Source: Escherichia phage Lw1
DNA: 64,000 nt
Strand: one strand, 5' to 3'
Sequence record: KC801932
Shown: positions 1-64,000 of the stretch, in pieces
How the letters are laid out: the number at the start of each line of letters is the position of its first letter
Numbering within the stretch: the first letter of the stretch is position 1
The notes under the pieces: model-generated
What the model saw: only the letters and a program-made list of their open reading frames with translations
The model's database searches: none
What the model was told of the DNA's origin: nothing
Made by a program: the position numbers and the translations under genes

Positions 1-404
1 CGGTTTTCATTAACTCCGGTTTATCGATGACGCATAGTGAAACGATAATTGATATCCTTCGAAACTATCGTTTTGATAGTGGGTATCCTAAGTTCTGGCC
101 CGATCGTGTTGCGCGTCTGGATGGTAACGGAAACCAGACATTTGACCTTGTGACAGGCGAAGCATTGTACGAACCTCACCCTAACGCGGGGCAACCGTTC
201 GATGTTCCTCCAGAATACGACATTGACGAACAACCGCTGAATGGTGTATTGCCGTCCGCGCGTAGATTCGATCAAAGTCCGCTGTTCGATAGTTCTGCGG
301 TTAAATACTCTCAGTTCCGTAACTTAGTGGAAAAACGATTGAAAGACGACGCGGGTAATCCTCGCGATCCGAATCCACCGACTCAGATAAAGGTAGGAAA
401 ATAA
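1..404 (+). CDS. 7: baseplate wedge protein gp7-like, C-terminal part (5' end upstream of window)
   Basis: Reading frame is open from nt 3 with no stop before the first ATG at 27; lies directly upstream of gp8 as in T4 order 7-8-9-10-11-12; identity to gp7 inferred from synteny only. Confidence 0.5.
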   Translation, partial: VFINSGLSMTHSETIIDILRNYRFDSGYPKFWPDRVARLDGNGNQTFDLVTGEALYEPHPNAGQPFDVPPEYDIDEQPLNGVLPSARRFDQSPLFDSSAVKYSQFRNLVEKRLKDDAGNPRDPNPPTQIKVGK

Positions 405-1396
405 TGGCTCAACAAAACATCTACCGTGCGGTCGTAACTGGTAAGTTCCGCACGGAAAACATGATGAACTTTCGTGATATGATCGGGGATGACCCCGATC
501 ACAACTCGATTTATATGTCAATCGGGAGAACAGAACAATGGGCTGATAATGAATCAGATCCTGAGTTTGCTCCCCCGTATCCGAACGATGATACAGATGG
601 TATTGTTGATATGTGGACGCATATGATCGGCACGACGAAAGTTCCTGGCGAAATGATTGATGCAATCGTTCCGCGTAAAGACTGGGGCGATACTCGATAC
701 CCAAACCCGAAAATATTCTATGTGAATGATATCGTGGTTGTCAACTCCGCTCCTTATAACCGTACTGACTATGGTAAAGGATGGATGGTATACCGCGTTG
801 TAGACGTTCCTGATATCGGTTCTTGCTCTATCTCCAGTATCACGGGTAAAGTTGAATGTGTGCGCATTGGTGGCGTTTGGACGCCTACTCATGAATCTGT
901 CGAACCCCCGCGCGGGGAAGCAAACGGGATTGATATGGGTGACGGGTATATTTGGGAATATCTCTATACTATCCCTCCTGATGTCGTGATCAACCGTTGC
1001 ACAAACGAACATATTGTCGTTCCATTCCCTGATGAACTTGAAGAAGATCCGGTACGCTGGGGTTACGATAACGTGATTAAATGGTATCCAGATATGTATG
1101 ATTTGGTGTTCCGTATGAAGGTACACTCAATGCGATTCCGTGCATATATGGATTCTCTGTTCTTCCCGCAAGCCTCATTACCTGGCAACCGTGGGTTCCG
1201 TCAAGTCAGCGTGATTGTTAACCCTCTGCTCAAAAAGGCGCAACCAACAGATCCAGAAGTGAAAGCAACCGGACAATTTTATACACGGGATCAGCTTGAA
1301 CTTGATTCAGGGCAAATGATCTACATGGAAAACAGACAACCGATTATTCGTTCTCCTGATCAGACCGAAGAAGTCAGTATTATTTTCGAATTCTAA
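404..1396 (+). CDS. 8: baseplate wedge protein gp8
   Basis: 330 aa; strong similarity along the length to T4 gp8 as recalled (e.g. YRAVVTGKFRTE, RKDWGDTRYP, NRCTNEHIVVP, MIYMENRQPII); synteny. Confidence 0.85.
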   Translation: MAQQNIYRAVVTGKFRTENMMNFRDMIGDDPDHNSIYMSIGRTEQWADNESDPEFAPPYPNDDTDGIVDMWTHMIGTTKVPGEMIDAIVPRKDWGDTRYPNPKIFYVNDIVVVNSAPYNRTDYGKGWMVYRVVDVPDIGSCSISSITGKVECVRIGGVWTPTHESVEPPRGEANGIDMGDGYIWEYLYTIPPDVVINRCTNEHIVVPFPDELEEDPVRWGYDNVIKWYPDMYDLVFRMKVHSMRFRAYMDSLFFPQASLPGNRGFRQVSVIVNPLLKKAQPTDPEVKATGQFYTRDQLELDSGQMIYMENRQPIIRSPDQTEEVSIIFEF

Positions 1397-1406
1397 GGAA
1401 AACATA

Positions 1407-2270
1407 ATGGCATATCAAACAGGCAAAAAATTAATTGACGTGGGGCAGATCGGCAACCCGTCAACTGGTGACCCGCTGTATGACGGCGGTGTAAAACTTA
1501 ACGAAATCATCACCAACGTGTATAACGCGTTTGGTGATGTGCGTTTACTGACTGCAAACGATGGTGTGGGTACAATGCTGCTCCACGCTACCGGATATTT
1601 TCAGAAGTTACCACGTACCTATTATTCAGGCAATCCGATCGAACTGGGTTCCTTGCATGATATGGATACGTCAACAGGACCGATCACGGTTGTTCTTCCT
1701 TCTGGCAAAGCGGGTGAAGGATGTTATTTCATAAATAGTAACGGTAGTATTTCTGTTGACCGTCCTCTGGTGTTCCGTCCTCAAGTTGGCGATAATATCA
1801 AAGGTGTCCAGGATCAGCTTTACATCACCTCTCCATACACCCAGATTAAATTGTGGTGTGTTAAGAAAGAGGGTTCTGTAACCACATGGGATTATTCAGT
1901 CGAATCAATGTTCGGCTCTAAAACAATGCCAGTGGATACTACCAAACTAATTCTGAAAGCATCACCGACCGCAATTCCTTTATTCGGTTACACTGAATTC
2001 AGCGGGGCGAAATTGCTCGTATATGCTGAAAGTATGACAGGAACAGTCAATAAAATGGCTGAAATCCTTCTCGCGGTAGACCGTATTGCTAAAGGCGTGT
2101 ATTCAACAGAATATGCTGTTCTGAAAAATAGCGATGACGATATGTACACCCTTACTTTCACTGTCGGCGCTGGTGATGTGGTATATGCAAACGTACAATC
2201 CAAAGTCGAAGATCGCATTAAGTTTTCGATTAAAGCGATTGACACCATTAAATCAGGGATCGCAGCATGA
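1407..2270 (+). CDS. 9: baseplate wedge / long-tail-fibre socket protein gp9
   Basis: 287 aa; KKLIDVGQIGNPSTGD..., CYFINSNGSISV and SVESMFG match recalled T4 gp9; synteny. Confidence 0.85.
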   Translation: MAYQTGKKLIDVGQIGNPSTGDPLYDGGVKLNEIITNVYNAFGDVRLLTANDGVGTMLLHATGYFQKLPRTYYSGNPIELGSLHDMDTSTGPITVVLPSGKAGEGCYFINSNGSISVDRPLVFRPQVGDNIKGVQDQLYITSPYTQIKLWCVKKEGSVTTWDYSVESMFGSKTMPVDTTKLILKASPTAIPLFGYTEFSGAKLLVYAESMTGTVNKMAEILLAVDRIAKGVYSTEYAVLKNSDDDMYTLTFTVGAGDVVYANVQSKVEDRIKFSIKAIDTIKSGIAA

Positions 2271-4084
2271 AACAAGAAATTATTATAGGTAACGTGGTTG
2301 ATGACGGCGCTGGCGATTACTTACGCCGTGGTGGTCAAAAAACAAACGCGAACTTTACCGAATTATATGAAAAGCTGGGTGACGGGGAAATCCCTCACCC
2401 AGCGGGTGCGTGGAAAACGCATTCCGCTCCTACATTGAACCCTATTTTTGGTGATTCATGGGCGCTGAATACCAGTAACAACCGTATTACTGTAAACCTC
2501 CCTAAAGGGGGCGTAAGCGATTATAACAAGGTTATTCGTCTGCGTGATGTTTGGAGTAAATGGGCGGTTAACAACGTGCGTATCGTTCCGGCAACGGGAG
2601 ACACCATCAAAGGTTCACCAACTTACAAAGAACTGTACAAAGATTTCATGGATGTTGAACTGGTTTATTGTGCTCCTGGGCGTTGGGAATACGTCGAGAA
2701 CAAACAGGTTGACAAAATAACAACTTCGGATCTGGCTACCGTAGCGAAAGAAACCTATATCGCAACTCAGGGACAGACAGACTTCCCGAATGTGTTCGGT
2801 CCTGGCAACATGTACAACGTTCGTGCTCTCGAAGTCTACTATCGTGGTAACTTGCTGTACATCGACGATAAGAACGGCTTTAATGAAGCAAACAGTGATT
2901 ACGGTTCGCCTGGGGCAACTGCGGGGCAACTCGTAGAACTGGATGGAACCAACATACGCCTTAAACGTCCCTGTAACGCTGGTGACACGCTTCAATTTGT
3001 CACCTATATGGATGGTATAGCAACATGGCGTTCGACGTATGAAGCGCATACAATGCGCGTATACAACACTGGAGACACTGAACTTGTGAGCGTACCTGGT
3101 GAAATCTGGGTTGGCGATCTGGCTAACAAGAAAGAATTCACCACTGCTGAATTTGGTATCAGTTCCCGTGTGTTGATTAACCCGAATTCATTCGAACTGC
3201 TGCTGAACGGTCGTCAGCTTGTAAAAGCAGGTGATGCGGATCTTCCTACGTTTGTTTGTGAAGGTGCGGAAGGTTATGATGAAGATAGCTGTTTGGCTAA
3301 CTCCGGTTTATGGGTTCCGTCTGGACAGGATTACAGTCTAATCTTTGTTAACTCTATTGTGACTGGGATTAAGTTTCATCAGGCACTGGAAACCCGCGAT
3401 GTGGTAACAATCCGTTGGTTCAATAACGATATCGGAACCGTAATGGAATGGGACGGCGTAGGCGGTATTAAAGAGCATACGGATAAACTGTATCTGAATA
3501 ACGAAGACGAATTGACTTTGGTTAATCAGATTGAATATACAGACTACAACAACCCGTCACAAAAAACAATGCGTAAGGTTGCAGATCCTTTCGTTGGTCG
3601 TCTGTTGGATTTGCAAGCGTTTTTCGATGTGATTCACCCTATTGGGACAATTTACGAAAACGCACACAACGACGCAAACCCAGGCGATTATATGGGATTT
3701 GGTATCTGGACACGATATGCAGAAGGGATGTTTATTGCTGGTTGGACTACCGATGCAGCAGATAGCGATTTTGGGCTGAACAATAACGATCTGGATGGTT
3801 CCGGTCAACCTACACACACATCAGGTGGTACTGGTGGTGAACGCGGCTACGAAATCAAACCGATCAACGTTCCACAAATCGAATCTACCGATAAAGTTCT
3901 GATTAAGGACGATAACGGGATCATTATCATTGGTGGTTGTCAGGTTGACCCAGATGCAACAGGACCAGGATACACTAAATACCGTGAGGATGTATTGAAA
4001 GTAAATCAGGGTAATACTACTCCTGATAAGCTGAAAACGCTCCCTCCGTATATTACTGCACATCGCTGGATAAGGGTAGCATAA
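2267..4084 (+). CDS. 10: baseplate wedge protein gp10
   Basis: 605 aa; N-terminus IGNVVDDGAGDYLRRGG and C-terminus YTKYRED...RWIRVA match recalled T4 gp10; start overlaps gp9 stop. Confidence 0.85.
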   Translation: MKQEIIIGNVVDDGAGDYLRRGGQKTNANFTELYEKLGDGEIPHPAGAWKTHSAPTLNPIFGDSWALNTSNNRITVNLPKGGVSDYNKVIRLRDVWSKWAVNNVRIVPATGDTIKGSPTYKELYKDFMDVELVYCAPGRWEYVENKQVDKITTSDLATVAKETYIATQGQTDFPNVFGPGNMYNVRALEVYYRGNLLYIDDKNGFNEANSDYGSPGATAGQLVELDGTNIRLKRPCNAGDTLQFVTYMDGIATWRSTYEAHTMRVYNTGDTELVSVPGEIWVGDLANKKEFTTAEFGISSRVLINPNSFELLLNGRQLVKAGDADLPTFVCEGAEGYDEDSCLANSGLWVPSGQDYSLIFVNSIVTGIKFHQALETRDVVTIRWFNNDIGTVMEWDGVGGIKEHTDKLYLNNEDELTLVNQIEYTDYNNPSQKTMRKVADPFVGRLLDLQAFFDVIHPIGTIYENAHNDANPGDYMGFGIWTRYAEGMFIAGWTTDAADSDFGLNNNDLDGSGQPTHTSGGTGGERGYEIKPINVPQIESTDKVLIKDDNGIIIIGGCQVDPDATGPGYTKYREDVLKVNQGNTTPDKLKTLPPYITAHRWIRVA

Positions 4085-4746
4085 TGACACAATTTATTTC
4101 AAAGACAAGGGAGGGGGCGAAAGTCCCTTCTCGTGAAGCAGACTTTTTGCAATATGAAATGGGTACGAAAGAACCCCTTATTGGTGGTAAACGTACCATC
4201 GGCGGTGCAAACGTTGATCAGCTTCGCAAAGGGATAGACTATCCCAACGTACAATCAGCAATCGATGACCTGTATTCTCTGACTCAACAGATCCCGATTA
4301 ACGGGGTTATCATGATGACAGAAGACAGTCCACCGACCGCTGTTCAGCAGGTAGAAACAATCACGTTTGATGGAACTGTACAAAATCCAGATCCAGACCA
4401 AACGAAAGCAACCGTTCATGTTTATGGCTTTCCGTTTGTATTCGATAACACAACGAACGCCTCTACGGTATGCGAAACAGTATTCAACAAGTTTACTGAA
4501 TTTGTCAACGACGAAAAATATTTCGATCTGGTTACGCGTAAAGGATTGAACGGGGAAATTCTGGAAGTTCGTTTTATTGATGCGGTTCCACATCCGGTAA
4601 CTAACGCAACAGAAAACGGGATCTCTATGGTTGGTGTAATCGACGTACAGGCGCGTTCTGGTTACGGTACGTGGTCGAAACTGGGTGAGATTGATCTTGC
4701 TGTAACTCCACCTGTTCCGATTTATTATTTCAAACGTATTGCGTAA
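4084..4746 (+). CDS. 11: baseplate wedge protein gp11
   Basis: 220 aa; C-terminal GYGTWSKLG...YYFKRIA resembles T4 gp11 C-terminus; synteny. Confidence 0.8.
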   Translation: MTQFISKTREGAKVPSREADFLQYEMGTKEPLIGGKRTIGGANVDQLRKGIDYPNVQSAIDDLYSLTQQIPINGVIMMTEDSPPTAVQQVETITFDGTVQNPDPDQTKATVHVYGFPFVFDNTTNASTVCETVFNKFTEFVNDEKYFDLVTRKGLNGEILEVRFIDAVPHPVTNATENGISMVGVIDVQARSGYGTWSKLGEIDLAVTPPVPIYYFKRIA

Positions 4747-4755
4747 GGATAACCA

Positions 4756-6147
4756 ATGAGTAACAACACAATTAACCACGTAAGCGATGCGTCAGTTTAC
4801 GTGACTTTCGATCCGGCTGGTACGCAATGGCCTTCGACGTTTACCAACGTACAGCAAGCCCTAGCCTCTATAGGCTCATGGGCGCGTGAAGATGTGGGTT
4901 TGCCTAACGCTGCCCCTGGTGTGCGTGGTATCGCTGCTATTGCTACCGAGGCGATGATTGACGCAGGTACTGACACCGAAACGATCGTTACTCCAGCGCT
5001 GTTGGCATATCGTTTACAGAATCCTCATGCGTCACAAACTGTATGGGGTTATACCCGTTATGCGACCGATGCAGAAGCAACCACAATCACTAACGATTTG
5101 GTTTCTGTAACTCCGCGTTCTGTTGATGTTATTTTCAACACCAGACAAGCAACAGAAACTGTATGGGGTTCTGCGAAACTGTCAACTACAGCACAAGCAA
5201 CATCAGGTACTGATGACACAACCGCAATGACTCCATTGAAGGTTAAACAAGCGATCTCCGCTCTGGTTCCGGTTCAATCTAACGCAACGGAAAGTTCGTT
5301 CGGTTTGGTTCAGTTGGCTACGGTTGCAGAAGTCCGCGCAGGTACTATCCGCGATGGATTTGCAATTTCACCATATACGTTTATTCGTCTGAATGCAACA
5401 GAATCCGATCTAGGTATTATTCGAATAGCTTCACAGGGTGAAGTCAACACAGGCGCTGATGATACAAAAGCTGTTACCCCGCTGAAACTGGCTAACTTGA
5501 AAGGTTCTGGTAGCGCGTTTGGTTTGGTTAAATTATCAACAGATGTAAACACAGGGCTGGCGAACACAGCGCTTTCTGCTGGTGCTAACGTGGTTCCGAG
5601 CAACCGTGATAGTGCAATTACTGGTGGTGCTCTGTATCAGGGTTCAGTTACTGGTGCTAATAAATACCAAACACATAGCGACGTTGAAGCAAATATTCCT
5701 ATTGGGTGTATGATGCTCGCGGCATTCAACTCAGATTACGGAAACCTGTTTATCGCAAACGGTCGCGCGATGAATAGAAACGCAAACCCAGAACTATTTG
5801 CACGTATTGGCTACGCATATGGCGGTAGTGGTGATATTTTCAACCTCCCAGATATGCGCGGGGTTGCTGCTCGTGGTTTCGATGCGGGACGTGGGTTAGA
5901 TCCTGGTCGCGGGTTTGGTACATATCAGGCCGATGCGTTTGCGTATCACGAACATAACCTACAGATGATTTTGCTGAACGGCGGTAATATTCCATCAAGT
6001 CAGGCTGTTTATGAACTGAAATGGGCCAAGAAAAATGACCAACGAATCTATGATTTAGATCCGAACTATAGCAAAGCTAAGGGTGTTGGTGCTAACGAAA
6101 CGCGAATGAAAAACGTTGCGGTCAACTATGTAATTCGAGTACGATAA
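4756..6147 (+). CDS. 12: short tail fibre protein gp12
   Basis: 463 aa; repeated A-x-x-G-T/A-DDT-x-A-x-TP fibre repeats; C-terminus NVAVNYVIRVR resembles gp12/gp37 C-terminal receptor-binding region; synteny. Confidence 0.8.
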   Translation: MSNNTINHVSDASVYVTFDPAGTQWPSTFTNVQQALASIGSWAREDVGLPNAAPGVRGIAAIATEAMIDAGTDTETIVTPALLAYRLQNPHASQTVWGYTRYATDAEATTITNDLVSVTPRSVDVIFNTRQATETVWGSAKLSTTAQATSGTDDTTAMTPLKVKQAISALVPVQSNATESSFGLVQLATVAEVRAGTIRDGFAISPYTFIRLNATESDLGIIRIASQGEVNTGADDTKAVTPLKLANLKGSGSAFGLVKLSTDVNTGLANTALSAGANVVPSNRDSAITGGALYQGSVTGANKYQTHSDVEANIPIGCMMLAAFNSDYGNLFIANGRAMNRNANPELFARIGYAYGGSGDIFNLPDMRGVAARGFDAGRGLDPGRGFGTYQADAFAYHEHNLQMILLNGGNIPSSQAVYELKWAKKNDQRIYDLDPNYSKAKGVGANETRMKNVAVNYVIRVR

Positions 6148-6159
6148 AGGGGTTAATCC

Positions 6160-8448
6160 ATGATTTCAAAACTTAACCCGTTACCAAAGATCCCGTTTGT
6201 TGATGGTGTCCCTTCGGACACCACACAAACCCCGATCAGTTGGATTCTTAACGGTGAGACTCTCGACGGGGCCAAAACAAAGGTCACTAGCGAGGGTTCT
6301 TTAAACAGATGCGGCGTTCTGGTTCAAAAGAACGCGGTGCAATTGGAAACAAACACCATTACGCAAACGGCAAAAATCAACGAAGTTATCGATCAAGTTA
6401 ACCTCATTAGTGAAAACCTCGCGGCTATTTCTGATGAAAGCGTGATCGAAAAACTGGATCAGGTCGTTGCTGATGTGGAAGTGTTAAAAGTCGATATGAC
6501 TGCGGTTCAAGGTTCTACCGCAAGCAATACCCTGAAAATTCAGGATCTCGATAAAGATATCGGGACATGGGATGCTACAACAGATCCAAAACACCGAACC
6601 ATTCGCAAAGATATTATTTTTCTGAAAGGGGAAATGGGCGCATATCCTGGATTTAATCAGGACGGTGACGTAGATCCTACTTCAACTGGCTCTGGAATGA
6701 AATACAAAATCATGACGAACGCGCAAGCGATTTCGATTCATGAAGGGCGTATTACCAGACTGGAAGACGATTGGGCCAACTCAGATGTAGGCCATTTAAC
6801 TGATGAAGTTACCGACTTGCGTAATGAAATGGGGCCGAAACATTTAGCAACGTTTGAATCGGTGTACGTTCGTCTGAATAAAATTGGTACGGATATCACT
6901 GGGATTAATACCGAACTGACAGAAATCAACCAATATATCGGTCGTACTGGTACAGGTGGTTCTGGAAGTATTTCTGCTCGAATGACTACGGCAGAAACGA
7001 ATATTGTTACTCTGCAAACGCAGATGAATGATTCTTCCGTTGGTGTTCTTCCTCGCGTAATTTCTCTTGAAAACCAAGTTGGGAATTCGCAGGTTCCGGG
7101 TAGTATTCGTTATGATATCAGTAATATCAAACGTGACATTAGCGACCTGAATATGGTTGTTGGTGAATCAAGCGATGAAGGGCTACGGGGCGAAATGGCT
7201 CAGGTTATGTCCGATATCGGTACAGATTCACAACCTACAAGCATTAAAGGCCGTCTGCTTAACGTAGAGAATACGCAGCGCGACGATCACCAGCGTTTGA
7301 TTGATGTCGAATCTATTGTTGGTAACACCTCAAGCGGACTTGTTGCGGCTAACATCGCAATGGGTAAAGCGGTTTATGGTGATGCAACCAGTTCAGATCC
7401 GTTCCTCAAAGACGGTATTCAGAAAACGACTCGCGATAGCAAAACTGCAATTGGTGTCAACACTACAGGTTCTGAAACTGGAATCTATAAGTTGATTTCC
7501 GATCTGACTGCTCGTGTTGCTGCTCTGGAAAGTGGTTCTGGTAGTGATCTCGAACAGCGTGTTTCCGATCTTGAAGTCAATAAAGCATCGCATCAGGACG
7601 TTACAAACGCACTGGTTCCGTATATTACTGAAACTGAGGCCGATATCAAGTACGAACCGAAGAAGATTCCGCTTGCGTTCACTCAAAACCTCGTTGGTCG
7701 AAATGATTATATCGAAGGTGATGACATTTCTCTGATGGTTACTGTATCTGGTGGTAAAGTCCCTTATGCGTACCAGTGGAAGAAAGACAACGCGAACGTA
7801 GGTACGAACGCATCAAGTTTGATGATCCAGACCATCACATCGGCTAACGCTGGCGTGTATAAGGTTGAAGTAACTGACGCAGATAACACGGTTATCACTT
7901 CTAACGAATTGACAATTGCTGTTTATCCGGTTCCTCAGTTCGATACTAACCTGGCTGATAAATCAGTGGTTGACGGTGATCCTCTGACTCTGGAAGTTGT
8001 GTATAGCGGCGGTAAACCTTCGTACACTTACGAGTGGTTCAAAGATAACTCTGTTATCTCTGGGGCAACATCAGCAACATTTACCAAATCTGCGGTTACA
8101 AGTGCCGATGCTGGTGAATACTATGTTTCTGTGACTGACTCGATGAACAACCAAAATGATTCAGTGAAAGCAAATGTGACGGTAACACCACGTCCTGCAC
8201 TGGCATTCACTACGGATCTGAGTTCTACTAAATCATATAGCACAGGTGCTGATATGGACCTTGCTGTTGTCGTAACTGGTGGTAAAACACCATATACGTA
8301 CAAATGGTTTAAAGACACTGCGGAAATTTCCGGTCAGACAGGCGCAAGCCTTACCACTGTAGCAGAAGATGGAGTGTATAAAGTCGAAGTGACTGATGCA
8401 CTAACGACTAAAATCACATCAACTGAATGCACGGTAACTGTTGCATAA
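6160..8448 (+). CDS. wac: fibritin (whisker) with three C-terminal Ig-like repeats
   Basis: 762 aa; N-terminus LPKIPFVDGVP...ISWILNGE...SEGSLNR matches recalled T4 wac N-terminus; long serine/threonine-rich coiled-coil segments; last 260 aa are three tandem 85-aa repeats (GGK-x-PY-x-Y-x-W-x-KD ... G-x-Y-x-V-x-VTD). Confidence 0.75.
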   Translation: MISKLNPLPKIPFVDGVPSDTTQTPISWILNGETLDGAKTKVTSEGSLNRCGVLVQKNAVQLETNTITQTAKINEVIDQVNLISENLAAISDESVIEKLDQVVADVEVLKVDMTAVQGSTASNTLKIQDLDKDIGTWDATTDPKHRTIRKDIIFLKGEMGAYPGFNQDGDVDPTSTGSGMKYKIMTNAQAISIHEGRITRLEDDWANSDVGHLTDEVTDLRNEMGPKHLATFESVYVRLNKIGTDITGINTELTEINQYIGRTGTGGSGSISARMTTAETNIVTLQTQMNDSSVGVLPRVISLENQVGNSQVPGSIRYDISNIKRDISDLNMVVGESSDEGLRGEMAQVMSDIGTDSQPTSIKGRLLNVENTQRDDHQRLIDVESIVGNTSSGLVAANIAMGKAVYGDATSSDPFLKDGIQKTTRDSKTAIGVNTTGSETGIYKLISDLTARVAALESGSGSDLEQRVSDLEVNKASHQDVTNALVPYITETEADIKYEPKKIPLAFTQNLVGRNDYIEGDDISLMVTVSGGKVPYAYQWKKDNANVGTNASSLMIQTITSANAGVYKVEVTDADNTVITSNELTIAVYPVPQFDTNLADKSVVDGDPLTLEVVYSGGKPSYTYEWFKDNSVISGATSATFTKSAVTSADAGEYYVSVTDSMNNQNDSVKANVTVTPRPALAFTTDLSSTKSYSTGADMDLAVVVTGGKTPYTYKWFKDTAEISGQTGASLTTVAEDGVYKVEVTDALTTKITSTECTVTVA

Positions 8449-8454
8449 TTTAAC

Positions 8455-8475
8455 AAGGGGCGCAAGCCCCTTTTG
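8455..8475 (+). terminator. stem-loop plus T-run downstream of wac
   Basis: GGGGC-gcaa-GCCCC followed by TTTT. Confidence 0.55.
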
Positions 8476-8483
8476 AGGATCAT

Positions 8484-9407
8484 ATGATTACGAACAACCC
8501 TGAACAATTGAAGGATGAAATTCTTCGTCGTCTGGGCGCACCAATCATCAAAATCGAAATCACACAAGACCAGATTTACGATTGCATTCAACGCGCACTG
8601 GATCTGTATGCGGAATATCATTACAACGGAACAAACAAAAGCTATATTATTCTGACACTGGGCGAAGATAACCCACGCAACGTATTTGATTTGAGCAAAG
8701 AACACATTTTCGCGATCACAAAAGTATTGCGTACAAATATCGGTTCCCTGGTTTCTATGGATGGTACAGCGGTTTATCCGTGGTTTACCGATTTCCTGAT
8801 GGGGCTTACTGGTGGTTCATTGGGCGGTCGCTGTTCATCCAGTGTATACGGTATGAACGCATACGGTGCGGATCTGGGGTATTTTACACAGATGATGTCC
8901 TATCAGCGCTCGATGCAAGATTTGCTGGCTCCGTTGCCTGATTACTGGTACAACGATGACACTGGTCAATTTTGCGCATGGGGTAAAGTCAACTACGGTG
9001 ATATCATTGTTATTGAAGCGATGGTCCGTTCTTTCGTTGACGTTCCTAGTGCCGTAGGAAGCGTTGCAGGATACGCTACAGCGGGTTCTAACGCAGTAGA
9101 AGACCAATCTATAGCCGACATCTACGATAACCCTTATAACGCGGTTGTGGGCGGTGTACGTGCGGGGCAGGGAACAACTGTTACTGGTGGAACCTCTGCA
9201 TATAACAACCGTTGGGTAAAAGACTACTCGACCGCGCTGGTAAAAGAAATCAACGGACAAATTCTGGCTAAGTTCCAGGGTATGCAATTGCCTGGTGGTG
9301 TTGCTCCTGATGGAACGCGACTGATCCAGGAAGCAGAAACCAAATTACAAGGATTGCGCGACGAACTGATTTCTATGTCTGACGCAGTTCCTATTATTAT
9401 GGTGTAG
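8484..9407 (+). CDS. 13: neck protein gp13
   Basis: 307 aa; LRRLGAPIIKIEITQDQIYDCIQRALDLY and YNNRWVKDYSTALVKEINGQILA match recalled T4 gp13. Confidence 0.85.
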   Translation: MITNNPEQLKDEILRRLGAPIIKIEITQDQIYDCIQRALDLYAEYHYNGTNKSYIILTLGEDNPRNVFDLSKEHIFAITKVLRTNIGSLVSMDGTAVYPWFTDFLMGLTGGSLGGRCSSSVYGMNAYGADLGYFTQMMSYQRSMQDLLAPLPDYWYNDDTGQFCAWGKVNYGDIIVIEAMVRSFVDVPSAVGSVAGYATAGSNAVEDQSIADIYDNPYNAVVGGVRAGQGTTVTGGTSAYNNRWVKDYSTALVKEINGQILAKFQGMQLPGGVAPDGTRLIQEAETKLQGLRDELISMSDAVPIIMV

Positions 9408-9415
9408 GGGGAATA

Positions 9416-10162
9416 ATGCAAAACTGGGATGAAAGTTTATTCGCTCAGTTGTCAACGGGAGAGGGAGTTGATCGCAACTTAAAGGATCAAGTTACTAACC
9501 CGTATGTAAACTGGTACAAATATAACCCGACACAACAGCTACACGATTCACTGACAGCAGAATCCATACAGATGAAATCACCTGATATGTATTATGTCAG
9601 ACGTGAATTTGTGAATATAGATAAAATACTGGGTGAAGACCGAGAATCTAAATTTACGAAATCGTGGAAGATTGCGGCATATATTGAATCATACGCCAAC
9701 TACGAAGGACAGCGGGACTTCTTTAGCAAATTTGGGTTGAGTTCTAACGACGAAATGACGCTGGTACTGAATCCGCGTTTATTTGCACATCAAACTGATG
9801 GTGGTATTCCTGTGTTGGGGGATTTGATTTATTTCCCTATGGACAACAGCCTGTTTGAAATTACATGGGTGGAAGCAGATCCGTTCTATCAGTTCGGTGA
9901 TCGTCCTCAACGTAAAATCAACCTGGCTAAATTCATCTACACGGGCGAAGAATTGGCTCCTGAATTGCAGCGAAACGAGGGAATCCATATTGAACCTGAT
10001 GCAGAACTGGATCTTGAACCTATTCGAAATCTCGACGGGCTGGCAGATATCAACATTGAACAGTACGAAGAAGACAAAGAATTTGAAAAAGAAAGTGACG
10101 AGTTCATCGATTCTTTTGATGTTGTCAACGGACGCGGATCTCCATTCGCAACGTTGCCCTAA
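9416..10162 (+). CDS. 14: neck protein gp14
   Basis: 248 aa; NPYVNWYKYNPTQQLHDSLTAESIQM and DLIYFPMDNSLFEITWVE match recalled T4 gp14. Confidence 0.85.
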   Translation: MQNWDESLFAQLSTGEGVDRNLKDQVTNPYVNWYKYNPTQQLHDSLTAESIQMKSPDMYYVRREFVNIDKILGEDRESKFTKSWKIAAYIESYANYEGQRDFFSKFGLSSNDEMTLVLNPRLFAHQTDGGIPVLGDLIYFPMDNSLFEITWVEADPFYQFGDRPQRKINLAKFIYTGEELAPELQRNEGIHIEPDAELDLEPIRNLDGLADINIEQYEEDKEFEKESDEFIDSFDVVNGRGSPFATLP

Positions 10163-10219
10163 ATAGTTTATATGGGTATAGGCGAAAGTCTGTACCCTCT
10201 TCGAAGAGGATTTTATGAT

Positions 10220-10945
10220 ATGGTTGCAAAAATCTCTATAGAACAAAGAGAACATCAATTAAAAGAACGTTGTGCGGAATTAGAACTATCTTTTGATGGA
10301 TGGGTAGACCAATCAGCGATCACAAAATATTCAAAGTTTTATGTTGTTTGCAGTAAAGGACATAGAACAGAAAAACAGATCAAACCATTTGTCAACAAAA
10401 GTCGTCCAAACGGATGTTATTTGTGTTCCCCTAAGATGAAAATATCAAAGGAAAACAGAATCGAGGAAATCAAAACTCTTGCAGATTCAATTGGATATAC
10501 ATTCGTAGATTTCGTTGGGGTGTATAAAGATGCACACACAAAAATATCAATGGTTTGCGATAAAGGCCATAATTGGGATGTAAGTATAGTTGCTTTTCTC
10601 AATCAAGGTCATCGCTGTAAAAAATGCGCAACGTCTGGGTTCAATCCGAACAAACCAGCATACGTATACGTACAATCACTATCTGGAAAATTTCTGAAAT
10701 TTGGGATAACCAACAGAACACCAAAGAAAAGAATGTGTGCGCAATCAAATAAATCCGTTTATAAACACGAACTGGTTTATCAAAAATTATTCGATAAAGG
10801 TATTGATGCAATGAGTATTGAACAGAAGATCAAACAATCTCTTGTTTGTGGCGTAGTCGATAAATCAGATATGATGGATGGATATACAGAAACAACAGAT
10901 ATATCCAATTACGATAAACTGTTGAATATTATAGAAGGAGTATAA
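10220..10945 (+). CDS. putative endonuclease with tandem zinc-ribbon modules and a C-terminal GIY-YIG-like (T5orf172-type) domain, inserted between genes 14 and 15
   Basis: Two repeats of C-x-KGH-x(15-20)-GC-x-x-C; C-terminal AYVYVQSLSGKFLKFGITN resembles GIY-(spacer)-YIG; start chosen at in-frame ATG 10220, which is 11 nt downstream of a GAGG; the six-frame track ORF begins at 10172. Confidence 0.5.
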   Translation: MVAKISIEQREHQLKERCAELELSFDGWVDQSAITKYSKFYVVCSKGHRTEKQIKPFVNKSRPNGCYLCSPKMKISKENRIEEIKTLADSIGYTFVDFVGVYKDAHTKISMVCDKGHNWDVSIVAFLNQGHRCKKCATSGFNPNKPAYVYVQSLSGKFLKFGITNRTPKKRMCAQSNKSVYKHELVYQKLFDKGIDAMSIEQKIKQSLVCGVVDKSDMMDGYTETTDISNYDKLLNIIEGV

Positions 10946-10947
10946 AA

Positions 10948-11765
10948 TTGTTTGGCTACTGGTATAATAGCTCACTGCGTAACTACATTGTTCTTATGGG
11001 ACAATTGTTTAACCATGTTCAGGTTAAAAGAGTTCGCGGCGACCAAGAAAAATTTATTAAGGTTCCAATTACCTACGCATCGAAAGAGAAATTTCTTGCT
11101 TCCATGAATAAACTCAACTATGCGTATAGTCAGGAAAACGTAGCAAAGACGGAAACCATTTTACCGCGAATGAACTTATCACTGGTCGATCTGCAATATA
11201 ACGCAATTCGTAAAACCAGCATCGCGGTCAACCAAAAAATGACGCAATTGCAATCACCCCGCAAGACGATCACGCAGTTTAACCCTGTGCCTTATCGTTT
11301 AATTTTTGAACTGGGTGTGTATACGCGATATGAAGACGACATGTTTCAGATTGCAGAACAGATTTTACCGTATTTTCAACCACATTTCAACTGCAAGATT
11401 ACCGAACTGCATAAGAACGAAATCACAGTTGACCGAGACATCAAAATCAGTCTCCAGTCGGTTGCACCAGATACAACGTTTGAGGGCGAAGCATCACAGC
11501 GCCGACATGTTGAATGGTCTTTCATGTTCGAATTGCAGGGTTATCTGTACCCGCCTGTTACTGACGTTAAGGGCGAAATCAGAACAGTATACACGGATTT
11601 CTTTGCCAATATGAACCCATTGGATAAAGATAACTTTGAATCCGTTGATAGTCAAGCCGATCCGGTAGATCTGCCTTTGCAGGATTACACGGGCGAAGAA
11701 TATATTCAGACGTATTCGCACGATAAGCCGATCCCGTCTGGTGATGAACCTCCTAAGCCGAGGGA

Positions 11766-11769
<4 letters not shown>
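10948..11769 (+). CDS. 15: tail sheath stabiliser / tail completion protein gp15
   Basis: 273 aa; TTG start preceded by AGGAG; MFGYWYNSS..., YEDDMFQI.EQILPYFQPHFN and TVYTDF.AN match recalled T4 gp15. Confidence 0.85.
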
Positions 11770-14109
<2,340 letters not shown>

Positions 14110-14127
14110 ATTAGAGGAAATTCTATA

Positions 14128-16119
14128 ATGGCTTTACAATCTCCAGGTATTGAAACCAAAGAAACATCGGTACAATCTACCGTTGTTCGAAATTCAACTG
14201 GTCGCGCTGCCATTGTTGGTAAATTTTCATGGGGGCCAGCTTATCAGATCCGTCAGATTTCTAACGAAGTCGAACTGGTAAACTATTTTGGTTCCCCAGA
14301 CAACCTAACCGCTGATTATTTCATGAGTGCTGTTAACTTCTTGCAGTACGGTAATGATCTCCGTGTGGTTCGTGTTGTCGATAAAGATGCCGCAAAAAAC
14401 GCAAGCGCAATTTTTAACCAGATCAAAACAACCATTGCTTCGCAGGGTTCCAACTACACCGTTGGCGACGTAATTAAGGTAAAATATAGCAACAACGTAG
14501 TTGAAGAAAATGGTAAAGTGTCAAAAGTTGACAGTAACGGCAAAATCCTTGCGGTAGTCATCCCAAGCGAAAAAATCGTTGCTCGTGCAAAACAGATCGG
14601 GACTTATCCAGATATTTCTACTGGCTGGACTACTGAAATCGTTTCTCAGTCTTCTGGTGTGTCTGCGTCAATCACGATCGATGGTATCGAAAGCGATTCT
14701 GGTATCACTCTGCTGAACCTGGATATTGCTAAAGAAACCATTCAAGGAACTGCGTTCCAGACACTGACCCAGAAATACCAGATCCCATCTGTTGTGGCTC
14801 TGTATCCTGGCGAACTGGGTTCTACTGTAGAGGTGGAGATTATCTCCAAAGCTGCTTACGATTCTGGCGCTATGATTTCCGGTTTCCCTTCTGGGATCTC
14901 CGTTAAAAACAGCGGTCGCTCTGTGATGACTTATGGTCCACAGACCGAAAACCAGTACGCTTTTGTTGTGCGTCGTGGTGGTATTGTACAAGAATCTTTC
15001 ATCGTGTCAACAGAAAAAACCGACAAAGATATCTACGGCGTAAACATCTATATGGATGACTTTTTCGCTAACGGTGGTTCACAGTACGTATTCGGTACTT
15101 CTATGAACTGGCCTAAAGGCTTCTCCGGTATTCTAGAATTTGGTGGTGGTTTGTCCTCAAACGACACCGTAGGCGCTGATGAACTGATGACTGGTTGGGA
15201 TATGTTCGCTGATCGCGAAGCCCTTCACGTCCCGCTGCTGATTGCTGGTGCTTGTGCTGGTGAAACCGTAGAAGTAATGTCTACTGTTCAGAAGCATGTT
15301 ATCTCGATCGGTGACGAACGTCAGGATTGTACTGTGTTTGTATCGCCTCCGCGTTCTCTTCTGGTGAACATTCCTCTTGCTCAGGCAGTGGATAACATCG
15401 TTGAATGGCGTATGGGATATACAATCAGTGGTAACACTCCGGTAGACAACAACCTGAACGTAAGTTCAAGCTATGGCTTCCTGGATGGTAACTATAAATA
15501 TCAGTATGATAAATACAATGACGTGAACCGCTGGGTTCCGCTGGCAGGTGATATCGCTGGCCTGTGTGTTTACACTGATAGCGTTGCGCAACCGTGGATG
15601 TCTCCGGCTGGTTACAACCGTGGTCAGATCCGTAACTGCATTAAACTGGCTATTGAACCGCGTACTGCACACCGTGACGCGATGTATCAAGTTCAGATTA
15701 ACCCGGTAACAGGTTTTGCAGGTGGCTCTGGTTTCGTTCTGTTCGGTGATAAAACACTGACTAATGTTCCGAGTCCGTTCGATCGTATCAACGTTCGTCG
15801 CTTGTTCAACATGATCAAGAAAGACATCGGGGATAACGCGAAATACAAACTGTTTGAAAACAACGACGATTTCACCCGTGCTTCGTTCCGTATGGATACT
15901 GGTCAGTACATGACGAATATTCGTGCGCTGGGTGGTTGCTATGATTACCGTGTAATCTGCGATACCACGAACAACACGCCGGATGTAATTGATCGTAACG
16001 AGTTTGTAGCGACCATTTACGTGAAACCGCCACGTTCTATCAACTACATCACTCTGAACTTCGTAGCAACGTCTACAGGCGCAGATTTCGATGAATTGGT
16101 AGGGCCACAAGCCGTATAA
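14128..16119 (+). CDS. 18: tail sheath protein gp18
   Basis: 663 aa; N-terminus SPGIETKETSVQSTVV and C-terminus RSINYITLNFVATSTGADFDEL match recalled T4 gp18. Confidence 0.92.
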   Translation: MALQSPGIETKETSVQSTVVRNSTGRAAIVGKFSWGPAYQIRQISNEVELVNYFGSPDNLTADYFMSAVNFLQYGNDLRVVRVVDKDAAKNASAIFNQIKTTIASQGSNYTVGDVIKVKYSNNVVEENGKVSKVDSNGKILAVVIPSEKIVARAKQIGTYPDISTGWTTEIVSQSSGVSASITIDGIESDSGITLLNLDIAKETIQGTAFQTLTQKYQIPSVVALYPGELGSTVEVEIISKAAYDSGAMISGFPSGISVKNSGRSVMTYGPQTENQYAFVVRRGGIVQESFIVSTEKTDKDIYGVNIYMDDFFANGGSQYVFGTSMNWPKGFSGILEFGGGLSSNDTVGADELMTGWDMFADREALHVPLLIAGACAGETVEVMSTVQKHVISIGDERQDCTVFVSPPRSLLVNIPLAQAVDNIVEWRMGYTISGNTPVDNNLNVSSSYGFLDGNYKYQYDKYNDVNRWVPLAGDIAGLCVYTDSVAQPWMSPAGYNRGQIRNCIKLAIEPRTAHRDAMYQVQINPVTGFAGGSGFVLFGDKTLTNVPSPFDRINVRRLFNMIKKDIGDNAKYKLFENNDDFTRASFRMDTGQYMTNIRALGGCYDYRVICDTTNNTPDVIDRNEFVATIYVKPPRSINYITLNFVATSTGADFDELVGPQAV

Positions 16120-16141
16120 GTCAAAGGGGCTTTTCAGCCCC

Positions 16142-16149
16142 TATAAATA
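16142..16149 (+). promoter_or_regulatory. T4-type late promoter core TATAAATA upstream of gene 19
   Basis: Exact TATAAATA, 15 nt upstream of the gp19 ATG. Confidence 0.55.
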
Positions 16150-16163
16150 ATCCGAGGTTAAAA

Positions 16164-16649
16164 ATGCTTACTGACATTTTACGCGCCTTTGAATCCGGTG
16201 ATTTCGCACGTCCGAACTTGTTCGAAGTAGAGATCCCGTATCTGGGCAAAAACTTTAAATTCAAATGTAAAGCGGCAACAATGCCAGCGGCTACAGTTGA
16301 AAAAGTCCCTGTAGGCTACCAGAACCGCAAAATTAACGTTGCTGGCGACCGTACCTATGATGACTGGACAATCACAATCTATAACGATGACGCGCACAAT
16401 ACGAGAAACGCACTGGTAGCATGGTCAAATATGCTGCACGGTATGGGTGATCAAATTAGCGGTGATATTCCAGCGAACTACAAAAAAACTGCTACGGTGA
16501 AACAGAAAAACCGTAACGAAGAGATAACCGCTGAACACACCATTCATGGTTTATTCCCGACTAACGTTGGTGAGGTTACTTTGGACTGGGATTCGAATAA
16601 TGAAGTATCAACTTTCGAGTGTACCTTTGCGCTGGACTGGTGGGAATAA
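16164..16649 (+). CDS. 19: tail tube protein gp19
   Basis: 161 aa; size and position match T4 gp19 (163 aa) between sheath and portal; late promoter upstream. Confidence 0.85.
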   Translation: MLTDILRAFESGDFARPNLFEVEIPYLGKNFKFKCKAATMPAATVEKVPVGYQNRKINVAGDRTYDDWTITIYNDDAHNTRNALVAWSNMLHGMGDQISGDIPANYKKTATVKQKNRNEEITAEHTIHGLFPTNVGEVTLDWDSNNEVSTFECTFALDWWE

Positions 16650-16654
16650 AGAGT

Positions 16655-16662
16655 TATAAATA
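16655..16662 (+). promoter_or_regulatory. T4-type late promoter core TATAAATA upstream of gene 20
   Basis: Exact TATAAATA; followed by stem-loop AGGGGTA-gcaa-TACCCCT and a T-run. Confidence 0.5.
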
Positions 16663-16663
16663 C

Positions 16664-16690
16664 AGGGGTAGCAATACCCCTATCATTATT
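16664..16690 (+). terminator. stem-loop with T-run between genes 19 and 20
   Basis: AGGGGTA/TACCCCT stem then ATCATTATTTTT; it lies downstream of the late promoter core, so it could instead be a 5' mRNA hairpin. Confidence 0.4.
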
Positions 16691-16703
16691 TTTCGGAGTT
16701 ACT

Positions 16704-18278
16704 ATGAACTTTTTGGGCTTTGGCAATGTACTTAGCTTTTTCAAGAATTTCGCCCGTGAGGATGAAATTGAACTTGAACAGCAATTAAAAAATGATACAG
16801 GTTCGGTCGCGCCTCCTAAAAATAATGATGGTGCTTACGAGATCGAAACCGATCTGAATAACCAGAAATATGCTGGCGTATTCCAACAATTTTATTCTGG
16901 ACAAGATCCAGCGATCCAAAACAAAGAACAATTAATTAATACGTATCGCGGTATTATGTCTTATCCAGAAGTTGAAAACGCAGTGTCGGAAATTATCGAC
17001 GATGCGATCGTTAACGAACAGGGTAAAGATATCATCACCCTGGATCTGGCTAAAACGAATTTTAGTAAGGCTATTCAAGATAAGATCGTTGAAGAGTTCG
17101 ACAACGTTCTAAATATCTATGACTTTGATAACATGGGCGCACGTCTGTTCCGTGATTGGTATGTGGATTCCCGTATATACTTCCATAAAATCATGCACAA
17201 AGACGAAACCAAAGGTATCCGCGAACTGCGTCAACTTGACCCGCGTTGCATGGAACTGATCCGAGAATCTATCACAGAAACCCTTGATGGTGGCGTGAAA
17301 GTATTCCGGGGTTATCGCGAATTTTTCGTGTATAGCGCTCCTAAAGCTGGCTATACATACAACGGACAGATCTACCAGGCAAACCAGAAGATTAAGATCC
17401 CGCGCTCCGCTATCGTGTACGCTCATTCCGGTCTGGAAGATTGCAGCAACAATATTATCGGATATCTTCACCGCGCTGTCAAGCCTGCAAACCAATTGCG
17501 TTTGCTTGAAGATGCGATGGTGATCTACCGTATTACCCGTGCTCCTGAACGCCGTGTGTTCTATATCGACGTTGGACAGATGGGCGGTAACAAAGCGACT
17601 CAGTACGTGAATAACATTGCACAGGGCTTAAAAAACCGTGTTGTGTATGATGCCCGTACAGGTACTGTTAAAAACCAGCAGAACAACCTGTCAATGACAG
17701 AAGATTACTGGTTGATGCGTCGTGACGGTAAAGCGATTACAGAGGTTTCTACGCTTCCAGGCGGTCAGAACTTCTCTGATATGGATGATATCAAATGGTT
17801 TAACCGTAAGCTCTATGAAGCCCTGCGTGTGCCATTAAGCCGTATGCCTCGCGATGACGGGGGTATGCAAATTGGTGGTGGTGGTGAAATCACCCGTGAT
17901 GAACTCAAATTTAACAAGTTCATACGCACACTGCAAATTCAGTTCAGTCCTGTTCTGTCAGATCCGTTAAAAACGAACCTGATTGCGAAAAAAGTCATCA
18001 CCGAAGATGAATGGGACGAGAACGTTAGCAAAATTTCGTTTATCTTCCAGCAGGATTCATATTATGCGGAAGTAAAAGACATCGAGATCATGGAACGCCG
18101 TCTAACGTTGATGTCTCAGGTCGAGGGTGTAGTTGGGAAATATGTCTCCCATAAATACATCATGAAAGAGATTCTTCGAATGTCCGACGAGGATATTGAC
18201 GAACAAGCGAAATTGATCGAAGAAGAATCTAAAGAAGAACGTTTTAAAAATCCAGAAGCGGAAGAGGAAAACTTTTGA
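16704..18278 (+). CDS. 20: portal vertex protein gp20
   Basis: 524 aa (T4 gp20 is 524 aa); position between tail tube and prohead core genes. Confidence 0.88.
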   Translation: MNFLGFGNVLSFFKNFAREDEIELEQQLKNDTGSVAPPKNNDGAYEIETDLNNQKYAGVFQQFYSGQDPAIQNKEQLINTYRGIMSYPEVENAVSEIIDDAIVNEQGKDIITLDLAKTNFSKAIQDKIVEEFDNVLNIYDFDNMGARLFRDWYVDSRIYFHKIMHKDETKGIRELRQLDPRCMELIRESITETLDGGVKVFRGYREFFVYSAPKAGYTYNGQIYQANQKIKIPRSAIVYAHSGLEDCSNNIIGYLHRAVKPANQLRLLEDAMVIYRITRAPERRVFYIDVGQMGGNKATQYVNNIAQGLKNRVVYDARTGTVKNQQNNLSMTEDYWLMRRDGKAITEVSTLPGGQNFSDMDDIKWFNRKLYEALRVPLSRMPRDDGGMQIGGGGEITRDELKFNKFIRTLQIQFSPVLSDPLKTNLIAKKVITEDEWDENVSKISFIFQQDSYYAEVKDIEIMERRLTLMSQVEGVVGKYVSHKYIMKEILRMSDEDIDEQAKLIEEESKEERFKNPEAEEENF

Positions 18279-18523
18279 TGAAAGAATTTATCGAAGCAAT
18301 CAAAAGCGGCGATCTGGTGGAGGCTAAGAAGCAATTCTACTCCATCATGGAAGACCGTACCGAAGCCCTTCGCCAAGAAATGCGCGTTGAAATTGCAGAA
18401 GCAGTCCGAATCGAAGGTGAAACCGACGAAGACGACAGCGACGATGATAAAGACGACAAAGACGGCGAAAAAGGCGAAAAAGACAAAAAGCCGTCTGAAA
18501 AAGACGACAAAGCCGACGAATAA
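18275..18523 (+). CDS. 67: prohead core protein gp67-like (acidic)
   Basis: 82 aa; highly acidic D/E/K-rich C-terminus; position between portal and gp68/gp21 as in T4. Confidence 0.6.
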   Translation: MMKEFIEAIKSGDLVEAKKQFYSIMEDRTEALRQEMRVEIAEAVRIEGETDEDDSDDDKDDKDGEKGEKDKKPSEKDDKADE

Positions 18524-18535
18524 GAGGTGTAAATA

Positions 18536-18943
18536 ATGCAACTCGAACTCGAAGATATTAGTACCGAACTTATCGAACCCCATTTAACCGAAGCGAAAGC
18601 CCGTGTTGATATTCTGGGGATTGATGAAGGTACAATTAAAATTATCGAAAATTTGGCGGTCGATGAACCTCATTTGGCCCTGGCGATGATGTCCATTGTT
18701 GAGGGTTTGAGTTTAGATGAAGTCATTGTTAAACACGTCGATTCTCGCGGTAATGTGGAACGTAAAAAGGACCGCAAAACCCGTGAACGTAACGCGTATC
18801 AAACAACTGGTCTTACTAAATCTCAACGTCGCCAGATCGCGCGTCGTGCGATGAAAACAAAACGTGCGAATCCTTCTATTACAACCCGCGCACAACGTAA
18901 GCGCAAAAAAGCGCTCCGTAAACGCGCCGCATTAGGGCTATAA
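18536..18943 (+). CDS. 68: prohead core protein gp68-like
   Basis: 135 aa; basic C-terminal tail; position as in T4. Confidence 0.6.
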   Translation: MQLELEDISTELIEPHLTEAKARVDILGIDEGTIKIIENLAVDEPHLALAMMSIVEGLSLDEVIVKHVDSRGNVERKKDRKTRERNAYQTTGLTKSQRRQIARRAMKTKRANPSITTRAQRKRKKALRKRAALGL

Positions 18944-18945
18944 AT

Positions 18946-19593
18946 ATGAATGAATCCCAACTCAATGAAAACGGCGATATGCTGCTAATCGAGGAATGGG
19001 GTTTACCTTGTGCGGATATTTCCGATTCGATTTTAGAATCGGTCGGTGCGTCTAAAGACGGTAAACTTCGGATTGAAGGTATTTTCCTACAGGCTGAAAA
19101 AGTAAACCGTAATAAACGACTGTACCCGAAAAAAGTATTAGAAGAAGCAGTAAATGATTATATCAGAACTCAAGTTAATACCCGTCAAGCACTGGGTGAA
19201 ATGAATCACCCTCCGCGCCCGAATGTGGACCCGCGAAATGCTTGCATCCTCATTGAAAAAATGTGGTGGAAAGGTAATGACGTTTGGGGCCGTGCGGTTG
19301 TTGTCGAAGGTGACAACGCGGATGGTGATAAACTTGCGGCGTTAATTCGTGCTGGTTGGGTTCCTGGTGTTTCTTCTCGCGGACTAGGTAAACTTGCCGA
19401 TTCCGGTAAAGGTTACGGTATCGTACAAGAAGGGTTTAAATTGGCTGTAGGTGTTGATGTAGTTTGGGGGCCAAGCGCTCCAGATGCTTACGTTAAACCA
19501 ATAACCGAATCTCAGCAGACGAAACCGCTTGTTGAGAATATTAGTGCTGATGACGCTTTCAGAAAATTATCTGAACGTTTGAAAGGTCTATAA
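18946..19593 (+). CDS. 21: prohead core scaffold protein and protease gp21
   Basis: 215 aa; position and size match T4 gp21; conserved block GIFLQAEKVNRNKRLYPKKVLEEAV. Confidence 0.85.
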   Translation: MNESQLNENGDMLLIEEWGLPCADISDSILESVGASKDGKLRIEGIFLQAEKVNRNKRLYPKKVLEEAVNDYIRTQVNTRQALGEMNHPPRPNVDPRNACILIEKMWWKGNDVWGRAVVVEGDNADGDKLAALIRAGWVPGVSSRGLGKLADSGKGYGIVQEGFKLAVGVDVVWGPSAPDAYVKPITESQQTKPLVENISADDAFRKLSERLKGL

Positions 19594-19596
19594 ATA
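19589..19596 (+). promoter_or_regulatory. T4-type late promoter core TATAAATA upstream of gene 22
   Basis: Exact TATAAATA, 28 nt upstream of the gp22 ATG. Confidence 0.5.
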
Positions 19597-19623
19597 ATAT
19601 CATATCAAACAGGAAACTTAGAA

Positions 19624-20415
19624 ATGCTAAAAGAACAACTGTTGGCAGAAGCCCAGAACCTGGATACTCCAGTTGAGTTAGACAGCATTTTCGAATCAGT
19701 TGAACTTTCTGATGAAGTGAAAGCGAATTTCACCACTGTATTCGAACAAGCTGTAAAAGCTAACGCTGTAAAACTCGCAGAATCCCATATCAATCAGATC
19801 GCGGAACGTTCCGATGAACTGGTTGAAGCCCAGGTTGCCGAAAAAGCTGGCGCAATCGAAACACAACTGTACGAAGATGCAAATAAATACTTCGACCACA
19901 TCGCACAAGAATGGCTCTCAGAAAACAAAGAAGCCGTATCCCGCGATATTAAGGCCGACTTATTCGAATCTCTGGTTGCTGGTATGAAAGAATTGTTCGT
20001 TGATCACAACGTAATTATTCCAGAAGCCCAGGTTGATGTTGTTGCAGAACTCGAAGATGAACTGACCGAAAATCAGCAGGAAGTTAAGCGCCTGTTTGAA
20101 GCGAATCAGGCTCAGGCTAAAGAGATCGCCAACATGAAACGCGATACAATCGTTTCAGAAAAAACCAAAGATTTAACCGAATCCCAGGTTGAGAAAGTTC
20201 AGAACCTGATCGAAGGTTTGGAATATTCCGACAAGTTCGAATCCAAACTGACCGCAATTGTCGAAATGGTAGCGACTAAAGCGGAAAAACAGGTTGACGA
20301 GAGTACAAATACTCAGACAACCACTAAAGACGATTTTGTTCCGGTAAATGAAAATGCTCCGGCAGAGAAATCGAAGATCAATAAATATGTTGAAGCGGCT
20401 AAACGCCTTTCCTAA
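19624..20415 (+). CDS. 22: prohead core scaffold protein gp22
   Basis: 263 aa; acidic, alanine/glutamate-rich coiled coil typical of scaffold; synteny. Confidence 0.8.
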   Translation: MLKEQLLAEAQNLDTPVELDSIFESVELSDEVKANFTTVFEQAVKANAVKLAESHINQIAERSDELVEAQVAEKAGAIETQLYEDANKYFDHIAQEWLSENKEAVSRDIKADLFESLVAGMKELFVDHNVIIPEAQVDVVAELEDELTENQQEVKRLFEANQAQAKEIANMKRDTIVSEKTKDLTESQVEKVQNLIEGLEYSDKFESKLTAIVEMVATKAEKQVDESTNTQTTTKDDFVPVNENAPAEKSKINKYVEAAKRLS

Positions 20416-20436
20416 TCTTTTATAAGGTAAGAAACA

Positions 20437-22017
20437 ATGTCTAAGAAAAACGAATTGATGGAAAAATGGAACGATCTTCTGGAATCTCAGGAAGGTTTAC
20501 CGGATATCGCTACCAAATCCAAAAAACAACTGGTCGCTGCCATTCTGGAAGCACAGGAAAAAGACGCTGAAACCGATCCGGTTTATCGCGACGAAAAAAT
20601 TGTGGAATCCTTCGGTGGTTTCCTGGCAGAAGCAGAAATTGCTGGCGATCATAACTATGACCCGACCAACATCGCTTCTGGTAAATCCAGCGGTGCTATC
20701 ACCAACATCGGTCCTGCTGTAATCGGTATGGTTCGCCGTGCGATCCCTAACCTGATTGCGTTCGACATTTGCGGTGTTCAGCCTATGACTGGTCCTACTG
20801 GTCAGGTGTTCGCTCTCCGTGCTGTCTACGGTAAAGATCCTCTGGCTGGCGGTACTCCGGCAGATGTTCGTGAAGCATTCCATCCGATGTTTGCCCCGGA
20901 TACCATGTATTCTGGTCAGGGTGCTGCACCAAGCAACGGTTTCGCGAAAATCACTACTGGTACTGCAATTGCAACTGGCGCTATCGTTTACCACTTCTTC
21001 GAAGAAACTGGTATTGCGTACTTCCAGAACGTAACTTCTGGTAACGTAACCGTAACTGGTGCTACTCCGGCAGAACTGGACCTGGCTGTTACCGCAGAGA
21101 ACGAAAAAGGTACTCTGGCTGAAATTTCTCAGGCTATGGCTACCAGTGTAGCAGAACTCCAGGAAAACTTCAACGGTTCCAGTTCTAACCCGTGGAACGA
21201 AATGGCTTTCCGTATCGACAAACAGGTTATCGAAGCCCGTAGCCGTCAACTGAAAGCACAGTATTCCGTTGAACTGGCACAGGATCTCCGCGCTGTTCAC
21301 GGTATGGACGCTGACGCAGAACTGTCTGCAATCCTGGCAACTGAAATCATGCTGGAAATCAACCGCGAAATCGTTGATCTGATCAACTTTACCGCGCAGA
21401 TTGGTAAAACTGGTTTCACCAAGACTGTAGGCTCTAAAGCTGGTGCGTTTGACTTCCAAGATCCGGTAGATATTCGCGGCGCTCGTTGGGCTGGTGAAAG
21501 CTACAAAGCTCTGTTGATTCAGATCGACAAAGAAGCGAACGAAATCGCACGTCAAACAGGCCGTGGTGCTGGTAACTTCATCATCGCTTCCCGTAACGTG
21601 GTTTCCGCTCTGGCTCGTATCGACAGCGGTATTACTCCGGCAGGTCAGGGCTTGCAGAAGTCTCTGAACGTTGACACTACCAAAGCGGTATTCGCTGGTG
21701 TTCTGGGTGGCACTTACAAAGTGTACATCGACCAGTACGCTCGTAGCGATTACTTCACCGTTGGCTTCAAGGGTGATAACGAAATGGATGCTGGTATCTA
21801 CTACGCTCCATACGTTGCGCTTACCCCGCTGCGTGGTTCTGATCCGAAGAACTTCCAGCCAGTAATGGGCTTCAAAACTCGTTACGGTATCGGTATCAAC
21901 CCGTTTGCGAACTCTCGCACTCAGGCTCCGGCAGATCGTATCACCTCCGGTATGATCACTAAAGACATGGTCGGCAAAAACGCATACTTCCGTAAAGTAT
22001 ACGTTAAAGGTCTGTAA
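20437..22017 (+). CDS. 23: major capsid protein gp23
   Basis: 526 aa; long near-identical stretches to T4 gp23 (VRRAIPNLIAFDICGVQPM..PTGQVFALRAVYGKDP, EAEIAGDHNYDPTNIASG). Confidence 0.95.
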   Translation: MSKKNELMEKWNDLLESQEGLPDIATKSKKQLVAAILEAQEKDAETDPVYRDEKIVESFGGFLAEAEIAGDHNYDPTNIASGKSSGAITNIGPAVIGMVRRAIPNLIAFDICGVQPMTGPTGQVFALRAVYGKDPLAGGTPADVREAFHPMFAPDTMYSGQGAAPSNGFAKITTGTAIATGAIVYHFFEETGIAYFQNVTSGNVTVTGATPAELDLAVTAENEKGTLAEISQAMATSVAELQENFNGSSSNPWNEMAFRIDKQVIEARSRQLKAQYSVELAQDLRAVHGMDADAELSAILATEIMLEINREIVDLINFTAQIGKTGFTKTVGSKAGAFDFQDPVDIRGARWAGESYKALLIQIDKEANEIARQTGRGAGNFIIASRNVVSALARIDSGITPAGQGLQKSLNVDTTKAVFAGVLGGTYKVYIDQYARSDYFTVGFKGDNEMDAGIYYAPYVALTPLRGSDPKNFQPVMGFKTRYGIGINPFANSRTQAPADRITSGMITKDMVGKNAYFRKVYVKGL

Positions 22018-22033
22018 GACTTTACACAAGAAA

Positions 22034-22058
22034 GGCAACCTACGGGTTGCCTTTTTTT
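22034..22058 (+). terminator. rho-independent terminator after gene 23
   Basis: GGCAACC-tacg-GGTTGCC followed by TTTTTTT. Confidence 0.7.
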
Positions 22059-22109
22059 ATGGTGTAAATAGATACAGGATAAAAGCCCTCTAATTCAGGA
22101 ACCAAAGAA

Positions 22110-23408
22110 ATGAGTGAAAAACATTACACAATTCACAAGTTGATGCGTCAGTCTACGCTTCCCCCTGGTAAACGCGAAAAGGTTATCAACGAAGCAACTG
22201 GAACGACCGACATCAACGTACAGAACACGCGCCCAGAACTGGTTTCTTTGACTCGCGCTGTTAACAACCTGATCTATCATGAACTGGTTGCTGTACAAGA
22301 AACAAATTTACCCGTAGCAACTCTGTTTGGTGTTCGCTATCGTAACCCTAACGGCGACATGACTTTCTCCAGCGCTGCAACCTATTCAGGCCGCATATCT
22401 GGACGTACAGACATCGACGATATCGATCTGGCTAAGGCATACGTCAAAGGCGATTTATTCAAGCACGATGTCACTGACGTTGTGTATGAGGTCATCGAAC
22501 CTGTAACGCTAAACGCGCTGGATACTGATAAAGACACCGCAATCATGAAAGCTGTGTTCCAAAGTAAAATTCGTTTGGTTAGCGAAGCCGCAGACACTTC
22601 AAAATATGAAACCAGTGAAGATATCGCATCAACCTCTTTCCAGATGGATCGCTGGAACATTCCGGTTCGTTCACGTAAGTTTAAAACTGAAATGACCGTG
22701 GAATTGATGCAGGATCTGGAAGCAAACCAGTTTGAAGCCGATGGGGTAATTGAAGATATCCTGGGTACGGTTGCAAGCGAAGAAGTCAACAAAGATATTA
22801 TTCAGACGCTGATCACCGTTTCCAAACGATATAACGTTGATGGTGTAGTTGTCGATGGTATTTTTGACGGTACAACCGCATACACTGCGAAGGATGCTCC
22901 AGCATTGGGCCGCATACTCTATCAATTAGCGTGTGAAATGGGTCAAGAAATGAATAGAACGACTTCATTTGATGCAACCTACGTCCTCGCTAGTGCTCGC
23001 GTTGTAGGCGTTCTGGCTGCGTCTGGTTGGATGACCGAAACCGACGAACAACACCCGCTGGCAACTGGTAAACTTCAAAACGGTTATTATGTCTATACCG
23101 ACACGAATACACCGTTTGATTATCTGCTTACCGGATGCAAATACGATCTGGGTGATATGGATCACGTAGGTTCTCTGTTCTTCACTCCGTACACCGAAGC
23201 GGATGAAGCAGGTTCAATCAAGGTATCCGTAGATCCTGCATCACTGCAACCGAAAGTTGCTATTCTGATGCGTTACGGTTTATCTGTGAACCCATACACA
23301 ACGGAATCCGACTCTGAACGGTTGACCAAAGGCGATGACTGGTCGAATCTGGCTGGTAAATCCAAACTCAGTCAAATCGTAGGTATTAAATTACCTAAGC
23401 TGGGTTAA
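22110..23408 (+). CDS. 24: capsid vertex protein gp24
   Basis: 432 aa; gp23 paralogue-like fold signatures (YGLSVNPYT near the C-terminus parallels gp23 YGIGINPFA); synteny. Confidence 0.85.
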   Translation: MSEKHYTIHKLMRQSTLPPGKREKVINEATGTTDINVQNTRPELVSLTRAVNNLIYHELVAVQETNLPVATLFGVRYRNPNGDMTFSSAATYSGRISGRTDIDDIDLAKAYVKGDLFKHDVTDVVYEVIEPVTLNALDTDKDTAIMKAVFQSKIRLVSEAADTSKYETSEDIASTSFQMDRWNIPVRSRKFKTEMTVELMQDLEANQFEADGVIEDILGTVASEEVNKDIIQTLITVSKRYNVDGVVVDGIFDGTTAYTAKDAPALGRILYQLACEMGQEMNRTTSFDATYVLASARVVGVLAASGWMTETDEQHPLATGKLQNGYYVYTDTNTPFDYLLTGCKYDLGDMDHVGSLFFTPYTEADEAGSIKVSVDPASLQPKVAILMRYGLSVNPYTTESDSERLTKGDDWSNLAGKSKLSQIVGIKLPKLG

Positions 23409-23426
23409 TCAAGTTTTGAGAAGACC

Positions 23427-23455
23427 ATTATAATAACAAAGATCAAGAAGGTCAA
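23427..23455 (-). promoter_or_regulatory. sigma70-like promoter (TTGACC-N17-TATAAT) reading leftward, antisense to the 3' end region of gene 24
   Basis: Minus-strand -35 = rc of GGTCAA (23450-23455), -10 = rc of ATTATA (23427-23432); mirror image of the uvsY promoter. Confidence 0.4.
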
Positions 23456-23457
23456 AC

Positions 23458-23621
23458 GAGCGAAGCGAGTTTTCACGAACGAAGTGAGTGATGGGTACTA
23501 CTAACTACATAATTATATTTTTATATTTTATATATAGAGAAAATGTAGTTTTTGGTATGGTTTTTAACCAACTGTAAACTATCCGTCTTCGCTTCGCTCA
23601 TTCATGTACTCACTTCGTTCG
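23458..23621. repeat. interleaved inverted repeats flanking an AT-rich spacer
   Basis: gagcgaagcgag (23458-23469) vs its reverse complement in cttcgcttcgctc (23587-23599); cgaacgaagtgagt (23476-23489) vs exact reverse complement actcacttcgttcg (23608-23621); core motif CGAAG(C/T)GAG occurs four times. Confidence 0.7.
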
Positions 23622-23626
23622 TAGAT

Positions 23627-23654
23627 TTGACTTCTTGATCATGATGGTTATAAT
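23627..23654 (+). promoter_or_regulatory. near-consensus sigma70-like promoter (TTGACT-N16-TATAAT) upstream of uvsY
   Basis: TTGACT 23627-23632, TATAAT 23649-23654; 24 nt upstream of the uvsY ATG. Confidence 0.6.
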
Positions 23655-23677
23655 ACTACTTTGTTTTGAGGTGATTC

Positions 23678-24100
23678 ATGGCTGAACTAAAACTTGAAGA
23701 TTTACAGGCTGAACTCGAAAAGGATATGTTGATCGACCCTCTGAAACTACAGAGTGAATCAGCAGACATTCCTAAGATTTGGTCTAAGTGGCTTCGATAT
23801 CATTCGAATGCTAAGAAAAAACTGATCCAGCTACAGGCCAGGAAAGAAGCAGAAGTGAAAGAACGGCTTCTGTACTATACTGGAAGACACGAAACCGAAA
23901 TGACTGATGTCATTTACACGGGTTCAGGTGAAATCAAGATCGCGATCAACGGTGATCCGAAAATTGTTGAGGTTAACAAACTGATTCAGTATTTCGAACT
24001 GATTGCGGAATTCACCAGTAAAGCCCTGGACATTGTTAAGAACAAAGGATATTCTATCAAAAATATGTTGGAAATCCGAAAACTTGAAAGTGGTGCATAA
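23678..24100 (+). CDS. uvsY: recombination mediator protein UvsY
   Basis: 140 aa; LEDLQAELEKDMLIDPLKLQ, YSKWL..HS, ARLLYYTGR match recalled T4 UvsY (137 aa). Confidence 0.88.
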   Translation: MAELKLEDLQAELEKDMLIDPLKLQSESADIPKIWSKWLRYHSNAKKKLIQLQARKEAEVKERLLYYTGRHETEMTDVIYTGSGEIKIAINGDPKIVEVNKLIQYFELIAEFTSKALDIVKNKGYSIKNMLEIRKLESGA

Positions 24101-24101
24101 A

Positions 24102-24284
24102 ATGGCAGAATTACAAGAAGACTGTAAATGTGTGGTTTGCAAAAGACCGATGGTGACTGCTACTGGTTTTGTTACTGAATCTGGTCCCGTGTGTGGCCCT
24201 ATCTGTGCGCAGTATTTGATTGATCGCAACAAATCCGGTCTGAATGAAGCTGACGATCTGAACGAAGTTCAGATGTTGCTATAG
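24102..24284 (+). CDS. small cysteine-rich protein (uvsY.-1/-2-like position)
   Basis: 60 aa from ATG 24102 directly after the uvsY stop; C-x-C-x-x-C ... C-x-x-x-C pattern suggests a zinc-binding module; the track ORF 24003-24284 is the same frame extended upstream. Confidence 0.5.
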   Translation: MAELQEDCKCVVCKRPMVTATGFVTESGPVCGPICAQYLIDRNKSGLNEADDLNEVQMLL

Positions 24285-24293
24285 GTGGAAATA

Positions 24294-24431
24294 TGAACGA
24301 CTATTCGAAAATCGACTTTAACGAAGTATTTCGTTTGCTGGGATTGATGGAAGAATGTGTGAACCATGTTCATTCACTTCGAATTAAATTTGAAAGTGGT
24401 TGCAATGAAGATGAACATCCATATTTTTAGG
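24294..24431 (+). CDS. small hypothetical protein (45 aa)
   Basis: ATG 24294 preceded by AGGTGGAA; below the 60-aa cutoff of the ORF track. Confidence 0.3.
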
Positions 24432-24756
24432 GTAGGTAAAAAGTTGCCATAGGCAAGACAAATCAAACTATAGGACAAACTTACGGATAGCCTAACGCCG
24501 AGGTGAGAACGTTAACTTTTGTCCGAGGCGGGTTTGAGTTCGAAACGCAAGGATCGGACGCTCTAAATACTGGTGTACCCCTTGTGGGGCTTGGGCTTGC
24601 CGTGTGGCGTACCCTTTTGCGCCGTCCGATAGAGTTTACTTTCGGCGGGGTGATTGGTAAGATACCTTCGAGTAAAGGCCAGTTAATTGTAATTCAGAAT
24701 AGTACAGCACTGAAATAAAATAAATGTATGTGTCGGAACAAACGGTTTCCGAAATT
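24432..24756. other. G+C-rich non-coding stretch with several hairpins (candidate structured RNA)
   Basis: No convincing ORF with ribosome-binding site on either strand; local hairpins such as TTGCC-ata-GGCAA, GTCCGA...TCGGAC, CGGACG...CGTCCG, TCGGAA...TTCCGA. Confidence 0.25.
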
Positions 24757-24791
24757 AAAAAGCCCCTTCCTTTCGGTTGGGGCTTTCTTTT
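24757..24791. terminator. bidirectional rho-independent terminator between the uvsY operon and uvsW.1
   Basis: AAAA-AGCCCC-ttcctttcggtt-GGGGCT-TTCTTTTT; A-run and T-run on both sides; convergent genes. Confidence 0.7.
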
Positions 24792-25021
24792 TAAAACTTC
24801 TCTTCTTCTCCGGTTTCGAGTTCGGCTTTCAGTTCTTCTCGCCGTCCCTTGATCGCGTCACGCATTGAAATATCATCGGATGCTGCGACCTCGACTTCTT
24901 TCACGCGTGTGTTGTAATACTTTTCAAGTTCTTTCAAACCGTCCAGTGTCCGGCACGAAGCAACCTTATTCATGAAATCATCAATCGCGGCTTCGTTTAC
25001 AAATTTGGTAAAACTTTTCAT
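24791..25021 (-). CDS. uvsW.1: UvsW.1-like small protein
   Basis: 76 aa ORF immediately downstream of uvsW on the same strand, as uvsW.1 in T4 (76 aa); assignment by size and synteny. Confidence 0.55.
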   Translation of the reverse strand: MKSFTKFVNEAAIDDFMNKVASCRTLDGLKELEKYYNTRVKEVEVAASDDISMRDAIKGRREELKAELETGEEEKF

Positions 25022-25030
25022 TGTAACCTC

Positions 25031-26530
25031 TTAAATGTCTACTTGTTTGATCACGTAGTCGAATCGTTCTTCGTTGTAGATCCGCACACGTTCGATCGCA
25101 TGTTTCATGCCGTAGTTCGTCGCACTGTATTTATTTTTAGCTGTTTTTGACTTCGACAGCGTAGCCAGGTTATCGACGATATCCCATACAGTTGCAAGCA
25201 GTTTCGAACCATGCTTACGAAGAACACGTCCGATTGACTGTTTCACAACAACAGCGGATTTGCAAGGATGTGCAAAAATGATGTGATGCAGGTTCTTGAT
25301 TGAAATACCTGTACTCAGTACCCCGATCGAACCGATGACGATTAAACCTTTCGTCGATTCTGCAATCTTCTTCATTTCGTTACGATCGTCAATCCCTGTA
25401 TCACCGTTAATCAGTACAACGTTATCGTAAACCTTGCTCAACTGCTCGTATAGCCATTTTCCGTGTTCTTTGTACCGGAACATCACGAATGTGTTTTCGT
25501 TCTTCTCACGGGACAGTTTAAGGGCTAATTTAAGAATCCATGAGTTGCGCCTTGTATGGCTCGTAACGTATTTGATTTCGGTCTGGTAGTCCGCACCTTT
25601 TAACTTCTTAACCTCTTCTTCTTTGTATCGAAGAAAGATTGTGTTAATTTTCAGGTTGGTGACTTGTCCATCATCCATCAGACGACGCGTATCAACTGGT
25701 TTAAAGACTTTACCGAACGCACCGATGTATTGCATCATGTTTGTTTTCCCTTCTTTCAGGGAACCGGATAAGCCCAGTTTGAAGATACATTGATCCATCG
25801 TGTCGATAATCTTTTTGATGCTCATACCTGTTGAGAGGTGGCATTCATCAACCATCAAGCACATGAACTGTTGGAACCATTCGGCAGGCATTTTAACCGC
25901 TGATTGCCAGGTTGAAACGTAAATCAACGCGTTACTGTTTTTTGCTGTGCCGGAACGGATACCAAGCATTGCCGATTTCGGGAACAGTCGATAGTTTGCG
26001 ATGTCTTCGATCATTTGGTCAACAAGTGCGGTAGTCGGAACGATAATCAACACCTTTCCGCTGTAATGTTCCAGACACCAACGAGAGATAAGCCCCTGAA
26101 TCAGAGATTTACCTGCTGATGTTGGCAGGTTCAGGACACCGCGACGGTTTTTGATACCGTGGAATACCGATTCTCTTTGATACCAGTACGGATCTATTTG
26201 TTTGTCACCGTCATAAACTGGATGGTCTTGAATCCACTTGTCAAAACTTTCCTGCGTGATATCCTCAGTTTCATGGATTTTTGGATCAACCCAGATTGAA
26301 TACCCGCGAGACTCTGCAAATTTTGATACCAGATAGGCTAACCCATACGGAAGTTTACCGTTGTAGTCCATCAGGTAGATATACCCGTTCCATCCACCAT
26401 ATTTGTATTTGGCTTGATACTGATAGCCTGGGGGCTGGAATGAAAAATAGTCACGCAGTTCATAGACTATGTTAGCGTCTGCCTGAATCTGTACGTGGCT
26501 TGTGTTTAAATATTTGACTTCAATATCCAC
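25031..26530 (-). CDS. uvsW: DNA/RNA helicase UvsW
   Basis: 499 aa; GTG start; SF2 helicase motifs (PTSAGKS, DECH, TSTG); N-terminus MDIEVKY..., size matches T4 UvsW (about 500 aa). Confidence 0.88.
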   Translation of the reverse strand: MDIEVKYLNTSHVQIQADANIVYELRDYFSFQPPGYQYQAKYKYGGWNGYIYLMDYNGKLPYGLAYLVSKFAESRGYSIWVDPKIHETEDITQESFDKWIQDHPVYDGDKQIDPYWYQRESVFHGIKNRRGVLNLPTSAGKSLIQGLISRWCLEHYSGKVLIIVPTTALVDQMIEDIANYRLFPKSAMLGIRSGTAKNSNALIYVSTWQSAVKMPAEWFQQFMCLMVDECHLSTGMSIKKIIDTMDQCIFKLGLSGSLKEGKTNMMQYIGAFGKVFKPVDTRRLMDDGQVTNLKINTIFLRYKEEEVKKLKGADYQTEIKYVTSHTRRNSWILKLALKLSREKNENTFVMFRYKEHGKWLYEQLSKVYDNVVLINGDTGIDDRNEMKKIAESTKGLIVIGSIGVLSTGISIKNLHHIIFAHPCKSAVVVKQSIGRVLRKHGSKLLATVWDIVDNLATLSKSKTAKNKYSATNYGMKHAIERVRIYNEERFDYVIKQVDI

Positions 26531-26602
26531 TATGATTACCCTATGTACATTGTATATAGGTATTTATGCAATAAATATTGGATAAACCCACTGGAGATAC
26601 CA

Positions 26603-27256
26603 ATGAAAATTGATTACGAATTAGTAGAAGGGTTCCGTGCTCTGTCTACAAAAGAACAAAAAGGCGCACTGGCTGACTATGCGCAAAGCACCTTCGATGT
26701 AAAACTGAACAAACAGAAATCATTCGATAACATGCTGGCTGATCTGGAAGCTGCTGTACCAGCGGAAGAAGATAAACCAGAACTGTTGATTGATTCGCCT
26801 GAACCGGAAATTCTGATTAAAGTTGGTGATATAACAGTCACTTCTGACGCAATGAAAGTTGAGATTGATTCGCCTGTTGATCTATCTGGTGACTTCATGC
26901 AATACGTTAAAGACGTTGCTCCTTGTGTCGCTGATCAGATCACGCTAGTTACCGATGATGTAGAACCTCCTGTAAGCGATTCTAACGAGTCCAAACCCGA
27001 TATGGCATGGTTGGATTGTTTTAGCCCTACAATCGTTCTGATGGGGCGTAGCGCTCGTTCTAATGGGTATTACACATGCCCCTGGTGGATCTACGATTGG
27101 ATTAAGAAAAATCCAGATTGGCACAAAGATCCTGACCAGTGTCCGCACTACAGCGCACGGGATACTCTCAAATCGCTGGTGTACTACATCAAGCGTGATG
27201 GACAAGTTACGGTGCGTGAAACCCGCAACAGTAGTTTCGACACCTTCAAATTTTAG
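26603..27256 (+). CDS. hypothetical protein
   Basis: 217 aa from ATG 26603 preceded by GGAG; acidic central region; no recognised family. Confidence 0.5.
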   Translation: MKIDYELVEGFRALSTKEQKGALADYAQSTFDVKLNKQKSFDNMLADLEAAVPAEEDKPELLIDSPEPEILIKVGDITVTSDAMKVEIDSPVDLSGDFMQYVKDVAPCVADQITLVTDDVEPPVSDSNESKPDMAWLDCFSPTIVLMGRSARSNGYYTCPWWIYDWIKKNPDWHKDPDQCPHYSARDTLKSLVYYIKRDGQVTVRETRNSSFDTFKF

Positions 27257-27278
27257 CACTTTTTGCTAATAAAACTTG

Positions 27279-27307
27279 TTGACCGTTACCCTGCTTTCGC
27301 GTATATT
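27279..27307 (+). promoter_or_regulatory. sigma70-like promoter TTGACC-N17-TATATT
   Basis: Hexamers at 27279-27284 and 27302-27307, upstream of ORF 27357. Confidence 0.5.
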
Positions 27308-27356
27308 TGTATTCGAAGGCGGGGGAAAGGCTCTCGCAGTGAAGAAGGAAAGCAAA

Positions 27357-27674
27357 ATGAAAAACGAAATGATGAAAAACGCTTACTATCCAGTTCTGTT
27401 TGTTTGGGGTGATGGGAAAGTTAAGAAAGTCGTCAATTCAAAAGCTCCTTATTACACTGTTGGAGAAGCTCTCCGTCATGCTGCTGAGGCTAATTATCCG
27501 GTAGCTTTCGAACCTGGTTATGCTCGTTGGAACGGTTCTAAATGGGTTGCTGATAGTTGGGATAATTACGAAGAAGAAAGAATGGAATGTGATCCTGATT
27601 ACGTTTCTCGTCAGATGGAAGCACATATGATTGCAGATCGCCGTCTTGATAACGAAGCTCGCGGTTTCTACTAA
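27357..27674 (+). CDS. hypothetical protein
   Basis: 105 aa from ATG 27357 preceded by GAAGGAAAG; terminator follows. Confidence 0.5.
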   Translation: MKNEMMKNAYYPVLFVWGDGKVKKVVNSKAPYYTVGEALRHAAEANYPVAFEPGYARWNGSKWVADSWDNYEEERMECDPDYVSRQMEAHMIADRRLDNEARGFY

Positions 27675-27682
27675 AATTTGAA

Positions 27683-27706
27683 AGGGGCTACGGCCCCTTT
27701 TTTCAT
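27683..27706 (+). terminator. rho-independent terminator
   Basis: GGGGC-tacg-GCCCC followed by TTTTTT. Confidence 0.7.
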
Positions 27707-27715
27707 AGGTGAATT

Positions 27716-28279
27716 ATGTTGAACCATGAATGTTTGAAAGATTTAAGTGACGGTAAAGAGATCGGGAACGTTATATTTCTCGATATTGATGGAGTTCTAA
27801 ATAATATGCGGTCTATGAAATTCGGTGAACATATGGACATCGAATGTGCGCGACACTTGCGCCGGATCGTGAACCATGCAGATTGTGATATCGTTGTTTC
27901 TTCAACATGGCGTATAGGAAACACGACACACAACCTACGTGAAATTCTGTACCCCTGGGGGCTTTATCGCGTTATCGGTCGAACTTGTAGTAATATGCAG
28001 GGTGCTTACCAACGTGGGGATGAAATCAAGGCATGGATCGACGCTTTCGGATGTAAGAATTATCTTATTCTGGATGATGATCGCGACATGTTACAGGAAC
28101 AGAATGAACACTTCATTCGAACCGATCCTTACATTGGGTTGACAGAAGAACAATCAACCTTTGCGATCCGTAATATATTTGGAATAACGACCCCGTTTTG
28201 TCCTGAATGCAATGGCTACGGGCGCGTGAATGAATATGATAAATGCGGTAGCTGCAACGGTAAAATTTTACGTCTATAA
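27716..28279 (+). CDS. HAD-superfamily phosphatase-like protein with C-terminal zinc ribbon
   Basis: 187 aa; N-terminal VIFLDIDGVLNN is the HAD motif I (DxDGxL); C-terminal C-P-E-C...C-G-S-C. Confidence 0.55.
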   Translation: MLNHECLKDLSDGKEIGNVIFLDIDGVLNNMRSMKFGEHMDIECARHLRRIVNHADCDIVVSSTWRIGNTTHNLREILYPWGLYRVIGRTCSNMQGAYQRGDEIKAWIDAFGCKNYLILDDDRDMLQEQNEHFIRTDPYIGLTEEQSTFAIRNIFGITTPFCPECNGYGRVNEYDKCGSCNGKILRL

Positions 28280-28282
28280 ATA
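28275..28282 (+). promoter_or_regulatory. T4-type late promoter core TATAAATA
   Basis: Exact TATAAATA, 25 nt upstream of ORF 28307. Confidence 0.5.
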
Positions 28283-28306
28283 TAGAAAAATTAAGAGGTT
28301 TCAACA

Positions 28307-28810
28307 ATGGCTACTGAAAAATGGACTACGGTTCACCCTATCCCGTGGCGTAATACCAGTTTTACCTATCTCCCGTGGTGGATCTTCGATATTATCGTTG
28401 CTGCTAATACGGCTGGTGATGACTGGCGAGGTTACGCCGAAGAAAAATATGCGAAAGAATTCGACACTCTGAAACAGGCATACATCGATTATACCGATGT
28501 TGATTTCATCGAATCTCGCAACGGTTATCTGTATAAACTGAGTGATTTTACTCCTGCTGATCCTGTCGTAACAATTACACCAAAAACCGCTCCTGCTGAT
28601 TTCAAAGTAGGTGATGCTGACCTAGCTGCAACTGATCTGTTTACCATCGATCCTTCTGGTACAGCAATGACTCTGAGTGTTGACTCTTCCGGTCATGGTT
28701 CTATCGTTGGTGGTAAACTCCATGCGGTTAGTGAAGGTGATGTTGTCGTAACAGCAACCTCTGGATCTGTTACTGCAACTCTGACGGTAAACGTTAAACC
28801 TGCACTATAA
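28307..28810 (+). CDS. hypothetical protein with C-terminal bacterial Ig-like (Big_2-type) domain
   Basis: 167 aa; C-terminal 80 aa (FKVGDADLAATDLFTIDPSG...LHAVSEGDVVVTATSGSVTATLTVNV) fits the Big_2 pattern. Confidence 0.6.
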   Translation: MATEKWTTVHPIPWRNTSFTYLPWWIFDIIVAANTAGDDWRGYAEEKYAKEFDTLKQAYIDYTDVDFIESRNGYLYKLSDFTPADPVVTITPKTAPADFKVGDADLAATDLFTIDPSGTAMTLSVDSSGHGSIVGGKLHAVSEGDVVVTATSGSVTATLTVNVKPAL

Positions 28811-28827
28811 CAACTAAGAAGGTAAAA

Positions 28828-29328
28828 ATGCTGCTATTTGAATTCAATGATGTATTCGCAAAATTCAGCGATGCAATCGAAGCTAAATTTGGCAAACGTC
28901 CACAAAACATGACAGAAACAGAATATAACGATGCTGTTTCGTCCCTGGTTCGTACAGATTTCTATGAAAAGCTGGCGATCGAGGTTTTGGGCTGGGATAT
29001 GATGAAATGGGGTATGACTTATCGCGATCGCGAAGTCGGTTTTATTCTCGTCAACGAAGTCAAAAGCCCGTCCTGGGTGAATAACCAGAAAATAGCATAT
29101 ATGGATAAAGTATGTGCGGAAATGGGGATTGTTCGACTGGACTTCTGGACTTGCCGTGATCTGAACGAACTGAAAGGTCACGCGTACCGTTGCCCGTTGA
29201 TTTCTCGCAATGAGAAACACCGTCAAGCATGGGATAGCGCTGGGAAATATCGTAGCGTGTTCCTGAACGACGACATTAACATCACTATTCAGGACGTGAA
29301 TCGAGCGTTCACTGAATACCATCCATAA
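28828..29328 (+). CDS. hypothetical protein
   Basis: 166 aa ORF with AGGT upstream; no recognised family. Confidence 0.5.
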   Translation: MLLFEFNDVFAKFSDAIEAKFGKRPQNMTETEYNDAVSSLVRTDFYEKLAIEVLGWDMMKWGMTYRDREVGFILVNEVKSPSWVNNQKIAYMDKVCAEMGIVRLDFWTCRDLNELKGHAYRCPLISRNEKHRQAWDSAGKYRSVFLNDDINITIQDVNRAFTEYHP

Positions 29329-29330
29329 TA

Positions 29331-29360
29331 AAAAAGGGAACCGCAATGGTTCCCTTTCTT
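29331..29360. terminator. bidirectional terminator between convergent genes
   Basis: AAAAA-GGGAACC-gcaat-GGTTCCC-TTTCTT. Confidence 0.6.
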
Positions 29361-29828
29361 CTAGGCTATTTTTCTTATTTCTTTCAAGGCTTCTTCTTTG
29401 CTTCCAACGAAGAGGATCGCTTTACCTCCGGCTTTTCTGAATGGCAACACGGCTTTTGCTCTGTCGTCTATCAGTATGCCCTGGCTCGCGTAGGCTGCTT
29501 TGTCTTTGCTGCTTTTGGTGTAGTGGAATTCAGGTAAGTATCCCAATTCTCTCAACAGCGCTTTTTTCTTCTGTTCTGCTACTTCTTCTGAATCATACTT
29601 CCCAACACTGGTCAAGATCGCAACCTGTCCCAATGTTTTCAGGTGGTGGAACAATTCAAACCCTTCTTTTAAAGGTTTCAGGTTTTCGTAGAAGTCGGTT
29701 TTTGCGATTGCTTGTTTAGCCTTTTTCAGTTCTTCTTCTGGCATTCTCGCCGGATCACCATACATCGGTATGAAAGAACCTTCCCAATCAAACAGTACAC
29801 CATCCATATCAAAGAAAAACTTATTCAT
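29361..29828 (-). CDS. HAD-family 5'(3')-deoxyribonucleotidase-like protein
   Basis: 155 aa from ATG at 29828 (GAGG upstream); N-terminal FFFDMDGVLFDW matches the DMDGVL motif of 5'(3')-deoxyribonucleotidases; the track ORF extends to 29915 but overlaps the upstream gene. Confidence 0.6.
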   Translation of the reverse strand: MNKFFFDMDGVLFDWEGSFIPMYGDPARMPEEELKKAKQAIAKTDFYENLKPLKEGFELFHHLKTLGQVAILTSVGKYDSEEVAEQKKKALLRELGYLPEFHYTKSSKDKAAYASQGILIDDRAKAVLPFRKAGGKAILFVGSKEEALKEIRKIA

Positions 29829-29877
29829 ATCAATTCCTCGCCTTGTGTGTGCATAATATTCATATATGTTCTCATTG

Positions 29878-30711
29878 TCAACCCCATGTATCGGTTTTAG
29901 GTGCGTATGCTGCAACTTTAGCCACTAATTCCTTATCAAGCTGATCAATGGATTTCTGCGGTTTGCCTTTTGCCTTAACTTTGATGTAATTAGACTTGAC
30001 AACGAACATACCGCCTTTGTCGGATTTCTTAACTTCGCTATCAATACCAACTTTGTTAAAGCTGATCCAGATGTCACCATCCATGTACTGTTTCAGAGAA
30101 TCGCCCATGTTAAGGATCTTAGCCATAGTAAGCGCGGCCCCTTCGTGGGTATCCATGAGGATCTCTTTTGGAACAACACGGTCGCGTTTCAGGTTCTGCT
30201 GCATGGCAATATGAACATCGTTCATTACCCAAACGATATGGATGTTTTCTTTCTTGTACCCCAGCGCTTCAACATCACGGGCGATACTTGCCAGTTTGCT
30301 CATGCTTTTCAGGGTTACGTCAAAAATCAGGTTTGGTTTGCGATCTTCCGGTGCTGCTGCGATACCAGCATAAACACGCGCCTGGTTTTTGTTTGATACG
30401 TTGAAAACGTCTGCGATCACATGGTGAAGTGTTGCAACGTTATCAGGGTTTTTCAGGTTCATTGTTTTAACGTCATGACCTGTTTTTGCTTTAATTTCTG
30501 CTGCTAGTTTGGTGCTACCCATTACCAGCTTTTTCAATGCGTCAACGTCCAGTGTGATCCCTTCGATGCCTAACAGCTTTTCGAGAGTGAAGCCTTTACC
30601 GGAACCCGCACCGCCAGCCAGGATCACGACCTGACCGAATTTCTGATAAGCCTTACCGCCGAAGGTAATCAGCGCTTCATCAAGGCTCACAAAGTCTTTG
30701 AATGATTTCAT
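29878..30711 (-). CDS. nucleoside-monophosphate-kinase-like P-loop protein
   Basis: 277 aa; P-loop ILAGGAGSGKG resembles the adenylate/UMP-CMP kinase G-x-x-G-x-GKG loop; precise substrate unknown. Confidence 0.5.
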   Translation of the reverse strand: MKSFKDFVSLDEALITFGGKAYQKFGQVVILAGGAGSGKGFTLEKLLGIEGITLDVDALKKLVMGSTKLAAEIKAKTGHDVKTMNLKNPDNVATLHHVIADVFNVSNKNQARVYAGIAAAPEDRKPNLIFDVTLKSMSKLASIARDVEALGYKKENIHIVWVMNDVHIAMQQNLKRDRVVPKEILMDTHEGAALTMAKILNMGDSLKQYMDGDIWISFNKVGIDSEVKKSDKGGMFVVKSNYIKVKAKGKPQKSIDQLDKELVAKVAAYAPKTDTWG

Positions 30712-30743
30712 TTTAGAACTCCAGGGTTATTTTAATATATTTA

Positions 30744-30773
30744 TTGACATCGTTTTGCTGATGGATTTATAGT
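30744..30773 (+). promoter_or_regulatory. sigma70-like promoter TTGACA-N18-TATAGT
   Basis: Hexamers at 30744-30749 and 30768-30773, in the divergent intergenic region upstream of ORF 30824. Confidence 0.45.
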
Positions 30774-30823
30774 GAAGATGTTCGACGGATAGGCCGGAAG
30801 AACTTTAACCATAAGGTGACATT

Positions 30824-31717
30824 ATGAAACTTGAATTAAACCGCTTCATCAAAGCCGCTGCTGCTGGCGACCAGTCAAAATATACATCACGCCGCAACCA
30901 CACATTGTCAAACGATTTCGCTGACCTGCTTGGGTTCAAGCGCTGGCATACTCCGGTTATGCGTCCCGACTGCGATCCTAAATGGGATTACTTTCGTTGG
31001 AGTATTCCCAAACATGCCATTGTGAAAAAGATCCGTGTGATGTCTTTCCGTTTTCTGTATCCTAACTGTATCATCGAAATCGCAAAAGAACGAGATATCA
31101 CCCTCCCTAATGGTTGGAAACTTGCTGACCTGATGGAAACACTGATCCAGATGCGTAGAGAATACAAAGCTGGATACATCCGTTCCTTTGATAAGTTGGG
31201 TGATTACTCAGACAGCGATAATTACAAAGAATGGCAAATGATCGCAAAGTACCTGTTAAACAGCATATGGATTATTATTTGCGGCAAAGGTTCTGCGATC
31301 AACCTGGGAGGTCATGAAATTATTGCCCGTGCTCGCGAAAAGGTTTGTGATGCGGTAAACAAAATCATTTCTTCAGGTGGCGTTGTTCTGCATGTAAACG
31401 TTGACGAAATCGTGTATTACGGCGAACAGGTGGAAGTTGATAATGTCCATCATGAAAAACACTGGAAAGCTATTTTTACTGGTGGCGGTGCTGCATGGGG
31501 TGATAATATGATAACAAGTGGCCCCATTCCAACGATTAAATTTGACCTTGATGACTGGGAACCGCAAAACAACGGTATTCGTTCGGTCGAGGAACAACGC
31601 GCAATGGCTGAACGTATGGCTGCAACGCGAATCAAACGTTTCACCAATGAAATCATAGAGTATATGAACCGCACAAAAGAAGACGTGTTGAAAGATGTTG
31701 ACTTGTCCGGTGAATAA
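30824..31717 (+). CDS. hypothetical protein
   Basis: 297 aa ORF with GGTGA upstream; no recognised family. Confidence 0.5.
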   Translation: MKLELNRFIKAAAAGDQSKYTSRRNHTLSNDFADLLGFKRWHTPVMRPDCDPKWDYFRWSIPKHAIVKKIRVMSFRFLYPNCIIEIAKERDITLPNGWKLADLMETLIQMRREYKAGYIRSFDKLGDYSDSDNYKEWQMIAKYLLNSIWIIICGKGSAINLGGHEIIARAREKVCDAVNKIISSGGVVLHVNVDEIVYYGEQVEVDNVHHEKHWKAIFTGGGAAWGDNMITSGPIPTIKFDLDDWEPQNNGIRSVEEQRAMAERMAATRIKRFTNEIIEYMNRTKEDVLKDVDLSGE

Positions 31718-31753
31718 CTGTAAGCTGTAATCACTGAAAACAAGGAGATAACC

Positions 31754-32071
31754 ATGAAAACGATTCACTGCCGCGAAGAACACGTTGTTTATTACCACGG
31801 ATCTTGTACTGCTGCTGGGATTGAGAGCATGTTGTTGCCTCCTTGTGCTTCTGAAACTCTGTCTGAAAAAGGCAGAAAGAAAAATCTGGATCGTGTTTTC
31901 TTCACTGCTGACATCGGACTTGCTCGGATCTATGCTGGAAGGGCTGCACGTTCTATAGGTGGTGATCCGGTACTGTATCGGGTTGTGTGTCCGGTTGATG
32001 CTGTATGTATGAACGACGACAAAGGCGCGAGCGTTTACCATGCTGCATGGGCTTTCTGTGAGGAAGTATGA
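31754..32071 (+). CDS. hypothetical protein
   Basis: 105 aa; AAGGAG 6 nt upstream; first gene of a translationally coupled five-gene string. Confidence 0.5.
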   Translation: MKTIHCREEHVVYYHGSCTAAGIESMLLPPCASETLSEKGRKKNLDRVFFTADIGLARIYAGRAARSIGGDPVLYRVVCPVDAVCMNDDKGASVYHAAWAFCEEV

Positions 32072-32235
32072 ATGACCGTGTTTTAGCAGTTCTCGTTTTC
32101 CTTCTGGGTTATCGAGTTGAAGTAATGGGTGGTATCATGGCGATGGACGGTGACCTGACCGCAATTTGGGTTACTGCTTTAGGTGTGATGTTCACGTTTC
32201 TTTCTTTTGCGATTGTTAACGAGGCAAACAAATGA
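32068..32235 (+). CDS. small hydrophobic (two-helix membrane) protein, 55 aa
   Basis: ATG 32068 overlaps the upstream stop (ATGA) and its own stop overlaps the next ATG (ATGA); two hydrophobic segments (VLAVLVFLLGY, AIWVTALGVMFTFLSFAIV); absent from the ORF track because it is under 60 aa. Confidence 0.4.
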   Translation: MNDRVLAVLVFLLGYRVEVMGGIMAMDGDLTAIWVTALGVMFTFLSFAIVNEANK

Positions 32236-32558
32236 AACTATTTCATGTAGTGTATGGCGGTATACGTAATCTTGATGTACCATTGCTTGCTGCGGGAACA
32301 GTTGATACACTTGAAGGTAAGATCGGGAAGCGTTTTAAAACTACCGTATCCGAAATCAAAACGGTGTTTGTTGACCATCCGTCAGATATGGAAAATTTAA
32401 TCAATACTCTGGATGACTTGATGATTCCGTTTGCGGAAGAATTTCATTATCAATCAGGACTGTATTTGATTGTGACATTTGTTCTAAAAAATGTTGACAA
32501 TCGAAATCCAGAAGTGTTAGATTTTGTAAGAAAAATCGATTCAATTAAAGGAAAGTGA
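32232..32558 (+). CDS. hypothetical protein
   Basis: 108 aa; start overlaps the preceding stop. Confidence 0.5.
   Translation: MKLFHVVYGGIRNLDVPLLAAGTVDTLEGKIGKRFKTTVSEIKTVFVDHPSDMENLINTLDDLMIPFAEEFHYQSGLYLIVTFVLKNVDNRNPEVLDFVRKIDSIKGK
32494..32522 (+). promoter_or_regulatory. possible internal sigma70-like promoter TTGACA-N17-TTAGAT
   Basis: Good -35, weak -10; lies inside ORF 32232-32558. Confidence 0.3.
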
Positions 32559-32899
32559 TTATGAAAATCGTTCAGCGTAATATCAGCGAAGTTAGCCAGG
32601 AAGAAAAAGTTCAGATTCATTTCAAATTTAATGATCTGAAACGTGGTTATGCAGAAATTGCCCGTGTTCATGGGCTGGACAATGGGGATATTTATATGAT
32701 TGTCCAAGAAATTGAGCGAATTCGTGCTTTCCGTGCGGAGAACCCGAAAGTAAAACGCGTTCTGCGTCGTGTATATGTCAACAAACACCGCAAAGCGGCG
32801 AAACAAGTTAAAACCAAACGCGAACCGCGTCCAGATAACAAACGTAAAGCAATCAACGGTGCTATGGCGCTGGCTTTCCAGGAAGCGGGTTTAGTGTAA
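32555..32899 (+). CDS. hypothetical basic protein
   Basis: 114 aa; lysine/arginine-rich C-terminal half; start overlaps the preceding stop. Confidence 0.5.
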   Translation: MIMKIVQRNISEVSQEEKVQIHFKFNDLKRGYAEIARVHGLDNGDIYMIVQEIERIRAFRAENPKVKRVLRRVYVNKHRKAAKQVKTKREPRPDNKRKAINGAMALAFQEAGLV

Positions 32900-32908
32900 G
32901 GGGCTGAC

Positions 32909-33439
32909 ATGAGTCGTAGACAAAATATGGAACGTTGGACTGGTGTTGTAACCAGCAGTGTTAAACCAGTTACCGCTGTAGTGAAAGAAGTTGTTGAAGA
33001 AACTCCGGTTAAAACTCAGATGGTTATTTCTCTGAGTGATGAAGAGTTAGAGCATCGTCGCCGTGCGAATCAAATTGAATTCGATCTGCGTATCGCTCGT
33101 TCATACAACAGCAAAAATGATGATGCTCGTAGCCGGAATCTGCAATTTGCTCTTACGTTGAGTGATTGGACCTCTTTAATGAGTCAACCAACTTGCTTGT
33201 ATTCTGGGAAGGTGTTTAGTTCTCGTGGAGATAGCCCGAATTCTCGAACGATGGAACGAATTAACCCGATGCTGGGTTACACTCCAGAAAATACGATCGC
33301 AGTGACAAAAGCCGCTAACAGTGAAAAATCATCACTTGATGCGTTTATGAAGGGTTCGGTAATCCTTCCAGAAGTAAAACTGAAACTGTTACGCAAAGCC
33401 GCGTATCAAATTGAAAAACAATTGAAAATCAAAGGTTAA
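32909..33439 (+). CDS. hypothetical protein with degenerate HNH-like motif
   Basis: 176 aa; C-LYSG...ERINP..GY..EN...V.KAAN.EK aligns to the HNH scaffold (CxxCG...HHIxP..GG...N....C..CN..K) but lacks the catalytic His and most zinc ligands. Confidence 0.4.
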   Translation: MSRRQNMERWTGVVTSSVKPVTAVVKEVVEETPVKTQMVISLSDEELEHRRRANQIEFDLRIARSYNSKNDDARSRNLQFALTLSDWTSLMSQPTCLYSGKVFSSRGDSPNSRTMERINPMLGYTPENTIAVTKAANSEKSSLDAFMKGSVILPEVKLKLLRKAAYQIEKQLKIKG

Positions 33440-33443
33440 TATT

Positions 33444-34490
33444 ATGTTTGTGAAATATTCTTCTCTTACTAACCATTACGAAGGTAAGTTCATTAATGGC
33501 GTGATCATGAATGGCCTTACTGGTGGTGTGTGGTGTGCTCGTGAAAAGATACACGGTACAAACTTTAGTCTGATTACTTCGGACGGTGAAAAAGTCATTC
33601 CAGCAAAACGTAGCGGTGAAATCCTTCCTACTGAACAGTTTTACGGTTGTGAACCTGTCGTTGCAAAATATTCTAATGCTGTGCGCGAGTTGTGGGAAAC
33701 CCTCGCAAATACCTGTGAATATAAGGAATACGCTGATATCGGTTCTCTGGTTGTACAGGTATACGGCGAATTTGCGGGGCGTGGTGTTCAAAAAGATGTT
33801 GATTACGGAGAAAAAGATTTCTATGTATTCGATATCCGTGTGAATGATAAATTTTTACCAGATAACATTGTTGCATCGGCTGCTGTTTGTGTTGGTTTGA
33901 AAATGGCTCCATTGCTGGCATATGGTACGTTTGAAGAGATCCGCGAACTGCCTATCACGTTTGATTCTGTTGTCAACCTGGCTAATTCCGGCGCAATTGT
34001 TGCGCAAAATGGCGTTGAACCTGCGTTCAAAAACTTCATGACTCTGAAAGATGGTGAAGGTGAAAACATCGCGGAAGGTTTCGTGATGAAGCCCGTCGAA
34101 CCTGCTTTCATGCCGAACGGTGAACGCGTTGCGATCAAATGCAAAACGACGAAGTTCACAGAGAAGAAGAACAAGCAAGCGAACCGCTTCAATGCTCCTG
34201 TTGAACTGTCTGAAAATGATAAAGTTAAACTGGATGTGTTTACCTGTTACCTGAACGAAAACCGCGTGAAAAATGTTTTGTCTAAAATTGACAGCGCAAA
34301 TCTCACTGCAAAAGATTTCGGTCGCGTAATGGGCCTGACGGTACAGGATGCGCTGGAAGAAATCGAACGTAATTATGGCCCGTTCCTGGAACAGTTCGAG
34401 AATCCAACGCTGGCGAAGAAAACCTTCACTAACGAAGCGTCAAATCTGGTTCGTGAGAACTGGGGCGCAATCCTGAACAATGAATTTTAA
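33444..34490 (+). CDS. rnlB: RNA ligase 2
   Basis: 348 aa; strong similarity to T4 Rnl2 as recalled (AREKIHGTNFSL, KDFYVFDI, RVAIKCK.SKF.EKK, MGLTVQD.LEE). Confidence 0.88.
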   Translation: MFVKYSSLTNHYEGKFINGVIMNGLTGGVWCAREKIHGTNFSLITSDGEKVIPAKRSGEILPTEQFYGCEPVVAKYSNAVRELWETLANTCEYKEYADIGSLVVQVYGEFAGRGVQKDVDYGEKDFYVFDIRVNDKFLPDNIVASAAVCVGLKMAPLLAYGTFEEIRELPITFDSVVNLANSGAIVAQNGVEPAFKNFMTLKDGEGENIAEGFVMKPVEPAFMPNGERVAIKCKTTKFTEKKNKQANRFNAPVELSENDKVKLDVFTCYLNENRVKNVLSKIDSANLTAKDFGRVMGLTVQDALEEIERNYGPFLEQFENPTLAKKTFTNEASNLVRENWGAILNNEF

Positions 34491-35064
34491 AACGGTTCTG
34501 GACAACGCGAAGACGGCTACCCTGATCGGTAGCCGTGAACCCCCCGAACGTATCGCAAACCTCGCAATCAAGATCGGACGCGCTTTAAGTGATCGGGAAA
34601 TATTCGCTTACTCTGGTGGTGCTCCAGGAATGGATAGTCATTTTTTATTTGATTACTCACCAGAAAGACGGCGTATAATTCTTCCTGAGAACGGTTTTAA
34701 CGGGTTGTACTCAAATGGTAAGGATATCATCGACTATACAGAATACGACACGTACAAAGCCGCTGACGAAGCGAGAAAGGTAGCTGGACACTTCGACAAC
34801 CAAAACGAATGGACACAGCGCCGATATGCTCGAAATTCCATGCAGGTGCTAACCGAACATCTGGATACGCCTACGGATTTTGTGTTATTCTGGGCTGTTG
34901 AAAAAGAGTTTTGTGTGAAAGGCGGTACTGCGATCGCAGTAAGATTGGCCCGACTGTATGGCATACCCTGTTTCAATCTCTGGAATGAACGGGTATTAAA
35001 TGAAGTTTGCGACACTTTGGGGATTAATACTAAACCTCCAACTTTGGATTTTCTCTGGTGCTAA
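34480..35064 (+). CDS. DprA/SLOG-like Rossmann-fold protein
   Basis: 194 aa; YSGGAPGMDSHF resembles the DprA/Smf SG-x-A-x-GID-x-x-H nucleotide-binding loop; start overlaps the rnlB stop. Confidence 0.45.
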   Translation: MNFKTVLDNAKTATLIGSREPPERIANLAIKIGRALSDREIFAYSGGAPGMDSHFLFDYSPERRRIILPENGFNGLYSNGKDIIDYTEYDTYKAADEARKVAGHFDNQNEWTQRRYARNSMQVLTEHLDTPTDFVLFWAVEKEFCVKGGTAIAVRLARLYGIPCFNLWNERVLNEVCDTLGINTKPPTLDFLWC

Positions 35065-35130
35065 CTCCTGAACAATCACGTAATTACGAACGCCTCGCAG
35101 TTGAAGAGGCATTAAAAAAGGCGGAATATA

Positions 35131-35559
35131 ATGGTAGAAATCAATGGGATCGGGGTAGTCGGTGTAACCCCCGCAAATCGCAGTCAAAAGGATGATCCGC
35201 GCTGTGGGCGTAGTCCAACACTGGCAGAACGTGCGCGTAAGCTGGTAGACGACATGAACGCGAAGATGGTCGAAGAGTCGCGGAACGATATCACGGCGTA
35301 TGTTCTGAAATATGCGACAAAACAATCATATACATTTGATATGAAACGTTTTGTTGGTGCTAATTTAGGTCAAGAATGCACACAAAAAGCATACGATGAT
35401 CTGGGTGAATGGCTGAAATCAGAAGGGTTGACTTTTGATACTATGGCGAACCGTCTGAATGCGTATTCGAATTATCCGAGTGGAATCCGTTCTCGTCGTA
35501 TTCAGACGAGTAATGATCGCGACGTGTACAGCGAATTCACTTACTTCATCACTTGGTAA
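35131..35559 (+). CDS. hypothetical protein
   Basis: 142 aa ORF; no recognised family. Confidence 0.5.
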   Translation: MVEINGIGVVGVTPANRSQKDDPRCGRSPTLAERARKLVDDMNAKMVEESRNDITAYVLKYATKQSYTFDMKRFVGANLGQECTQKAYDDLGEWLKSEGLTFDTMANRLNAYSNYPSGIRSRRIQTSNDRDVYSEFTYFITW

Positions 35560-35578
35560 AAATAATTCGAAATAGTTG

Positions 35579-35606
35579 TTGACGGGAGTTGTGAGTGTGG
35601 TAATAT
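35579..35606 (+). promoter_or_regulatory. sigma70-like promoter TTGACG-N16-TAATAT with flanking inverted repeat
   Basis: Hexamers at 35579-35584 and 35601-35606; GGGAG (35584-35588) and CTCCC (35609-35613) bracket the -10. Confidence 0.5.
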
Positions 35607-35646
35607 AGCTCCCGTAGATAAGACACTAACCCAAAAGGAAAACATC

Positions 35647-35916
35647 ATGGAAATCAGATTAATCCCTACTTGCGCTGGTTACTGCTTGGCCCTGAACGGC
35701 GTAGCAAACAACGGCAAAGGCTTACGGGCTAACGTTGAAGCAATGCTGAACGAATTAGCGTTGCGGAGTGAACCAGGGATGCAGTATGAGTATGATGACG
35801 TTGCAACCAGCGTTAAAATCTCTAATTTGGTTTTGGACGGTGTTGACTGTGCGGGTTGGTGGGACTGTTACATCGACTACACTGACAACCGGGTTTTCTT
35901 ATTGACCAGCAATTAA
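35647..35916 (+). CDS. hypothetical protein
   Basis: 89 aa ORF downstream of the promoter, with AAAGGAAA before the ATG. Confidence 0.45.
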   Translation: MEIRLIPTCAGYCLALNGVANNGKGLRANVEAMLNELALRSEPGMQYEYDDVATSVKISNLVLDGVDCAGWWDCYIDYTDNRVFLLTSN

Positions 35917-35924
35917 GGAATATC

Positions 35925-36338
35925 ATGAAAGATTATATTTCAGAAGCTGAGGCTCTTGAACAAAGCGGTTATTGTGTCAACGTCGAAGATGAAGACGAAG
36001 ATGACGGCTATGATGGTGGTGTTATGTGGGGGCTTAAACGTCCTCAACGCAAAACCCCAGTTCAGTATTCCGATGGTTCGGTAAGATACGAAACGGTTGT
36101 CAAAGAAGTAAACGGGCGTGTCATTACGTCCGAGCGACAGAAGGACATCAAACAGTTGTATGATGTTGCGAAAGCCGCTAAAGTGGGAACCATGATTGTT
36201 TGCCCTACGTGCAAAGAGTTGCACAATAAGACGACTTATCACAAGGTGTTCTGCTCTAATGGCAAAAAATCCAGGAAAGACTGTAAGAGTAAATACTGGA
36301 ACACGATCCATCCAGAACGGTTAGATCGTATCTTTTAA
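35925..36338 (+). CDS. hypothetical protein with C-terminal zinc-ribbon-like cysteines
   Basis: 137 aa; CPTC...C..C cluster in the C-terminal third. Confidence 0.5.
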   Translation: MKDYISEAEALEQSGYCVNVEDEDEDDGYDGGVMWGLKRPQRKTPVQYSDGSVRYETVVKEVNGRVITSERQKDIKQLYDVAKAAKVGTMIVCPTCKELHNKTTYHKVFCSNGKKSRKDCKSKYWNTIHPERLDRIF

Positions 36339-36361
36339 ATCAAAACGTGGAGTACGTTTAA

Positions 36362-37795
36362 ATGCAAAAATTTACTGAACTGAATAGCCTGATCACCTCA
36401 ACTGATTCCTACAAAGTGTCTCACTGGATGCAGTATCCACAAGGCACTGATGCAACGATGTTCTATATCGAATCTCGTGGTGGTAAATTTGATGAAGTCG
36501 TAACTGCTGGCGTTAACTACGTTGCGCGGGTACTGGCTGAACCTGTTACCATGAAACAAGTTGAGTTGGCGCGGGTGCTTTACCGTAAGCACTTCGGGAA
36601 AGAAATTTTCAACTATGAAGGATGGAAAGAGATCGCAGAACTGGGTTACACCCCTGTGATTTTCCGTTCTATTCCAGAAGGTACAGTTGTTCCGGTTAAA
36701 AACGCCGTTGCGACCGTGTTCTCTGAGAATCAATTCTCCTGGTTGGCTGGTTGGTTGGAAACAATGACGATTCGCGGTATCTGGTATCCGTCATCTGTTG
36801 CGACTCTATCCCGTGAGTGTAAAAAGGTTCTGGCTCAGTACCTGAATATGACTTCTGACCTGACTGGCGAAGCATATAATGTTACACTGGGTACACGTCT
36901 GCATGACTTTGGGGCGCGGGGCGCGACCTCTGCTGAGTCTGCGGGTATTGGTGGGCTGGCGCACCTTTACAACTTCGTTGGAACTGATACCGTCGAAGGG
37001 ATGATTATGGCAATCAGCCTGTTTGCGGATCATCAGACTCTGTTTGATGAACTGGAAAATGTCGAAGCCGCTGGCATTTCGATTCCTGCTCGCGAACACT
37101 CAACGACGATTTCCTACGGTAAAGAAAACGAAGAAGACGCATACAAAAACAGCATCAAAATGTTCGGTACTGGGTTCTACGCTTGTGTGTATGACTCATG
37201 GGACTATAAAGCCGCTGTTGATCGCATTGCTGAGTATAAAGAGAAAATCATTGCTGCGGGTGGTACTCTGGTAGTTCGTCCAGATTCAGGGGATATGATC
37301 GATAACATCATGTATACCCTTCGTAAATTGGCGCAAATTTTCGGATACACCGTAAACAGCAAAGGTTATAAAGTTCTGCATAACGCAGTTCGTATCATCC
37401 AGGGCGACGAGATCCACGGGCCTGAGACAATCAACCGTGTGTTAAGCTGGATGGAAGCGAACAAGTGGTCAAGCGAGAATATCGCGTTTGGTATGGGTGG
37501 AGGTTTGCTGCAAGAAGTTACCCGCGATACTCAAAAGTATGCCGAAAAGCTGTGCGCTATCCGTGTGAATGGTAAGTGGACAGGCGTTTACAAATGTCCG
37601 AAAGGTTCTGAGTGGAAAAAGAGTAAAAAAGGTTTGCTGATGACCATCACTAACGGTATGGAATTCAAGACCATTGATATTCTGGAAGACTCAATTCCTG
37701 ACGGTTGGTTCGATGCGATGGTGACTTATTACGATAATGGTTACTTGAACACCGACGACACTTTAGGGGAAATTCGTGAGCGTAGCCGGATTTAA
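36362..37795 (+). CDS. nadV: nicotinamide phosphoribosyltransferase (NAMPT / NadV)
   Basis: 477 aa; diagnostic blocks SYKVSHW, HDFGARG, VRPDSGD, IQGD, IAFGMGGGLLQ shared with eukaryotic and bacterial NAMPT. Confidence 0.88.
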   Translation: MQKFTELNSLITSTDSYKVSHWMQYPQGTDATMFYIESRGGKFDEVVTAGVNYVARVLAEPVTMKQVELARVLYRKHFGKEIFNYEGWKEIAELGYTPVIFRSIPEGTVVPVKNAVATVFSENQFSWLAGWLETMTIRGIWYPSSVATLSRECKKVLAQYLNMTSDLTGEAYNVTLGTRLHDFGARGATSAESAGIGGLAHLYNFVGTDTVEGMIMAISLFADHQTLFDELENVEAAGISIPAREHSTTISYGKENEEDAYKNSIKMFGTGFYACVYDSWDYKAAVDRIAEYKEKIIAAGGTLVVRPDSGDMIDNIMYTLRKLAQIFGYTVNSKGYKVLHNAVRIIQGDEIHGPETINRVLSWMEANKWSSENIAFGMGGGLLQEVTRDTQKYAEKLCAIRVNGKWTGVYKCPKGSEWKKSKKGLLMTITNGMEFKTIDILEDSIPDGWFDAMVTYYDNGYLNTDDTLGEIRERSRI

Positions 37796-38084
37796 TATCC
37801 GCGCCAACGATAACGGATCTGTAATCTTCTATAACAATCAGCCCCTTGTTGCTCGCAAGGGGTTTTTTTGTAAGCTGGTTGGTTACGGGTTCAAGTTGGA
37901 GGAAGTGGATAATTCAACTCTGAAAGAGATAGTGCGAATAGCCTATCTCCTGAAAGACAAAAAAGATGAACATAAAGCGGTTGCAATGTTGGAGAAATTA
38001 GGCGAAACTCATTGCTTCATTATCAATCGTGGGTACAAATATGACACGATCGCTTTATTCGAAAAGGGGCTTTGTGAATTATGA
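37776..38084 (+). CDS. questionable ORF spanning the nadV terminator
   Basis: 102-aa track ORF that overlaps the nadV 3' end and contains the terminator hairpin; a shorter real ORF may start downstream of 37868. Confidence 0.2.
   Translation: MSVAGFNIRANDNGSVIFYNNQPLVARKGFFCKLVGYGFKLEEVDNSTLKEIVRIAYLLKDKKDEHKAVAMLEKLGETHCFIINRGYKYDTIALFEKGLCEL
37841..37868 (+). terminator. strong rho-independent terminator after nadV
   Basis: CCCCTTG-ttgctcg-CAAGGGG followed by TTTTTTT. Confidence 0.75.
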
Positions 38085-38932
38085 ATTATTTGGGTGTGAT
38101 TCCCTATACGGGCAACAAGCAGAATTTATTGCCTAAGTTGTTTGAACTCTTTCCAGATCGCAGACATTATCATCGATTCGTTGATTGTTTTTGTGGTGGA
38201 TTGAGTGTGTCGCTAAACGTCCCCAAACCCGTTCTAAGCAACGATTACGATAAGACACTGATTGATGTGTATAAGATGCTTAAACGCGCTCCTGATCTCT
38301 CTGAGGTGCGAGAATTGATTGCTAAGAAGGGACTGAACAAAGAAAACAAGGAAGCGTATCTGGCTTTTCGTGAAGAATACAACCAGCATCGTGATCCGTT
38401 GTGGCTATACGTTCTGATCCTTCATTCGTTCAGCAATGTCAACCGCACCAATGAGAAAGGGGAGTTTAACGCGCATTTCGGATACCGGACGATAAACACA
38501 TCGACCGTGAAGAGGTTCGAACACTTCAAAAATAACGTGGCTGGAATTGAGTTTCGTTCTGGTTCATACTCTGATATTGAAATCAACGATAACGATTTTG
38601 TTTATTGCGATCCTCCGTACCTGATAACCGATGCGGTGTATAATAAATTCTGGAACGCAGATCGCGAACGCGAGTTATATGCTTTCCTTGACTCCCTGCA
38701 TGAGCGGGGCATTTGGTTTGGTTTGTCTAACGTGACGCACCATGCCGGAAAACAAAACGATATCCTGATTGAATGGATGAAGAAATACACCGTTCATAAC
38801 CTGGATAAAAAGTATCTGTTAGGGCAACACACAGAATCCTATGAGCAAAACAAAACACAGGAGGTGTACGTGTGCAACTACCAGAAACGAGAAGTAAATA
38901 CATTCCCACAAACACTAGATGATTTAATGTAG
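38081..38932 (+). CDS. dam: DNA adenine methyltransferase Dam
   Basis: 283 aa; YTGNKQ.LLP, FVD.FCGGLSVSLNV, DPPYLIT and NKFW match recalled T4 Dam. Confidence 0.88.
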   Translation: MNYLGVIPYTGNKQNLLPKLFELFPDRRHYHRFVDCFCGGLSVSLNVPKPVLSNDYDKTLIDVYKMLKRAPDLSEVRELIAKKGLNKENKEAYLAFREEYNQHRDPLWLYVLILHSFSNVNRTNEKGEFNAHFGYRTINTSTVKRFEHFKNNVAGIEFRSGSYSDIEINDNDFVYCDPPYLITDAVYNKFWNADRERELYAFLDSLHERGIWFGLSNVTHHAGKQNDILIEWMKKYTVHNLDKKYLLGQHTESYEQNKTQEVYVCNYQKREVNTFPQTLDDLM

Positions 38933-38938
38933 GTTAAC

Positions 38939-39211
38939 ATGTTTAAAATTTATGGCTATATCCCTTCCGTATACAATTGCGCTCCGTGCCTGAACTCGAA
39001 ACGACTGCTGGACGCAAAGAAACATGAATATGAATTCGTATCTGTTGCTGATTCCAAAGGCGAAGACGGCAAACCGATCCTGAATGAAAAAGTGATTGAC
39101 GAACTCGAAGGTCTTTTGGGTACTCGCAAAATGACCATGCCTCAGATTTTCCACGATGGGAAACACATTGGCGGGTTCGACCAACTTCGTGAGTATGTCC
39201 GCACCCTGTGA
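38939..39211 (+). CDS. nrdC: glutaredoxin/thioredoxin NrdC
   Basis: 90 aa; MFK.YGY...C.YC..AKRLL and TMPQ.F..G.HIGGFDQLREY match recalled T4 NrdC. Confidence 0.8.
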   Translation: MFKIYGYIPSVYNCAPCLNSKRLLDAKKHEYEFVSVADSKGEDGKPILNEKVIDELEGLLGTRKMTMPQIFHDGKHIGGFDQLREYVRTL

Positions 39212-39243
39212 TAAATAATGACACCTTACTGAATGGTGTTATT

Positions 39244-39726
39244 ATGCTGACGAAACGAATTACCAAAAAAGATTACCCAACAATCAAGCAAGCTCTCTTT
39301 GACAAACAAGGGGGCTGCTGTGCTCTCTGTAAACGTCCTCTTGAGGGTGATATAGAGAAACATCACCTTGACCATGACCATGCTTTAGACGGCGAAAACG
39401 CCGGACGTGTGCGCGGGCTTCTGTGTAACCTATGCAACGGTACAGAAGGTATTGTAAAGCACAAATTCAATCGATCCGGTCTGGTTTCCCGTGATGTTTA
39501 TTACATCGCCTGGTTAGAGAATCTGCTTGCATATCTCAAGCAAGACTATTCCGAAAACCGTATTCATGACAAATTCATACCAGATAAGGTAAAATGGTTT
39601 TCAAGACTTACCAAACCTGATATGATTGCCGAAATGGTTTCTATGGGCTTCGAGTACGCCGACAAAGACGAACGCAAAGCCTTAACCGCAAAATATAGAA
39701 AGCAATTAATGAAGGCAACCAAATGA
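39244..39726 (+). CDS. 49: recombination endonuclease VII (gp49)
   Basis: 160 aa from ATG 39244; HLDHDH.L.G..AG.VRGLLCNLCN..EG..KHKFNRSGL and WLENLL.YLK.DY matches recalled T4 gp49; the track ORF starts at GTG 39208. Confidence 0.82.
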   Translation: MLTKRITKKDYPTIKQALFDKQGGCCALCKRPLEGDIEKHHLDHDHALDGENAGRVRGLLCNLCNGTEGIVKHKFNRSGLVSRDVYYIAWLENLLAYLKQDYSENRIHDKFIPDKVKWFSRLTKPDMIAEMVSMGFEYADKDERKALTAKYRKQLMKATK

Positions 39727-41852
39727 AAGTAGAAAAGCGCGACAATACAATTGTCGATTTCGACAAAGAAAAAATCCGTAATGCAGTGTATAAAGCTGGA
39801 GGAACATCAGACGATGCTGATGCGGCTGTAGAATCTGCTATCGGTTCGTATCACCTGGATGGTAAACCAAACACAATTGCACGTATTCAAAGTGCTGTTG
39901 AAGAATCCTTGATGAAAACGAACCCAGCGGTCGCCCGTTCATACATTGAGTATCGCCACGATCGCGACATTGCCCGTGAACAGAAAAGCAAGCTGTTCTC
40001 TGATATCTCCGGCATGGTGAACCTGTCCAACAAAGAGATCACCAACGAGAACGCGAACAAAGATGCAAGGGTATTCCCGACACAGCGCGATTTGCTGGCG
40101 GGTATCGTAGCGAAGCATTTCGCCCGTAATCATATCCTCCCGAAACATATCGTAGAAGCGCATGATTCCGGTGACATCCACTATCACGATCTGGACTATA
40201 GCCCGTTCACCCCTTACACTAACTGCTGTCTGGTTGACCTGAAAGGTATGCTGGAGAACGGTTTTAAAATGGGTAACGCGGACATTGAACCGCCTAAATC
40301 GATCGGTGTTGCTACCGCTCTCATGGCGCAGATCACCGCACAGATTGCCTCTCACCAGTACGGCGGGACAACCTTTGCGAACGTGGATAAAGTGCTGGCT
40401 CCATACGTCGAAATGACATTCTTCAAACATCTGCACGATGCTGAACATTACGGTATCGAACACTATAATGATTATGTGTATGCGATTGAAAAGACTGAAA
40501 AAGATGTGTATGATGCGTTCCAGTCCTATGAGTATGAAGTAAACACCCTACATACTGCCAACGGACAAACCCCGTTTGTTACCATCACTTTCGGTACTGG
40601 TACGAGCGATTATGAACGCATGATCCAGAAAGCGATCCTGAAAAACCGTATTCGCGGCCTTGGTAAAGAGGGTATTACTCCGGTATTCCCGAAACTGGTT
40701 ATGTTCATGGAAAAAGGAATTAACCTTGATCCAGAGGATCAAAACTATGACATCAAACAACTTGCCCTGGAATGTGCTTCGAAACGCATGTACCCAGATA
40801 TCATTAGCGCATCTAATAACCGCCGTATCACTGGTTCTAGCGTTCCTGTATCTCCTATGGGTTGTCGCAGTTTCCTTAGCGTGTGGCATGATGATAACGG
40901 TAATGAAATTCTGGATGGACGTAATAACCTTGGTGTGGTGACAATCAACCTCCCGCGCATTGCGATCGAAGCTGAAGCACAGGAAGATGAAGACGCACAC
41001 GACGCATTCTGGCGCATCCTTGATGAACGTCTGGATCTGTGCTTTGAAGCCCTGATGACTCGTATCGAAAGCCTACGCGGTGTTAAAGCCAGTGTTGCGC
41101 CGATCCTGTACACAGAAGGTGCTTTTGGTGTCCGACTGAAACCGGATGATGAAATTCTGGAACTGTTCAAAAATGGGCGTAGCTCTATCAGCCTTGGTTA
41201 TATCGGACTACATGAAACACTGTTGATGTTCGGATCTGGACAACACCCATTCGATCGGGTTGGCTCCCAGAATTTCGGTAAACATGTTCTGGAACACCTG
41301 AAAAACAAAACCGAACGTTGGAAAGCCCAAACAGGCTTTGGATTCAGCCTGTATTCAACCCCTGCTGAATCTCTCTGTCACCGTTTCTGCAAACTTGATT
41401 ATCAGAAGTTCGGAAGCATCAAAGGGATCACTGATAAGGGTTGGTATACAAACAGTTTCCATCTTGACGTTGACCGCAAGGTAACACCGTTCGAGAAAAT
41501 CGACTATGAAGCCGATTATCATTACATTGCGACTGCTGGACATATCAGCTATGTAGAATTTCCTGATATGAAAAACAACCTGGAAGCACTTGAAAAAGTC
41601 TGGGATTACGCGATGGAAAAACTGGACTACTTCGGAACTAACCTTCCGGTCGATAAGTGCTTTGTATGTGGCTCTGATGACGAGTTCACGCCTACAGAAG
41701 ACGGTTTCCACTGTAAGCACTGCGGTAATCACGATCCGGCTAAAATGAGCGTCACGCGCCGTACATGCGGTTATTTGGGTGCTCCTGCTGTTCGTGGATT
41801 CAACGAAGGTAAGAACAAAGAAATGATGCACCGAACTAAGCATCAAAATTAA
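39723..41852 (+). CDS. nrdD: anaerobic ribonucleoside-triphosphate reductase NrdD
   Basis: 709 aa; N-terminal ATP-cone-like segment; C-terminal CxxC...C..C zinc site and glycyl-radical motif RTCGYLG; no intron interruption evident. Confidence 0.9.
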   Translation: MKVEKRDNTIVDFDKEKIRNAVYKAGGTSDDADAAVESAIGSYHLDGKPNTIARIQSAVEESLMKTNPAVARSYIEYRHDRDIAREQKSKLFSDISGMVNLSNKEITNENANKDARVFPTQRDLLAGIVAKHFARNHILPKHIVEAHDSGDIHYHDLDYSPFTPYTNCCLVDLKGMLENGFKMGNADIEPPKSIGVATALMAQITAQIASHQYGGTTFANVDKVLAPYVEMTFFKHLHDAEHYGIEHYNDYVYAIEKTEKDVYDAFQSYEYEVNTLHTANGQTPFVTITFGTGTSDYERMIQKAILKNRIRGLGKEGITPVFPKLVMFMEKGINLDPEDQNYDIKQLALECASKRMYPDIISASNNRRITGSSVPVSPMGCRSFLSVWHDDNGNEILDGRNNLGVVTINLPRIAIEAEAQEDEDAHDAFWRILDERLDLCFEALMTRIESLRGVKASVAPILYTEGAFGVRLKPDDEILELFKNGRSSISLGYIGLHETLLMFGSGQHPFDRVGSQNFGKHVLEHLKNKTERWKAQTGFGFSLYSTPAESLCHRFCKLDYQKFGSIKGITDKGWYTNSFHLDVDRKVTPFEKIDYEADYHYIATAGHISYVEFPDMKNNLEALEKVWDYAMEKLDYFGTNLPVDKCFVCGSDDEFTPTEDGFHCKHCGNHDPAKMSVTRRTCGYLGAPAVRGFNEGKNKEMMHRTKHQN

Positions 41853-41856
41853 TCAA

Positions 41857-41887
41857 AAAGCCCCTTGCGAAAGTGAGGGGCTTTTGT
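41857..41887 (+). terminator. rho-independent terminator after nrdD
   Basis: GCCCCT-tgcgaaagtg-AGGGGC followed by TTTTGTT. Confidence 0.6.
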
Positions 41888-41923
41888 TATATTGCACATA
41901 CCTAAACTATGAGGTATTGAAAA

Positions 41924-42406
41924 ATGATGTACTGGACAAAAGATTATTTTGAATTTCGTGATGAAGAAAGTTTTGGGACGGTGTACCGCAACTTAGCTTT
42001 GCGTGGTAGTCCTCTGTCGCCTAATCAACTATCATCTGTCGTGTTTCCAATCAAGGTAACGCACTGTGATCGGAAAGGTGTCAATGGGATCGTTGATGCC
42101 AATGGCACAACCTGGTATTCCGAAGATTCATATCTGTTTGACAACGAGGATCGCGGATTCTTTAAAAAGTTTGTCGCGCTTAAACCTGCTGTTGAAAAAG
42201 CAGACGCACAACAACTGCTGGACTGTTCGCATCTTCTGGGACGAATCTACGTAGATGGTAAACTGGTGACGAAACCTGGTGATCTGGAAAAATTCTTGCG
42301 TAAGGCGCGGGAAACTACCCTGAAAGACACCGAAAAACGACACGTCACAGCAACCGCCGATCTACAGCGTTTATCTGGTGAACTGAAAGTTCTGTGGGGT
42401 GAATGA
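41924..42406 (+). CDS. hypothetical protein
   Basis: 160 aa; TGAGGT 8 nt upstream of the ATG; first gene of the nrdD-nrdG insertion. Confidence 0.5.
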   Translation: MMYWTKDYFEFRDEESFGTVYRNLALRGSPLSPNQLSSVVFPIKVTHCDRKGVNGIVDANGTTWYSEDSYLFDNEDRGFFKKFVALKPAVEKADAQQLLDCSHLLGRIYVDGKLVTKPGDLEKFLRKARETTLKDTEKRHVTATADLQRLSGELKVLWGE

Positions 42407-42906
42407 TGTTCGAGAAAATCCTTGATACTCTGTTTCCCTCCCGTGTACGCGCACGGGTAGAGCGAGAAAACCGACTCGAAGAAATCCGTTTTAACAAGTT
42501 CCTTGAGGACAAGAAGAAGCGCGAAGACGAGAAACACCCAAACGCGGTAATGGCTGAGGGTGTATCGAAATGTTCTGTCGGGCGGTTCTGGGTTGAAAAG
42601 GATTATCTTGATCTGATAGGTGCAATTGCACCTGGTGTTACGCTGGAGGACTTATCCCGTGCAACAGGACGTTCGTATACAGGATGTATAAATCGTCTCC
42701 GTATGTTGTCTATAGTGGTGCGTGGTGCGCATTTTGGCTATCGTGACGTTATCCTTCCGGTGATCCCAGTAAGCAGATTAAAAATTCACCTTGCAAACGG
42801 AAAAAGAATTGACTTAACCGAAGAACTATGTAGAATAGGCTATATCAGAGAGGGGAAATTCGTGAAAGCCCCTGAATGGTTCATCAAACAATTTGAAATC
42901 AAATAA
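42403..42906 (+). CDS. hypothetical protein
   Basis: 167 aa; start overlaps the preceding stop. Confidence 0.5.
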   Translation: MMFEKILDTLFPSRVRARVERENRLEEIRFNKFLEDKKKREDEKHPNAVMAEGVSKCSVGRFWVEKDYLDLIGAIAPGVTLEDLSRATGRSYTGCINRLRMLSIVVRGAHFGYRDVILPVIPVSRLKIHLANGKRIDLTEELCRIGYIREGKFVKAPEWFIKQFEIK

Positions 42907-42915
42907 GGTAATATT

Positions 42916-43512
42916 ATGTTTAAGAAACTGATGTCTTTCATTAACAATAAAGCAGAAACCGCCATCGAAAAGAACACTTCCCCAGAAGACGCATGGCGTA
43001 GTGCTGGACGTATTCTGATCAAAGAGATCGACCGTCTGCGACATACTCGCATTACCGCTGCACACGAAATCAAGAAGCTGGAGAAGAAGGTCGCGGAACA
43101 TAAAGCGCACCATGAGAACAAAGAAGCAGAAATCAAAAAACTGCTGGCGGCTAATCAGGAAGTTTCGAACAGCCATTACATCCTGGCGCTGCAACATCGC
43201 AATATCTGGCAAGGGTTGCAGGACAAGATTGAAGATCTTCGCAGCATGAATGTTCAGATCGACCTTTCGGTTGTCGAACTGGATAAGAAAATGGCTGAGG
43301 TTAAAATCAACCTTGACATTATCGAACTGAACAAAGAAACCGAAAACATGGGCCTGACAATACCGGAAGATGTGATCGCCAGCGTGGGACATACCACTGT
43401 GAACGTCGATACAATCGTAACGAAAATTGATGTGTTGCTGGGTGGCAAGAACGCCGCTTCCGTAACCTCTGCCGATGTCAGCGCGTATATCGATGCCCTA
43501 AAAGCAAACTAA
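42916..43512 (+). CDS. PspA/IM30-like coiled-coil protein (putative)
   Basis: 198 aa, heptad-rich; N-terminal 45 aa (MFKKLMSFINNKAETAIEKNTSPEDAWRSAGRILIKEIDRLR) align in pattern with E. coli PspA N-terminus ([44 protein letters not shown]). Confidence 0.45.
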   Translation: MFKKLMSFINNKAETAIEKNTSPEDAWRSAGRILIKEIDRLRHTRITAAHEIKKLEKKVAEHKAHHENKEAEIKKLLAANQEVSNSHYILALQHRNIWQGLQDKIEDLRSMNVQIDLSVVELDKKMAEVKINLDIIELNKETENMGLTIPEDVIASVGHTTVNVDTIVTKIDVLLGGKNAASVTSADVSAYIDALKAN

Positions 43513-43517
43513 GAGGA

Positions 43518-43538
43518 AGGGGCGAAAGCCCCTTTTTT
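43518..43538 (+). terminator. rho-independent terminator
   Basis: AGGGGC-gaaa-GCCCCT followed by TTTTTT. Confidence 0.75.
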
Positions 43539-43542
43539 CATT

Positions 43543-44430
43543 ATGTATAGTATTGAGAAAGATTATGGCGGTGGTTGCTGGGTAGTAGATCATGTTACTC
43601 TTGTAAAAGAAAAACTTCCTGATAACTGGGAATTTTTATCTACATCCACGAAAAATCGTATTGCTGATACTGTTTACCGTACAGCAATGGAACGACATAA
43701 AAATGATATTCATCGACGAAAAGCACAGATGTTGAAATCTCGTAATATCGATGTTAGTCATTTGGATATAATAGGAACTCAACCGATGACGCTTTCAAGC
43801 ATCACCAACGCTTACGTGAATGGCGAAACCCGCGAGGAAGAAAAAATGATGTGGGAACCTGGATTATCAGAACCGGATAATGGATATAAAAAGCAAATGC
43901 AATCTCTTGATTTTAATGAGAAAATCAATAATTTGCTTAATTATTGCGCATCGAGCGTTTCGTCGTGGGAATATCATGGCCCGATTGATATAGCAGGTTT
44001 TACTGCTCGTGGTGTTGAGGTTTTTAACTTCGAAAAACTGATGAATGGTATCATGTCTTCTGACTATATCGTTTCTGTGAATGTCCCTGTTGTTGCGACA
44101 TCCCGTTTTTCATCTCCTTGTAACGTTGTTACGGATAAACTTAATATTGTTGCTGTCGATAATAGCGATGTTAATATTAGCGATGGTGATAGAATCGGAA
44201 GCATCCTGGTTGCCCTAGAACTGACTTGCGAAGACGGCTATACTTGTAGTATGTTTGTTGTTTCTTGTGTTGATGATGCCGTGAACTCAGTGTTTACTAA
44301 TTTCAGCAAGAAATTAAATGCTCTGCATATTGAAAAATTTATACACAAATGTAAAAAGAACGTGATGGGGAATTATGATCCGTCATTAACATACACGAAA
44401 ATTGATGAAAACATGGTGGACTTATGCTGA
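43543..44430 (+). CDS. hypothetical protein
   Basis: 295 aa ORF; no recognised family. Confidence 0.5.
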   Translation: MYSIEKDYGGGCWVVDHVTLVKEKLPDNWEFLSTSTKNRIADTVYRTAMERHKNDIHRRKAQMLKSRNIDVSHLDIIGTQPMTLSSITNAYVNGETREEEKMMWEPGLSEPDNGYKKQMQSLDFNEKINNLLNYCASSVSSWEYHGPIDIAGFTARGVEVFNFEKLMNGIMSSDYIVSVNVPVVATSRFSSPCNVVTDKLNIVAVDNSDVNISDGDRIGSILVALELTCEDGYTCSMFVVSCVDDAVNSVFTNFSKKLNALHIEKFIHKCKKNVMGNYDPSLTYTKIDENMVDLC

Positions 44431-44714
44431 TTAATACGGCGCAATGTAAAGCCCTGAACTTTCTGATTCATGAACTGGTTGAATACGATATTCCTTTTGA
44501 GTTCGTCGATCCGATAAACTCAGAATACAACTATACGTTTTTCTGGTCGTCTGGTGATGACAGTATCGACGCGGTGGATAAAATCGTTAGAAGTGCTCTA
44601 CGTAATAATAGCATGGTGATGATCGGAAGCGTAAACGCTAACACCTGGAACGGTGCTGATGCGTATTTCATCGGCTATCGGACTATGTTTGATACGGTAG
44701 TAGAAATATGTTGA
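44424..44714 (+). CDS. hypothetical protein
   Basis: 96 aa ORF overlapping the preceding stop. Confidence 0.45.
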   Translation: MLINTAQCKALNFLIHELVEYDIPFEFVDPINSEYNYTFFWSSGDDSIDAVDKIVRSALRNNSMVMIGSVNANTWNGADAYFIGYRTMFDTVVEIC

Positions 44715-44739
44715 CAGCGGATTCATGAACGCGTACTAT
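44711..44739 (+). promoter_or_regulatory. sigma70-like promoter TTGACA-N17-TACTAT followed by a 5' hairpin
   Basis: Hexamers at 44711-44716 and 44734-44739; hairpin GCCCCTGTAG...CTATAGGGGC at 44740-44767 directly downstream. Confidence 0.5.
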
Positions 44740-44773
44740 GCCCCTGTAGACAACAAACTATAGGGGCTAAATC

Positions 44774-45010
44774 ATGAAAATCAAAAATACTGCTACTGAA
44801 AATCTTTGCAACGAAATCGCGGTGACTTACTGGAAAGAAGGTCACGCAAAAGCAATGAAGGATTTTCAACACTGGAAAGAAGGTCACGCAAAAGCAATGA
44901 AGGATTTTCAACCGTGGTGTGATACCCAGAAGTTAGCCAAATGGGAATACATCGTAATCGTGGAACGGATCAAAGAACTGATCCTTGAGAAGAAAGGCAC
45001 TATAAAATGA
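44774..45010 (+). CDS. hypothetical small protein containing an in-frame 14-codon tandem duplication
   Basis: 78 aa; WKEGHAKAMKDFQH / WKEGHAKAMKDFQP encoded by the 42-bp tandem repeat. Confidence 0.45.
   Translation: MKIKNTATENLCNEIAVTYWKEGHAKAMKDFQHWKEGHAKAMKDFQPWCDTQKLAKWEYIVIVERIKELILEKKGTIK
44830..44913 (+). repeat. perfect-over-40-nt tandem duplication, period 42 bp, 2 copies
   Basis: ctggaaagaaggtcacgcaaaagcaatgaaggattttcaa at 44830-44869 and again at 44872-44911. Confidence 0.9.
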
Positions 45011-45068
45011 TTCAACTGAAATTAGACACCTATACGCTGAACAATCTGTTCCCAGAGGCAAAAGGCTG

Positions 45069-45560
45069 ATGAACTTTGACCGCATCTACAACATGGATGT
45101 GGTCAACGGTAAAGGAATCCGTGTAGTGTTGTTTGTCACTGGCTGCAATCATAAATGCGAAGGTTGCTACAACAAATCAACATGGAATCCCCGCAACGGT
45201 ACACCATACACCGAAGAGACTGAAAACGAGTTGATTAAACTCCTTTCAAATCCTTATGTGGACGGATTGACGCTTACAGGTGGCGATCCGTTTTACCGCA
45301 CCAATCATCCAACACTGTTAAACCTGCTCCAGCGCGTTCGTGCTGAGTTGCCGGATAAGAACGTATGGGTTTGGACAGGCTACACACTGGACGCCTTACA
45401 AAGCGATACAGAACGTTCTAAGCTACTTCCGTTTATTGATGTTCTTATCGACGGGAAGTATGAAAAAGATTTGCCGACTAAGAAACCGTTTCGCGGTTCT
45501 GATAATCAGCGATTGATTGAGTTTCAGAAAGATTCAATAGAAATTAAAAATATCGCTTGA
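45069..45560 (+). CDS. nrdG: anaerobic ribonucleotide reductase activating protein NrdG
   Basis: 163 aa; radical-SAM C-x3-C-x2-C (CNHKCEGC) and GLTLTGGDP motifs. Confidence 0.85.
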   Translation: MNFDRIYNMDVVNGKGIRVVLFVTGCNHKCEGCYNKSTWNPRNGTPYTEETENELIKLLSNPYVDGLTLTGGDPFYRTNHPTLLNLLQRVRAELPDKNVWVWTGYTLDALQSDTERSKLLPFIDVLIDGKYEKDLPTKKPFRGSDNQRLIEFQKDSIEIKNIA

Positions 45561-45626
45561 CCTGGTTGGTGATTCTGATAAGATGTAGCACGTAACGAAA
45601 CATAAACTTTAATTGAGAGAAACATT

Positions 45627-46574
45627 ATGATCCTGAATTTCAAAACCCGTAATGAAGCCCGTAAGTATTGCTGGAAGTGGAACATTCCGCCGAAAAACAT
45701 CAAAAAGCATAACGATGGTTCAAACCATCCGTGGCGCGTAACAACCGAAGAAACCATGTTCAAAGTAGGACGTGATTATAAACTGGTTGATGTTGAAGGT
45801 TTTACCGAAGGTGGTAAAAATCGCGCAAATAAAGTACAGGCAGAACAAATCAATGCTCATTTGAATGGCGTGATCTCCCTGGTAAGCAAAGACGGCGACA
45901 AGTTCCGTTTTAAATCTCCGGCTAACGTAGCAATGGACGTTGTGCGTCCGTGGGAAGCGCGTTTCTTCAAAGAAGTTGCATCAGTTGTCAACGCAAAGCC
46001 GAAGAAAGCCGCTGCTGCTAAAAGACCAACGAAAGTAACACCAGTGAAGCCTGAAATCAAACCTGCTCCGGTTGAAGATCTGGACGCGGTGCTTGATGGT
46101 GGTGTTAACCTCGCTCCGGTTGAAGAAAAAACGTTTAGCGAAGCATGGCCTGGTATTTTTGTAACCAATACACCTTACGTTCTGGTTGACGAAGATGGTT
46201 TCATTGCTGCACATCACGGCGATGCAAATAAAATCATTGTCGATTACATGAAATCGAACAATAATGTTCTCGTGTTCGACTTTTTTGACCAAGACGGTGA
46301 CGCTATTATAAAAACCAACGGGCAACGTCTACCGTATGTTATGAAACGTGAGCGTAAATTCTTCCGCGAACTGGGTACTGGTAAAGCTCCAGAAACTCCA
46401 GCAGTACAGGCGGTTGATATCGAAGCTCAGAAACGTGATCAAGAAATCATCGCTGCTGCTCAGAAAGTAGAAGACGCACTGGCAGAACACCAGAAAGCAA
46501 TCGAAATCGTACAGAAAGCCGCTCGCGCTGTTCGCGAAGCTGCACAAGAACTTGCGCTCCTGGCACGTAAGTAA
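45627..46574 (+). CDS. hypothetical protein with lysine/alanine/proline-rich linker
   Basis: 315 aa; central low-complexity AKPKKAAAAKRPTKVTPVKPEIKPAPV; no recognised family. Confidence 0.5.
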   Translation: MILNFKTRNEARKYCWKWNIPPKNIKKHNDGSNHPWRVTTEETMFKVGRDYKLVDVEGFTEGGKNRANKVQAEQINAHLNGVISLVSKDGDKFRFKSPANVAMDVVRPWEARFFKEVASVVNAKPKKAAAAKRPTKVTPVKPEIKPAPVEDLDAVLDGGVNLAPVEEKTFSEAWPGIFVTNTPYVLVDEDGFIAAHHGDANKIIVDYMKSNNNVLVFDFFDQDGDAIIKTNGQRLPYVMKRERKFFRELGTGKAPETPAVQAVDIEAQKRDQEIIAAAQKVEDALAEHQKAIEIVQKAARAVREAAQELALLARK

Positions 46575-46582
46575 TACAATTT

Positions 46583-46609
46583 GGGGATGCTGAAAAGCAT
46601 CCCCTTTTT
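46583..46609 (+). terminator. rho-independent terminator
   Basis: GGGGATGC-tgaaaa-GCATCCCC followed by TTTTT. Confidence 0.75.
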
Positions 46610-46623
46610 ATTTGAGGTATATT

Positions 46624-47340
46624 ATGGAATTGTTAGCTGGAAAAACTTACGGGTTGACCGTATCCCCAGAAGTGTTTGCTGAAAAGACCTGGAAAACTGG
46701 TATCGCTGGAATCCTTCGTGATAAAGGTTATATTACTGTTGACAGAACTTCTATTGGTGAATTTGAAGACCGCGCATTTATTGTCGATGGTGGATATGAA
46801 TACGAAATTCCATCTTCTGAATGGAAATGGTTTAAAGAAGTAACCCCGCAAGATGGTGAATTCGTGGAACCTACACAGGAAGTTCAGTCTGATACGCGAG
46901 AAATGGATGGTTTCGTTGCTCAGAATATAGAAAAACTGGACATCCCTTCTTTTACGTTTCAGGATTCAGACGGTTTTAAAACGATGCCACTCGCACCGTA
47001 CAACCCGATTAAAAATCTGGACATCCACACCACTTTCGGAAAAGAACTGGAAGAGATCCGCATCGTTCCTGATCCCTGCAACAAATCTGGACTGCATTTG
47101 CGTTTCGCGTTGCAACATCTTTTCAATGGTGGTAGCATCTATCAAATCGATATGGAAAGCTCGCTGAAAACTCAGGAAGAAGAGATCGAAAAACTTTTCA
47201 ATCTTCATGCCCGATTAGAAGCAGTTGAACACATCGAAAAACTGTTAGGCAAAGAGAAAGCGCGAATTGTGCAAGAACTCGCGCCATACGGAAAGAAAGA
47301 TGAAAGTAGAAATTTACGGAATTCCCGAAAACGTTCATAA
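46624..47340 (+). CDS. hypothetical protein
   Basis: 238 aa from ATG 46624 (TGAGGT upstream); 3' end overlaps the nrdH start in another frame. Confidence 0.45.
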   Translation: MELLAGKTYGLTVSPEVFAEKTWKTGIAGILRDKGYITVDRTSIGEFEDRAFIVDGGYEYEIPSSEWKWFKEVTPQDGEFVEPTQEVQSDTREMDGFVAQNIEKLDIPSFTFQDSDGFKTMPLAPYNPIKNLDIHTTFGKELEEIRIVPDPCNKSGLHLRFALQHLFNGGSIYQIDMESSLKTQEEEIEKLFNLHARLEAVEHIEKLLGKEKARIVQELAPYGKKDESRNLRNSRKRS

Positions 47341-47578
47341 GTGTTATGGATGTATAGAGGCGCAAAAGTTACTTAAAGAAAAGGGAATTGAATACGTATT
47401 CTACCCTGTTCTGAAAGAAGCAAAGAATGACCTGGGCTTTGAGTACGATCGTCCACGAATTCAGGAATTAGCAAAGAGGGCGCGACAACGTAGTTTAGCG
47501 TTCCAGTACCCTCGAATTTTTGTCGATGAAAAACTCATTGGCGGTTATCTGCAATTGAAACAACTTATTGGTGATTAA
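47300..47578 (+). CDS. nrdH: glutaredoxin-like protein NrdH
   Basis: 92 aa from ATG 47300; MKVEIYG.P...C.GC..AK.LL...G glutaredoxin signature (C-x-x-C active site). Confidence 0.7.
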   Translation: MKVEIYGIPENVHKCYGCIEAQKLLKEKGIEYVFYPVLKEAKNDLGFEYDRPRIQELAKRARQRSLAFQYPRIFVDEKLIGGYLQLKQLIGD

Positions 47579-47890
47579 ATGAGCCGTGAAATTTTACTCC
47601 CTGCTGCAAACGCGATCCACGCTGAAACGATGGAATACATGGAAAATTTTGTTGAACGTGATAACACCGCGATCATCACTCCTATTCACTTGGACGCGCT
47701 TGAAGATAGTCTTCATAAGCAGATTAAAAATCAATTCCCTGAAAAAGTTAGTCGCAATTTTGTTCGTCAGGAAATCGTTGCAATGATCCTGAAACATTAC
47801 GGTGTCGAAATGTTCGGCGTTAAACCTATTGCGAAAACACAAAATGAAATTTCGGAAAAGACGATTAAGAAGTACGCTAAGAAGAAATGA
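47579..47890 (+). CDS. hypothetical protein
   Basis: 103 aa ORF; start overlaps the nrdH stop. Confidence 0.5.
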   Translation: MSREILLPAANAIHAETMEYMENFVERDNTAIITPIHLDALEDSLHKQIKNQFPEKVSRNFVRQEIVAMILKHYGVEMFGVKPIAKTQNEISEKTIKKYAKKK

Positions 47891-49314
47891 TTTTTGAAAC
47901 GATTGAATGTGTTCCGTCAAGTGGTAAGACAAAGGCGATTCTGAACCATATCAATCAAACGGGCGAAAAAGCAATCATAGCGTCGATTTCCATGATGTTA
48001 TCAAAGCAGTCTTACGACTACTACATCAATGAAGTAAAAGGGAAACGCGCTGTGATTGTGGACACGGATCACCGAACAAAACGAACCAACAATGATGCAC
48101 TGAAAGAAGTAATCAAAGATTACGATGTGATTTTTATCACTCATGCAGCGCTTAAAAATATCAATGACTTTGATTTGTATAAGGATTATTCCTTGTATAT
48201 TGATGAAGTTCCTGATTTGGTATCGTTCGAAAGTTTGCGATTTAATAGCAATATCAAGCACATACGCGAGATTTGCTTGCCGTTTAGTTGCAATGCCGAT
48301 GACATCGTTGATTTAAAACTTGACGAAGAAAAACGAGAACTGGTTACACGATTAGCCTATGATGGGCTAAGAAAACGTGATGATATCGCAGTTAAAATGT
48401 TCCCGCTTTACCGCGCTCTGTTGGGCGAAATTCCGGTAAAGATGCAATGCAGTGATACGGGATACGTATGCTACTTCGTAGAAGATCATGACGTTAGCCA
48501 GTGGAAGTTTAAAAATGTGACCATTGCTTCATCTAACATCAAGGACACGATAACAGGAAAAATCCTGAAAACGTTTCATGATGTGGAATTCGAAGAATCA
48601 CCGCTTCAAAAACTGGTGGACTTCAAGCAATACAAAAACACTGGGCGCATACATATACATGTGCTCGCAGAGGGGGATTATTCGCGTTATACGGGCGATC
48701 TCTCTCAATCTGGAACGACAGTATACACCCAGATTAAAAAACGCGTAGAGGCGCTTTTAGGGGGCGAACAGTTCATCTATTGCACCAACACGTACAGATC
48801 GAAGTTTAGTGAAGGGCAAGAAATTCCTTACAACTCGCATGGGTTGAACTTCTATTCAAGTTACACAAATGTGGTTGCGCTATTCAGTTACAACCCGTTA
48901 CCCTGGCTGCGTCAAATGCTTCGAGCGGTGGCGGTATCCTCTGGATTAGAAGAGGAAGAATTGGTTGATGCGTATGTTGTCAGTAAATACTATGAACCAG
49001 CCTTTCAATTATGCGCTCGTTCTGATATTCGCCACAACAACAGCAAACGCAAAATTAATTTGTTTGTGCCTGATATGCGGTTAGCAAAATACATGAAGGA
49101 AAAATATTTTCCTGATGCTGTTATCGAAACCACAGAAGCAGTACAAACGAAAAGGCAACGCAGATCATTTCAGTCTCTTTTCCAGATGACAGCACAAGAA
49201 ATAAATGCTTTCAACTGGTACAAAAAGAAACATAAACTTGAATTTGCTAATCCTCTTCATCACGCAATTGTGAAAGATTGGCTTAACAATTACCGTGAGA
49301 AAAAGGCGACTTGA
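47887..49314 (+). CDS. hypothetical P-loop protein
   Basis: 475 aa; Walker A-like VPSSGKTKA near the N-terminus and Walker B-like LYIDEV; family not recognised. Confidence 0.5.
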   Translation: MIFETIECVPSSGKTKAILNHINQTGEKAIIASISMMLSKQSYDYYINEVKGKRAVIVDTDHRTKRTNNDALKEVIKDYDVIFITHAALKNINDFDLYKDYSLYIDEVPDLVSFESLRFNSNIKHIREICLPFSCNADDIVDLKLDEEKRELVTRLAYDGLRKRDDIAVKMFPLYRALLGEIPVKMQCSDTGYVCYFVEDHDVSQWKFKNVTIASSNIKDTITGKILKTFHDVEFEESPLQKLVDFKQYKNTGRIHIHVLAEGDYSRYTGDLSQSGTTVYTQIKKRVEALLGGEQFIYCTNTYRSKFSEGQEIPYNSHGLNFYSSYTNVVALFSYNPLPWLRQMLRAVAVSSGLEEEELVDAYVVSKYYEPAFQLCARSDIRHNNSKRKINLFVPDMRLAKYMKEKYFPDAVIETTEAVQTKRQRRSFQSLFQMTAQEINAFNWYKKKHKLEFANPLHHAIVKDWLNNYREKKAT

Positions 49315-49329
49315 TGGTCGCCTTTTTTG
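49304..49329 (+). terminator. rho-independent terminator overlapping the stop codon
   Basis: GGCGAC-ttgatg-GTCGCC followed by TTTTTT; the TGA stop sits in the loop. Confidence 0.75.
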
Positions 49330-49331
49330 TT

Positions 49332-49339
49332 TATAAATA
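49332..49339 (+). promoter_or_regulatory. T4-type late promoter core TATAAATA upstream of gene 34
   Basis: Exact TATAAATA, 31 nt upstream of the gp34 ATG. Confidence 0.55.
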
Positions 49340-49369
49340 TCAATATTGAATAGATAAAGGAAAACGATA

Positions 49370-52300
49370 ATGGTAGCTAAATCATTCCGCGCCACAAGTG
49401 GCCTTGATGCTGCTGGCGAAAAGGTTATCAACGTTGGTAAAGCATCCCGCTCTGTGTTGAGCGACGGCGTGAACGTTGACTTTTTTAACGAATTTAACAC
49501 CGTGCAACAGTATGATCCCGATCGCGGATATTCTGCATACATGGCGATCATCTATGCGCGTCGTATTTGGTATGCTCGTGCTGATATTGCATCACCTGCT
49601 GGGGCATTCGATGAAACAAAATGGATCTCAACTCGTAACGATCCAAAATGGGTTTATAATAACGTAACCAGTGTTGACGGTCTTCCCGTTGAATCTGGCA
49701 CATACTTAATGGCTGATGGACGTTTTTCTGAACTGACCTATGTTCTGCCTGATTCCCCTGTAGAGGGTGATATTGTCACGATTAAAGATGGTGGCGGTAT
49801 GGTTGGTGTCAACAGTATGTTGGTACGTTCCAACACTCGTCAGATCCGTCTTCGTGATGCTCAGTCAAGTTCTTATCGACTGACTCACCCATATATGACC
49901 GTTGCGTTTATTTTTAACGGTAACTTATGGCGCGTTTCTGAAATGCGTGATAACAGGGATTCCCAGTTTGTTAACGCAACTGGTGCGGGTTCTTTCCAGA
50001 TGCAGTCCGGTATGGTTACGTTCCGTAATAGCGGTACTGGTAAAATCACTCTGCAATTGCCGAAATATGCAAACGATGGTGACTCAATCACAACCTATGA
50101 CCTGGATAAACTCAGTTCTGTAAACGTTGCGACTTTGCAGGTTTACCCGAACAGCGGACATACTATTACGTATGATAGCATTAACGGCGTAACCTCTGTT
50201 GCTTCACAGCGTTCCGGTTATGGTATATTCATCTTTGACCAGACTAACAACCGCTGGGTTGTCTATGATGGTGATAACCGCGTTCGTCTGCGTCGTATCA
50301 GTGACGACCTGAACATGCTCCCGAATGATTATGTTTTCGTTACTCCTATTGCTGGGAACCCCCCTACAGTACGTAACGTAACATTAACCCTCCCGCAAGA
50401 TGTTGCAGAAGGGGATCGCGTGTACATCAGTATGTACATGATGGGTAAAACGCAGAACTGTACGATCAAAGTTAAAGATGGTTCTGGTGAAACGATCCGT
50501 ACCAACAAAAACATGATGCAGTTCCCACAGCGTAAAGATTATCCACCTGATGACTGGTTCAGTGTAACTACGCTTTCGTTTAACGCTGATACTGACTATC
50601 TTCCGTATATGGAATTGTCTTATCTGAAAGCAACGAAAGAATGGGTTGTTGCACAATATCGACCACTGGTTGAACGTGTCGATCCGACTAACCGTTCTCG
50701 TCTGGGTGTTATCGCTCTGGCTACTCAAGCAGAAGTGAACAAGAACCATGAAGATACACCGTCCGATGAACTGGCAGTAACCCCGCGCACACTGGCGAAT
50801 AAAACTGCTACTGAAACGCGTCGTGGTATTGCTCGCCTGGCGACAACTGCGGAAGTAAACCAGAACACTACGGCTACTTTTTTGGATGACGTAATCGTAA
50901 CGCCTAAAAAGCTGAACGAACGTACAGCAACAGAAGATCGTCGCGGTATACTGGAAATTGCAACTCAGGCAGAAACAAACGCTGGTACTGATGACAATAC
51001 CGCAATCACGCCTAAAAAGCTCGATGCGCGTCGTGCGTCCGAAACTTTAGCAGGTATCGGTAAACTCGTCACAACAGGCGATACGACTGCTGAGGGGGCT
51101 TTACGTGGGGATGCTGGCACTAACGTCTATAACTTCAATAACGGTGTTGATCTGATCACTCCGAAATCGTTGAACGAAAAGACGGCAACCGAGAAATCAA
51201 AAGGTTTGGTTGTTCTCGCGACTGAAAACGAAGTGGTTACGGGTGCTGCTGCGGGATCTGCTTCAATGCCGATCGTAGTTACTCCTGAAATGCTGCATCG
51301 TAAAACGTCTACTGAGGCGCGGATCGGTTTGATTGAGATCGCTACCCAAACAGAAACAAACGCGGGTACTGATGATTTACGTGCGGTTACTCCTAAGAAA
51401 CTGAACGATCGTAAAGCGACGGAAACCCTTGACGGCATTATTGCACTGGCAACCACTGCGGAAGTTGCGGCAGGGACAGTAACCAATAAGGCAGTTGTTC
51501 CGGTTAAACTGAAAGAGTTCTTCGACGTTACGAGTCATGTTGCTGTTGCGACTGTTGACGGCTTGACTCAATCAGGTACTATCTGGACAACGGTTAATCT
51601 GGGGATCGCGGCTGCTACTGAAACTCAACGTGGTACTTTACGCGTTGCAACTCAGGCAGAAACAAACGCGGGTACTCTTGATACTGTTATCATCACTGCG
51701 AAGAAACTGCAAGCGAAAAAAGCAACTGACACAGCAGAAGGTATCATTCGTTGTGCAACTAACAGCGAAGCGGCTGCGGGTACTTCAACGACTCTTGCAA
51801 TCACTCCGGCTACCATGCAATATCTGAATGGTAACGATCCGGCGTGGGGTGCAACCACTGTTCGTCGTGGTGCTGTGTTTATCACGACTAAATCGAATAC
51901 GTTTATCGGTGATAATCTGGTCGGTTCTACACAGCCAGTGGATAACTATCTGGAAGATTTCTACGCTGTATCGCCTCGCGGTTTGAACTATGCTTTGCAG
52001 AACTTCTTACCTTTGAATGCGACAGCACAGAATAGCCTGAAACTGGGTGGCGTTGTTGCTGCAAGCTGGATGCGTCGTGATGCTGATCAAACCGTAACGG
52101 GCAACAACACGTTCAACGGTACGAGTAACTTTGTGGGTAACGTAACCACTAACGGAACTCTGACGGCTAACGCGGCGGTGACTGTAAACAATACCGTAAC
52201 GACGAACAACAACATTAACCAGTCTGCGAAAGCAAACACTGTTTATGCAAATACGGTTCTGAGTTCTGCGGCTGCTGGTACTAAAAACCTGCTTCGTACT

Positions 52301-53029
52301 TTCCGTGGTGGTACAACGGATACAACGTGGCATGAAACGGTACAAGCAAGTGCATATCGCCTGGCGACTGGTACAACGGATACTGTTGATGTTCTGACGG
52401 TTGGTGATACCACAAACGGTGTTCTGGCTTACTACGGTAACACGTTGCGCCTGAACAGCAAAGCACTGGCGAATATTAACGCAAACGGTGATGTTGCTAT
52501 TGCAAGTGACGCAAGTCCTTCGATACAATTACGAACCGCTGCAACAAACGGCTGGAACGGGGTTGTTATCAGTAACGACAACGGAACTACCACAGCGACG
52601 GTGATCAACACTCGCAACTTTACCCAACACCTTGACAGTACCTATGTCAACGTAACGGGTGACACGATGACTGGCACACTGTCAGTTAACGTTAGCGGTA
52701 CGGGTGGACGCTTTACCAGTGTAAGCGGTACAGCACATATTCAGGCAGGTGATTTCGCTGGGGCAACTCAGAAAATGCGTCTGACTGGTATCAATGACCA
52801 GGTATTGACTGAATTTAACATCAATATCACCGATTACAATAAAGCGATGATCAACGGCAACCTGATCTATCATGCAGGTCGTAAGCCTACTCCGGCAGAA
52901 ATCGGGGCGGTTGCGGTTGCAGGTTCGACGGTTGATACGCTGGTTGTTCGTGACTACATCAAGATCGGAAACGTGAAAATCTACGCAAATCCAGTCACTA
53001 AGACTTGTGAATTTGAGTGGGAGGAATAA
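49370..53029 (+). CDS. 34: long tail fibre proximal subunit gp34
   Basis: 1219 aa; N-terminus FRATSGLDAAGEKVINV...GVNVDF...NTVQQYDPDRGY...KPAGAFDETKW matches recalled T4 gp34; many repeats of the fibre motif A-T-Q/T-A-E-x-N-A-G-T-DD-x-x-A-x-TPKKL. Confidence 0.88.
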   Translation: MVAKSFRATSGLDAAGEKVINVGKASRSVLSDGVNVDFFNEFNTVQQYDPDRGYSAYMAIIYARRIWYARADIASPAGAFDETKWISTRNDPKWVYNNVTSVDGLPVESGTYLMADGRFSELTYVLPDSPVEGDIVTIKDGGGMVGVNSMLVRSNTRQIRLRDAQSSSYRLTHPYMTVAFIFNGNLWRVSEMRDNRDSQFVNATGAGSFQMQSGMVTFRNSGTGKITLQLPKYANDGDSITTYDLDKLSSVNVATLQVYPNSGHTITYDSINGVTSVASQRSGYGIFIFDQTNNRWVVYDGDNRVRLRRISDDLNMLPNDYVFVTPIAGNPPTVRNVTLTLPQDVAEGDRVYISMYMMGKTQNCTIKVKDGSGETIRTNKNMMQFPQRKDYPPDDWFSVTTLSFNADTDYLPYMELSYLKATKEWVVAQYRPLVERVDPTNRSRLGVIALATQAEVNKNHEDTPSDELAVTPRTLANKTATETRRGIARLATTAEVNQNTTATFLDDVIVTPKKLNERTATEDRRGILEIATQAETNAGTDDNTAITPKKLDARRASETLAGIGKLVTTGDTTAEGALRGDAGTNVYNFNNGVDLITPKSLNEKTATEKSKGLVVLATENEVVTGAAAGSASMPIVVTPEMLHRKTSTEARIGLIEIATQTETNAGTDDLRAVTPKKLNDRKATETLDGIIALATTAEVAAGTVTNKAVVPVKLKEFFDVTSHVAVATVDGLTQSGTIWTTVNLGIAAATETQRGTLRVATQAETNAGTLDTVIITAKKLQAKKATDTAEGIIRCATNSEAAAGTSTTLAITPATMQYLNGNDPAWGATTVRRGAVFITTKSNTFIGDNLVGSTQPVDNYLEDFYAVSPRGLNYALQNFLPLNATAQNSLKLGGVVAASWMRRDADQTVTGNNTFNGTSNFVGNVTTNGTLTANAAVTVNNTVTTNNNINQSAKANTVYANTVLSSAAAGTKNLLRTFRGGTTDTTWHETVQASAYRLATGTTDTVDVLTVGDTTNGVLAYYGNTLRLNSKALANINANGDVAIASDASPSIQLRTAATNGWNGVVISNDNGTTTATVINTRNFTQHLDSTYVNVTGDTMTGTLSVNVSGTGGRFTSVSGTAHIQAGDFAGATQKMRLTGINDQVLTEFNINITDYNKAMINGNLIYHAGRKPTPAEIGAVAVAGSTVDTLVVRDYIKIGNVKIYANPVTKTCEFEWEE

Positions 53030-53034
53030 TTTAA

Positions 53035-54615
53035 ATGGCGAATAACGAATTCATGGCGTTATTCGGCCCTGATAGTTTCACGGCGAATGTGTTTTCAGAA
53101 GCAAACGCCGTGAAATATCGGCTTGTTGTGCGTGGGGCTAATTTAAGCTCTACGCTCAACACGGTCGAGGTTTCTATTAACGGGGCTGATATTATCAACC
53201 GAAACACACAACGCGATCGCGGAATTAACCTAGCTATTATTGACGGAACAACTTTAGCATTATTGGATCACAAGACATTTGATATGTACGGCGATCCTGC
53301 TACGAACGGGAATGCACTTAGGGATTATCTGGATTCTCTTCCCGCGAATAGAATTGTGTGTTTTTATACCTACGACGCAATAGGCGGTGATGCTAACTTT
53401 ACTACAATCATGCGTAAGTTGGGATCTGTTGCATGGCCCGAAGCAAGATATTTTTCAAATGACGATCGTCGTCGTTCATCATATTCTGCGATCTATTCAT
53501 CAACCATGAAGAAAATCTGTATGGAAAACTTTGTGGGTGGTGCTGGTTCTGCTTCAAAGGATGACACCAGAAGTTTTGTTGAAGTCGTATTTGACGAATT
53601 CAGCGATATAGGCGTGACGGGTATTCCTGAACGTATGGTTGATGACGTAAACACATATCAAAACAGTGGTACAATGTACGGATATCATGCGTATGGTTTA
53701 TGGAATGTTGGAACCGATGTATTCCGTGGGGATATATTCAAAGTTACAGCAGACGTTTACTGTTCGCAAGAACTCCGAGATGCTGGCGGTGATACATATC
53801 TTTATATCTGGACTGAAACGACTGGTTCGCAATGGGTAACGTCTTCACTGATCCGAACTTTGGGTCTTGCTGCTGATACATGGCATTCGTTGTCTATGTA
53901 TTTCACGATCCCACAGGGAACAGAAAACGCTAAGATGGGATGTCAGGTTTATCACTATCCGTCAACTGTTAGCGTTGGTTTGTCTCAGTGTCGTAATGTT
54001 CAGATCTCAAAAGTACCACGCGAAGAAGTAAATCGTAATGGCGCTGCAATTGGTGTGAACGGTGTACGTATGCAGACGCTTTCCGAAGTCGATGATGCTG
54101 GAACCGAAAACCCGATTGAACAGTTGCTTTCATTGCCTGTATCACCTGCTGGAACACCGAGCAATAAAACGATTGTTTCACATAACTTCGCAGAACTCGA
54201 TTATCTTGTTTCTGATCCGGTTGAATACACGTCAACGGATACAACGAAATACTTGGTTAAAGAGTGGGCGAATAAACAGTATGATTCTGCTACCGTTTCT
54301 CTAAGCAGTGTGGGGGCTAAACCTGGCGATACAATGAGAATTGCTATCCAGGCCAAACGCGATGCAACGGCGATTTCTAACGATAAACGTTCGTTGGTTA
54401 CTGCACAATTCCTTGATGCTAACGGTCAGTATCTGTCAACTGATATACGCATTCAAGATGTAAGCACTATTCCGAACGTGTATACATTCTACAAGATGGA
54501 AGGTGTTATTCCTGATAATGCTGTTACATTTAACTTCGGGTTTTATCGTTATCCGAATAATACACGAACAGGATCTGTGTCTGTTAAAGACGTTAAACTG
54601 TCTATCGTTCGTTAA
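53035..54615 (+). CDS. 35: long tail fibre hinge protein gp35
   Basis: 526 aa; N-terminus MANNEFMALFG....FSEANAVKYRL and NRIV motif align with recalled T4 gp35 N-terminus; larger than T4 gp35. Confidence 0.72.
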   Translation: MANNEFMALFGPDSFTANVFSEANAVKYRLVVRGANLSSTLNTVEVSINGADIINRNTQRDRGINLAIIDGTTLALLDHKTFDMYGDPATNGNALRDYLDSLPANRIVCFYTYDAIGGDANFTTIMRKLGSVAWPEARYFSNDDRRRSSYSAIYSSTMKKICMENFVGGAGSASKDDTRSFVEVVFDEFSDIGVTGIPERMVDDVNTYQNSGTMYGYHAYGLWNVGTDVFRGDIFKVTADVYCSQELRDAGGDTYLYIWTETTGSQWVTSSLIRTLGLAADTWHSLSMYFTIPQGTENAKMGCQVYHYPSTVSVGLSQCRNVQISKVPREEVNRNGAAIGVNGVRMQTLSEVDDAGTENPIEQLLSLPVSPAGTPSNKTIVSHNFAELDYLVSDPVEYTSTDTTKYLVKEWANKQYDSATVSLSSVGAKPGDTMRIAIQAKRDATAISNDKRSLVTAQFLDANGQYLSTDIRIQDVSTIPNVYTFYKMEGVIPDNAVTFNFGFYRYPNNTRTGSVSVKDVKLSIVR

Positions 54616-54634
54616 GGGGCTTTGGCCCCTTTTT
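54614..54634 (+). terminator. rho-independent terminator after gene 35
   Basis: AAGGGGC-tttg-GCCCCTT followed by TTTTC. Confidence 0.7.
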
Positions 54635-54718
54635 CATAAATACAGTCATTATAGGAGAATTTTATGGCTGATTTGAAATGGGGGCGCTGGTATCTGGAGT
54701 GCGTCAAACCTTCCGTTA

Positions 54719-56965
54719 ATGCCGTCCGGTGGACAAATAACGTATAAAGGCTGGCGTATCTATACCGAAAATGATCGCCCGACAGCGGAAGATATAGGCG
54801 CATTATCACTTGCTAATGGTGGTACTGTAAACAATGATACAACATTCAATAAAGACGTAACCGTAGGCGTTAACGCTGTTGTAGGGGCGTTGTTTTCAAG
54901 ATCGTATATTGATATTACTCGATCAGGAACTGAACCAAACATTGTATTTCGTCGCTCAGACGTTACTACTACGCCAACAACAGAACAAGCCCTTTTAATA
55001 ATTAACGCTATGAATGGGGCTAATCTTACTGCTGGTACGTTTAATATTCATGCGCGACCTGATGGTGGAAACAAGGTTTATATTACTGCGTATAAATCAG
55101 GATCGCAAAATACCTCATTGACTCTTGATTCACAGACACAATCGGTAACGGTAGAACAAGGTACTTTCCGTGTGCAAGGAAATACTGTTCTTGCTGGTAC
55201 TACGGCAACCAGTATGGCTGTATCTGGTGCGTTGACTGCGAATACCGTTACTCCGACGAACTGGTCAAATCATGACGTTCGTTATATGACGGGTATTCCT
55301 AACAACATAACAGGAACAAGCCTGGGTGCTGCTGAGGTAACTGAAAAGAACGATGTCCTGTCTGTATCAGGTAATATTGTTGATGGGCCTTACGGGAATA
55401 CCACGTATAACGGTCAGGTGTTGAACTATCGCCGTACTTCAAACGCTGGTAATGCTCTTACTCAGTTTTATCTGGATAATGGTGTATTCCATGTTCGTAG
55501 CGGTTCTGGTTCCCCCGGTGCGTGGTCGTGGATTGGTGGTAATGCTAACGGATGGCGCAAGGTTTACGACGAAAATAATAAGCCCACTCCGGCAGAAATC
55601 GGGGCGTTGAAAAACACAACCGATACGTTGAACGGTTCGTTAACTATCAATAGTGGTTCTTCGTTTGCTGGACTTTCTATAAGAAGTACCGCTGGACAAA
55701 GTGAATATCAGTTTGGAACAGCAACAAACACTGGTCATATCGGTATCGGAACAGTAGATCTGTATATTGGAAACCTTACCTCTGGTAAGTATATCCAAAT
55801 GTCGCATAACGGGGCTTTGACTTATTCAGGCGCGAAGATTTATCGTTCTGATGATAAACCAACTCCGAAAGAAATTGGCGCACCGACAACAGAAACTGCG
55901 TATATTAGTAATAACGATTCTATATGGGTTAAAATTGGCACTGCTACCGTAGTGCAATCAGCATCAACAATGAGCATCCGTATTACTGGTGGTTCCGGTT
56001 ATAATGCAGAACCTTCACAAGCACAATATGCGGATATTATCATTCGTAGCAACAACGGGGAATCGAAATCAATCGGCATTTCTATGTTCCGTACTGGTGC
56101 TTCTGCTCCTGGACAAGTTGGTTGGATTTATACAGGGACAGGGGATGATTATGACATCTATGTAGCTGTTGGCCCGTATCAACAAGGTGTTATGTTAACG
56201 TGGGATGGGACAGCACCAACTAAGTTTGTGCATAACATTGTTCCTGGAACAGGAACACAACCTGCTGGACTTACTCTGGGTATCACAAGCACATTGTTAA
56301 ACAGTGTGGATAGAGCAGTAACCAGTAGTGCTGTATTGAACGGTAAAACAACGCTTGCTGGCTATCTTCAATTGGATGGTACTGAGAGCACTATTCGAGG
56401 GATATACGGCGATGTCATTTTAAGGGATCATAATAATGGTAACGTGTCAGTTTCTGCTTCTCGTATAAATGGTACTCCTGGTACTCTTTATGTAGGTTAT
56501 CATAACCCAGGCATTGGTATATATTGTGCGGGTATTCGATTAGAAACTCCTACATTTGCCGCGAGTACGCTAACATGTAATGCTACATTATCATGTAACA
56601 GCAATATAACCGCTACTGGTGAAATTTATACAGCGAACAACGGCAACTTTAACGATGTGTATATTCGTTCCGATGAAAAACTGAAAAGTAATTTCAAAAA
56701 GATTGAAAACGCGTTGGATAAAGTTGATTTGATTGATGGTTTAACTTACGATAAAGCAAGTTATATCGGGGGCGAAACTGTTAATCGCGAAGCGGGTTTG
56801 ATTGCACAGCAACTACAGAAAGTATTACCGGAAGCTGTTGCGGTCAGTCGTGATGCAAAAGATAACGAAGTATTGGTGATCTCGCCTACGGCTACAATCG
56901 CTTTGCTGGTTAATGCGATCAAGGAACTGCGTGAAGAAGTAAGGGAACTCAAATCCCGAATTTAA
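54719..56965 (+). CDS. distal tail fibre protein A (gp36/gp37-like) with C-terminal intramolecular chaperone (peptidase S74-type) domain; 5' end apparently frameshifted
   Basis: 748-aa track ORF; the conserved fibre N-terminus MADLK is encoded from ATG 54664 (GGAG 8 nt upstream) in the -1 frame and joins this frame across a G5 run at 54680-54684; C-terminus YIRSDEKLKSNFKKIENAL...EAGLIAQQLQKVLPEAV matches the self-cleaving chaperone domain of endosialidase/T5 pb1-type fibres. Confidence 0.7.
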   Translation: MPSGGQITYKGWRIYTENDRPTAEDIGALSLANGGTVNNDTTFNKDVTVGVNAVVGALFSRSYIDITRSGTEPNIVFRRSDVTTTPTTEQALLIINAMNGANLTAGTFNIHARPDGGNKVYITAYKSGSQNTSLTLDSQTQSVTVEQGTFRVQGNTVLAGTTATSMAVSGALTANTVTPTNWSNHDVRYMTGIPNNITGTSLGAAEVTEKNDVLSVSGNIVDGPYGNTTYNGQVLNYRRTSNAGNALTQFYLDNGVFHVRSGSGSPGAWSWIGGNANGWRKVYDENNKPTPAEIGALKNTTDTLNGSLTINSGSSFAGLSIRSTAGQSEYQFGTATNTGHIGIGTVDLYIGNLTSGKYIQMSHNGALTYSGAKIYRSDDKPTPKEIGAPTTETAYISNNDSIWVKIGTATVVQSASTMSIRITGGSGYNAEPSQAQYADIIIRSNNGESKSIGISMFRTGASAPGQVGWIYTGTGDDYDIYVAVGPYQQGVMLTWDGTAPTKFVHNIVPGTGTQPAGLTLGITSTLLNSVDRAVTSSAVLNGKTTLAGYLQLDGTESTIRGIYGDVILRDHNNGNVSVSASRINGTPGTLYVGYHNPGIGIYCAGIRLETPTFAASTLTCNATLSCNSNITATGEIYTANNGNFNDVYIRSDEKLKSNFKKIENALDKVDLIDGLTYDKASYIGGETVNREAGLIAQQLQKVLPEAVAVSRDAKDNEVLVISPTATIALLVNAIKELREEVRELKSRI

Positions 56966-56969
56966 GAAA

Positions 56970-56990
56970 AGCCCTACGGGGCTTTTTCTT
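56970..56990 (+). terminator. rho-independent terminator
   Basis: AGCCC-tacg-GGGCT followed by TTTTTC. Confidence 0.7.
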
Positions 56991-56992
56991 TT

Positions 56993-57000
56993 TATAAATA
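56993..57000 (+). promoter_or_regulatory. T4-type late promoter core TATAAATA upstream of the second distal fibre gene
   Basis: Exact TATAAATA, 27 nt upstream of ATG 57027. Confidence 0.55.
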
Positions 57001-57026
57001 TCATAAAAGCATTTGAGGATCTAATA

Positions 57027-59495
57027 ATGGCAGATTTAAAAACGGGTACTACCATAGGCGGTAATACTATCTGGAGTCAGGCGAATTTACCCTTACTCAC
57101 TAACGGAAACACATTAACGTATAAAGGCTTTAAAGTCTATACTGAAAACGACAAACCAACGAAAGCCGAAATCGGTCTGGGTAACGTAACAAACGATGCA
57201 CAGGTTAAAAAGTCCGGCGATGAAATGACAGGAGATTTGACGTTAAAGAATAACTCGCAACTTACCGTCCCTCGCTGTATTAACCTGGTATCAGACACAA
57301 CCAATTTAGCCCCTTGGTTATTAACGACTCGTTCAGATAATAACGCGGTTACAGATCCGTTTCCATCACAGCATACACGTACATTTACGTTGTTCATCAA
57401 TACGAAGTCAAATACTTCTGATCCTGGTGGTGGCGCAAACCTTGCTGCTCTATTATCACATCAGGCAACTACTGGGGCTGGTTCTATCGAACTGCAAGCA
57501 TACGATGCACCAAACAAGACAACTGGCGCTACGGGCATTCTACGCGCTCAGATTGGGCTTAATGGTTGGGATGGTTCAATTAACCTTGCCGGTGCTTCGT
57601 TAAACGTTGGAATGACAACGACAATTAACTCTAATTTATACGCGAATGAACTCATTTCGAAAGGGGCAGGAAACCGTAACGTAACTATGCAAGACACAAA
57701 CGGCAACGAACTAGCTATGCTGTTTGCAGATACGGGTAAGAACCTGTATGTTCGTACTGGTGGTTCATATGTATCTCGTTTCGCTGCTGATGGCACTCTT
57801 ATTCTGGCTAACGGCTTGACTGTTCCGCGTCAGGTATTTGTTAACGGTGCTTCACTTCCAGTGAACAATGGTCAAGTTCGACTTGATACAAGCGCTGATG
57901 GAAACGCTGTTGGTGACGGTGCAACGCATCTTGGTATGAAATTAGAAGATGGGAAATATTATCATTATTTCCGTGGTGCTGGTGTGATGTACATTGACAT
58001 GAAAGGTGGAATATCTTCTTCAACCCCGTTGTATATGAATGGAGTTGATCAAGCAATACCTAAAGTTGAAATGCTATCTACTGGTGCTGCTGGTGCTAAA
58101 AACTTTTTGCGGCGGTTTCGTGGTGGTCTTCCTGATATTATATGGCATGAAACTGTTCAGGGTGGTGATTACCGATTAGCAATAGGGGATACCGATGCGG
58201 ATTATCAGTTAAGAATTAGTGCTGATGGTGCTAATAGAGGTGGTTATGTATTTGGTGGTACGTTTACGGCTGATCGCGGTAATGATGGATTCAAGATCCG
58301 TTATAAACCTGATACTGAATCAGCAATGTTCCAGATCTGGAACAGGGATACATCAGTATTGAACTCTTATTTCGGATACGGGTCAAGTAATCAGGCAACA
58401 GTTAACCTGTATAACCGTTTAGGTGATATTGGCGTTTCTACTCCAAACGCGGCGTTCCGTCTGGATAATACTACGTTAACTCTTGGTAACTCTTCATCTG
58501 CGGAAGCCAGTCAACGTGCGTTTACTATCAGGAACTGGGGAAACAACTCGGCGGGTGGATACCGTGCTGCTGTACTTGAAGTTGGTGACGGCACAAGTTA
58601 TCACTTTTATAGCCAACGCCGTTCTGATAACTTAGTCGAAATTGCATTTGTTGGCGATGCTTATGTCAATGGGACTACATTTCTACAGAATAACGCGCGT
58701 GTTCGTGGCAGTGACGGTATTTCTATCGAAGCGGATACAAACTGTCATGTGTGGTTTAGAACCGCTGGCGGTGCGGAAAAAGCAGTATTATATGCAGAGA
58801 ATAACGGCAGCGTAAAACTTCGTACATCAAACCAGCAATATTCTCTTACGATCGCTGACGGCATGATCCTCGCTACTGGACAACAGACAACTGGAGACAC
58901 TAGAGGGTTAATCCGTGGTGCTGTTACTGGTGGTGCGTTTGTCGCATGGCGCGATCGTCCTGCTGGTTTGCTGCTGGATTGTCCTGATTCACGAAATCTA
59001 GCATACGCTATTTGGAAAGCTACTCATTGGGGTGAACAACATATCGCATCAATGGATGTCCATGCGGGTGGCGGCAATCCAGTGGTAATTATGCACGTTG
59101 GTGGCGGTGAATTTACCTTTAACAACGTTGGTTACTTTAGCACTAACGGCGCTATGTATGCAGGTGGAAACGGCGATTTTAACGATGTCTATATTCGTTC
59201 TGATATCAGACTGAAATCTAACCTGGTTGAACTGAAAGATGCACTGAGTAAAGTTGAACAGCTTAAAGGTTATATCTATGATAAGAAACAGAAAATCGAA
59301 GATGAAGAACCACAGCATCGTGAAGCGGGTATTATTGCTCAGGATCTTCAAAAGGTTTTACCGGAAGCAGTAAGAGAAAACGAAGAAACCGGAATGTTGA
59401 CGATCTCCCCGTCAAGTGTTAACGCGCTTCTGATTACGGCAATCAATGAATTGCGTGAACGTCTGGAAGCAATCGAACGGAAAATAGGGGCGTAA
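57027..59495 (+). CDS. distal tail fibre protein B (gp36/gp37-like) with C-terminal intramolecular chaperone (peptidase S74-type) domain
   Basis: 822 aa; N-terminus MADLKTGTTIGGNTIWSQANLPL...TYKGFKVYTENDKPT parallels T4 gp36 N-terminus (MADLKVGSTTGGSVIW...YKSFKIYSEYNKP); internal FRGG...WHETVQ joint motif shared with gp34; C-terminus YIRSDIRLKSNL...EAGIIAQDLQKVLPEAV. Confidence 0.8.
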   Translation: MADLKTGTTIGGNTIWSQANLPLLTNGNTLTYKGFKVYTENDKPTKAEIGLGNVTNDAQVKKSGDEMTGDLTLKNNSQLTVPRCINLVSDTTNLAPWLLTTRSDNNAVTDPFPSQHTRTFTLFINTKSNTSDPGGGANLAALLSHQATTGAGSIELQAYDAPNKTTGATGILRAQIGLNGWDGSINLAGASLNVGMTTTINSNLYANELISKGAGNRNVTMQDTNGNELAMLFADTGKNLYVRTGGSYVSRFAADGTLILANGLTVPRQVFVNGASLPVNNGQVRLDTSADGNAVGDGATHLGMKLEDGKYYHYFRGAGVMYIDMKGGISSSTPLYMNGVDQAIPKVEMLSTGAAGAKNFLRRFRGGLPDIIWHETVQGGDYRLAIGDTDADYQLRISADGANRGGYVFGGTFTADRGNDGFKIRYKPDTESAMFQIWNRDTSVLNSYFGYGSSNQATVNLYNRLGDIGVSTPNAAFRLDNTTLTLGNSSSAEASQRAFTIRNWGNNSAGGYRAAVLEVGDGTSYHFYSQRRSDNLVEIAFVGDAYVNGTTFLQNNARVRGSDGISIEADTNCHVWFRTAGGAEKAVLYAENNGSVKLRTSNQQYSLTIADGMILATGQQTTGDTRGLIRGAVTGGAFVAWRDRPAGLLLDCPDSRNLAYAIWKATHWGEQHIASMDVHAGGGNPVVIMHVGGGEFTFNNVGYFSTNGAMYAGGNGDFNDVYIRSDIRLKSNLVELKDALSKVEQLKGYIYDKKQKIEDEEPQHREAGIIAQDLQKVLPEAVRENEETGMLTISPSSVNALLITAINELRERLEAIERKIGA

Positions 59496-59520
59496 TGCCC
59501 CTCTTTAAAGAGGTAAAATT

Positions 59521-60045
59521 ATGGCAATTGTTGGAGTACCCGGATGGATCGGGTCGTCTGCGGTAGCAGAAACAGGACAGCGTTGGATGTCTGCGGCTGG
59601 TAGTGCTGTTCGTATTGGTGCGCCATTATGGATGTCGCAAATGGCAAACCAATCAGTATATAACATTTCCATTCCGATTTTTGAACGTTATTATAATGGT
59701 ATTCGTTATCGTGGGTGTTGGGGGACGGGTTGGAACTTCCCATATTCTAAACCTGGTTGGAACGCTACTCCTGGTGGTAGTTTTAACGGGCTGGCTTACG
59801 GGACTTGTGTTGCAGTGCAAAAACATCTCGATGGCGAATATAGCGTATTAACTATTCAAAACGGTCCTGCTGCAAACTTCCGACTCACTACTGATGACGG
59901 CGCGGTGTTCAACTTCGTTGATACCGGACGATATGACGCTGGTTATAGAAACTACAAAATCGATCCGACTCAACATTTTGTATGGTTCGAATATCTTAAC
60001 GCTCGTGTAGGACAAACAAGGCAAGGATTGGTAGCTATAAGATAA
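59521..60045 (+). CDS. 38: gp38-like protein (N-terminal fibre-tip attachment domain only)
   Basis: 174 aa; N-terminus MAIVGVPGWIGSSAVAETGQRWMS closely matches the recalled N-terminus of T2-type gp38 adhesins (MAVVGVPGWIGSSAVNETGQRWMS); lacks the long glycine-rich receptor-binding segment. Confidence 0.6.
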   Translation: MAIVGVPGWIGSSAVAETGQRWMSAAGSAVRIGAPLWMSQMANQSVYNISIPIFERYYNGIRYRGCWGTGWNFPYSKPGWNATPGGSFNGLAYGTCVAVQKHLDGEYSVLTIQNGPAANFRLTTDDGAVFNFVDTGRYDAGYRNYKIDPTQHFVWFEYLNARVGQTRQGLVAIR

Positions 60046-60093
60046 ATCTAAATATGATCGGGGGGTTGGGAATCCCCCGAATGAGGGTATAAA

Positions 60094-60735
60094 ATGGCGC
60101 TATTACAAGATAAATTGGCGGTGCTTGAACGGGTAATATCGTTCATCATGGCAGTCAAAACATGGAAACAACTTTTCATTAAATTGGTTCTTATCGTTAC
60201 TATATTCATTATGTTTGTTACGTGGTACAAGTGGGATGACTTATTCGCAGTCTGGAAATCATCGAGCGTCATAGACGTTCCGACGATGGAGGTTGAAAAA
60301 GCAAAAAAGTTTGAATCCGCATCCATTGAACAGTTAAACATAGTGCATTTAACTACGGGTGCGGATTTTTCGGCAGTCTTTGGGTTCAGACCTAAGAATG
60401 TTAATTATTTTGTTGATATAATTGCGTATGAAGGGAAGTTACCACACCAGATAAATCCGAAAAATTTGGGGGGCTATCCTATAGACAAAACATCGGAAGA
60501 ATACAACAGACATATAAACGGGCTGTACTACGTTTCACACGTCGCCAGCCCGTATCTTCCGACCAAAGATCTTGTTCCGGTTGCCTATACCTTTAGTTGT
60601 CCTTACTTCAATCTCGAAAACTACTATTCAGGATCAATCTTAATGGAATGGTATAAGCAGAAGCCCGAAGTCACCGATATGAAGTTAATGATCGTGTGCA
60701 ATCAGGCCGCTAGAATTTTAGGCAGGATTCGATGA
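60094..60735 (+). CDS. t: holin T
   Basis: 213 aa; one N-terminal transmembrane segment; EQL.IVH..... ADFSAV..FRPKN.NYFVDIIAYEGKLP, CPYFNL.N.Y.G and CNQAARILGR match recalled T4 holin T. Confidence 0.88.
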   Translation: MALLQDKLAVLERVISFIMAVKTWKQLFIKLVLIVTIFIMFVTWYKWDDLFAVWKSSSVIDVPTMEVEKAKKFESASIEQLNIVHLTTGADFSAVFGFRPKNVNYFVDIIAYEGKLPHQINPKNLGGYPIDKTSEEYNRHINGLYYVSHVASPYLPTKDLVPVAYTFSCPYFNLENYYSGSILMEWYKQKPEVTDMKLMIVCNQAARILGRIR

Positions 60736-60990
60736 TAATTTCAGTTTTTTACTCAAAGCCCGACTGATGAAGTTTTTAATCTTCGTCATCGGGCTTTTGT
60801 CGTATATTTCCCATACCCGCATAAGCTCGTAAGGTGTCGGAACGTATTCATCGTTCCAGTATCCCACGTTCCCTATCGTAATGCGCCGGAAACCAGCCTC
60901 TGCGTTGTAATATACAAAGAACCCAGCCTTGCCTACAGGGGATACCTTAAAACCCCGTGTAGCGGCTTTCATTGCCTCTTCGTGTGTCAT
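60718..60990 (-). CDS. hypothetical protein
   Basis: 90 aa from ATG at 60990, which overlaps the upstream stop (ATGA coupling); the track ORF extends to 61062. Confidence 0.45.
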   Translation of the reverse strand: MTHEEAMKAATRGFKVSPVGKAGFFVYYNAEAGFRRITIGNVGYWNDEYVPTPYELMRVWEIYDKSPMTKIKNFISRALSKKLKLSSNPA

Positions 60991-61277
60991 CACGCATCCC
61001 CGCACCACTGGTTGATATGGAACCGGACACCATATGCTTCCATTTCTATAAAATGTAGACAATGCAACCCGTCATGATGATCCTGTTCTGCAACTATATC
61101 CCAGTCGGTTGCCTTTTGTTCTTCAACACTGGCAATGAATACCTGGTTGATTTCAACTTTGCGATGTGACCGACGAATGATCGTATCTCCTTCACGGAAA
61201 ACGATCATATCTGGAACCGTTGGACGGTACGCGGTTTTACCCGCGCACACTACATTTAACATTTCTTCATAAGTCAT
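60990..61277 (-). CDS. hypothetical protein
   Basis: 95 aa; translationally coupled to neighbours. Confidence 0.45.
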   Translation of the reverse strand: MTYEEMLNVVCAGKTAYRPTVPDMIVFREGDTIIRRSHRKVEINQVFIASVEEQKATDWDIVAEQDHHDGLHCLHFIEMEAYGVRFHINQWCGDA

Positions 61278-62065
61278 TCTAATACCTTTACTCGCTGAAC
61301 GATTGTTTGTTTAACTTCTTTGTATTCGTTGTGAAGTTTAGGGGTAGCTTTGAATTTAATCATATCACCCTCTTCAACAATTTTGTTACCGTAGTAGATA
61401 ACCACGTTACCACCTACGTTAATTTTGGTCATGAATCTTTCTACTTCGGTATAGTAAGAAACTTGGGTGTATCCGAGAGAAACAACTTTCTCAACAACCC
61501 CGCTCATTTCCATACGCTTACCGATTACCCCGATGTGCTGTGCTGATGCAATCTTTGCCTGACGCTCTGCTTCCCATTCTGCGCGGATTTCTTCACGTTT
61601 AGCGATGTAATCCTTATCCAACGCAACACCCATACAGTAAGCGCATACAGCCTGGAATACTGGGTGATCGTTACCGTTTTCTTTGCACTGATCAGCCCAC
61701 CACAGAATCGTATACATCGGCATATCTGCAATCACTTCGCCTTTACGCTTACCGATCGGCATGATGCCTTGCTCCAACAGTTCCAGATTTTCGGTATCCT
61801 GTACAGACAGTTTACCGCGACGTTCGAACAGATCGAAATCTGCGAAGCCCTGGAACACCATCTGGAAAGTATCGGTTTGGTTCAGACGATCCACCATGCG
61901 ATCGAAGTATTCACGCGCTTTCGCTTCCGCTTTATCTGGGTCAGTAGACAGGTTGCAGATATAGTTATCAGAAGTGAAATCACCCCCGCGACGTTCTACA
62001 CGCAGAGTGTACATAGCGTTTTTAGCGCCAGAAGAAATGAAGTAAGTAGCGGTAACTTTAGTCAT
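61274..62065 (-). CDS. hypothetical protein
   Basis: 263 aa from ATG at 62065 with GGAG 7 nt upstream; the track ORF extends to 62104. Confidence 0.5.
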   Translation of the reverse strand: MTKVTATYFISSGAKNAMYTLRVERRGGDFTSDNYICNLSTDPDKAEAKAREYFDRMVDRLNQTDTFQMVFQGFADFDLFERRGKLSVQDTENLELLEQGIMPIGKRKGEVIADMPMYTILWWADQCKENGNDHPVFQAVCAYCMGVALDKDYIAKREEIRAEWEAERQAKIASAQHIGVIGKRMEMSGVVEKVVSLGYTQVSYYTEVERFMTKINVGGNVVIYYGNKIVEEGDMIKFKATPKLHNEYKEVKQTIVQRVKVLE

Positions 62066-62145
62066 GGTGAATCTCCTTTGAACGTTTCGTTTCGACAAGG
62101 CCAATATAGCAAAAGCCCCCGACCGAAGTCAAGGGCTTTTTAAAA

Positions 62146-62307
62146 TTACAGGAAGAAACCTGTTCGAACCACTAAATCAATTGGTTTCATCGGGAAGAAA
62201 GGGGAACTTCCATCGATCCCGCATTTATCAAAAATGCCTACAAGCTCATGAGGAATACCGGATTCACGCGCCCATTCCAGATTGTCATCTGTACGCGGCC
62301 CCAACAT
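62146..62307 (-). CDS. small hypothetical protein (53 aa)
   Basis: ATG at 62307; below the track cutoff; immediately downstream of ORF 62322-62474 in another frame. Confidence 0.3.
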   Translation of the reverse strand: MLGPRTDDNLEWARESGIPHELVGIFDKCGIDGSSPFFPMKPIDLVVRTGFFL

Positions 62308-62321
62308 CAGGTTTATTGTGT

Positions 62322-62474
62322 CTACCGCTTTATCTTGTTCTGGGTATTATTACCCCCATTTACGTAGTGACCGTGTGCGGTTTTCAGAATTTCGACCATG
62401 TCGTCGGTTGCTTCAACCAGAAAAAGTCTGGTATTTTCTGGGATTTCCTCAAATATAATCAAAGCGGTTTTCAT
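62322..62474 (-). CDS. small hypothetical protein (50 aa)
   Basis: ATG at 62474 with AAAGG upstream; shorter version of track ORF 62322-62561. Confidence 0.3.
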   Translation of the reverse strand: MKTALIIFEEIPENTRLFLVEATDDMVEILKTAHGHYVNGGNNTQNKIKR

Positions 62475-62579
62475 CACACTTACCTTTATGTTTTTGTTTA
62501 CGTTTTGCTTCTTTAGATACTCGCTTGCGGTCGGCGTGAGTAGAAGCGCGGTTAAAATCATGTTTCTTTACCAGGTTGT

Positions 62580-62816
62580 TTATCGAGGATATAACACGAC
62601 ATGGTTTTGAATACTGACTTCGCCTTGCAATTTAATAATACTCAGACTATCACGTCCTTTAACCATTCTGTACTTTTCAGGAACAACACGGTCAATTTCT
62701 TTTTTAACAGAATCGAGTATTTCGTAGTCATTCACTTCTGACGATACAGGGTTTACAGAAACAGAAGATAGTGCTACACGTTGACGAGAGTCGTAATATG
62801 AAGAAATGATAAACAT
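62580..62816 (-). CDS. hypothetical protein
   Basis: 78 aa; GGAA upstream of the ATG. Confidence 0.4.
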   Translation of the reverse strand: MFIISSYYDSRQRVALSSVSVNPVSSEVNDYEILDSVKKEIDRVVPEKYRMVKGRDSLSIIKLQGEVSIQNHVVLYPR

Positions 62817-62854
62817 AAATTTCCTTAATGGGGCTTTTCAGCCCCCAGTTTTAG

Positions 62855-63118
62855 TTAATCCAGCAGTTTGCGGATCTTGTCTGCAATGCGTCCGGCACGG
62901 GTTGCGCTTTCGGTATGGTCGCTTTCTTTGGTAGCCAGTTCAGCCAGGCGGCGCTGATGTTCTTCTTCCGCTGCTTTGCGGTCTGCTGCAACCTGTGCAA
63001 CCTGATCGTTGTCGTGTTGAATACGCGCTTCCAGTTCGGTCAGAGTTTTGTCGAACGTTGCAACGATTTCATCAACAGAGCGGATTTTAGAAGAAAAAGG
63101 ATTCAGTTTCATATTCAT
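62855..63118 (-). CDS. hypothetical coiled-coil protein
   Basis: 87 aa; charged alanine/glutamate-rich helix. Confidence 0.45.
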   Translation of the reverse strand: MNMKLNPFSSKIRSVDEIVATFDKTLTELEARIQHDNDQVAQVAADRKAAEEEHQRRLAELATKESDHTESATRAGRIADKIRKLLD

Positions 63119-63126
63119 AGTCTCAA

Positions 63127-63567
63127 TTAGTATGGTTGGAATTCAAAGTCAAACAGATCATTTAAAGCACGGTTGTATTCAGTGTAGTTCTCACCATCAC
63201 CGAAACGCATTTGAATCGCGCTTTCCGCTATTGTACCAGTAAGATTCGAGAAACCAAAGAGGTTTTTAATCTTATCGTGTGCAACGAAGTACAGAGAAGC
63301 ACTATCCAGCAACGCAACCATCGCAGACGGTTCGTGCTCGCGGCGTTTAATACGTAACAGGGTACGATTTGCGCCAGTCTTGCGGCGTTGATTCGGTGCT
63401 ACGTAGAAACGAAATACTACTTTGCCCGTTTTATCATCAACTACCAGGTAGAAACCGTGTTCTTTCAGGTCAACCCCTTCGAACTTGGTGAACTCACCGC
63501 GTTTCATGTCACCTATCTTAACAGCATATTTGTGGATGTCAAGCCTTGTCAGAATTCTTTTCGTCAT
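63127..63567 (-). CDS. ndd: nucleoid disruption protein Ndd
   Basis: 146 aa; FYLVVDDKTGK..FRFYVAPNQRRKTG and C-terminal LNDLFDFEFQPY parallel recalled T4 Ndd (FYFLVSKLDGRPF..ARFYVGNQRSKQG ... LADNFKFVLQAY). Confidence 0.7.
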   Translation of the reverse strand: MTKRILTRLDIHKYAVKIGDMKRGEFTKFEGVDLKEHGFYLVVDDKTGKVVFRFYVAPNQRRKTGANRTLLRIKRREHEPSAMVALLDSASLYFVAHDKIKNLFGFSNLTGTIAESAIQMRFGDGENYTEYNRALNDLFDFEFQPY

Positions 63568-63961
63568 TTTCTTTTACCAGTTTATTTCCGAATTTGGTGT
63601 TCACACCAGTTTTTGCATTAACGGTCAGCATAACCAGGACAATTGGTGATGATACCAGCAGGATCACAACACCAAAAAACAGACGTATCAAACGTATGGA
63701 TAACGTACCCAGCCACACAAGAGATTTTTCAACCCAGCGATTAACCGTTCCGAGTACCAGCATAACATATGCCATATTAAATGCAAGTGCTACTGCGATA
63801 TATCCGTAAGGTTTTTTGAAATAAGTTTGTTTTCCGTCTTCTGAATGTCCAGCAAGAGGGTTTCCACCGTTCCAGAGGTCTTTAGAATCTTCCAGCGCAC
63901 GTTTACCACGATCAATATATTCCCAGTAATCGGGAACGCCTTGCAGTAATTTCATAATCAA
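63539..63961 (-). CDS. hypothetical membrane protein
   Basis: 140 aa; two to three hydrophobic segments (YIAVALAFNMAYVMLVLG, VVILLVSSPIVLVMLTV). Confidence 0.5.
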   Translation of the reverse strand: MIMKLLQGVPDYWEYIDRGKRALEDSKDLWNGGNPLAGHSEDGKQTYFKKPYGYIAVALAFNMAYVMLVLGTVNRWVEKSLVWLGTLSIRLIRLFFGVVILLVSSPIVLVMLTVNAKTGVNTKFGNKLVKENDEKNSDKA

Positions 63962-64000
63962 ATCCTATGCGCCTGAATCGCTCCAGGCGCTGTTGTTGGG

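Follow-up and report, generated by a model that had tools for sequence, protein, structure and literature searches.

In Escherichia phage Lw1 (sequence record KC801932), the gap that separates the uvsY operon from uvsW.1 very likely encodes a structured non-coding RNA on the + strand, made up of two independently folding, horizontally exchangeable modules, A and B. All coordinates refer to the window, the whole 64,000-nucleotide stretch of DNA that we analysed. The gap itself (24431–24760) is non-coding and locally G+C-rich (0.55), as the first-pass annotation had held; G+C content peaks at 0.553 in 24500–24649, and the flanks lie at ~0.37–0.45. Upstream, the uvsY operon closes with a small ORF (24293–24430, + strand, 45 aa; phrog_12503, E = 1.1e-30) whose UAG stop codon lies at 24428–24430, and downstream lies uvsW.1 on the minus strand (24791–25021; Pfam UvsW-1, 1.2e-17). 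The bidirectional terminator that had been placed at the end of the gap is confirmed by two inverted repeats, I7 (24759–24766/24779–24786) and I3 (24755–24762/24787–24794). This intrinsic terminator (24755–24794, both strands) consists of a GC-rich hairpin, AAAGCCCC...GGGGCTTT at 24759–24786, inside TTAAAAAG / CTTTTTAA, which supply the A-run upstream and the T-run downstream. The convergent uvsW.1-uvsW operon shares it with the RNA array, and all relatives keep it.

Module B comprises a 5' hairpin (H1), an 87-nt irregular hairpin (H2) and a 3' hairpin (H3) that probably forms a pseudoknot; a further hairpin, H4, and the terminator follow. H1 (24578–24589, + strand) is a short GC hairpin, CCCC-UUGU-GGGG, located 3 nt from the predicted 5' end of the RNA. 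It is unique in the window, and every relative has an H1, with differing loops (UUGU, GAAA, UUU or UGUAAU). H2, as predicted by RNAalifold, spans 24594–24680 on the + strand. Its internal loop, GGCGUAC / UUGRUAANAUAC, is invariant, and its apical loop, AGUUUA, is kept except in three closely related phages (AAUUUA). We compared the invariant internal loop by eye with K-turn, sarcin-ricin and T-loop motifs, none of which fits. The 3' domain (24693–24729, + strand) contains H3 (24693–24697/24710–24714) with the loop AAUAGUACAGCA; all H3 cells are paired (100%) and three of its five pairs covary. H3 may resemble the L11-binding region of 23S rRNA (AAUAG...CACUGG), a likeness on which we place no weight. 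Loop nucleotides 24702–24706 of H3 probably pair with the tail at 24725–24729 across an A-rich linker, forming a tentative H-type pseudoknot. Two of the five pairs of this pairing covary, both from the single lineage of Pantoea phage Phynn, in which the pairing extends to 7 bp (GACACAA with UUGUGUC); 94% of cells are paired, and one pair is broken in 3 sequences. H4 (24733–24752, + strand; UCGGAA...UUCCGA) lies just 5' of the terminator and is identical in leB-type phages, while KP15 carries another hairpin (UGGGC...GUCCCA) at the same position and Matisse-type phages have no H4. A candidate long-range pairing of 24635–24645 with 24749–24759 was rejected because it is absent from KP15-type phages.

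Folding energy was unremarkable for the whole stretch (z = −1.49 against shuffled sequences), for module B (−1.42) and for module A (−1.53). Evidence that the structure is more than chance comes instead from covariation. Among nine module B sequences, 99% of cells were paired and 9/32 pairs showed compensatory changes, compared to 0–1 in slid controls, and the covariation score was reached by none of 500 shuffles. A covariance model built from these nine sequences found the homologue in Phynn with 111 bits (E = 3.5e-28). This diverged homologue, left out when the fold was derived, retains the module B fold, and its inclusion raised the compensatory pairs to 18/37, with 97.8% of cells paired and 0–4 in slid controls; again, none of 500 shuffles attained the covariation score. 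Within H2, 14 of the 27 pairs then had compensatory changes, and helix 4 was 99.3% paired. These numbers draw on a small sequence diversity, approximately 6–7 independent lineages for module B and 5 for module A; the compensatory changes nevertheless stand well above both shuffled and slid controls, as is characteristic of a conserved structured RNA. The polarity is given by G-U pairs: pairs 45/99 and 55/87 of H2 are G-U in 10/10 sequences and would be A-C mismatches on the other strand, indicating that the + strand is the functional one and that the conserved molecule is RNA.

Module A (24428–24565, + strand) folds into a four-helix junction in the minimum-energy structure. The closing helix P1 pairs 24428–24433 with 24560–24565 and takes in the UAG stop codon of the 45-aa ORF. 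The other helices are P2 (24444–24456, UUGCC-AUA-GGCAA), P3 (24465–24537), which is the variable body of the module, and P4 (24538–24559, with a GCAA-containing loop). A purine-rich linker, AGGUAAAAAG, and a second linker, GACAAAUC, complete the domain. In a hand alignment of five lineages (the window, JC221, Roth22, L025 and Phynn), 17/17 pairs of P1, P2 and P4 are retained, single positions showing up to four pair types, and G-U pairs in P1 and P4 place this module on the + strand as well. Modules A and B each form a closed domain and occur in single copy per genome window, consistent with their being independent folding units.

Four hairpins had been pointed out in the first-pass annotation, and all four exist as complementary stretches. 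Evolution supports two of them: TTGCC-ata-GGCAA, which is P2, holds across lineages, and TCGGAA...TTCCGA, which is H4, is supported more weakly. The other two, GTCCGA...TCGGAC and CGGACG...CGTCCG, clash with covarying helices (P3/P4 and H2) and are absent in JC221 and leB. Of the identities that the annotation offered for the region, a structured small RNA is strongly supported by two conserved + strand domains with many compensatory changes, and the covariation analysis across related phages that it had suggested showed strong covariation.

Transcription of module B may begin at a late (gp55) promoter-like element, TCTAAATA (24562–24569, + strand), with the predicted +1 at G24575. Only 6/8 positions match the TATAAATA consensus. 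Additionally, the element overlaps the 3' strand of helix P1, so part of its conservation could be structural. An xxTAAATA-N5-G element is nonetheless found upstream of the RNA array in 17/17 lineages examined, and in four of these (KP15, KLB21, L025 and Phynn) the TATAAATA is perfect. In L025 and Phynn, helix P1 of module A has its first base at the predicted +1. The major head gene of the window has TGTAAATA at 22064–22071. In T4-type phages the late promoter element sits at −13 to −6, and both a CTAAATA variant and a weakly conserved T at −13 have been described (PMC1524935). Internal modules of long arrays, such as B in JC221 and Phynn, have no promoter of their own, and only a single weak sigma-70-like site (9/12, at 24693–24721) lies inside 24431–24760. 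The promoter-like element and the terminator together predict a late primary transcript of ~219 nt (24575–24793, + strand) consisting of module B, H4 and the terminator; folding this transcript as a single sequence recovers H1, H2, H3, H4 and the terminator hairpin. We consider it likely that module B through the terminator constitutes a late small RNA of ~220 nt, with both its start and its end predicted from sequence. A literature search found no transcriptome for these phage genera, Slopekvirus included. Module A, which has no promoter of its own in this phage, would therefore be a 3' extension of the uvsY operon mRNA.

Comparison with relatives revealed the composite nature of the locus. 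Positions 24432–24594 are 100% identical to RB16 and Miller, and 24564–24760 are 95.9% identical to leB-type phages; counted from 24432, the RB16-type match (1–163) and the leB-type match (133–329) overlap in 31 nt around H1. No single record has this arrangement in its entirety. Relatives carry other combinations, including A+D, B, A'+B, A+E+B+C, A+F+B and H1+D, and module C is found between B and the terminator in EC-W1, KLB21 and JC221. Sequence comparison indicates that A, B and at least four further modules are exchanged as whole units between conserved joints: one at the upstream ORF's 3' end, one at the promoter/H1 cassette and one at the terminator. Module B is kept in Pseudotevenvirus and Slopekvirus as well as in a Pantoea phage, and the phages that share cassettes infect Klebsiella, Enterobacter, Cronobacter, Citrobacter, E. 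coli, Yersinia and Pantoea. A scan of IMG/VR for module B returned only known lineages, a metagenome scan three KP15-like contigs, and a scan of 185,579 species genomes one match, in a 178-kb contig of a Flagellimonas assembly that is evidently a contaminating phage genome. For the 5' motif of module A, true matches in IMG/VR were limited to RB16, CfP1 and L025; the remainder were chance occurrences inside coding sequences, for instance in what seems, by eye, to be a DNA-methyltransferase motif. More distant T4-like phages have one small hairpin and a terminator at the same position.

The RNA does not belong to a known family, given that the Rfam and ARAGORN checks proposed beforehand were both negative. 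Rfam 15 returned no family for the region at E ≤ 10, the best candidate being freshwater-1, whose 17.4 bits fall short of its threshold of 72 and whose structure differs, and ARAGORN predicted no tRNA or tmRNA gene within the whole 64-kb window. At the corresponding loci of eight relatives, Rfam (E ≤ 0.1) gave only sequences resembling terminators and, in Phynn, a tRNA-like gene; ARAGORN likewise made its only positive call in Phynn (L042 284–352), outside the modules. This tRNA-like gene, which has a G3:U70 pair, adjoins the modules in the uvsY-uvsW locus of Phynn. BLAST against T4 rnaC and rnaD produced only chance matches of 6–8 nt, and the module B covariance model had no match in the tRNA region of T4 (69500–74500). 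Short-word BLAST, motif search and the covariance model found no further copies in the window, the stretch contains no tandem repeats, and a blastn search for host mimicry in 5,426 complete E. coli genomes found no match. A literature search gave no description of these RNAs.

Taken together, the reading that we favor, by a narrow balance of probability, is a two-module RNA in which module B is made as a late transcript, acts in trans as a stable RNA and is swapped between phages as a module. The RNA would carry a 5' hairpin 3 nt from its predicted 5' end and the terminator hairpin at its 3' end, and the unpaired nucleotides of the H2 loops may be read by a partner, since these loops are invariant or nearly so while the surrounding stems covary freely. 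Loop conservation, late timing, protected ends and presence/absence polymorphism between near-identical phages suggest a stable, abundant and accessory late RNA acting through its fold, which might bind or titrate a phage or host protein. Such protein binding or titration is a tentative proposal, possible but short of probable. Antisense pairing to a single mRNA is less consistent with the pattern of conservation.

It is less likely, in our judgment, that the array acts only in cis, as a 3'-UTR that blocks 3'-to-5' exonucleases or directs processing, stabilises the uvsY-operon mRNA and insulates the convergent operons, with no function in trans. Such a role would suit an array placed between an operon and a terminator, with module A abutting the last stop codon and lacking its own promoter here, and the hairpin and terminator of distant T4-like phages suggest an ancestral 3'-end structure that later became more elaborate. 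However, a barrier to exonucleases needs neither invariant internal and apical loops amid freely covarying stems nor a late-promoter-like element, and yet such an element occurs in or ahead of the array in every one of the 17 lineages. Furthermore, in L025 and Phynn, where the TATAAATA is perfect, module A starts at its predicted +1 and would hence form a 5' end there, not a 3' UTR.

A bolder extension of the trans-acting reading, which we regard as quite unlikely, treats the uvsY-uvsW gap as an RNA island, a late-promoter-driven composite of at least six interchangeable modules (A–F, plus the tRNA-like gene of Phynn) serving as decoys in counter-defence or host takeover. Each module would titrate a different host protein, for example an RNA-targeting abortive-infection nuclease, and throughout Pseudotevenvirus, Slopekvirus and related phages the locus would correspond, in RNA, to the small-ORF hyperplastic regions known from T4-type genomes. 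To our knowledge, the accessory, fast-swapping content described in T4-type phages is almost all protein-coding.

We find it highly unlikely that module B acts as a sensor or in antitermination, controlling terminator read-through antisense to uvsW.1/uvsW and thereby tuning late expression of the UvsW helicase. The pseudoknot, A-rich linker and invariant loops do resemble a small ligand- or polymerase-binding RNA, and the module lies directly upstream of a terminator facing the convergent operon. The 3' strand of H4 (CCGAAA) is also complementary to the terminator loop (UUUCGG); this pairing was discarded as a structural candidate because KP15-type phages lack it, and in Matisse-type phages there is no H4 to provide it. 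Module C, where inserted between B and the terminator, would break an expression platform, and no match to a known riboswitch or antitermination family was found. The position is also not that of a riboswitch or 5' leader, the only features downstream of the element being the terminator and the convergent gene.

Very little credence is due to an element acting at the level of DNA, whether as cruciforms or single-stranded DNA hairpins, a hotspot for recombination, a signal for replication or packaging, or scars of repeated illegitimate recombination. While the locus clearly is a hotspot of recombination, has conserved joints and sits between the recombination genes uvsY and uvsW, its invariant and covarying G-U pairs are strand-asymmetric, and irregular helices whose asymmetric internal loops are conserved, together with a probable pseudoknot, are features of RNA and not of cruciforms. 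Scars, for their part, would show no compensatory substitutions.

The sole long ORF of the gap (24503–24718, + strand, GTG start, 71 aa), already doubted in the first-pass annotation, is not a gene. Across the compared relatives it has no conserved start and no visible Shine-Dalgarno sequence, and its peptide is identical to that of Phynn at only 8 of 26 positions, yet the RNA pairs are kept. It matches no PHROG or Pfam family, in contrast to the neighbouring 45-aa and 60-aa ORFs, and a search of 5.8 billion proteins returned one cluster with 4 member sequences. We therefore see almost no prospect for a micro-protein with the core RTLLRRPIEFTFGGVIGKIPSSKG in this frame, even one overlapping the RNA structure. 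The frame is open over the core in 10/10 sequences, an ATG is available in Slopekvirus phages and JC221, some genome annotators call a CDS of 38–45 aa here, and third-position changes are slightly in excess by inspection (not statistically significant). Nevertheless, the position and type of the start codon vary, to the extent that RB43 lacks both GTGs and is left with a 22-codon TTG ORF, and indels change the frame in H1 and 3' of the core. Each of the non-synonymous changes (G-to-E, G-to-D, S-to-I and I-to-M) is offset by an exact compensation in the RNA helix. Several GenBank records annotate spurious 'hypothetical protein' CDSs over these RNAs, on either strand.

Lastly, a degraded gene remnant, also suggested in the first-pass annotation, or a neutral spacer with chance hairpins can practically be dismissed: although folding-energy z is only −1.4 to −1.5 and close relatives differ in the region, covariation far exceeds shuffled and slid controls, module B is conserved across Pseudotevenvirus, Slopekvirus and a Pantoea phage, and there is no protein homology in any frame.

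One locus thus holds a repertoire of covariation-supported RNA folds that are exchanged as cassettes among phages. Many KP15-like and leB-like phages are candidates for phage therapy. If the RNAs are indeed made late and function in trans, the locus would offer a tractable system for studying RNA-based host manipulation or counter-defence, with natural gain and loss variants of the modules already at hand for comparison.

Among T4-type phages, the only classic non-tRNA RNAs that we know of are rnaC and rnaD of T4, the function of which is still unassigned. Similar to our modules, they are small (~120–140 nt) and highly structured, are encoded in a T4-type genome and have closed terminal helices. 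They also belong to a dedicated RNA-gene locus, to which the modules of Phynn beside their tRNA-like gene are comparable. They differ in sharing no sequence or structural similarity with the modules and in lying within a tRNA cluster, whereas the window is free of tRNA genes. RnaC and rnaD are cut from a tRNA precursor by RNase P, whereas the units described here appear to be bounded by a late promoter-like element and a terminator.

A second comparison concerns the PeSLs (promoter-early stem-loops), which Arbiol et al. in 2010 reportedly described as mobile regulatory cassettes of RB49-type phages. Like these, the locus has a short cassette, here of a promoter-like element and a stem-loop, that is shared by unrelated inserts and serves as a recombination joint for shuffling; here, the joint is the 31-nt TCTAAATA-N5-H1 cassette in which RB16-type and leB-type sequence overlap. 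The locus is not itself a PeSL cassette: PeSLs combine a sigma-70 early promoter with small ORFs, in contrast to the late (gp55)-type element and structured RNA found here.

Pseudoknotted protein-binding RNAs are known from the leader of T4 gene 32 and from the type III antitoxin ToxI, and phage PhiTE mimics ToxI with an RNA encoded in its own genome, which decoys a host defence protein. The likeness to module B lies in a compact H-type pseudoknot with an A-rich linker, which is tentative in module B. The element is nonetheless not a ToxI-like type III antitoxin, having no tandem 34–36-nt repeats and no adjacent toxin gene; its neighbours are the uvsY-operon ORFs and uvsW.1. Unlike the gene 32 leader, module B has no autoregulated gene downstream. 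Using a ToxI primer sequence as the source for comparison (PMC5772629), we noted a ToxI-like GGUGAUU...UACCUU in H2, which we attribute to chance, as Phynn does not keep it and the helices in which it sits covary. Another sequence that looks like ToxI is GAUUUGCUA, in module F of relatives.

With respect to the kind of evidence, the modules are comparable to the viral csRNAs, computational predictions of candidate structured RNAs catalogued as 8,495 candidates from IMG/VR (PMC10690425), and to motifs of the Weinberg/Breaker type. Each of these, like the modules described here, is an intergenic motif that has no assigned function and is supported by covariation.

By BLAST against phage records, the window belongs with the T4-type Pseudotevenvirus group (RB16, RB43, leB), and the RNA-bearing gap is the interval between two gene sets. 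The + strand set comprises the major head gene (22110-23408), uvsY (23678-24100), the DUF2685/uvsY.-2 ORF (24102-24284; Pfam E = 7.4e-07) and, at its end, a 45-aa ORF (24293-24430; phrog_12503, E = 1.1e-30). Convergent to this set, on the minus strand, are uvsW.1 (24791-25021; Pfam UvsW-1, E = 1.2e-17) and uvsW (25031-26530). All sequence features that the first-pass annotation had listed for the gap were present on re-inspection, including the bidirectional terminator that closes it (inverted repeats 24759-24766/24779-24786 within A-run/T-run arms 24755-24762/24787-24794) and a locally high G+C, which peaks at 0.553 in 24500-24649. Separately, the region between the major head gene and uvsY (23408-23680) contains a long imperfect inverted repeat with a very AT-rich centre (ATAATTATATTTTTATATTTTATATATAG), flanked in mirror image by two near-consensus sigma-70 promoters, each matching at 11/12 positions (TTGACT-16-TATAAT, + strand, 23627-23654; TTGACC-17-TATAAT, minus strand, 23455-23427). 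Possible roles read from this sequence are divergent early promoters or an origin of the ori(uvsY) kind.

None of 50,697 phage records searched by BLAST contained the whole gap region. Positions 24432-24594 were 100% identical to RB16, Miller and KKP_3664, while 24564-24760 matched leB, Margaery, HMGUkp1 and many more at 95.9% identity, RB43 at 91.5% and the Slopekvirus phages KP15, Matisse and Roth22 at ~80-83%. The RB16-type and leB-type matches overlap by 31 nt, CTCTAAATACTGGTGTACCCCTTGTGGGGCT. Read in 17 lineages, the locus is an array of interchangeable blocks (L-numbers denote locus sequences of relatives). Block A occurs in the window, RB16, CfP1 and JC221 and, diverged, in Roth22/150040, L025 and Phynn; block B in the window, the leB type, RB43, the KP15 type, JC221 and Phynn; block C in EC-W1, KLB21 and JC221; block D in RB16, GuL6, PF-CE2, CfP1, L021, L025 and L027; block E in JC221 and L021; and block F in L025, L027 and Phynn. 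The more distant T4-like phages (L028-L037) have one small hairpin and the terminator only. Judged from these matches, the A+B arrangement of the window is a leB-type backbone with an RB16-type module A; its analogue among Slopekvirus phages is the A'+B of Roth22 and 150040. Modules have thus been exchanged at conserved joints. Every lineage examined has a small domain before the terminator, consisting of a short stem and then AAUAG (AACAG in L025, AAUGA in Phynn), which is either hairpin H3 of module B or the module D core (UUAGAAUAG plus a hairpin whose stem covaries, GCGGUG/CACCGC versus GUGUG/CACAC). The minimal unit, in GuL6 and CfP1, is a promoter-like element, H1, the AAUAG domain and the terminator.

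Modules C (...TTATGTGGTCGAAAGATTC...), E (GGGCAAGGGCATGTTTACCGATGG...) and F (...GTGGATTTGCTAACGTAACGCGC...) are further non-coding blocks in the same gap of relatives (L003, JC221; L006, EC-W1; L014, KLB21; L021; L025; L027; L042, Phynn). Each has compensatory stem changes, judged by eye, and none has a match in Rfam; the JC221 gap holds ~830 nt of such module sequence, and module F shares the 9-mer GAUUUGCUA with the ToxI antitoxin. Phynn also carries, at the same locus and directly after uvsY.-2, a 69-nt tRNA-like gene (L042 284-352) that ARAGORN calls tRNA-Ser(GCT) and that the Rfam tmRNA model matches end-to-end at 40 bits, below the threshold of 47. Its acceptor stem, read by eye as GGGGAUA/UAUCUCC-A-CCA, would have G3 paired with U70 and CCA encoded in the gene, resembling alanine-accepting tRNA-like domains.

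The first-pass annotation had doubted the only ORF predicted in the gap (24503-24718), and comparison with relatives justified that doubt. The frame is open in all sequences, as are other frames of the G+C-rich segment. Its start codons vary in type and position among relatives (both GTGs are gone in RB43), no ribosome-binding site is visible, and indels change the frame in H1 and 3' of the core. Radical replacements (G-to-E, G-to-D, S-to-I, I-to-M) are each accompanied by a complementary change in the helix partner, and the Phynn translation RRTLRCCLMKFIISSIVDKILPVKASE shares 8/26 residues with that of the window, WRTLLRRPIEFTFGGVIGKIPSSKGQ, with the RNA pairs retained. A search of 5.8 billion proteins returned one 41-aa cluster of 4 member sequences, and neither PHROG nor Pfam has a family for the ORF, although equally small neighbouring ORFs have families. 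On these grounds we rejected it as a protein gene. In GenBank, several records place "hypothetical protein" CDSs over modules A/B, on one strand or the other (L003 850-1026, minus; L011 255-618, minus; L001 1655-1789, plus; L014 488-613, plus); these are probably gene-caller artefacts on structured RNA.

Folding energy was unremarkable, with dinucleotide-shuffle z scores of -1.49 for 24432-24790 (+ strand), -1.42 for 24575-24793 and -1.53 for 24428-24565. With z only about -1.5, the hairpins cannot be called non-random from the window alone, and the evidence must therefore come from relatives. The database checks proposed in the first-pass annotation yielded no known family: Rfam 15 at E <= 10 returned over the stretch only freshwater-1 (17 bits, threshold 72), which has a different structure, and ARAGORN detected neither tRNA nor tmRNA genes across the 64 kb. 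Nor were the defining features of Rfam families, tRNA/tmRNA, type III antitoxin arrays, riboswitch leaders or protein genes found. We rate the gap content as phage-encoded structured non-coding RNA.

Relatives supplied two conserved + strand RNA folds, one in each module. The structured RNA suggested earlier is strongly supported by covariation, not by folding energy. The minimum-energy structure of module A (24428-24565) is a four-helix junction of P1 (UAGGGU x GCUCUA, into which the upstream ORF's UAG stop falls), P2 (UUGCC-AUA-GGCAA), a long body P3, and P4 (GUUCGA x UCGGAC, loop AACGCAAGGA). Five lineages (window, JC221, Roth22, L025, Phynn) share the purine-rich linker AGGNAANAA, P2, the linker GACRAAYC, a GCAA-containing P4 loop and the closing helix, while P3 (47-80 nt) is mostly unrelated among them. 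P1, P2 and P4 form 17/17 standard pairs in each lineage, with up to 4 pair types per position. This alignment was made by hand from five lineages only and is possibly biased towards structure; even so, that number of pair types would be hard to obtain by chance. Relatives do not keep two of the hairpins noted at first, GTCCGA...TCGGAC and CGGACG...CGTCCG, whose pairing competes with P3/P4 and H2.

For module B, RNAalifold on 9 sequences gave a long irregular hairpin, H2 (24594-24680), and hairpin H3 (24693-24697 x 24710-24714). In H2 and H3, 99% of cells were paired and both partners had changed in 9/32 pairs; controls offset by 1-3 columns gave 0-1, and 0/500 shuffles reached the covariation score. 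A covariance model built from these 9 sequences, Phynn excluded, hit the window exactly once (184 bits) and gave no hit in RB16-type loci or the T4 tRNA region. It also picked up a far more divergent copy in Pantoea phage Phynn (111 bits, E = 3.5e-28), a phage that had been reached via another module. Phynn, unused in deriving the fold, retains it: the H2 apical stem is almost wholly rewritten and still paired, and its apical loop AGUUUA is identical to that of the window, KP15-type phages and KLB21 (AAUUUA in HMGUkp1, RB43 and JC221). With Phynn added, 18/37 pairs were compensatory and 97.8% of cells paired (slid controls, 0-4), from only ~6-7 independent lineages. Unpaired nucleotides of H2 are nearly invariant within covarying stems (internal loop GGCGUAC / UUGRUAANAUAC, apical loop AGUUUA). 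Pairs 45/99 and 55/87 are G-U in 10/10 sequences and others alternate between G-C and G-U, indicating a + strand RNA structure rather than a DNA cruciform or a structure of the uvsW strand. The H3 loop GUACA (24702-24706) is complementary to the tail UGUAU (24725-24729), their counterparts in Phynn being GACACAA and UUGUGUC. We treat the H-type pseudoknot that this suggests as tentative, because its covariation (2/5 pairs) comes through the Phynn lineage alone.

The gap also contains a direct repeat, TGGTGTACCCCTT / TGGCGTACCCTTT (24571-24583 and 24605-24617, 34 nt apart). In module B, GUAC occurs four times, in the H1 5' side, the H2 internal loop, the H3 loop and the tail (there AAAUGUAC in relatives, UGUAU in the window), and these copies may represent a recurring recognition motif. 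Among 185,579 species genomes the sole module B match (leB-type, 179.5 bits) was a 178,077-bp contig of a Flagellimonas marina assembly (NZ_JBHSCL010000010.1); its size and content make it almost certain that a Pseudotevenvirus genome contaminates this marine Bacteroidota assembly.

Each of the 17 lineages has one xxTAAATA-N5-G element 5' of its array or of the array's last modules. KP15, KLB21, L025 and Phynn carry it as a perfect TATAAATA, Matisse and JC221 as CATAAATA, Roth22 and L027 as CCTAAATA, the window, RB16 and CfP1 as TCTAAATA, leB, RB43 and GuL6 as AGTAAATA, and PF-CE2 as TGTAAATA; CCTAAATA and TCTAAATA are of CTAAATA type, AGTAAATA and TGTAAATA of GTAAATA type. T4 late promoters occupy -13 to -6, their first T is poorly conserved in T4 relatives, and phage Aeh1 uses CTAAATA (PMC1524935). 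The major head gene of the window is itself preceded by TGTAAATA (22064-22071), not TATAAATA, and its element shares the 10-mer GTAAATAGAT with the sequence upstream of module B in leB-type phages. In L025 and Phynn the predicted +1 coincides with the base that opens module A P1; in the window it is G24575, three bases 5' of H1 (24578-24589). Because of this conservation, head-gene likeness and +1 placement, we predict a late RNA of ~219 nt, 24575 to ~24793; module A of the window would be transcribed solely via operon read-through. The window element overlaps the P1 3' strand, and part of its conservation is therefore possibly structural. Elsewhere in the window, late-promoter-like elements are trailed within ~5-8 nt by a GC hairpin at several sites (including 16655, TATAAATACAGGGGTAGCAATACCCC; 60047, TCTAAATATGATCGGGGGGTTGGGAATCCCCCG; and 10158), and late transcripts of this phage may generally carry a hairpin at their 5' end.

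We infer a late, promoter-driven small RNA with protected ends, whose fold would bind or titrate a protein in an accessory role differing between phages; this is the most likely function, held with low confidence. A pure 3'-UTR stabiliser ranks below protein binding, because loop sequences are kept while stems drift and because a late-promoter-like element is present in every lineage examined. The stabiliser role, control of read-through and base-pairing to some target are each possible. For protein binding, one possible partner is the uvsY.-2 product, small, possibly RNA-binding and encoded just 5' of the array. Zinc ribbons typically show the C-x2-C ... C-x3-C pattern that this ORF has (CVVC ... 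CGPIC); an HHpred note in the KLB21 record likens it to ribosomal protein L24e, and a PDB sequence search with it gave no match.

Among known systems, T4 rnaC and rnaD come closest and are objects of the same kind as the window modules. They have no sequence similarity to the stretch and no homology to the modules, and differ in locus and biogenesis. A second parallel is the PeSL cassette, which follows the same recombination logic as the window locus but differs in promoter class and in cargo.

Follow-up and report, generated by a model that had tools for sequence, protein, structure and literature searches.

A hoc-like gene with a T4-type late promoter motif and an anchor-first domain order in Escherichia phage Lw1

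The hoc-like gene and its neighborhood

The window, which is the whole 64,000-nucleotide stretch of Escherichia phage Lw1 DNA that we analyzed (KC801932), carries a hoc-like gene on its plus strand at 28307..28810 (ATG at 28307, end of the stop codon at 28810), encoding a 167-residue protein of 18.1 kDa with a pI of 4.5. Its ribosome-binding site, AAGAGG (28293..28298, plus strand), lies 8 nt 5' of the ATG, is kept in every aligned relative, and is annotated as such in phage Miller. The protein matched phrog_11091 ("Hoc-like head decoration") with an E value of 1.9e-113, and a Pfam scan of it gave zero matches at E<=1. A 1.7-kb region of the locus matched 146 phage records, the best being those of the Citrobacter phages KKP_3664, Xman, CfP1, and Miller, followed by a second group from Enterobacter, Cronobacter, and Klebsiella phages; the records inspected from both groups carry a Pseudotevenvirus classification.

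Upstream of this gene lie the genes for gp23 (20437..22017) and gp24 (22110..23408), in a window that also encodes the sheath, tube, portal, protease, and scaffold, and then uvsY, uvsW (minus strand), and inh. The last of these (26603..27256, plus strand; phrog_1051, E 5.2e-68) specifies the prohead protease inhibitor, a minor head protein. Both here and in Miller, gp24, uvsY, and uvsW are followed by inh, a 105-residue ORF, a HAD_SAK_2/zinc-ribbon gene, hoc, and a deoxyribonucleotidase gene, with srd and rnlB further along, and the corresponding order in T4 is 24, rnlB, 24.2, 24.3, hoc, and inh, and then uvsW. Two genes thus stand between inh and hoc in the window, and the distance from gp24 to hoc is 4.9 kb, which contradicts the earlier note's view of a gene far from the capsid block. 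Because the gene order is common with T4, we regard the ORF as the positional ortholog of T4 hoc. T4 hoc begins 9 nt after inh, and the exact motif TATAAATA is absent from the 70 nt upstream of it, whereas in Lw1 insertions and a terminator lie between inh and hoc, and hoc has a promoter motif of its own; this accounts for the arrangement that was first noticed. The region is a conserved late inh-hoc module carrying non-structural insertions, rather than the purely early accessory region for which it had been taken.

The first of the immediate neighbors (27716..28279, plus strand) encodes a HAD_SAK_2 phosphatase-like protein (PF18143, E 9.6e-30) with a C-terminal DnaJ-type CxxC zinc ribbon, and its stop codon falls inside the promoter motif. 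The second (28828..29328, plus strand) belongs to the 5'-3' deoxyribonucleotidase family (phrog_2643, E 3.6e-54). Since it starts 17 nt past the hoc stop, with no intervening terminator, it is probably cotranscribed with hoc. The unit made up of the HAD, hoc, and deoxyribonucleotidase genes is bounded upstream by an intrinsic terminator hairpin with a U-run (27680..27701, plus strand; -15.7 kcal/mol, z -3.2), which follows the 105-residue ORF, and is closed by a second hairpin (29333..29357; -15.3 kcal/mol, z -3.7), shared with a convergent minus-strand gene. That gene (29364-29825) is a paralog of the 28828-29328 gene, so that two 5'-3' deoxyribonucleotidase-family genes converge on one common terminator. 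Both hairpins were missed by our promoter/terminator scanner and were found by folding and from the annotation of relatives; their orthologous sites are annotated as terminators in Miller and CfP1.

Sigma70-like promoters had been ascribed to the neighbors of hoc, and such sites do occur in the region, at 27279-27307 (plus strand, 10/12 matches), where one precedes the 105-residue ORF, at 29881-29853 (minus strand, 11/12), and at 30744-30773 (11/12). However, neither immediate neighbor has a sigma70-like site of its own, and the 14 sites in the window represent no excess over the 12.2 in shuffled sequences. As hoc can be reached by read-through from the 27279 promoter, its expression may not be purely late.

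The late promoter motif

The T4-type late promoter core TATAAATA occupies 28275..28282 on the plus strand, exactly where the earlier note had placed it; the TAA that terminates the upstream gene (28277-28279) falls within it. Between its last base and the ATG lie 24 nt (28307-28282 = 25), and transcription would start near 28288 if the motif is taken as positions -13 to -6. The window contains nine copies of TATAAATA, where 2.72 would be expected by chance; in 100 shuffled sequences, the count always stayed below nine. Six of the nine sit 15-42 nt 5' of start codons, namely those of tail tube gp19, portal gp20, scaffold gp22, the hoc-like ORF, and gp34 and gp37 (the proximal and distal long tail fibers), with the products named via PHROGs. 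This excess, together with the placement before structural genes, indicates that the motif acts here like a T4-type late promoter; in front of hoc it is placed such that transcription would start 5' of the ribosome-binding site.

Further copies lie elsewhere. Two of them do not stand 5' of an ORF start: one, at 18939-18946, directly abuts the gp21 protease ATG at 18946 (T4 gene 21 contains an internal start), and another, at 15493-15500, falls within the sheath gene. A minus-strand copy at 32696-32689 was set aside as a chance occurrence, because it precedes only a low-complexity 73-residue ORF with no family match.

The motif is found at the identical offset in Miller, CfP1, KKP_3664, RB43, and gene 232 of the Slopekvirus Matisse. 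In RB43, Nolan et al. (2006; PMC1524935) predicted a late promoter, Pl:143295, at 143295-143337 on the plus strand, which lies just 5' of RB43 hoc (143352). These authors also reported that either A or T can occupy position -13 in RB43-type phages, and that the late motif of phage Aeh1 is CTAAATA (PMC1524935). In the clade of leB, leE, Taquito, Entb_46, and phi1_146015, TATAAATA is replaced 5' of hoc by TCTAAATA (2969-2976 of one member's segment and the same position in the other four), which includes CTAAATA, the Aeh1-type late motif; the exact TATAAATA is thus dispensable in some relatives.

Given that TATAAATA overlaps a stop codon, and that TCTAAATA in the leB/Taquito clade comes with the same TAA, the motif might be an incidental AT-rich stretch over that stop, with hoc expressed early or middle by read-through from the sigma70-like 10/12 site at 27279-27307, 1 kb upstream on the same strand. 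We consider this unlikely, as the strong 27680-27701 hairpin stands between that site and hoc, and as TATAAATA is kept in Matisse and RB43 despite their diverged flanks. The independent prediction of the RB43 promoter by a hidden Markov model, and the position of six of the nine exact motifs shortly before late structural genes, likewise argue for a late promoter.

Near-consensus late motifs also stand back to back in the divergent uvsW/inh intergenic region (26561-26577). On the plus strand, AATAAATA (26570-26577) lies 26 nt 5' of the inh ATG, and T4 inh is also preceded by AATAAATA; on the minus strand, CATAAATA (26568-26561) lies ∼30 nt 5' of the uvsW GTG, and the list of Nolan et al. includes an RB43 late promoter before uvsW (PMC1524935). 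Neither gp55 nor gp33 was found in the window. For gp33, which in T4 is located 5' of gp34, eight ORFs, including five immediately 5' of gp34, were scanned against PHROGs without yielding a gp33-like annotation; at 45.6-49.3 kb, the ORFs had matches only to a thioredoxin domain or to PHROGs that carry no assigned function.

The capsid-binding anchor and the Ig-like domain

An AlphaFold2 model of the protein, built on a 23-sequence alignment (mean pLDDT 86), comprises an N-terminal alpha/beta domain and a C-terminal beta-sandwich domain, and its structural matches in BFVD were the Hoc proteins of RB43, Acj61, and Acj9, as well as BIG2-domain virion proteins. The N-terminal domain (28307..28555, plus strand; residues 1-83) is homologous to approximately residues 293-362 of T4 Hoc, by (i) a phmmer search against all PDB sequences, in which T4 Hoc was the sole match (5vf3_Z, E 2e-9), with residues 8-76 aligned to T4 Hoc 293-362 and ESRNGY identical; by (ii) Foldseek, which matched the N-terminal half to T4 Hoc 8t1x_X (TMt 0.63, 34% identity); and by (iii) the long Hoc profile of PHROGs, to whose extreme C terminus (1066-1144 of 1150) residues 6-82 align. 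No column of the 23-sequence family alignment is invariant outside residues 1-83, the Ig half being the variable one. A check of the N-terminal 85 residues for a binding module, which the earlier note had proposed, has therefore yielded a capsid-binding one, corresponding to T4 Hoc 281-376 and including the ESRNG loop.

Fokine et al. (2023, section 3.4; PMC10385173) identified which residues of T4 Hoc touch gp23* or maintain the conformation of the ESRNG loop. In the phmmer alignment, His295, Arg300, Trp309/Trp310, Asp313, Glu355-Gly359, and Tyr360 of T4 Hoc are retained as H10, R15, W24/W25, D28, E69-G73, and Y74 of the Lw1 protein, respectively. The AlphaFold2 model has low confidence at residues 1-3 and 10-17, where T4 contact residues align. 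On the capsid side, the gp23 loop G332-R350 (21430..21486, plus strand), the putative docking site at the hexamer center, shares 17 of 19 residues with its T4 counterpart, G326-R344, including Asp336, Pro337, and Arg344, the contact residues in T4 being those given in PMC10385173. As the contact residues are kept on both the anchor and gp23, we infer on good grounds that the anchor would dock at the center of expanded gp23* hexamers.

The C-terminal domain (28562..28807, plus strand; residues ∼86-167) is a Big_2-like Ig domain, which would constitute the displayed module, and is modeled as one beta-sandwich with a pLDDT of 91-97. The best PDB matches of this half in Foldseek were the Big_2-CBM56 structures 7quz/7r3t (28-30% identity), the Big domains of LigA/LigB, and the C-terminal domain of lambda gpV. 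In Pfam terms, PF02368 (Big_2) was matched weakly by 7 of 23 family members (best E 2e-4), and the Lw1 ORF itself stays below the sequence threshold. The assignment, which rests on structure prediction and on Pfam scans of relatives, indicates that the original "Big_2-type" call is right at the fold level, although it does not hold for the ORF itself at the level of Pfam sequence matches.

The C-terminal ∼60 residues of Inh (27056-27244, residues 152-214) resemble the Hoc capsid-binding domain, with PWWIYDWI ... DW ... RETRNSSF in Inh corresponding to PWWIFDII ... DW ... IESRNGY in Hoc (phrog_1149, E 2.9e-6; phmmer against T4 Hoc, E 0.028; hhalign, E 8e-5, 61% probability). Such a Hoc-like C terminus is seen in Inh of both Lw1 and T4 (9328-10008 of the T4 segment, minus strand), and the resemblance goes unmentioned in PMC10385173. 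In Inh of RB43 (5377-6297 of its segment), a ∼29-residue stretch (…VVVDVSQDFMDYVKDVAPEVADQIKLVPD…) is tandemly repeated fourfold; Inh of the window, Miller, Matisse, and T4 lacks this repeat. A tblastn search of the window with the anchor found no second hoc copy, the sole other match being the weak similarity to Inh. The resemblance means that the anchor fold is not exclusive to external decoration, but use of the Hoc-type domain in a prohead-associated or assembly protein like Inh, or at another virion site, is highly improbable, since the ORF retains the full ESRNG loop, Arg15, and Asp28, which in T4 Hoc contact gp23 or shape the loop (Inh has ETRNS), its partner is an Ig domain, typical of exposed virion proteins, and the outer docking loop of gp23 is conserved.

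T4 Hoc (5vf3_Z, 8t1x_X) and the Lw1 protein share a homologous anchor with the ESRNG loop, the Trp pair, and the Arg, an Ig-type display domain, acidity (pI 4.74 and 4.5, respectively), a neighborhood with inh, uvsW, and rnlB, and late-promoter control, which for Lw1 is predicted. They differ in that T4 Hoc has a C-terminal anchor and three Ig domains of the I-set/Ig_3-like class, whereas the Lw1 protein places its anchor first, reversing the canonical order, and carries one Ig domain of the Big_2-like class; moreover, T4 hoc is without an exact TATAAATA in the 70 nt before it, and in Lw1 non-structural genes lie between inh and hoc. A comparable architecture is known from T5 pb10, a monomer of ∼164 residues whose capsid-binding domain is N-terminal and is joined by a flexible linker to an exposed Ig-like domain at the C terminus; pb10 binds at hexamer centers, and its anchor is described as alpha-helical (PMC5292684). 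The likeness to pb10, which was missing from the 50 best PDB structures matched by the ORF in Foldseek, concerns architecture only, and the hexamer placement of the Lw1 protein is a predicted one.

Taken together, these comparisons identify the 167-residue ORF as the Hoc ortholog of a Pseudotevenvirus (RB43/Miller group, Straboviridae), which would be expressed late and decorate gp23* hexamers, a reading to which we assign a probability of roughly 85%. Judged from sequence and predicted fold, the relationship to Hoc is one of homology, beyond mere analogy. The earlier proposal of a virion decoration candidate that was Hoc-like in function is thus supported and was, if anything, understated, as the protein is a sequence and fold homolog of the T4 Hoc capsid-binding domain encoded at the T4 hoc position.

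Relatives, domain exchange, and a proposed role

The direct orthologs of the gene, all in phrog_11091, are ORF237w/238w of RB43, CPTMiller_00230 of Miller, and ABCD_0225 of CfP1, which agree with it in locus, promoter, ribosome-binding site, and architecture. They differ in that the window allele is chimeric, CfP1 and KKP_3664 encode two Ig domains, and the RB43 record has an in-frame stop. The number of Ig copies varies inside one species, with 246 residues and two Big_2-like domains in CfP1 and KKP_3664 (2108-2848 and 708-1448 of their segments) and 167 residues and one such domain in Miller (6608-7111 of its segment) and the window. RB43 hoc (143352-143855; 7353-7856 of its segment) is annotated as two small ORFs owing to the stop (…QAYID*TDVDFIESRNGY…); when read through, it is a full one-Ig ortholog with TATAAATA upstream. 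This stop fits dispensability of hoc, but could also be a sequencing or laboratory artifact.

A search with the 85-residue anchor among 1.84 billion cluster representatives found 78 matching clusters, of which ∼66 have a C-terminal anchor and ∼7, all of them the closest relatives, have an N-terminal anchor followed by another domain. The architectures in relatives include the anchor alone, the anchor with one or two Big_2-like domains, and the anchor with an Ig_3-type domain. In Karamvirus and Kanagawavirus, the anchor is joined to a GDSL lipase at another locus. Phages PEi20 (3001-4530 of its segment) and fGh-Ecl01 (3001-4536) encode such proteins of ∼510 residues, with an N-terminal Hoc anchor and a GDSL-lipase-like C terminus, in genes that adjoin gene 39 and have CATAAATA or AATAAATA upstream; the Lw1 anchor is a close relative, with 58% identity to the fGh-Ecl01 protein over residues 1-96. 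The 511-residue Hoc-like protein of the Karamvirus PG7 type (PMC10385173, section 3.6) resembles the Lw1 protein in its N-terminal Hoc anchor, but its cargo is a GDSL lipase/acylhydrolase instead of an Ig domain, and its gene lies near gene 39, outside the inh-hoc locus. This lipase form was the only anchor-first Hoc-like protein found in the literature that we searched. At its hoc locus, the Klebsiella phage Matisse (Slopekvirus; 2457-3276 of its segment) has two Hoc paralogs in tandem: gene 232, with TATAAATA upstream, encodes an Ig domain and then a C-terminal anchor, as in T4, and gene 233 encodes an anchor with a short acidic Pro-rich tail.

The window allele is a mosaic, with a recombination breakpoint at 28520..28540, at the boundary between anchor and Ig domain. 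To the left of it, nucleotide identity is 95-100% to Miller and 78-90% to Taquito; to the right, it is 93-100% to Taquito and 75-92% to Miller. Overall, Miller shares ∼97-98% identity with the window across the promoter, HAD gene, and anchor; across the Ig domain and into the beginning of the following gene, the window instead follows the leB/Taquito clade, at ∼98% identity. The coincidence of the breakpoint with the domain boundary indicates exchange of the display domain. Tentatively, and with somewhat less than even confidence, we suggest that anchor-first Hoc is a recombination-driven capsid display cassette, in which the conserved anchor and its late promoter remain in the genome backbone and the C-terminal cargo is swapped or duplicated at the linker. 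Among the variants observed, the anchor has no cargo, carries one or two Big_2-like domains, or is followed by an Ig_3-type domain or a GDSL lipase.

In the mechanism that we propose, gp55-RNA polymerase would initiate near 28288 late in infection, and the message for hoc and the deoxyribonucleotidase would run to the terminator at 29333-29357. Once the capsid has expanded, each gp23* hexamer center would take up one monomer, docked on the conserved gp23 loop through the ESRNG loop, the Trp pair, and Arg15 of the anchor, with up to about 155 copies, by analogy with T4. A short Pro/Ala linker would project the one acidic Ig domain from the capsid as a knob, in place of the 180-Å fiber of T4. 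The protein would be dispensable, serving probably in weak adhesion to glycans or surfaces, or in virion dispersal, as proposed for T4 Hoc, and its display domain may be exchanged among lineages through recombination at the domain boundary. Our literature search for virion proteomics, cryo-EM, and transcripts of anchor-first Hoc in Pseudotevenvirus and Slopekvirus found none; papers on PMBT63 and ValerieMcCarty were set aside, as they concern T4-type Hoc of other genera and not the anchor-first subfamily.

The gene family, the Hoc annotation (in RB43, Miller, and CfP1), and the late promoter of the RB43 ortholog, predicted in 2006, are already public, so that hoc of this phage is ordinary and of little weight as a discovery. 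Less well described, and a minor novelty, are the reversed domain order, the different Ig class, and the breakpoint at the domain boundary. The analysis has modest value in that it corrects the view of the gene as an orphan in an early region, documents a reverse-order Hoc with a different Ig class in the genus, and shows the domain-boundary breakpoint. As candidate uses, phage-display cargo could be fused to the C terminus of an anchor-first Hoc, and the Ig domain may affect how well therapeutic phages of Enterobacter, Klebsiella, and Citrobacter are retained on mucus or surfaces. If the suggested display cassette is real, related phages would diversify their capsid surface much as they shuffle tail fibers, and the window allele, with its Miller-type anchor and leB-type Ig domain, would be an example caught in the act.

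Follow-up and report, generated by a model that had tools for sequence, protein, structure and literature searches.

A P-loop kinase of the zeta-toxin/polynucleotide-kinase clade and an NT5C-type HAD phosphatase as a candidate two-enzyme module of T4-type phages

Escherichia phage Lw1 encodes, on the same strand, a P-loop protein of 277 residues that is a kinase, though no NMP kinase, and a protein of 155 residues, a HAD phosphatase of the capped NT5C (5'(3')-deoxyribonucleotidase) type with a complete set of catalytic motifs. The best explanation of the pair, with about an even chance of being correct, is a two-enzyme virus module composed of a late, packaged and injected kinase and an early HAD phosphatase, with a common nucleotide-type substrate or pathway. 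With more than 2,400 homologs, the kinase family counts among the larger groups of conserved, functionally unassigned proteins in T4-type phages; since 2006 its label has been "zeta toxin" or "hypothetical", with no role proposed (RB43ORF241c; PMC1524935).

The window, that is, the whole stretch of 64,000 nucleotides analysed here (sequence record KC801932), comes from a Pseudotevenvirus, a T4-type phage like RB43 and CfP1. The genes and coding motifs concerned are:

29878-30711, minus strand: P-loop kinase, 277 aa, phrog_5268, zeta-toxin/polynucleotide-kinase clade
30592-30615, minus strand: Walker A motif GGAGSGKG of the kinase, residues 33-40, from the alignment
29361-29828, minus strand: NT5C-type HAD phosphatase, 155 aa, phrog_2643
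29796-29810, minus strand: HAD motif I, DMDGV, residues 7-11, with nucleophile Asp7 and acid/base Asp9
28828-29328, plus strand: degenerate HAD paralogue, 166 aa, from phrog_2643 and the alignment
27716-28279, plus strand: second HAD phosphatase (HAD_SAK_2, PF18143, E 1e-29) with a C-terminal CxxC zinc ribbon
33444-34490, plus strand: RNA ligase 2 (RnlB), from Pfam RNA_ligase and T4_Rnl2_C and a PHROG RNA ligase match (E 2e-112)

The kinase gene is flanked by the HAD gene, 49 nt away in the same orientation, and by a divergent gene of 297 aa. Homolog searches and genome comparison showed both genes of the pair to be real rather than chance ORFs, with 85-91% DNA identity across Pseudotevenvirus genomes. 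The mechanical ORF of the HAD protein spans 29361-29915 (minus strand); its start was taken at the ATG at 29828, giving MNKFFFDMDGVL... and 155 aa, with a GAGG ribosome site immediately 5' and in agreement with CDS lengths annotated in related phages. The capsid-targeting-like N-terminus of the kinase, the split between late and early promoters and the degenerate HAD paralogue are additions to the preliminary description of this locus.

Family and fold of the kinase

Pfam and fold searches place the kinase with the zeta toxins, AvrRxo1 and the polynucleotide kinases, a clade whose enzymes phosphorylate a sugar hydroxyl. The Pfam model Zeta_toxin (PF06414) was matched with 32.8 bits against a gathering cut-off of 22.3, over profile positions 74-173 of 199 only, that is, within the second half of the model. 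All 30 aligned family members matched it, and none matched ADK. The polynucleotide-kinase-type profile AAA_33 scored 14.6 bits with the window kinase, below its cut-off of 27, and reached E<=0.01 in 9 of 30 relatives. Solved structures of the zeta family (AvrRxo1, zeta and PezT) are the closest folds, NMP kinases were placed lower than zeta and polynucleotide kinase folds, and the neighbours in BFVD carry the names zeta-toxin-domain or polynucleotide kinase protein. The preliminary description had recognized the glycine-rich P-loop GGAGSGKG and a P-loop kinase at this gene, both of which stand, and had proposed an adenylate/UMP-CMP type together with a profile search to place the protein. That search returned Zeta_toxin above its cut-off and no ADK, and the type assignment is not supported. 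An NMP kinase is thus very improbable: its attraction is a Walker A motif with Gly rather than Ser or Thr after the Lys (GKG, not GK[ST]), like the loop of adenylate kinases, and it is opposed by the missing ADK matches, by the fold ranking and by the DxD..K motif after strand 2, which is of the type found in the hydroxyl-kinase clade.

Within that motif D55 and D57 are invariant in the alignment, and by motif resemblance an equivalence to zeta D67 may be proposed. The kinase motifs LDVDALK and LIFDVTLK are similar to IIDGDSFR and LLIEGTLR of PezT. Compared with zeta and PezT toxins and AvrRxo1 (PF06414; PDB 1gvn, 2p5t and 4z8q), which are its best Pfam and fold matches, the phage protein has in common the P-loop, D-x-D-x-[LF]-[KR] after strand 2, [DE]-x-T-L-[KR] after strand 3 and the R-x-x-P-K-E of the lid. 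It differs in being virus-only, in lacking an antitoxin gene and in its GKG, and it adds an N-terminal targeting-like propeptide, a HAD phosphatase partner and an extra C-terminal beta-rich region. Comparing the family profile with single sequences, hhalign gave no significant alignment with PezT outside the P-loop and none with CfP1 PseT; sequence alone thus cannot settle whether the affinity is to zeta or to polynucleotide kinases. PDB sequence searches with the single sequence or the profile returned nothing meaningful, NCBIfam and PADLOC gave no match, and domain and family searches among the neighbours matched no antitoxin family.

These resemblances raise the question of a poison like zeta or AvrRxo1, in which the kinase would 3'-phosphorylate UDP-GlcNAc, NAD+ or a similar compound and shut down the host, with the HAD protein as an enzymatic antidote. 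The ranking of AvrRxo1, zeta and PezT as best fold and Pfam matches, the PezT-like motifs, the lack of an evident protein antitoxin, and the fit of injection followed by an early HAD enzyme to a pulse of activity all speak for this reading. It is nevertheless quite improbable, since the PezT alignment fails past the P-loop, a lytic phage has no evident gain from it, and fusion with the supposed antidote under a single early promoter speaks against antagonism. To our knowledge, moreover, NT5C enzymes do not act on UNAG-3P or 3'-NADP. A link to NAD was prompted by AvrRxo1 being an NAD kinase and by the NAMPT gene nearby; no specific support for it was found for the phage kinase.

The HAD phosphatase and its coupling to the kinase

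The downstream gene had been likened to 5'(3')-deoxyribonucleotidases in the preliminary description, and the alignment bears this out: alongside the Asp pair D7/D9, motifs II-IV are present as T72/S73, K110 and D121-D122. D7, D9, K110 and D121-D122 show at least 90% conservation in alignment A2, and motif II reads LTSVG in nearly all active members. The fold and cap are those of cdN and mdN. Compared with these enzymes (NT5C, PF06941; PDB 6g2n and 1mh9) and with the bacterial 3bwv, the phage protein is shorter (155 aa versus about 170-200), lies just under the Pfam cut-off (23.0 versus 24.8 bits) and is genetically coupled to a kinase. PF06941 is present in several of its relatives and scores 25.8 in a fused one (P0210). 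Among NCBIfam and PADLOC models the single match was TIGR01509, at 15.0 bits, far under its cut-off.

Coupling of the two enzymes is seen in other phages as single-ORF fusions in both orders, kinase-HAD (P0210) and HAD-kinase (L016 and L019/L020). Numbers of kinase and HAD records are equal in phages of Klebsiella (115), Aeromonas (21), Enterobacter (20), Citrobacter (13) and Escherichia (7). Because they are fused in both orders and co-occur genome by genome, the two enzymes probably work together. Across 80 viral loci the HAD gene adjoins the kinase gene in 6, lies 6 ORFs away in 1 and is fused to it in 3; adjacency is thus a feature of a minority of loci only. Longer "fusions", in which NUDIX, cytidylyltransferase-like, HD or ParB-like parts occur, were discounted as possible read-through gene calls; one of the fused products (P0179) joins what are separate adjacent genes elsewhere.

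The kinase-then-phosphatase order had earlier been compared with T4 polynucleotide kinase/phosphatase (Pnkp). The fusions strengthen this parallel; a role of the pair as a stand-in for Pnkp is not supported, since CfP1 retains PseT. The T4 enzyme PseT (PDB 1ltq) and the bacterial and mammalian PNKPs differ from the phage pair in several respects: the latter consists of two genes with different promoters, its HAD protein is capped and of NT5C type whereas the Pnkp phosphatase is capless (DxDGT), and its kinase is about 120 residues longer. Because CfP1, a relative, has elsewhere in its genome a true, canonical PseT along with RnlA, RnlB and the gene 1 dNMP kinase, the pair is no replacement for Pnkp. 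A split Pnkp would have the kinase act on 5'-OH ends and the HAD protein on 3'-phosphate ends of broken RNA or DNA and would feed RNA ligase 2, giving the phage a further set of enzymes for end healing and sealing, directed for example against a tRNA or mRNA nuclease beyond the reach of PseT. This we consider unlikely. The RNA ligase 2 noted earlier at 33444 was recovered; the gene sits in a separate plus-strand block.

The favoured module instead has a small molecule as its probable substrate rather than a polymer, a choice for which the grounds are the HAD cap and, in the kinase, a helical insert and numerous invariant polar residues, and nothing else. An alternative is cytoplasmic remodelling of nucleotide pools by an unpackaged kinase, either as a substrate cycle of a deoxynucleoside or nucleotide kinase with a deoxynucleotidase or as a base-selective dNTP filter. 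The HAD protein is of the same type as cdN and mdN, each of which takes part in substrate cycles involving deoxynucleoside kinases; deoxynucleotidases of phrog_2643 are common in phages; and NAMPT, nrdD/G and thioredoxin genes follow within 15 kb in CfP1. Even so, pool remodelling is judged improbable.

Two further HAD genes lie nearby. The paralogue downstream of hoc matches phrog_2643 with E 3.6e-54 and has EFNDV in place of DMDGV at motif I and ISRN in place of IDDR at motif IV; the copy in the Slopekvirus Matisse retains FDFDDT and lacks motif IV. The second HAD phosphatase, reported before with its zinc ribbon, was recovered as HAD_SAK_2, with a weak match of the ribbon to the DnaJ_CXXCXGXG zinc-finger repeat (E 2e-4, under the Pfam cut-off).

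N-terminus, promoters and expected timing

The following elements bear on when and where the two proteins may be made:

30738-30745, minus strand: late-promoter variant AATAAATA, 7/8 match to T4 late TATAAATA, 34 nt before the kinase ATG
30676-30711, minus strand: capsid-targeting-like propeptide MKSFKDFVSLDE of the kinase, codons 1-12, ending in L-x-E before Ala13
29853-29881, minus strand: sigma-70-type promoter TTGACA-17-TATTAT in the gap between kinase and HAD genes, 11/12 matches in a promoter scan
29336-29354, no strand: hairpin GGGAACC-5 nt-GGTTCCC between the convergent HAD gene and paralogue

The kinase N-terminus, MKSFKDFVSLDE followed by A, matches the pattern of the capsid-targeting propeptides of T4 internal proteins IPI-III. 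Positions 4 and 7 are the determinants of targeting in such propeptides and L/I-x-E that of cleavage (PMC9026906). The kinase starts with MKSFKDF and T4 IPI with MKTFKEF, with aromatics at positions 4 and 7 in both; the T4 propeptides run MKTFKEF...ITE/A in IPI and MKTYQEFIAE/A in IPII and IPIII. The putative cleavage site of the kinase is L10-D11-E12/A13. F4 and E12 are invariant in the family alignment, pLDDT is <50 at residues 1-4, and the propeptide junction is the same in 61 of 67 homolog N-termini, which run from M-x-[ST]-F..[FY] through a variable acidic spacer and an invariant [LM]-x-E to the conserved core. A Vibrio-phage homolog has lost all catalytic motifs and retained the N-terminal motif.

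A regular expression for the motif found only the kinase gene in the window, only the kinase and gp159 in CfP1, and IPI, IPII, IPIII and two others (PseT.1 and Td) in the whole T4 genome. PseT.1 and Td are not known packaged proteins, and an MKSF start is common to several CfP1 proteins. ORFs with the capsid-targeting-like motif cluster near the kinase (10 observed versus 0.18 expected), and head genes lie near the kinase gene: hoc and inh in the window, hoc-1 in CC2, and gp24 and alt in nt-1. The kinase thus resembles T4 IPI-III in its propeptide (M-K-[ST]-[FY]-x-[ED]-F, then [LI]-x-E before Ala) and apparently also in its late-type promoter, its basic character (predicted pI 9.4) and a setting of variable genes that share the motif. 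In contrast to the IPs, which are small, poorly conserved and have no enzymatic activity, the kinase is an enzyme of about 30 kDa with conservation across many Straboviridae genera. Literature searches, one of them for phage GuL6, found no virion proteome or N-terminal sequence data for any family member.

Exact TATAAATA was found in 33 of 48 (69%) unique upstream regions of kinase homologs, mostly at -46 to -27, versus 48 of 995 (5%) other neighbouring ORFs (p 1e-28), as late expression of the kinase would lead one to expect. In the window, TATAAATC at 30771-30764 was considered as its late promoter and rejected: it is absent in Matisse, where AATAAATA is retained, and AATAAATA at 30745-30738 was therefore preferred. 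Exact TATAAATA also occurs at 28275, ahead of the HAD paralogue.

The HAD gene has its own predicted early promoter of the sigma-70 type, whose TTGACA overlaps the stop codon of the kinase. Matisse and other loci have TTGACA with downstream TATAGT or TAGTAT at the equivalent place, and promoters of this type precede the HAD genes in the window and other loci as well as the L016 fusion. The hairpin downstream of the HAD gene, flanked by T-rich tracts on both strands, is a probable two-way terminator; it was read by eye, having been missed by a simple terminator scan, and the CfP1 and Matisse annotations have terminators at the equivalent place.

Proposed course of infection and distribution

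From its targeting-like N-terminus and late-type promoter, the kinase is most likely late, packaged, trimmed and injected. In the favoured module it would be made late from the late-type promoter and enter the prohead as one of the internal proteins; the prohead protease would then cut it behind Glu12, and the trimmed kinase would be injected along with the DNA. The HAD protein would be expressed early from its own promoter, and the two would meet in the cell during the first minutes of infection. There, the kinase would put a phosphate on a ribose or deoxyribose hydroxyl and the HAD protein would take off a sugar monophosphate, with both enzymes serving the same nucleotide-type substrate or pathway. 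Packaging cannot be universal, since the HAD-kinase fusions carry the targeting motif internally and stand behind early-type promoters.

If packaged and injected, the kinase would join Alt, the packaged T4 enzyme to which it may be likened as a candidate head-delivered enzyme, among the small number of enzymes that enter the host with T4-type DNA, and together with the HAD protein it would mark an undescribed, very early step of infection in host takeover or counter-defence. A broader reading, put forward tentatively, is that many T4-type phages inject an active zeta/polynucleotide-kinase-like kinase that, with immediate HAD synthesis, rewrites a host nucleotide before other phage functions act, and that has decayed to a non-catalytic head protein in Vibrio phages. 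Candidate targets are damaged RNA ends, NAD+, a nucleotide sugar and a nucleotide of immune signalling. Such kinases would make up a class of ejected enzymes that is both new and widespread.

The search returned 2,457 kinase homologs at E<=1e-3; the family occurs in phages that infect enterobacteria, Aeromonas, Vibrio or marine bacteria. Among 185,579 prokaryote genomes 11 loci were found, the longest on contigs of 142-178 kb, mostly MAGs, with phage-like DNA; the family is essentially virus-only. Viral "zeta toxin" matches in metagenomes, which have been taken as toxin-antitoxin genes (an example is PMC8940887), should not be read in this way. Inteins are frequent in the P-loops of the family and are inserted between G36 and S37, with the junctions AGGAG/C...HN/SGKGF.

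The kinase-HAD pair and its surroundings

The window comes from a Pseudotevenvirus, one of the T4-type phages in the RB43/RB16/Miller/CfP1 group. Along its whole length, region 27000-35000 is ~91% identical to the Citrobacter phages Xman and CfP1. An ORF check bore out both minus-strand genes of the preliminary description, encoding a P-loop protein (phrog_5268, here the kinase) and an NT5C-type phosphatase (phrog_2643, here HAD). The HAD start at 29828 is preferred because of its ribosome site and its agreement with annotated CDS lengths in related phages.

Features of the locus
27716-28279, plus strand: HAD_SAK_2 phosphatase (E 1e-29), CxxC zinc ribbon at the C-terminus; flanked by inh and hoc
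28828-29328, plus strand: HAD paralogue, same PHROG as HAD (E 3.6e-54)
29361-29828, minus strand: HAD, 155 aa; best start ATG at 29828, N-terminus MNKFFFDMDGVL, ribosome site 5' of the ATG
29881-29853, minus strand: HAD promoter, near-consensus sigma-70 TTGACA-17-TATTAT, in the 49-nt gap between kinase and HAD
29878-30711, minus strand: kinase, 277 aa; GGAGSGKG at residues 33-40
30745-30738, minus strand: late element of the kinase, AATAAATA, a 7-of-8 variant, 34 nt before the ATG
30824-31717, plus strand: conserved protein of unknown function (phrog_7439), 297 aa, divergent from the kinase

The kinase and HAD form a real, conserved module, with good support both for what the two proteins are and for a functional coupling between them. 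In cultured phages the number of records with the kinase equals that with HAD (Klebsiella, 115; Aeromonas, 21; Enterobacter, 20; Citrobacter, 13; Escherichia, 7), despite distant genome positions in, for example, the Aeromonas phage CC2 group. Across 80 viral loci, HAD directly adjoins the kinase in six, lies six ORFs off in one and is fused to it in three. Fusions were found in both orders: the metagenomic protein P0210 is a kinase followed by the same HAD family (profile E 2e-38), and two separate contigs of viral origin (L016 and L019/L020) have HAD ahead of the kinase in one uninterrupted ORF. The fusions lend real support to the parallel drawn earlier with T4 polynucleotide kinase/phosphatase (Pnkp). 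The pair does not stand in for known enzymes: the close relative CfP1 also encodes the polynucleotide kinase PseT, RnlA, RnlB and the gene 1 dNMP kinase, as well as tk, cd, td, frd, nrdAB, nrdDG, NAMPT and a Nudix hydrolase.

The second HAD-type phosphatase was likewise confirmed; it is of the 'Swiss Army Knife RNA repair' type, and its zinc-finger profile match scores below the Pfam cut-off. With HAD and the paralogue, it therefore gives the phage three HAD-fold genes inside 2.2 kb. The paralogue lies 3' of hoc behind an exact late promoter, is convergent with HAD and shares a hairpin terminator with it. It is a conserved pseudo-enzyme in which EFNDV replaces the motif with the catalytic Asp pair and ISRN replaces motif IV; the copy in Slopekvirus (40% identity) retains FDFDDT and also lacks motif IV. 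The paralogue is possibly a binding partner of the kinase.

Fold and possible substrate of the kinase

The suggested NMP-kinase assignment was not upheld. The kinase matches Pfam Zeta_toxin above the cut-off (E 6e-8) and AAA_33, the profile holding PNK-type kinases, weakly, and gives no ADK match; among 30 aligned relatives Zeta_toxin was matched by 30, AAA_33 by nine and ADK by none. The adenylate-kinase impression is attributed to the Gly after the P-loop lysine, which is unusual in the hydroxyl-kinase clade. Sequence searches with the kinase detected no solved structure. Structure comparison gave scores of 13.8 for AvrRxo1 (202 residues aligned), 12.4 for Zeta, 12.0 for Clostridium thermocellum Pnk, 11.2 for PezT, 10.7 for T4 Pnk and 8.5-8.8 for adenylate and UMP kinases; neighbours among predicted viral structures are named zeta-toxin-domain or polynucleotide kinase proteins, in agreement.

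Judged from the family alignment, the invariant residues would follow the hydroxyl-kinase clade pattern. By motif resemblance (hhalign of the family against single sequences was not significant), P-loop K39 is followed after strand 2 by D55-V-D57-x-x-K60, which resembles PezT IIDGDSFR (sequence confirmed) and T4 Pnk D35..R38. R124-K-P-N then precedes D131-x-T133-L-K135, similar to PezT EGTLR, and the lid N173..R176-x-R178-V-V-P181..I184 is comparable to PezT RATPKE and the T4 Pnk nucleoside pocket V131-P132..V135.

We lean towards a nucleotide-sized substrate, because HAD is capped and the kinase has many invariant polar residues and a 65-residue helical insert at the place of substrate binding in zeta toxins. 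A serious rival is Pnkp-like action on nucleic-acid ends: kinase-HAD fusions in both orders reproduce the Pnkp pattern exactly, and PNK structures come almost as near to the kinase as zeta structures. A toxin-like role of the kinase, or nucleotide pool remodelling by the pair, may also apply.

The kinase N-terminus and the timing of expression

The enzyme kinds are known; a delivery route for the kinase would be unexpected and is testable. New here is that its N-terminus, MKSFKDFVSLDE followed by ALITFGG, closely resembles in sequence the capsid-targeting propeptides of the T4 internal head proteins, which in the T4 genome read MKTFKEFTSTTTPVSTITE before A for IPI and MKTYQEFIAE before A for IPII and IPIII. 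According to a review of Black's work (PMC9026906), these propeptides have 10-19 residues, of which 4 and 7 serve targeting, whereas 8 and 10, forming the L/I-x-E site, serve cleavage by the prohead protease. F4 and E12 of the kinase are invariant across the family alignment, and residues 1-4 have a model pLDDT <50. The N-termini of 67 environmental homologs read M-x-[ST]-F-x-x-[FY], followed by a variable-length acidic spacer that holds several L-x-E sites, and by an invariant [LM]-x-E immediately before the conserved core, a layout that gives the appearance of a cleavable propeptide.

As a control, a regular expression for the motif was run over all six frames. Over the whole T4 genome it found IPI, IPII and IPIII and, besides these, PseT.1 and Td; in CfP1 it found only the kinase and gp159, and in the window only the kinase. 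In the 80 loci, 10 other ORFs bear the motif, where shuffles predict 0.18, and none of the 10 is more than four ORFs away from the kinase, recalling the variable internal-protein clusters of T-even phages. The kinase is basic (pI 9.4), and its neighbours in cultured phages include head genes: hoc and inh in the window, hoc-1 in CC2, and, in Vibrio phage nt-1, gp24/gp55 and alt.

The promoters are compatible in time with such a delivery. Of 48 unique upstream regions of the kinase, 33 have the exact T4 late promoter octamer TATAAATA in the 100 nt before the gene, mostly at -46 to -27, vs 48 of 995 other ORFs of the same loci (Fisher p 1e-28). The window holds nine exact octamers (2.7 expected), mostly preceding structural genes; the variant before its kinase is kept in Slopekvirus Matisse. 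The sigma-70 promoter ahead of HAD recurs in Matisse and several environmental loci, and sigma-70-type promoters stand in front of the L016 fusion. The common denominator of these patterns would be that both activities are on hand at the outset of infection, with the kinase delivered in the capsid and HAD made early, or with a fusion made early. That the kinase is packaged is inferred on good grounds but unproven, given the motif's false positives, the variant local promoter and a literature in which no virion proteome settling it was found.

A 263-aa protein of CfP1 (105170-105961), encoded between genes 3 and 2, starts with MKSFKELLSE before S, 10 residues that match the capsid-targeting sequence of T4, and is a second internal-head-protein candidate of this phage group.

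Spread of the kinase family and neighbouring genes

The family is large (2,457 matches in one database, 1,091 cluster representatives in another) and essentially virus-confined: 185,579 prokaryote genomes yielded just 11 loci, the longest being contigs of 142-178 kb, mostly from MAGs, that resemble phage DNA. One, in a Flagellimonas marina assembly (NZ_JBHSCL010000010.1), encodes a kinase 98% identical to that of the window; at 178,077 bp it spans as much as a Pseudotevenvirus genome and is probably phage DNA within the assembly rather than a bacterial gene. Many environmental loci (among L006-L085) have heme-oxygenase-like and bilin-reductase-like neighbours (clusters C17 and C11, judged from sequences). 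None of the cultured cyanophages in the phage collection has the kinase, and these loci probably belong to marine T4-type phages of heterotrophs.

In many members an intein interrupts the P-loop itself (AGGAG/C...HN/SGKGF, slashes at the intein ends), between G36 and S37, as in the homologs P0212, P0238, P0221, P0176, P0251 and P0279; some of the inteins contain LAGLIDADG homing endonucleases. Inteins typically insert at conserved sites of functional importance, which suggests that the P-loop matters. The 481-aa nt-1 homolog (ORF331, L100:4992-6437), encoded directly after gp24 and gp55 and close to alt, has a long C-terminal extension and retains the N-terminal motif MLGNFDSFLSE and the structural core; it has lost Walker A, DVD, D131 and the lid arginines and is therefore a pseudo-kinase. 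A literature search found no functional study of the family; a paper of 2006 lists a weak zeta-toxin match of RB43ORF241c and does not comment on it (PMC1524935).

Beyond the kinase, a near-consensus sigma-70 promoter (TTGACA-18-TATAGT, 30744-30773) serves the 297-aa gene, whose product has no match in Pfam, NCBIfam or PADLOC. A 105-aa ORF (31754-32071, plus strand) has no NCBIfam match; its homolog in phage Cronuts is annotated as a putative ADP-ribosyltransferase. The gene at 32909-33439 (plus strand) encodes an Srd-like 'decoy of host sigma70' protein that HNH endonuclease families also match (E 3e-21). RNA ligase 2 (33444-34490), already recognized in the preliminary description, was verified by profile searches. 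The last 11 nt of its gene are shared with the beginning of a DprA-like gene (34480-35064, plus strand; PHROG 'DprA-like DNA recombination-mediator', E 7e-62), an overlap suggestive of translational coupling; one GenBank record labels this second gene RNA ligase.
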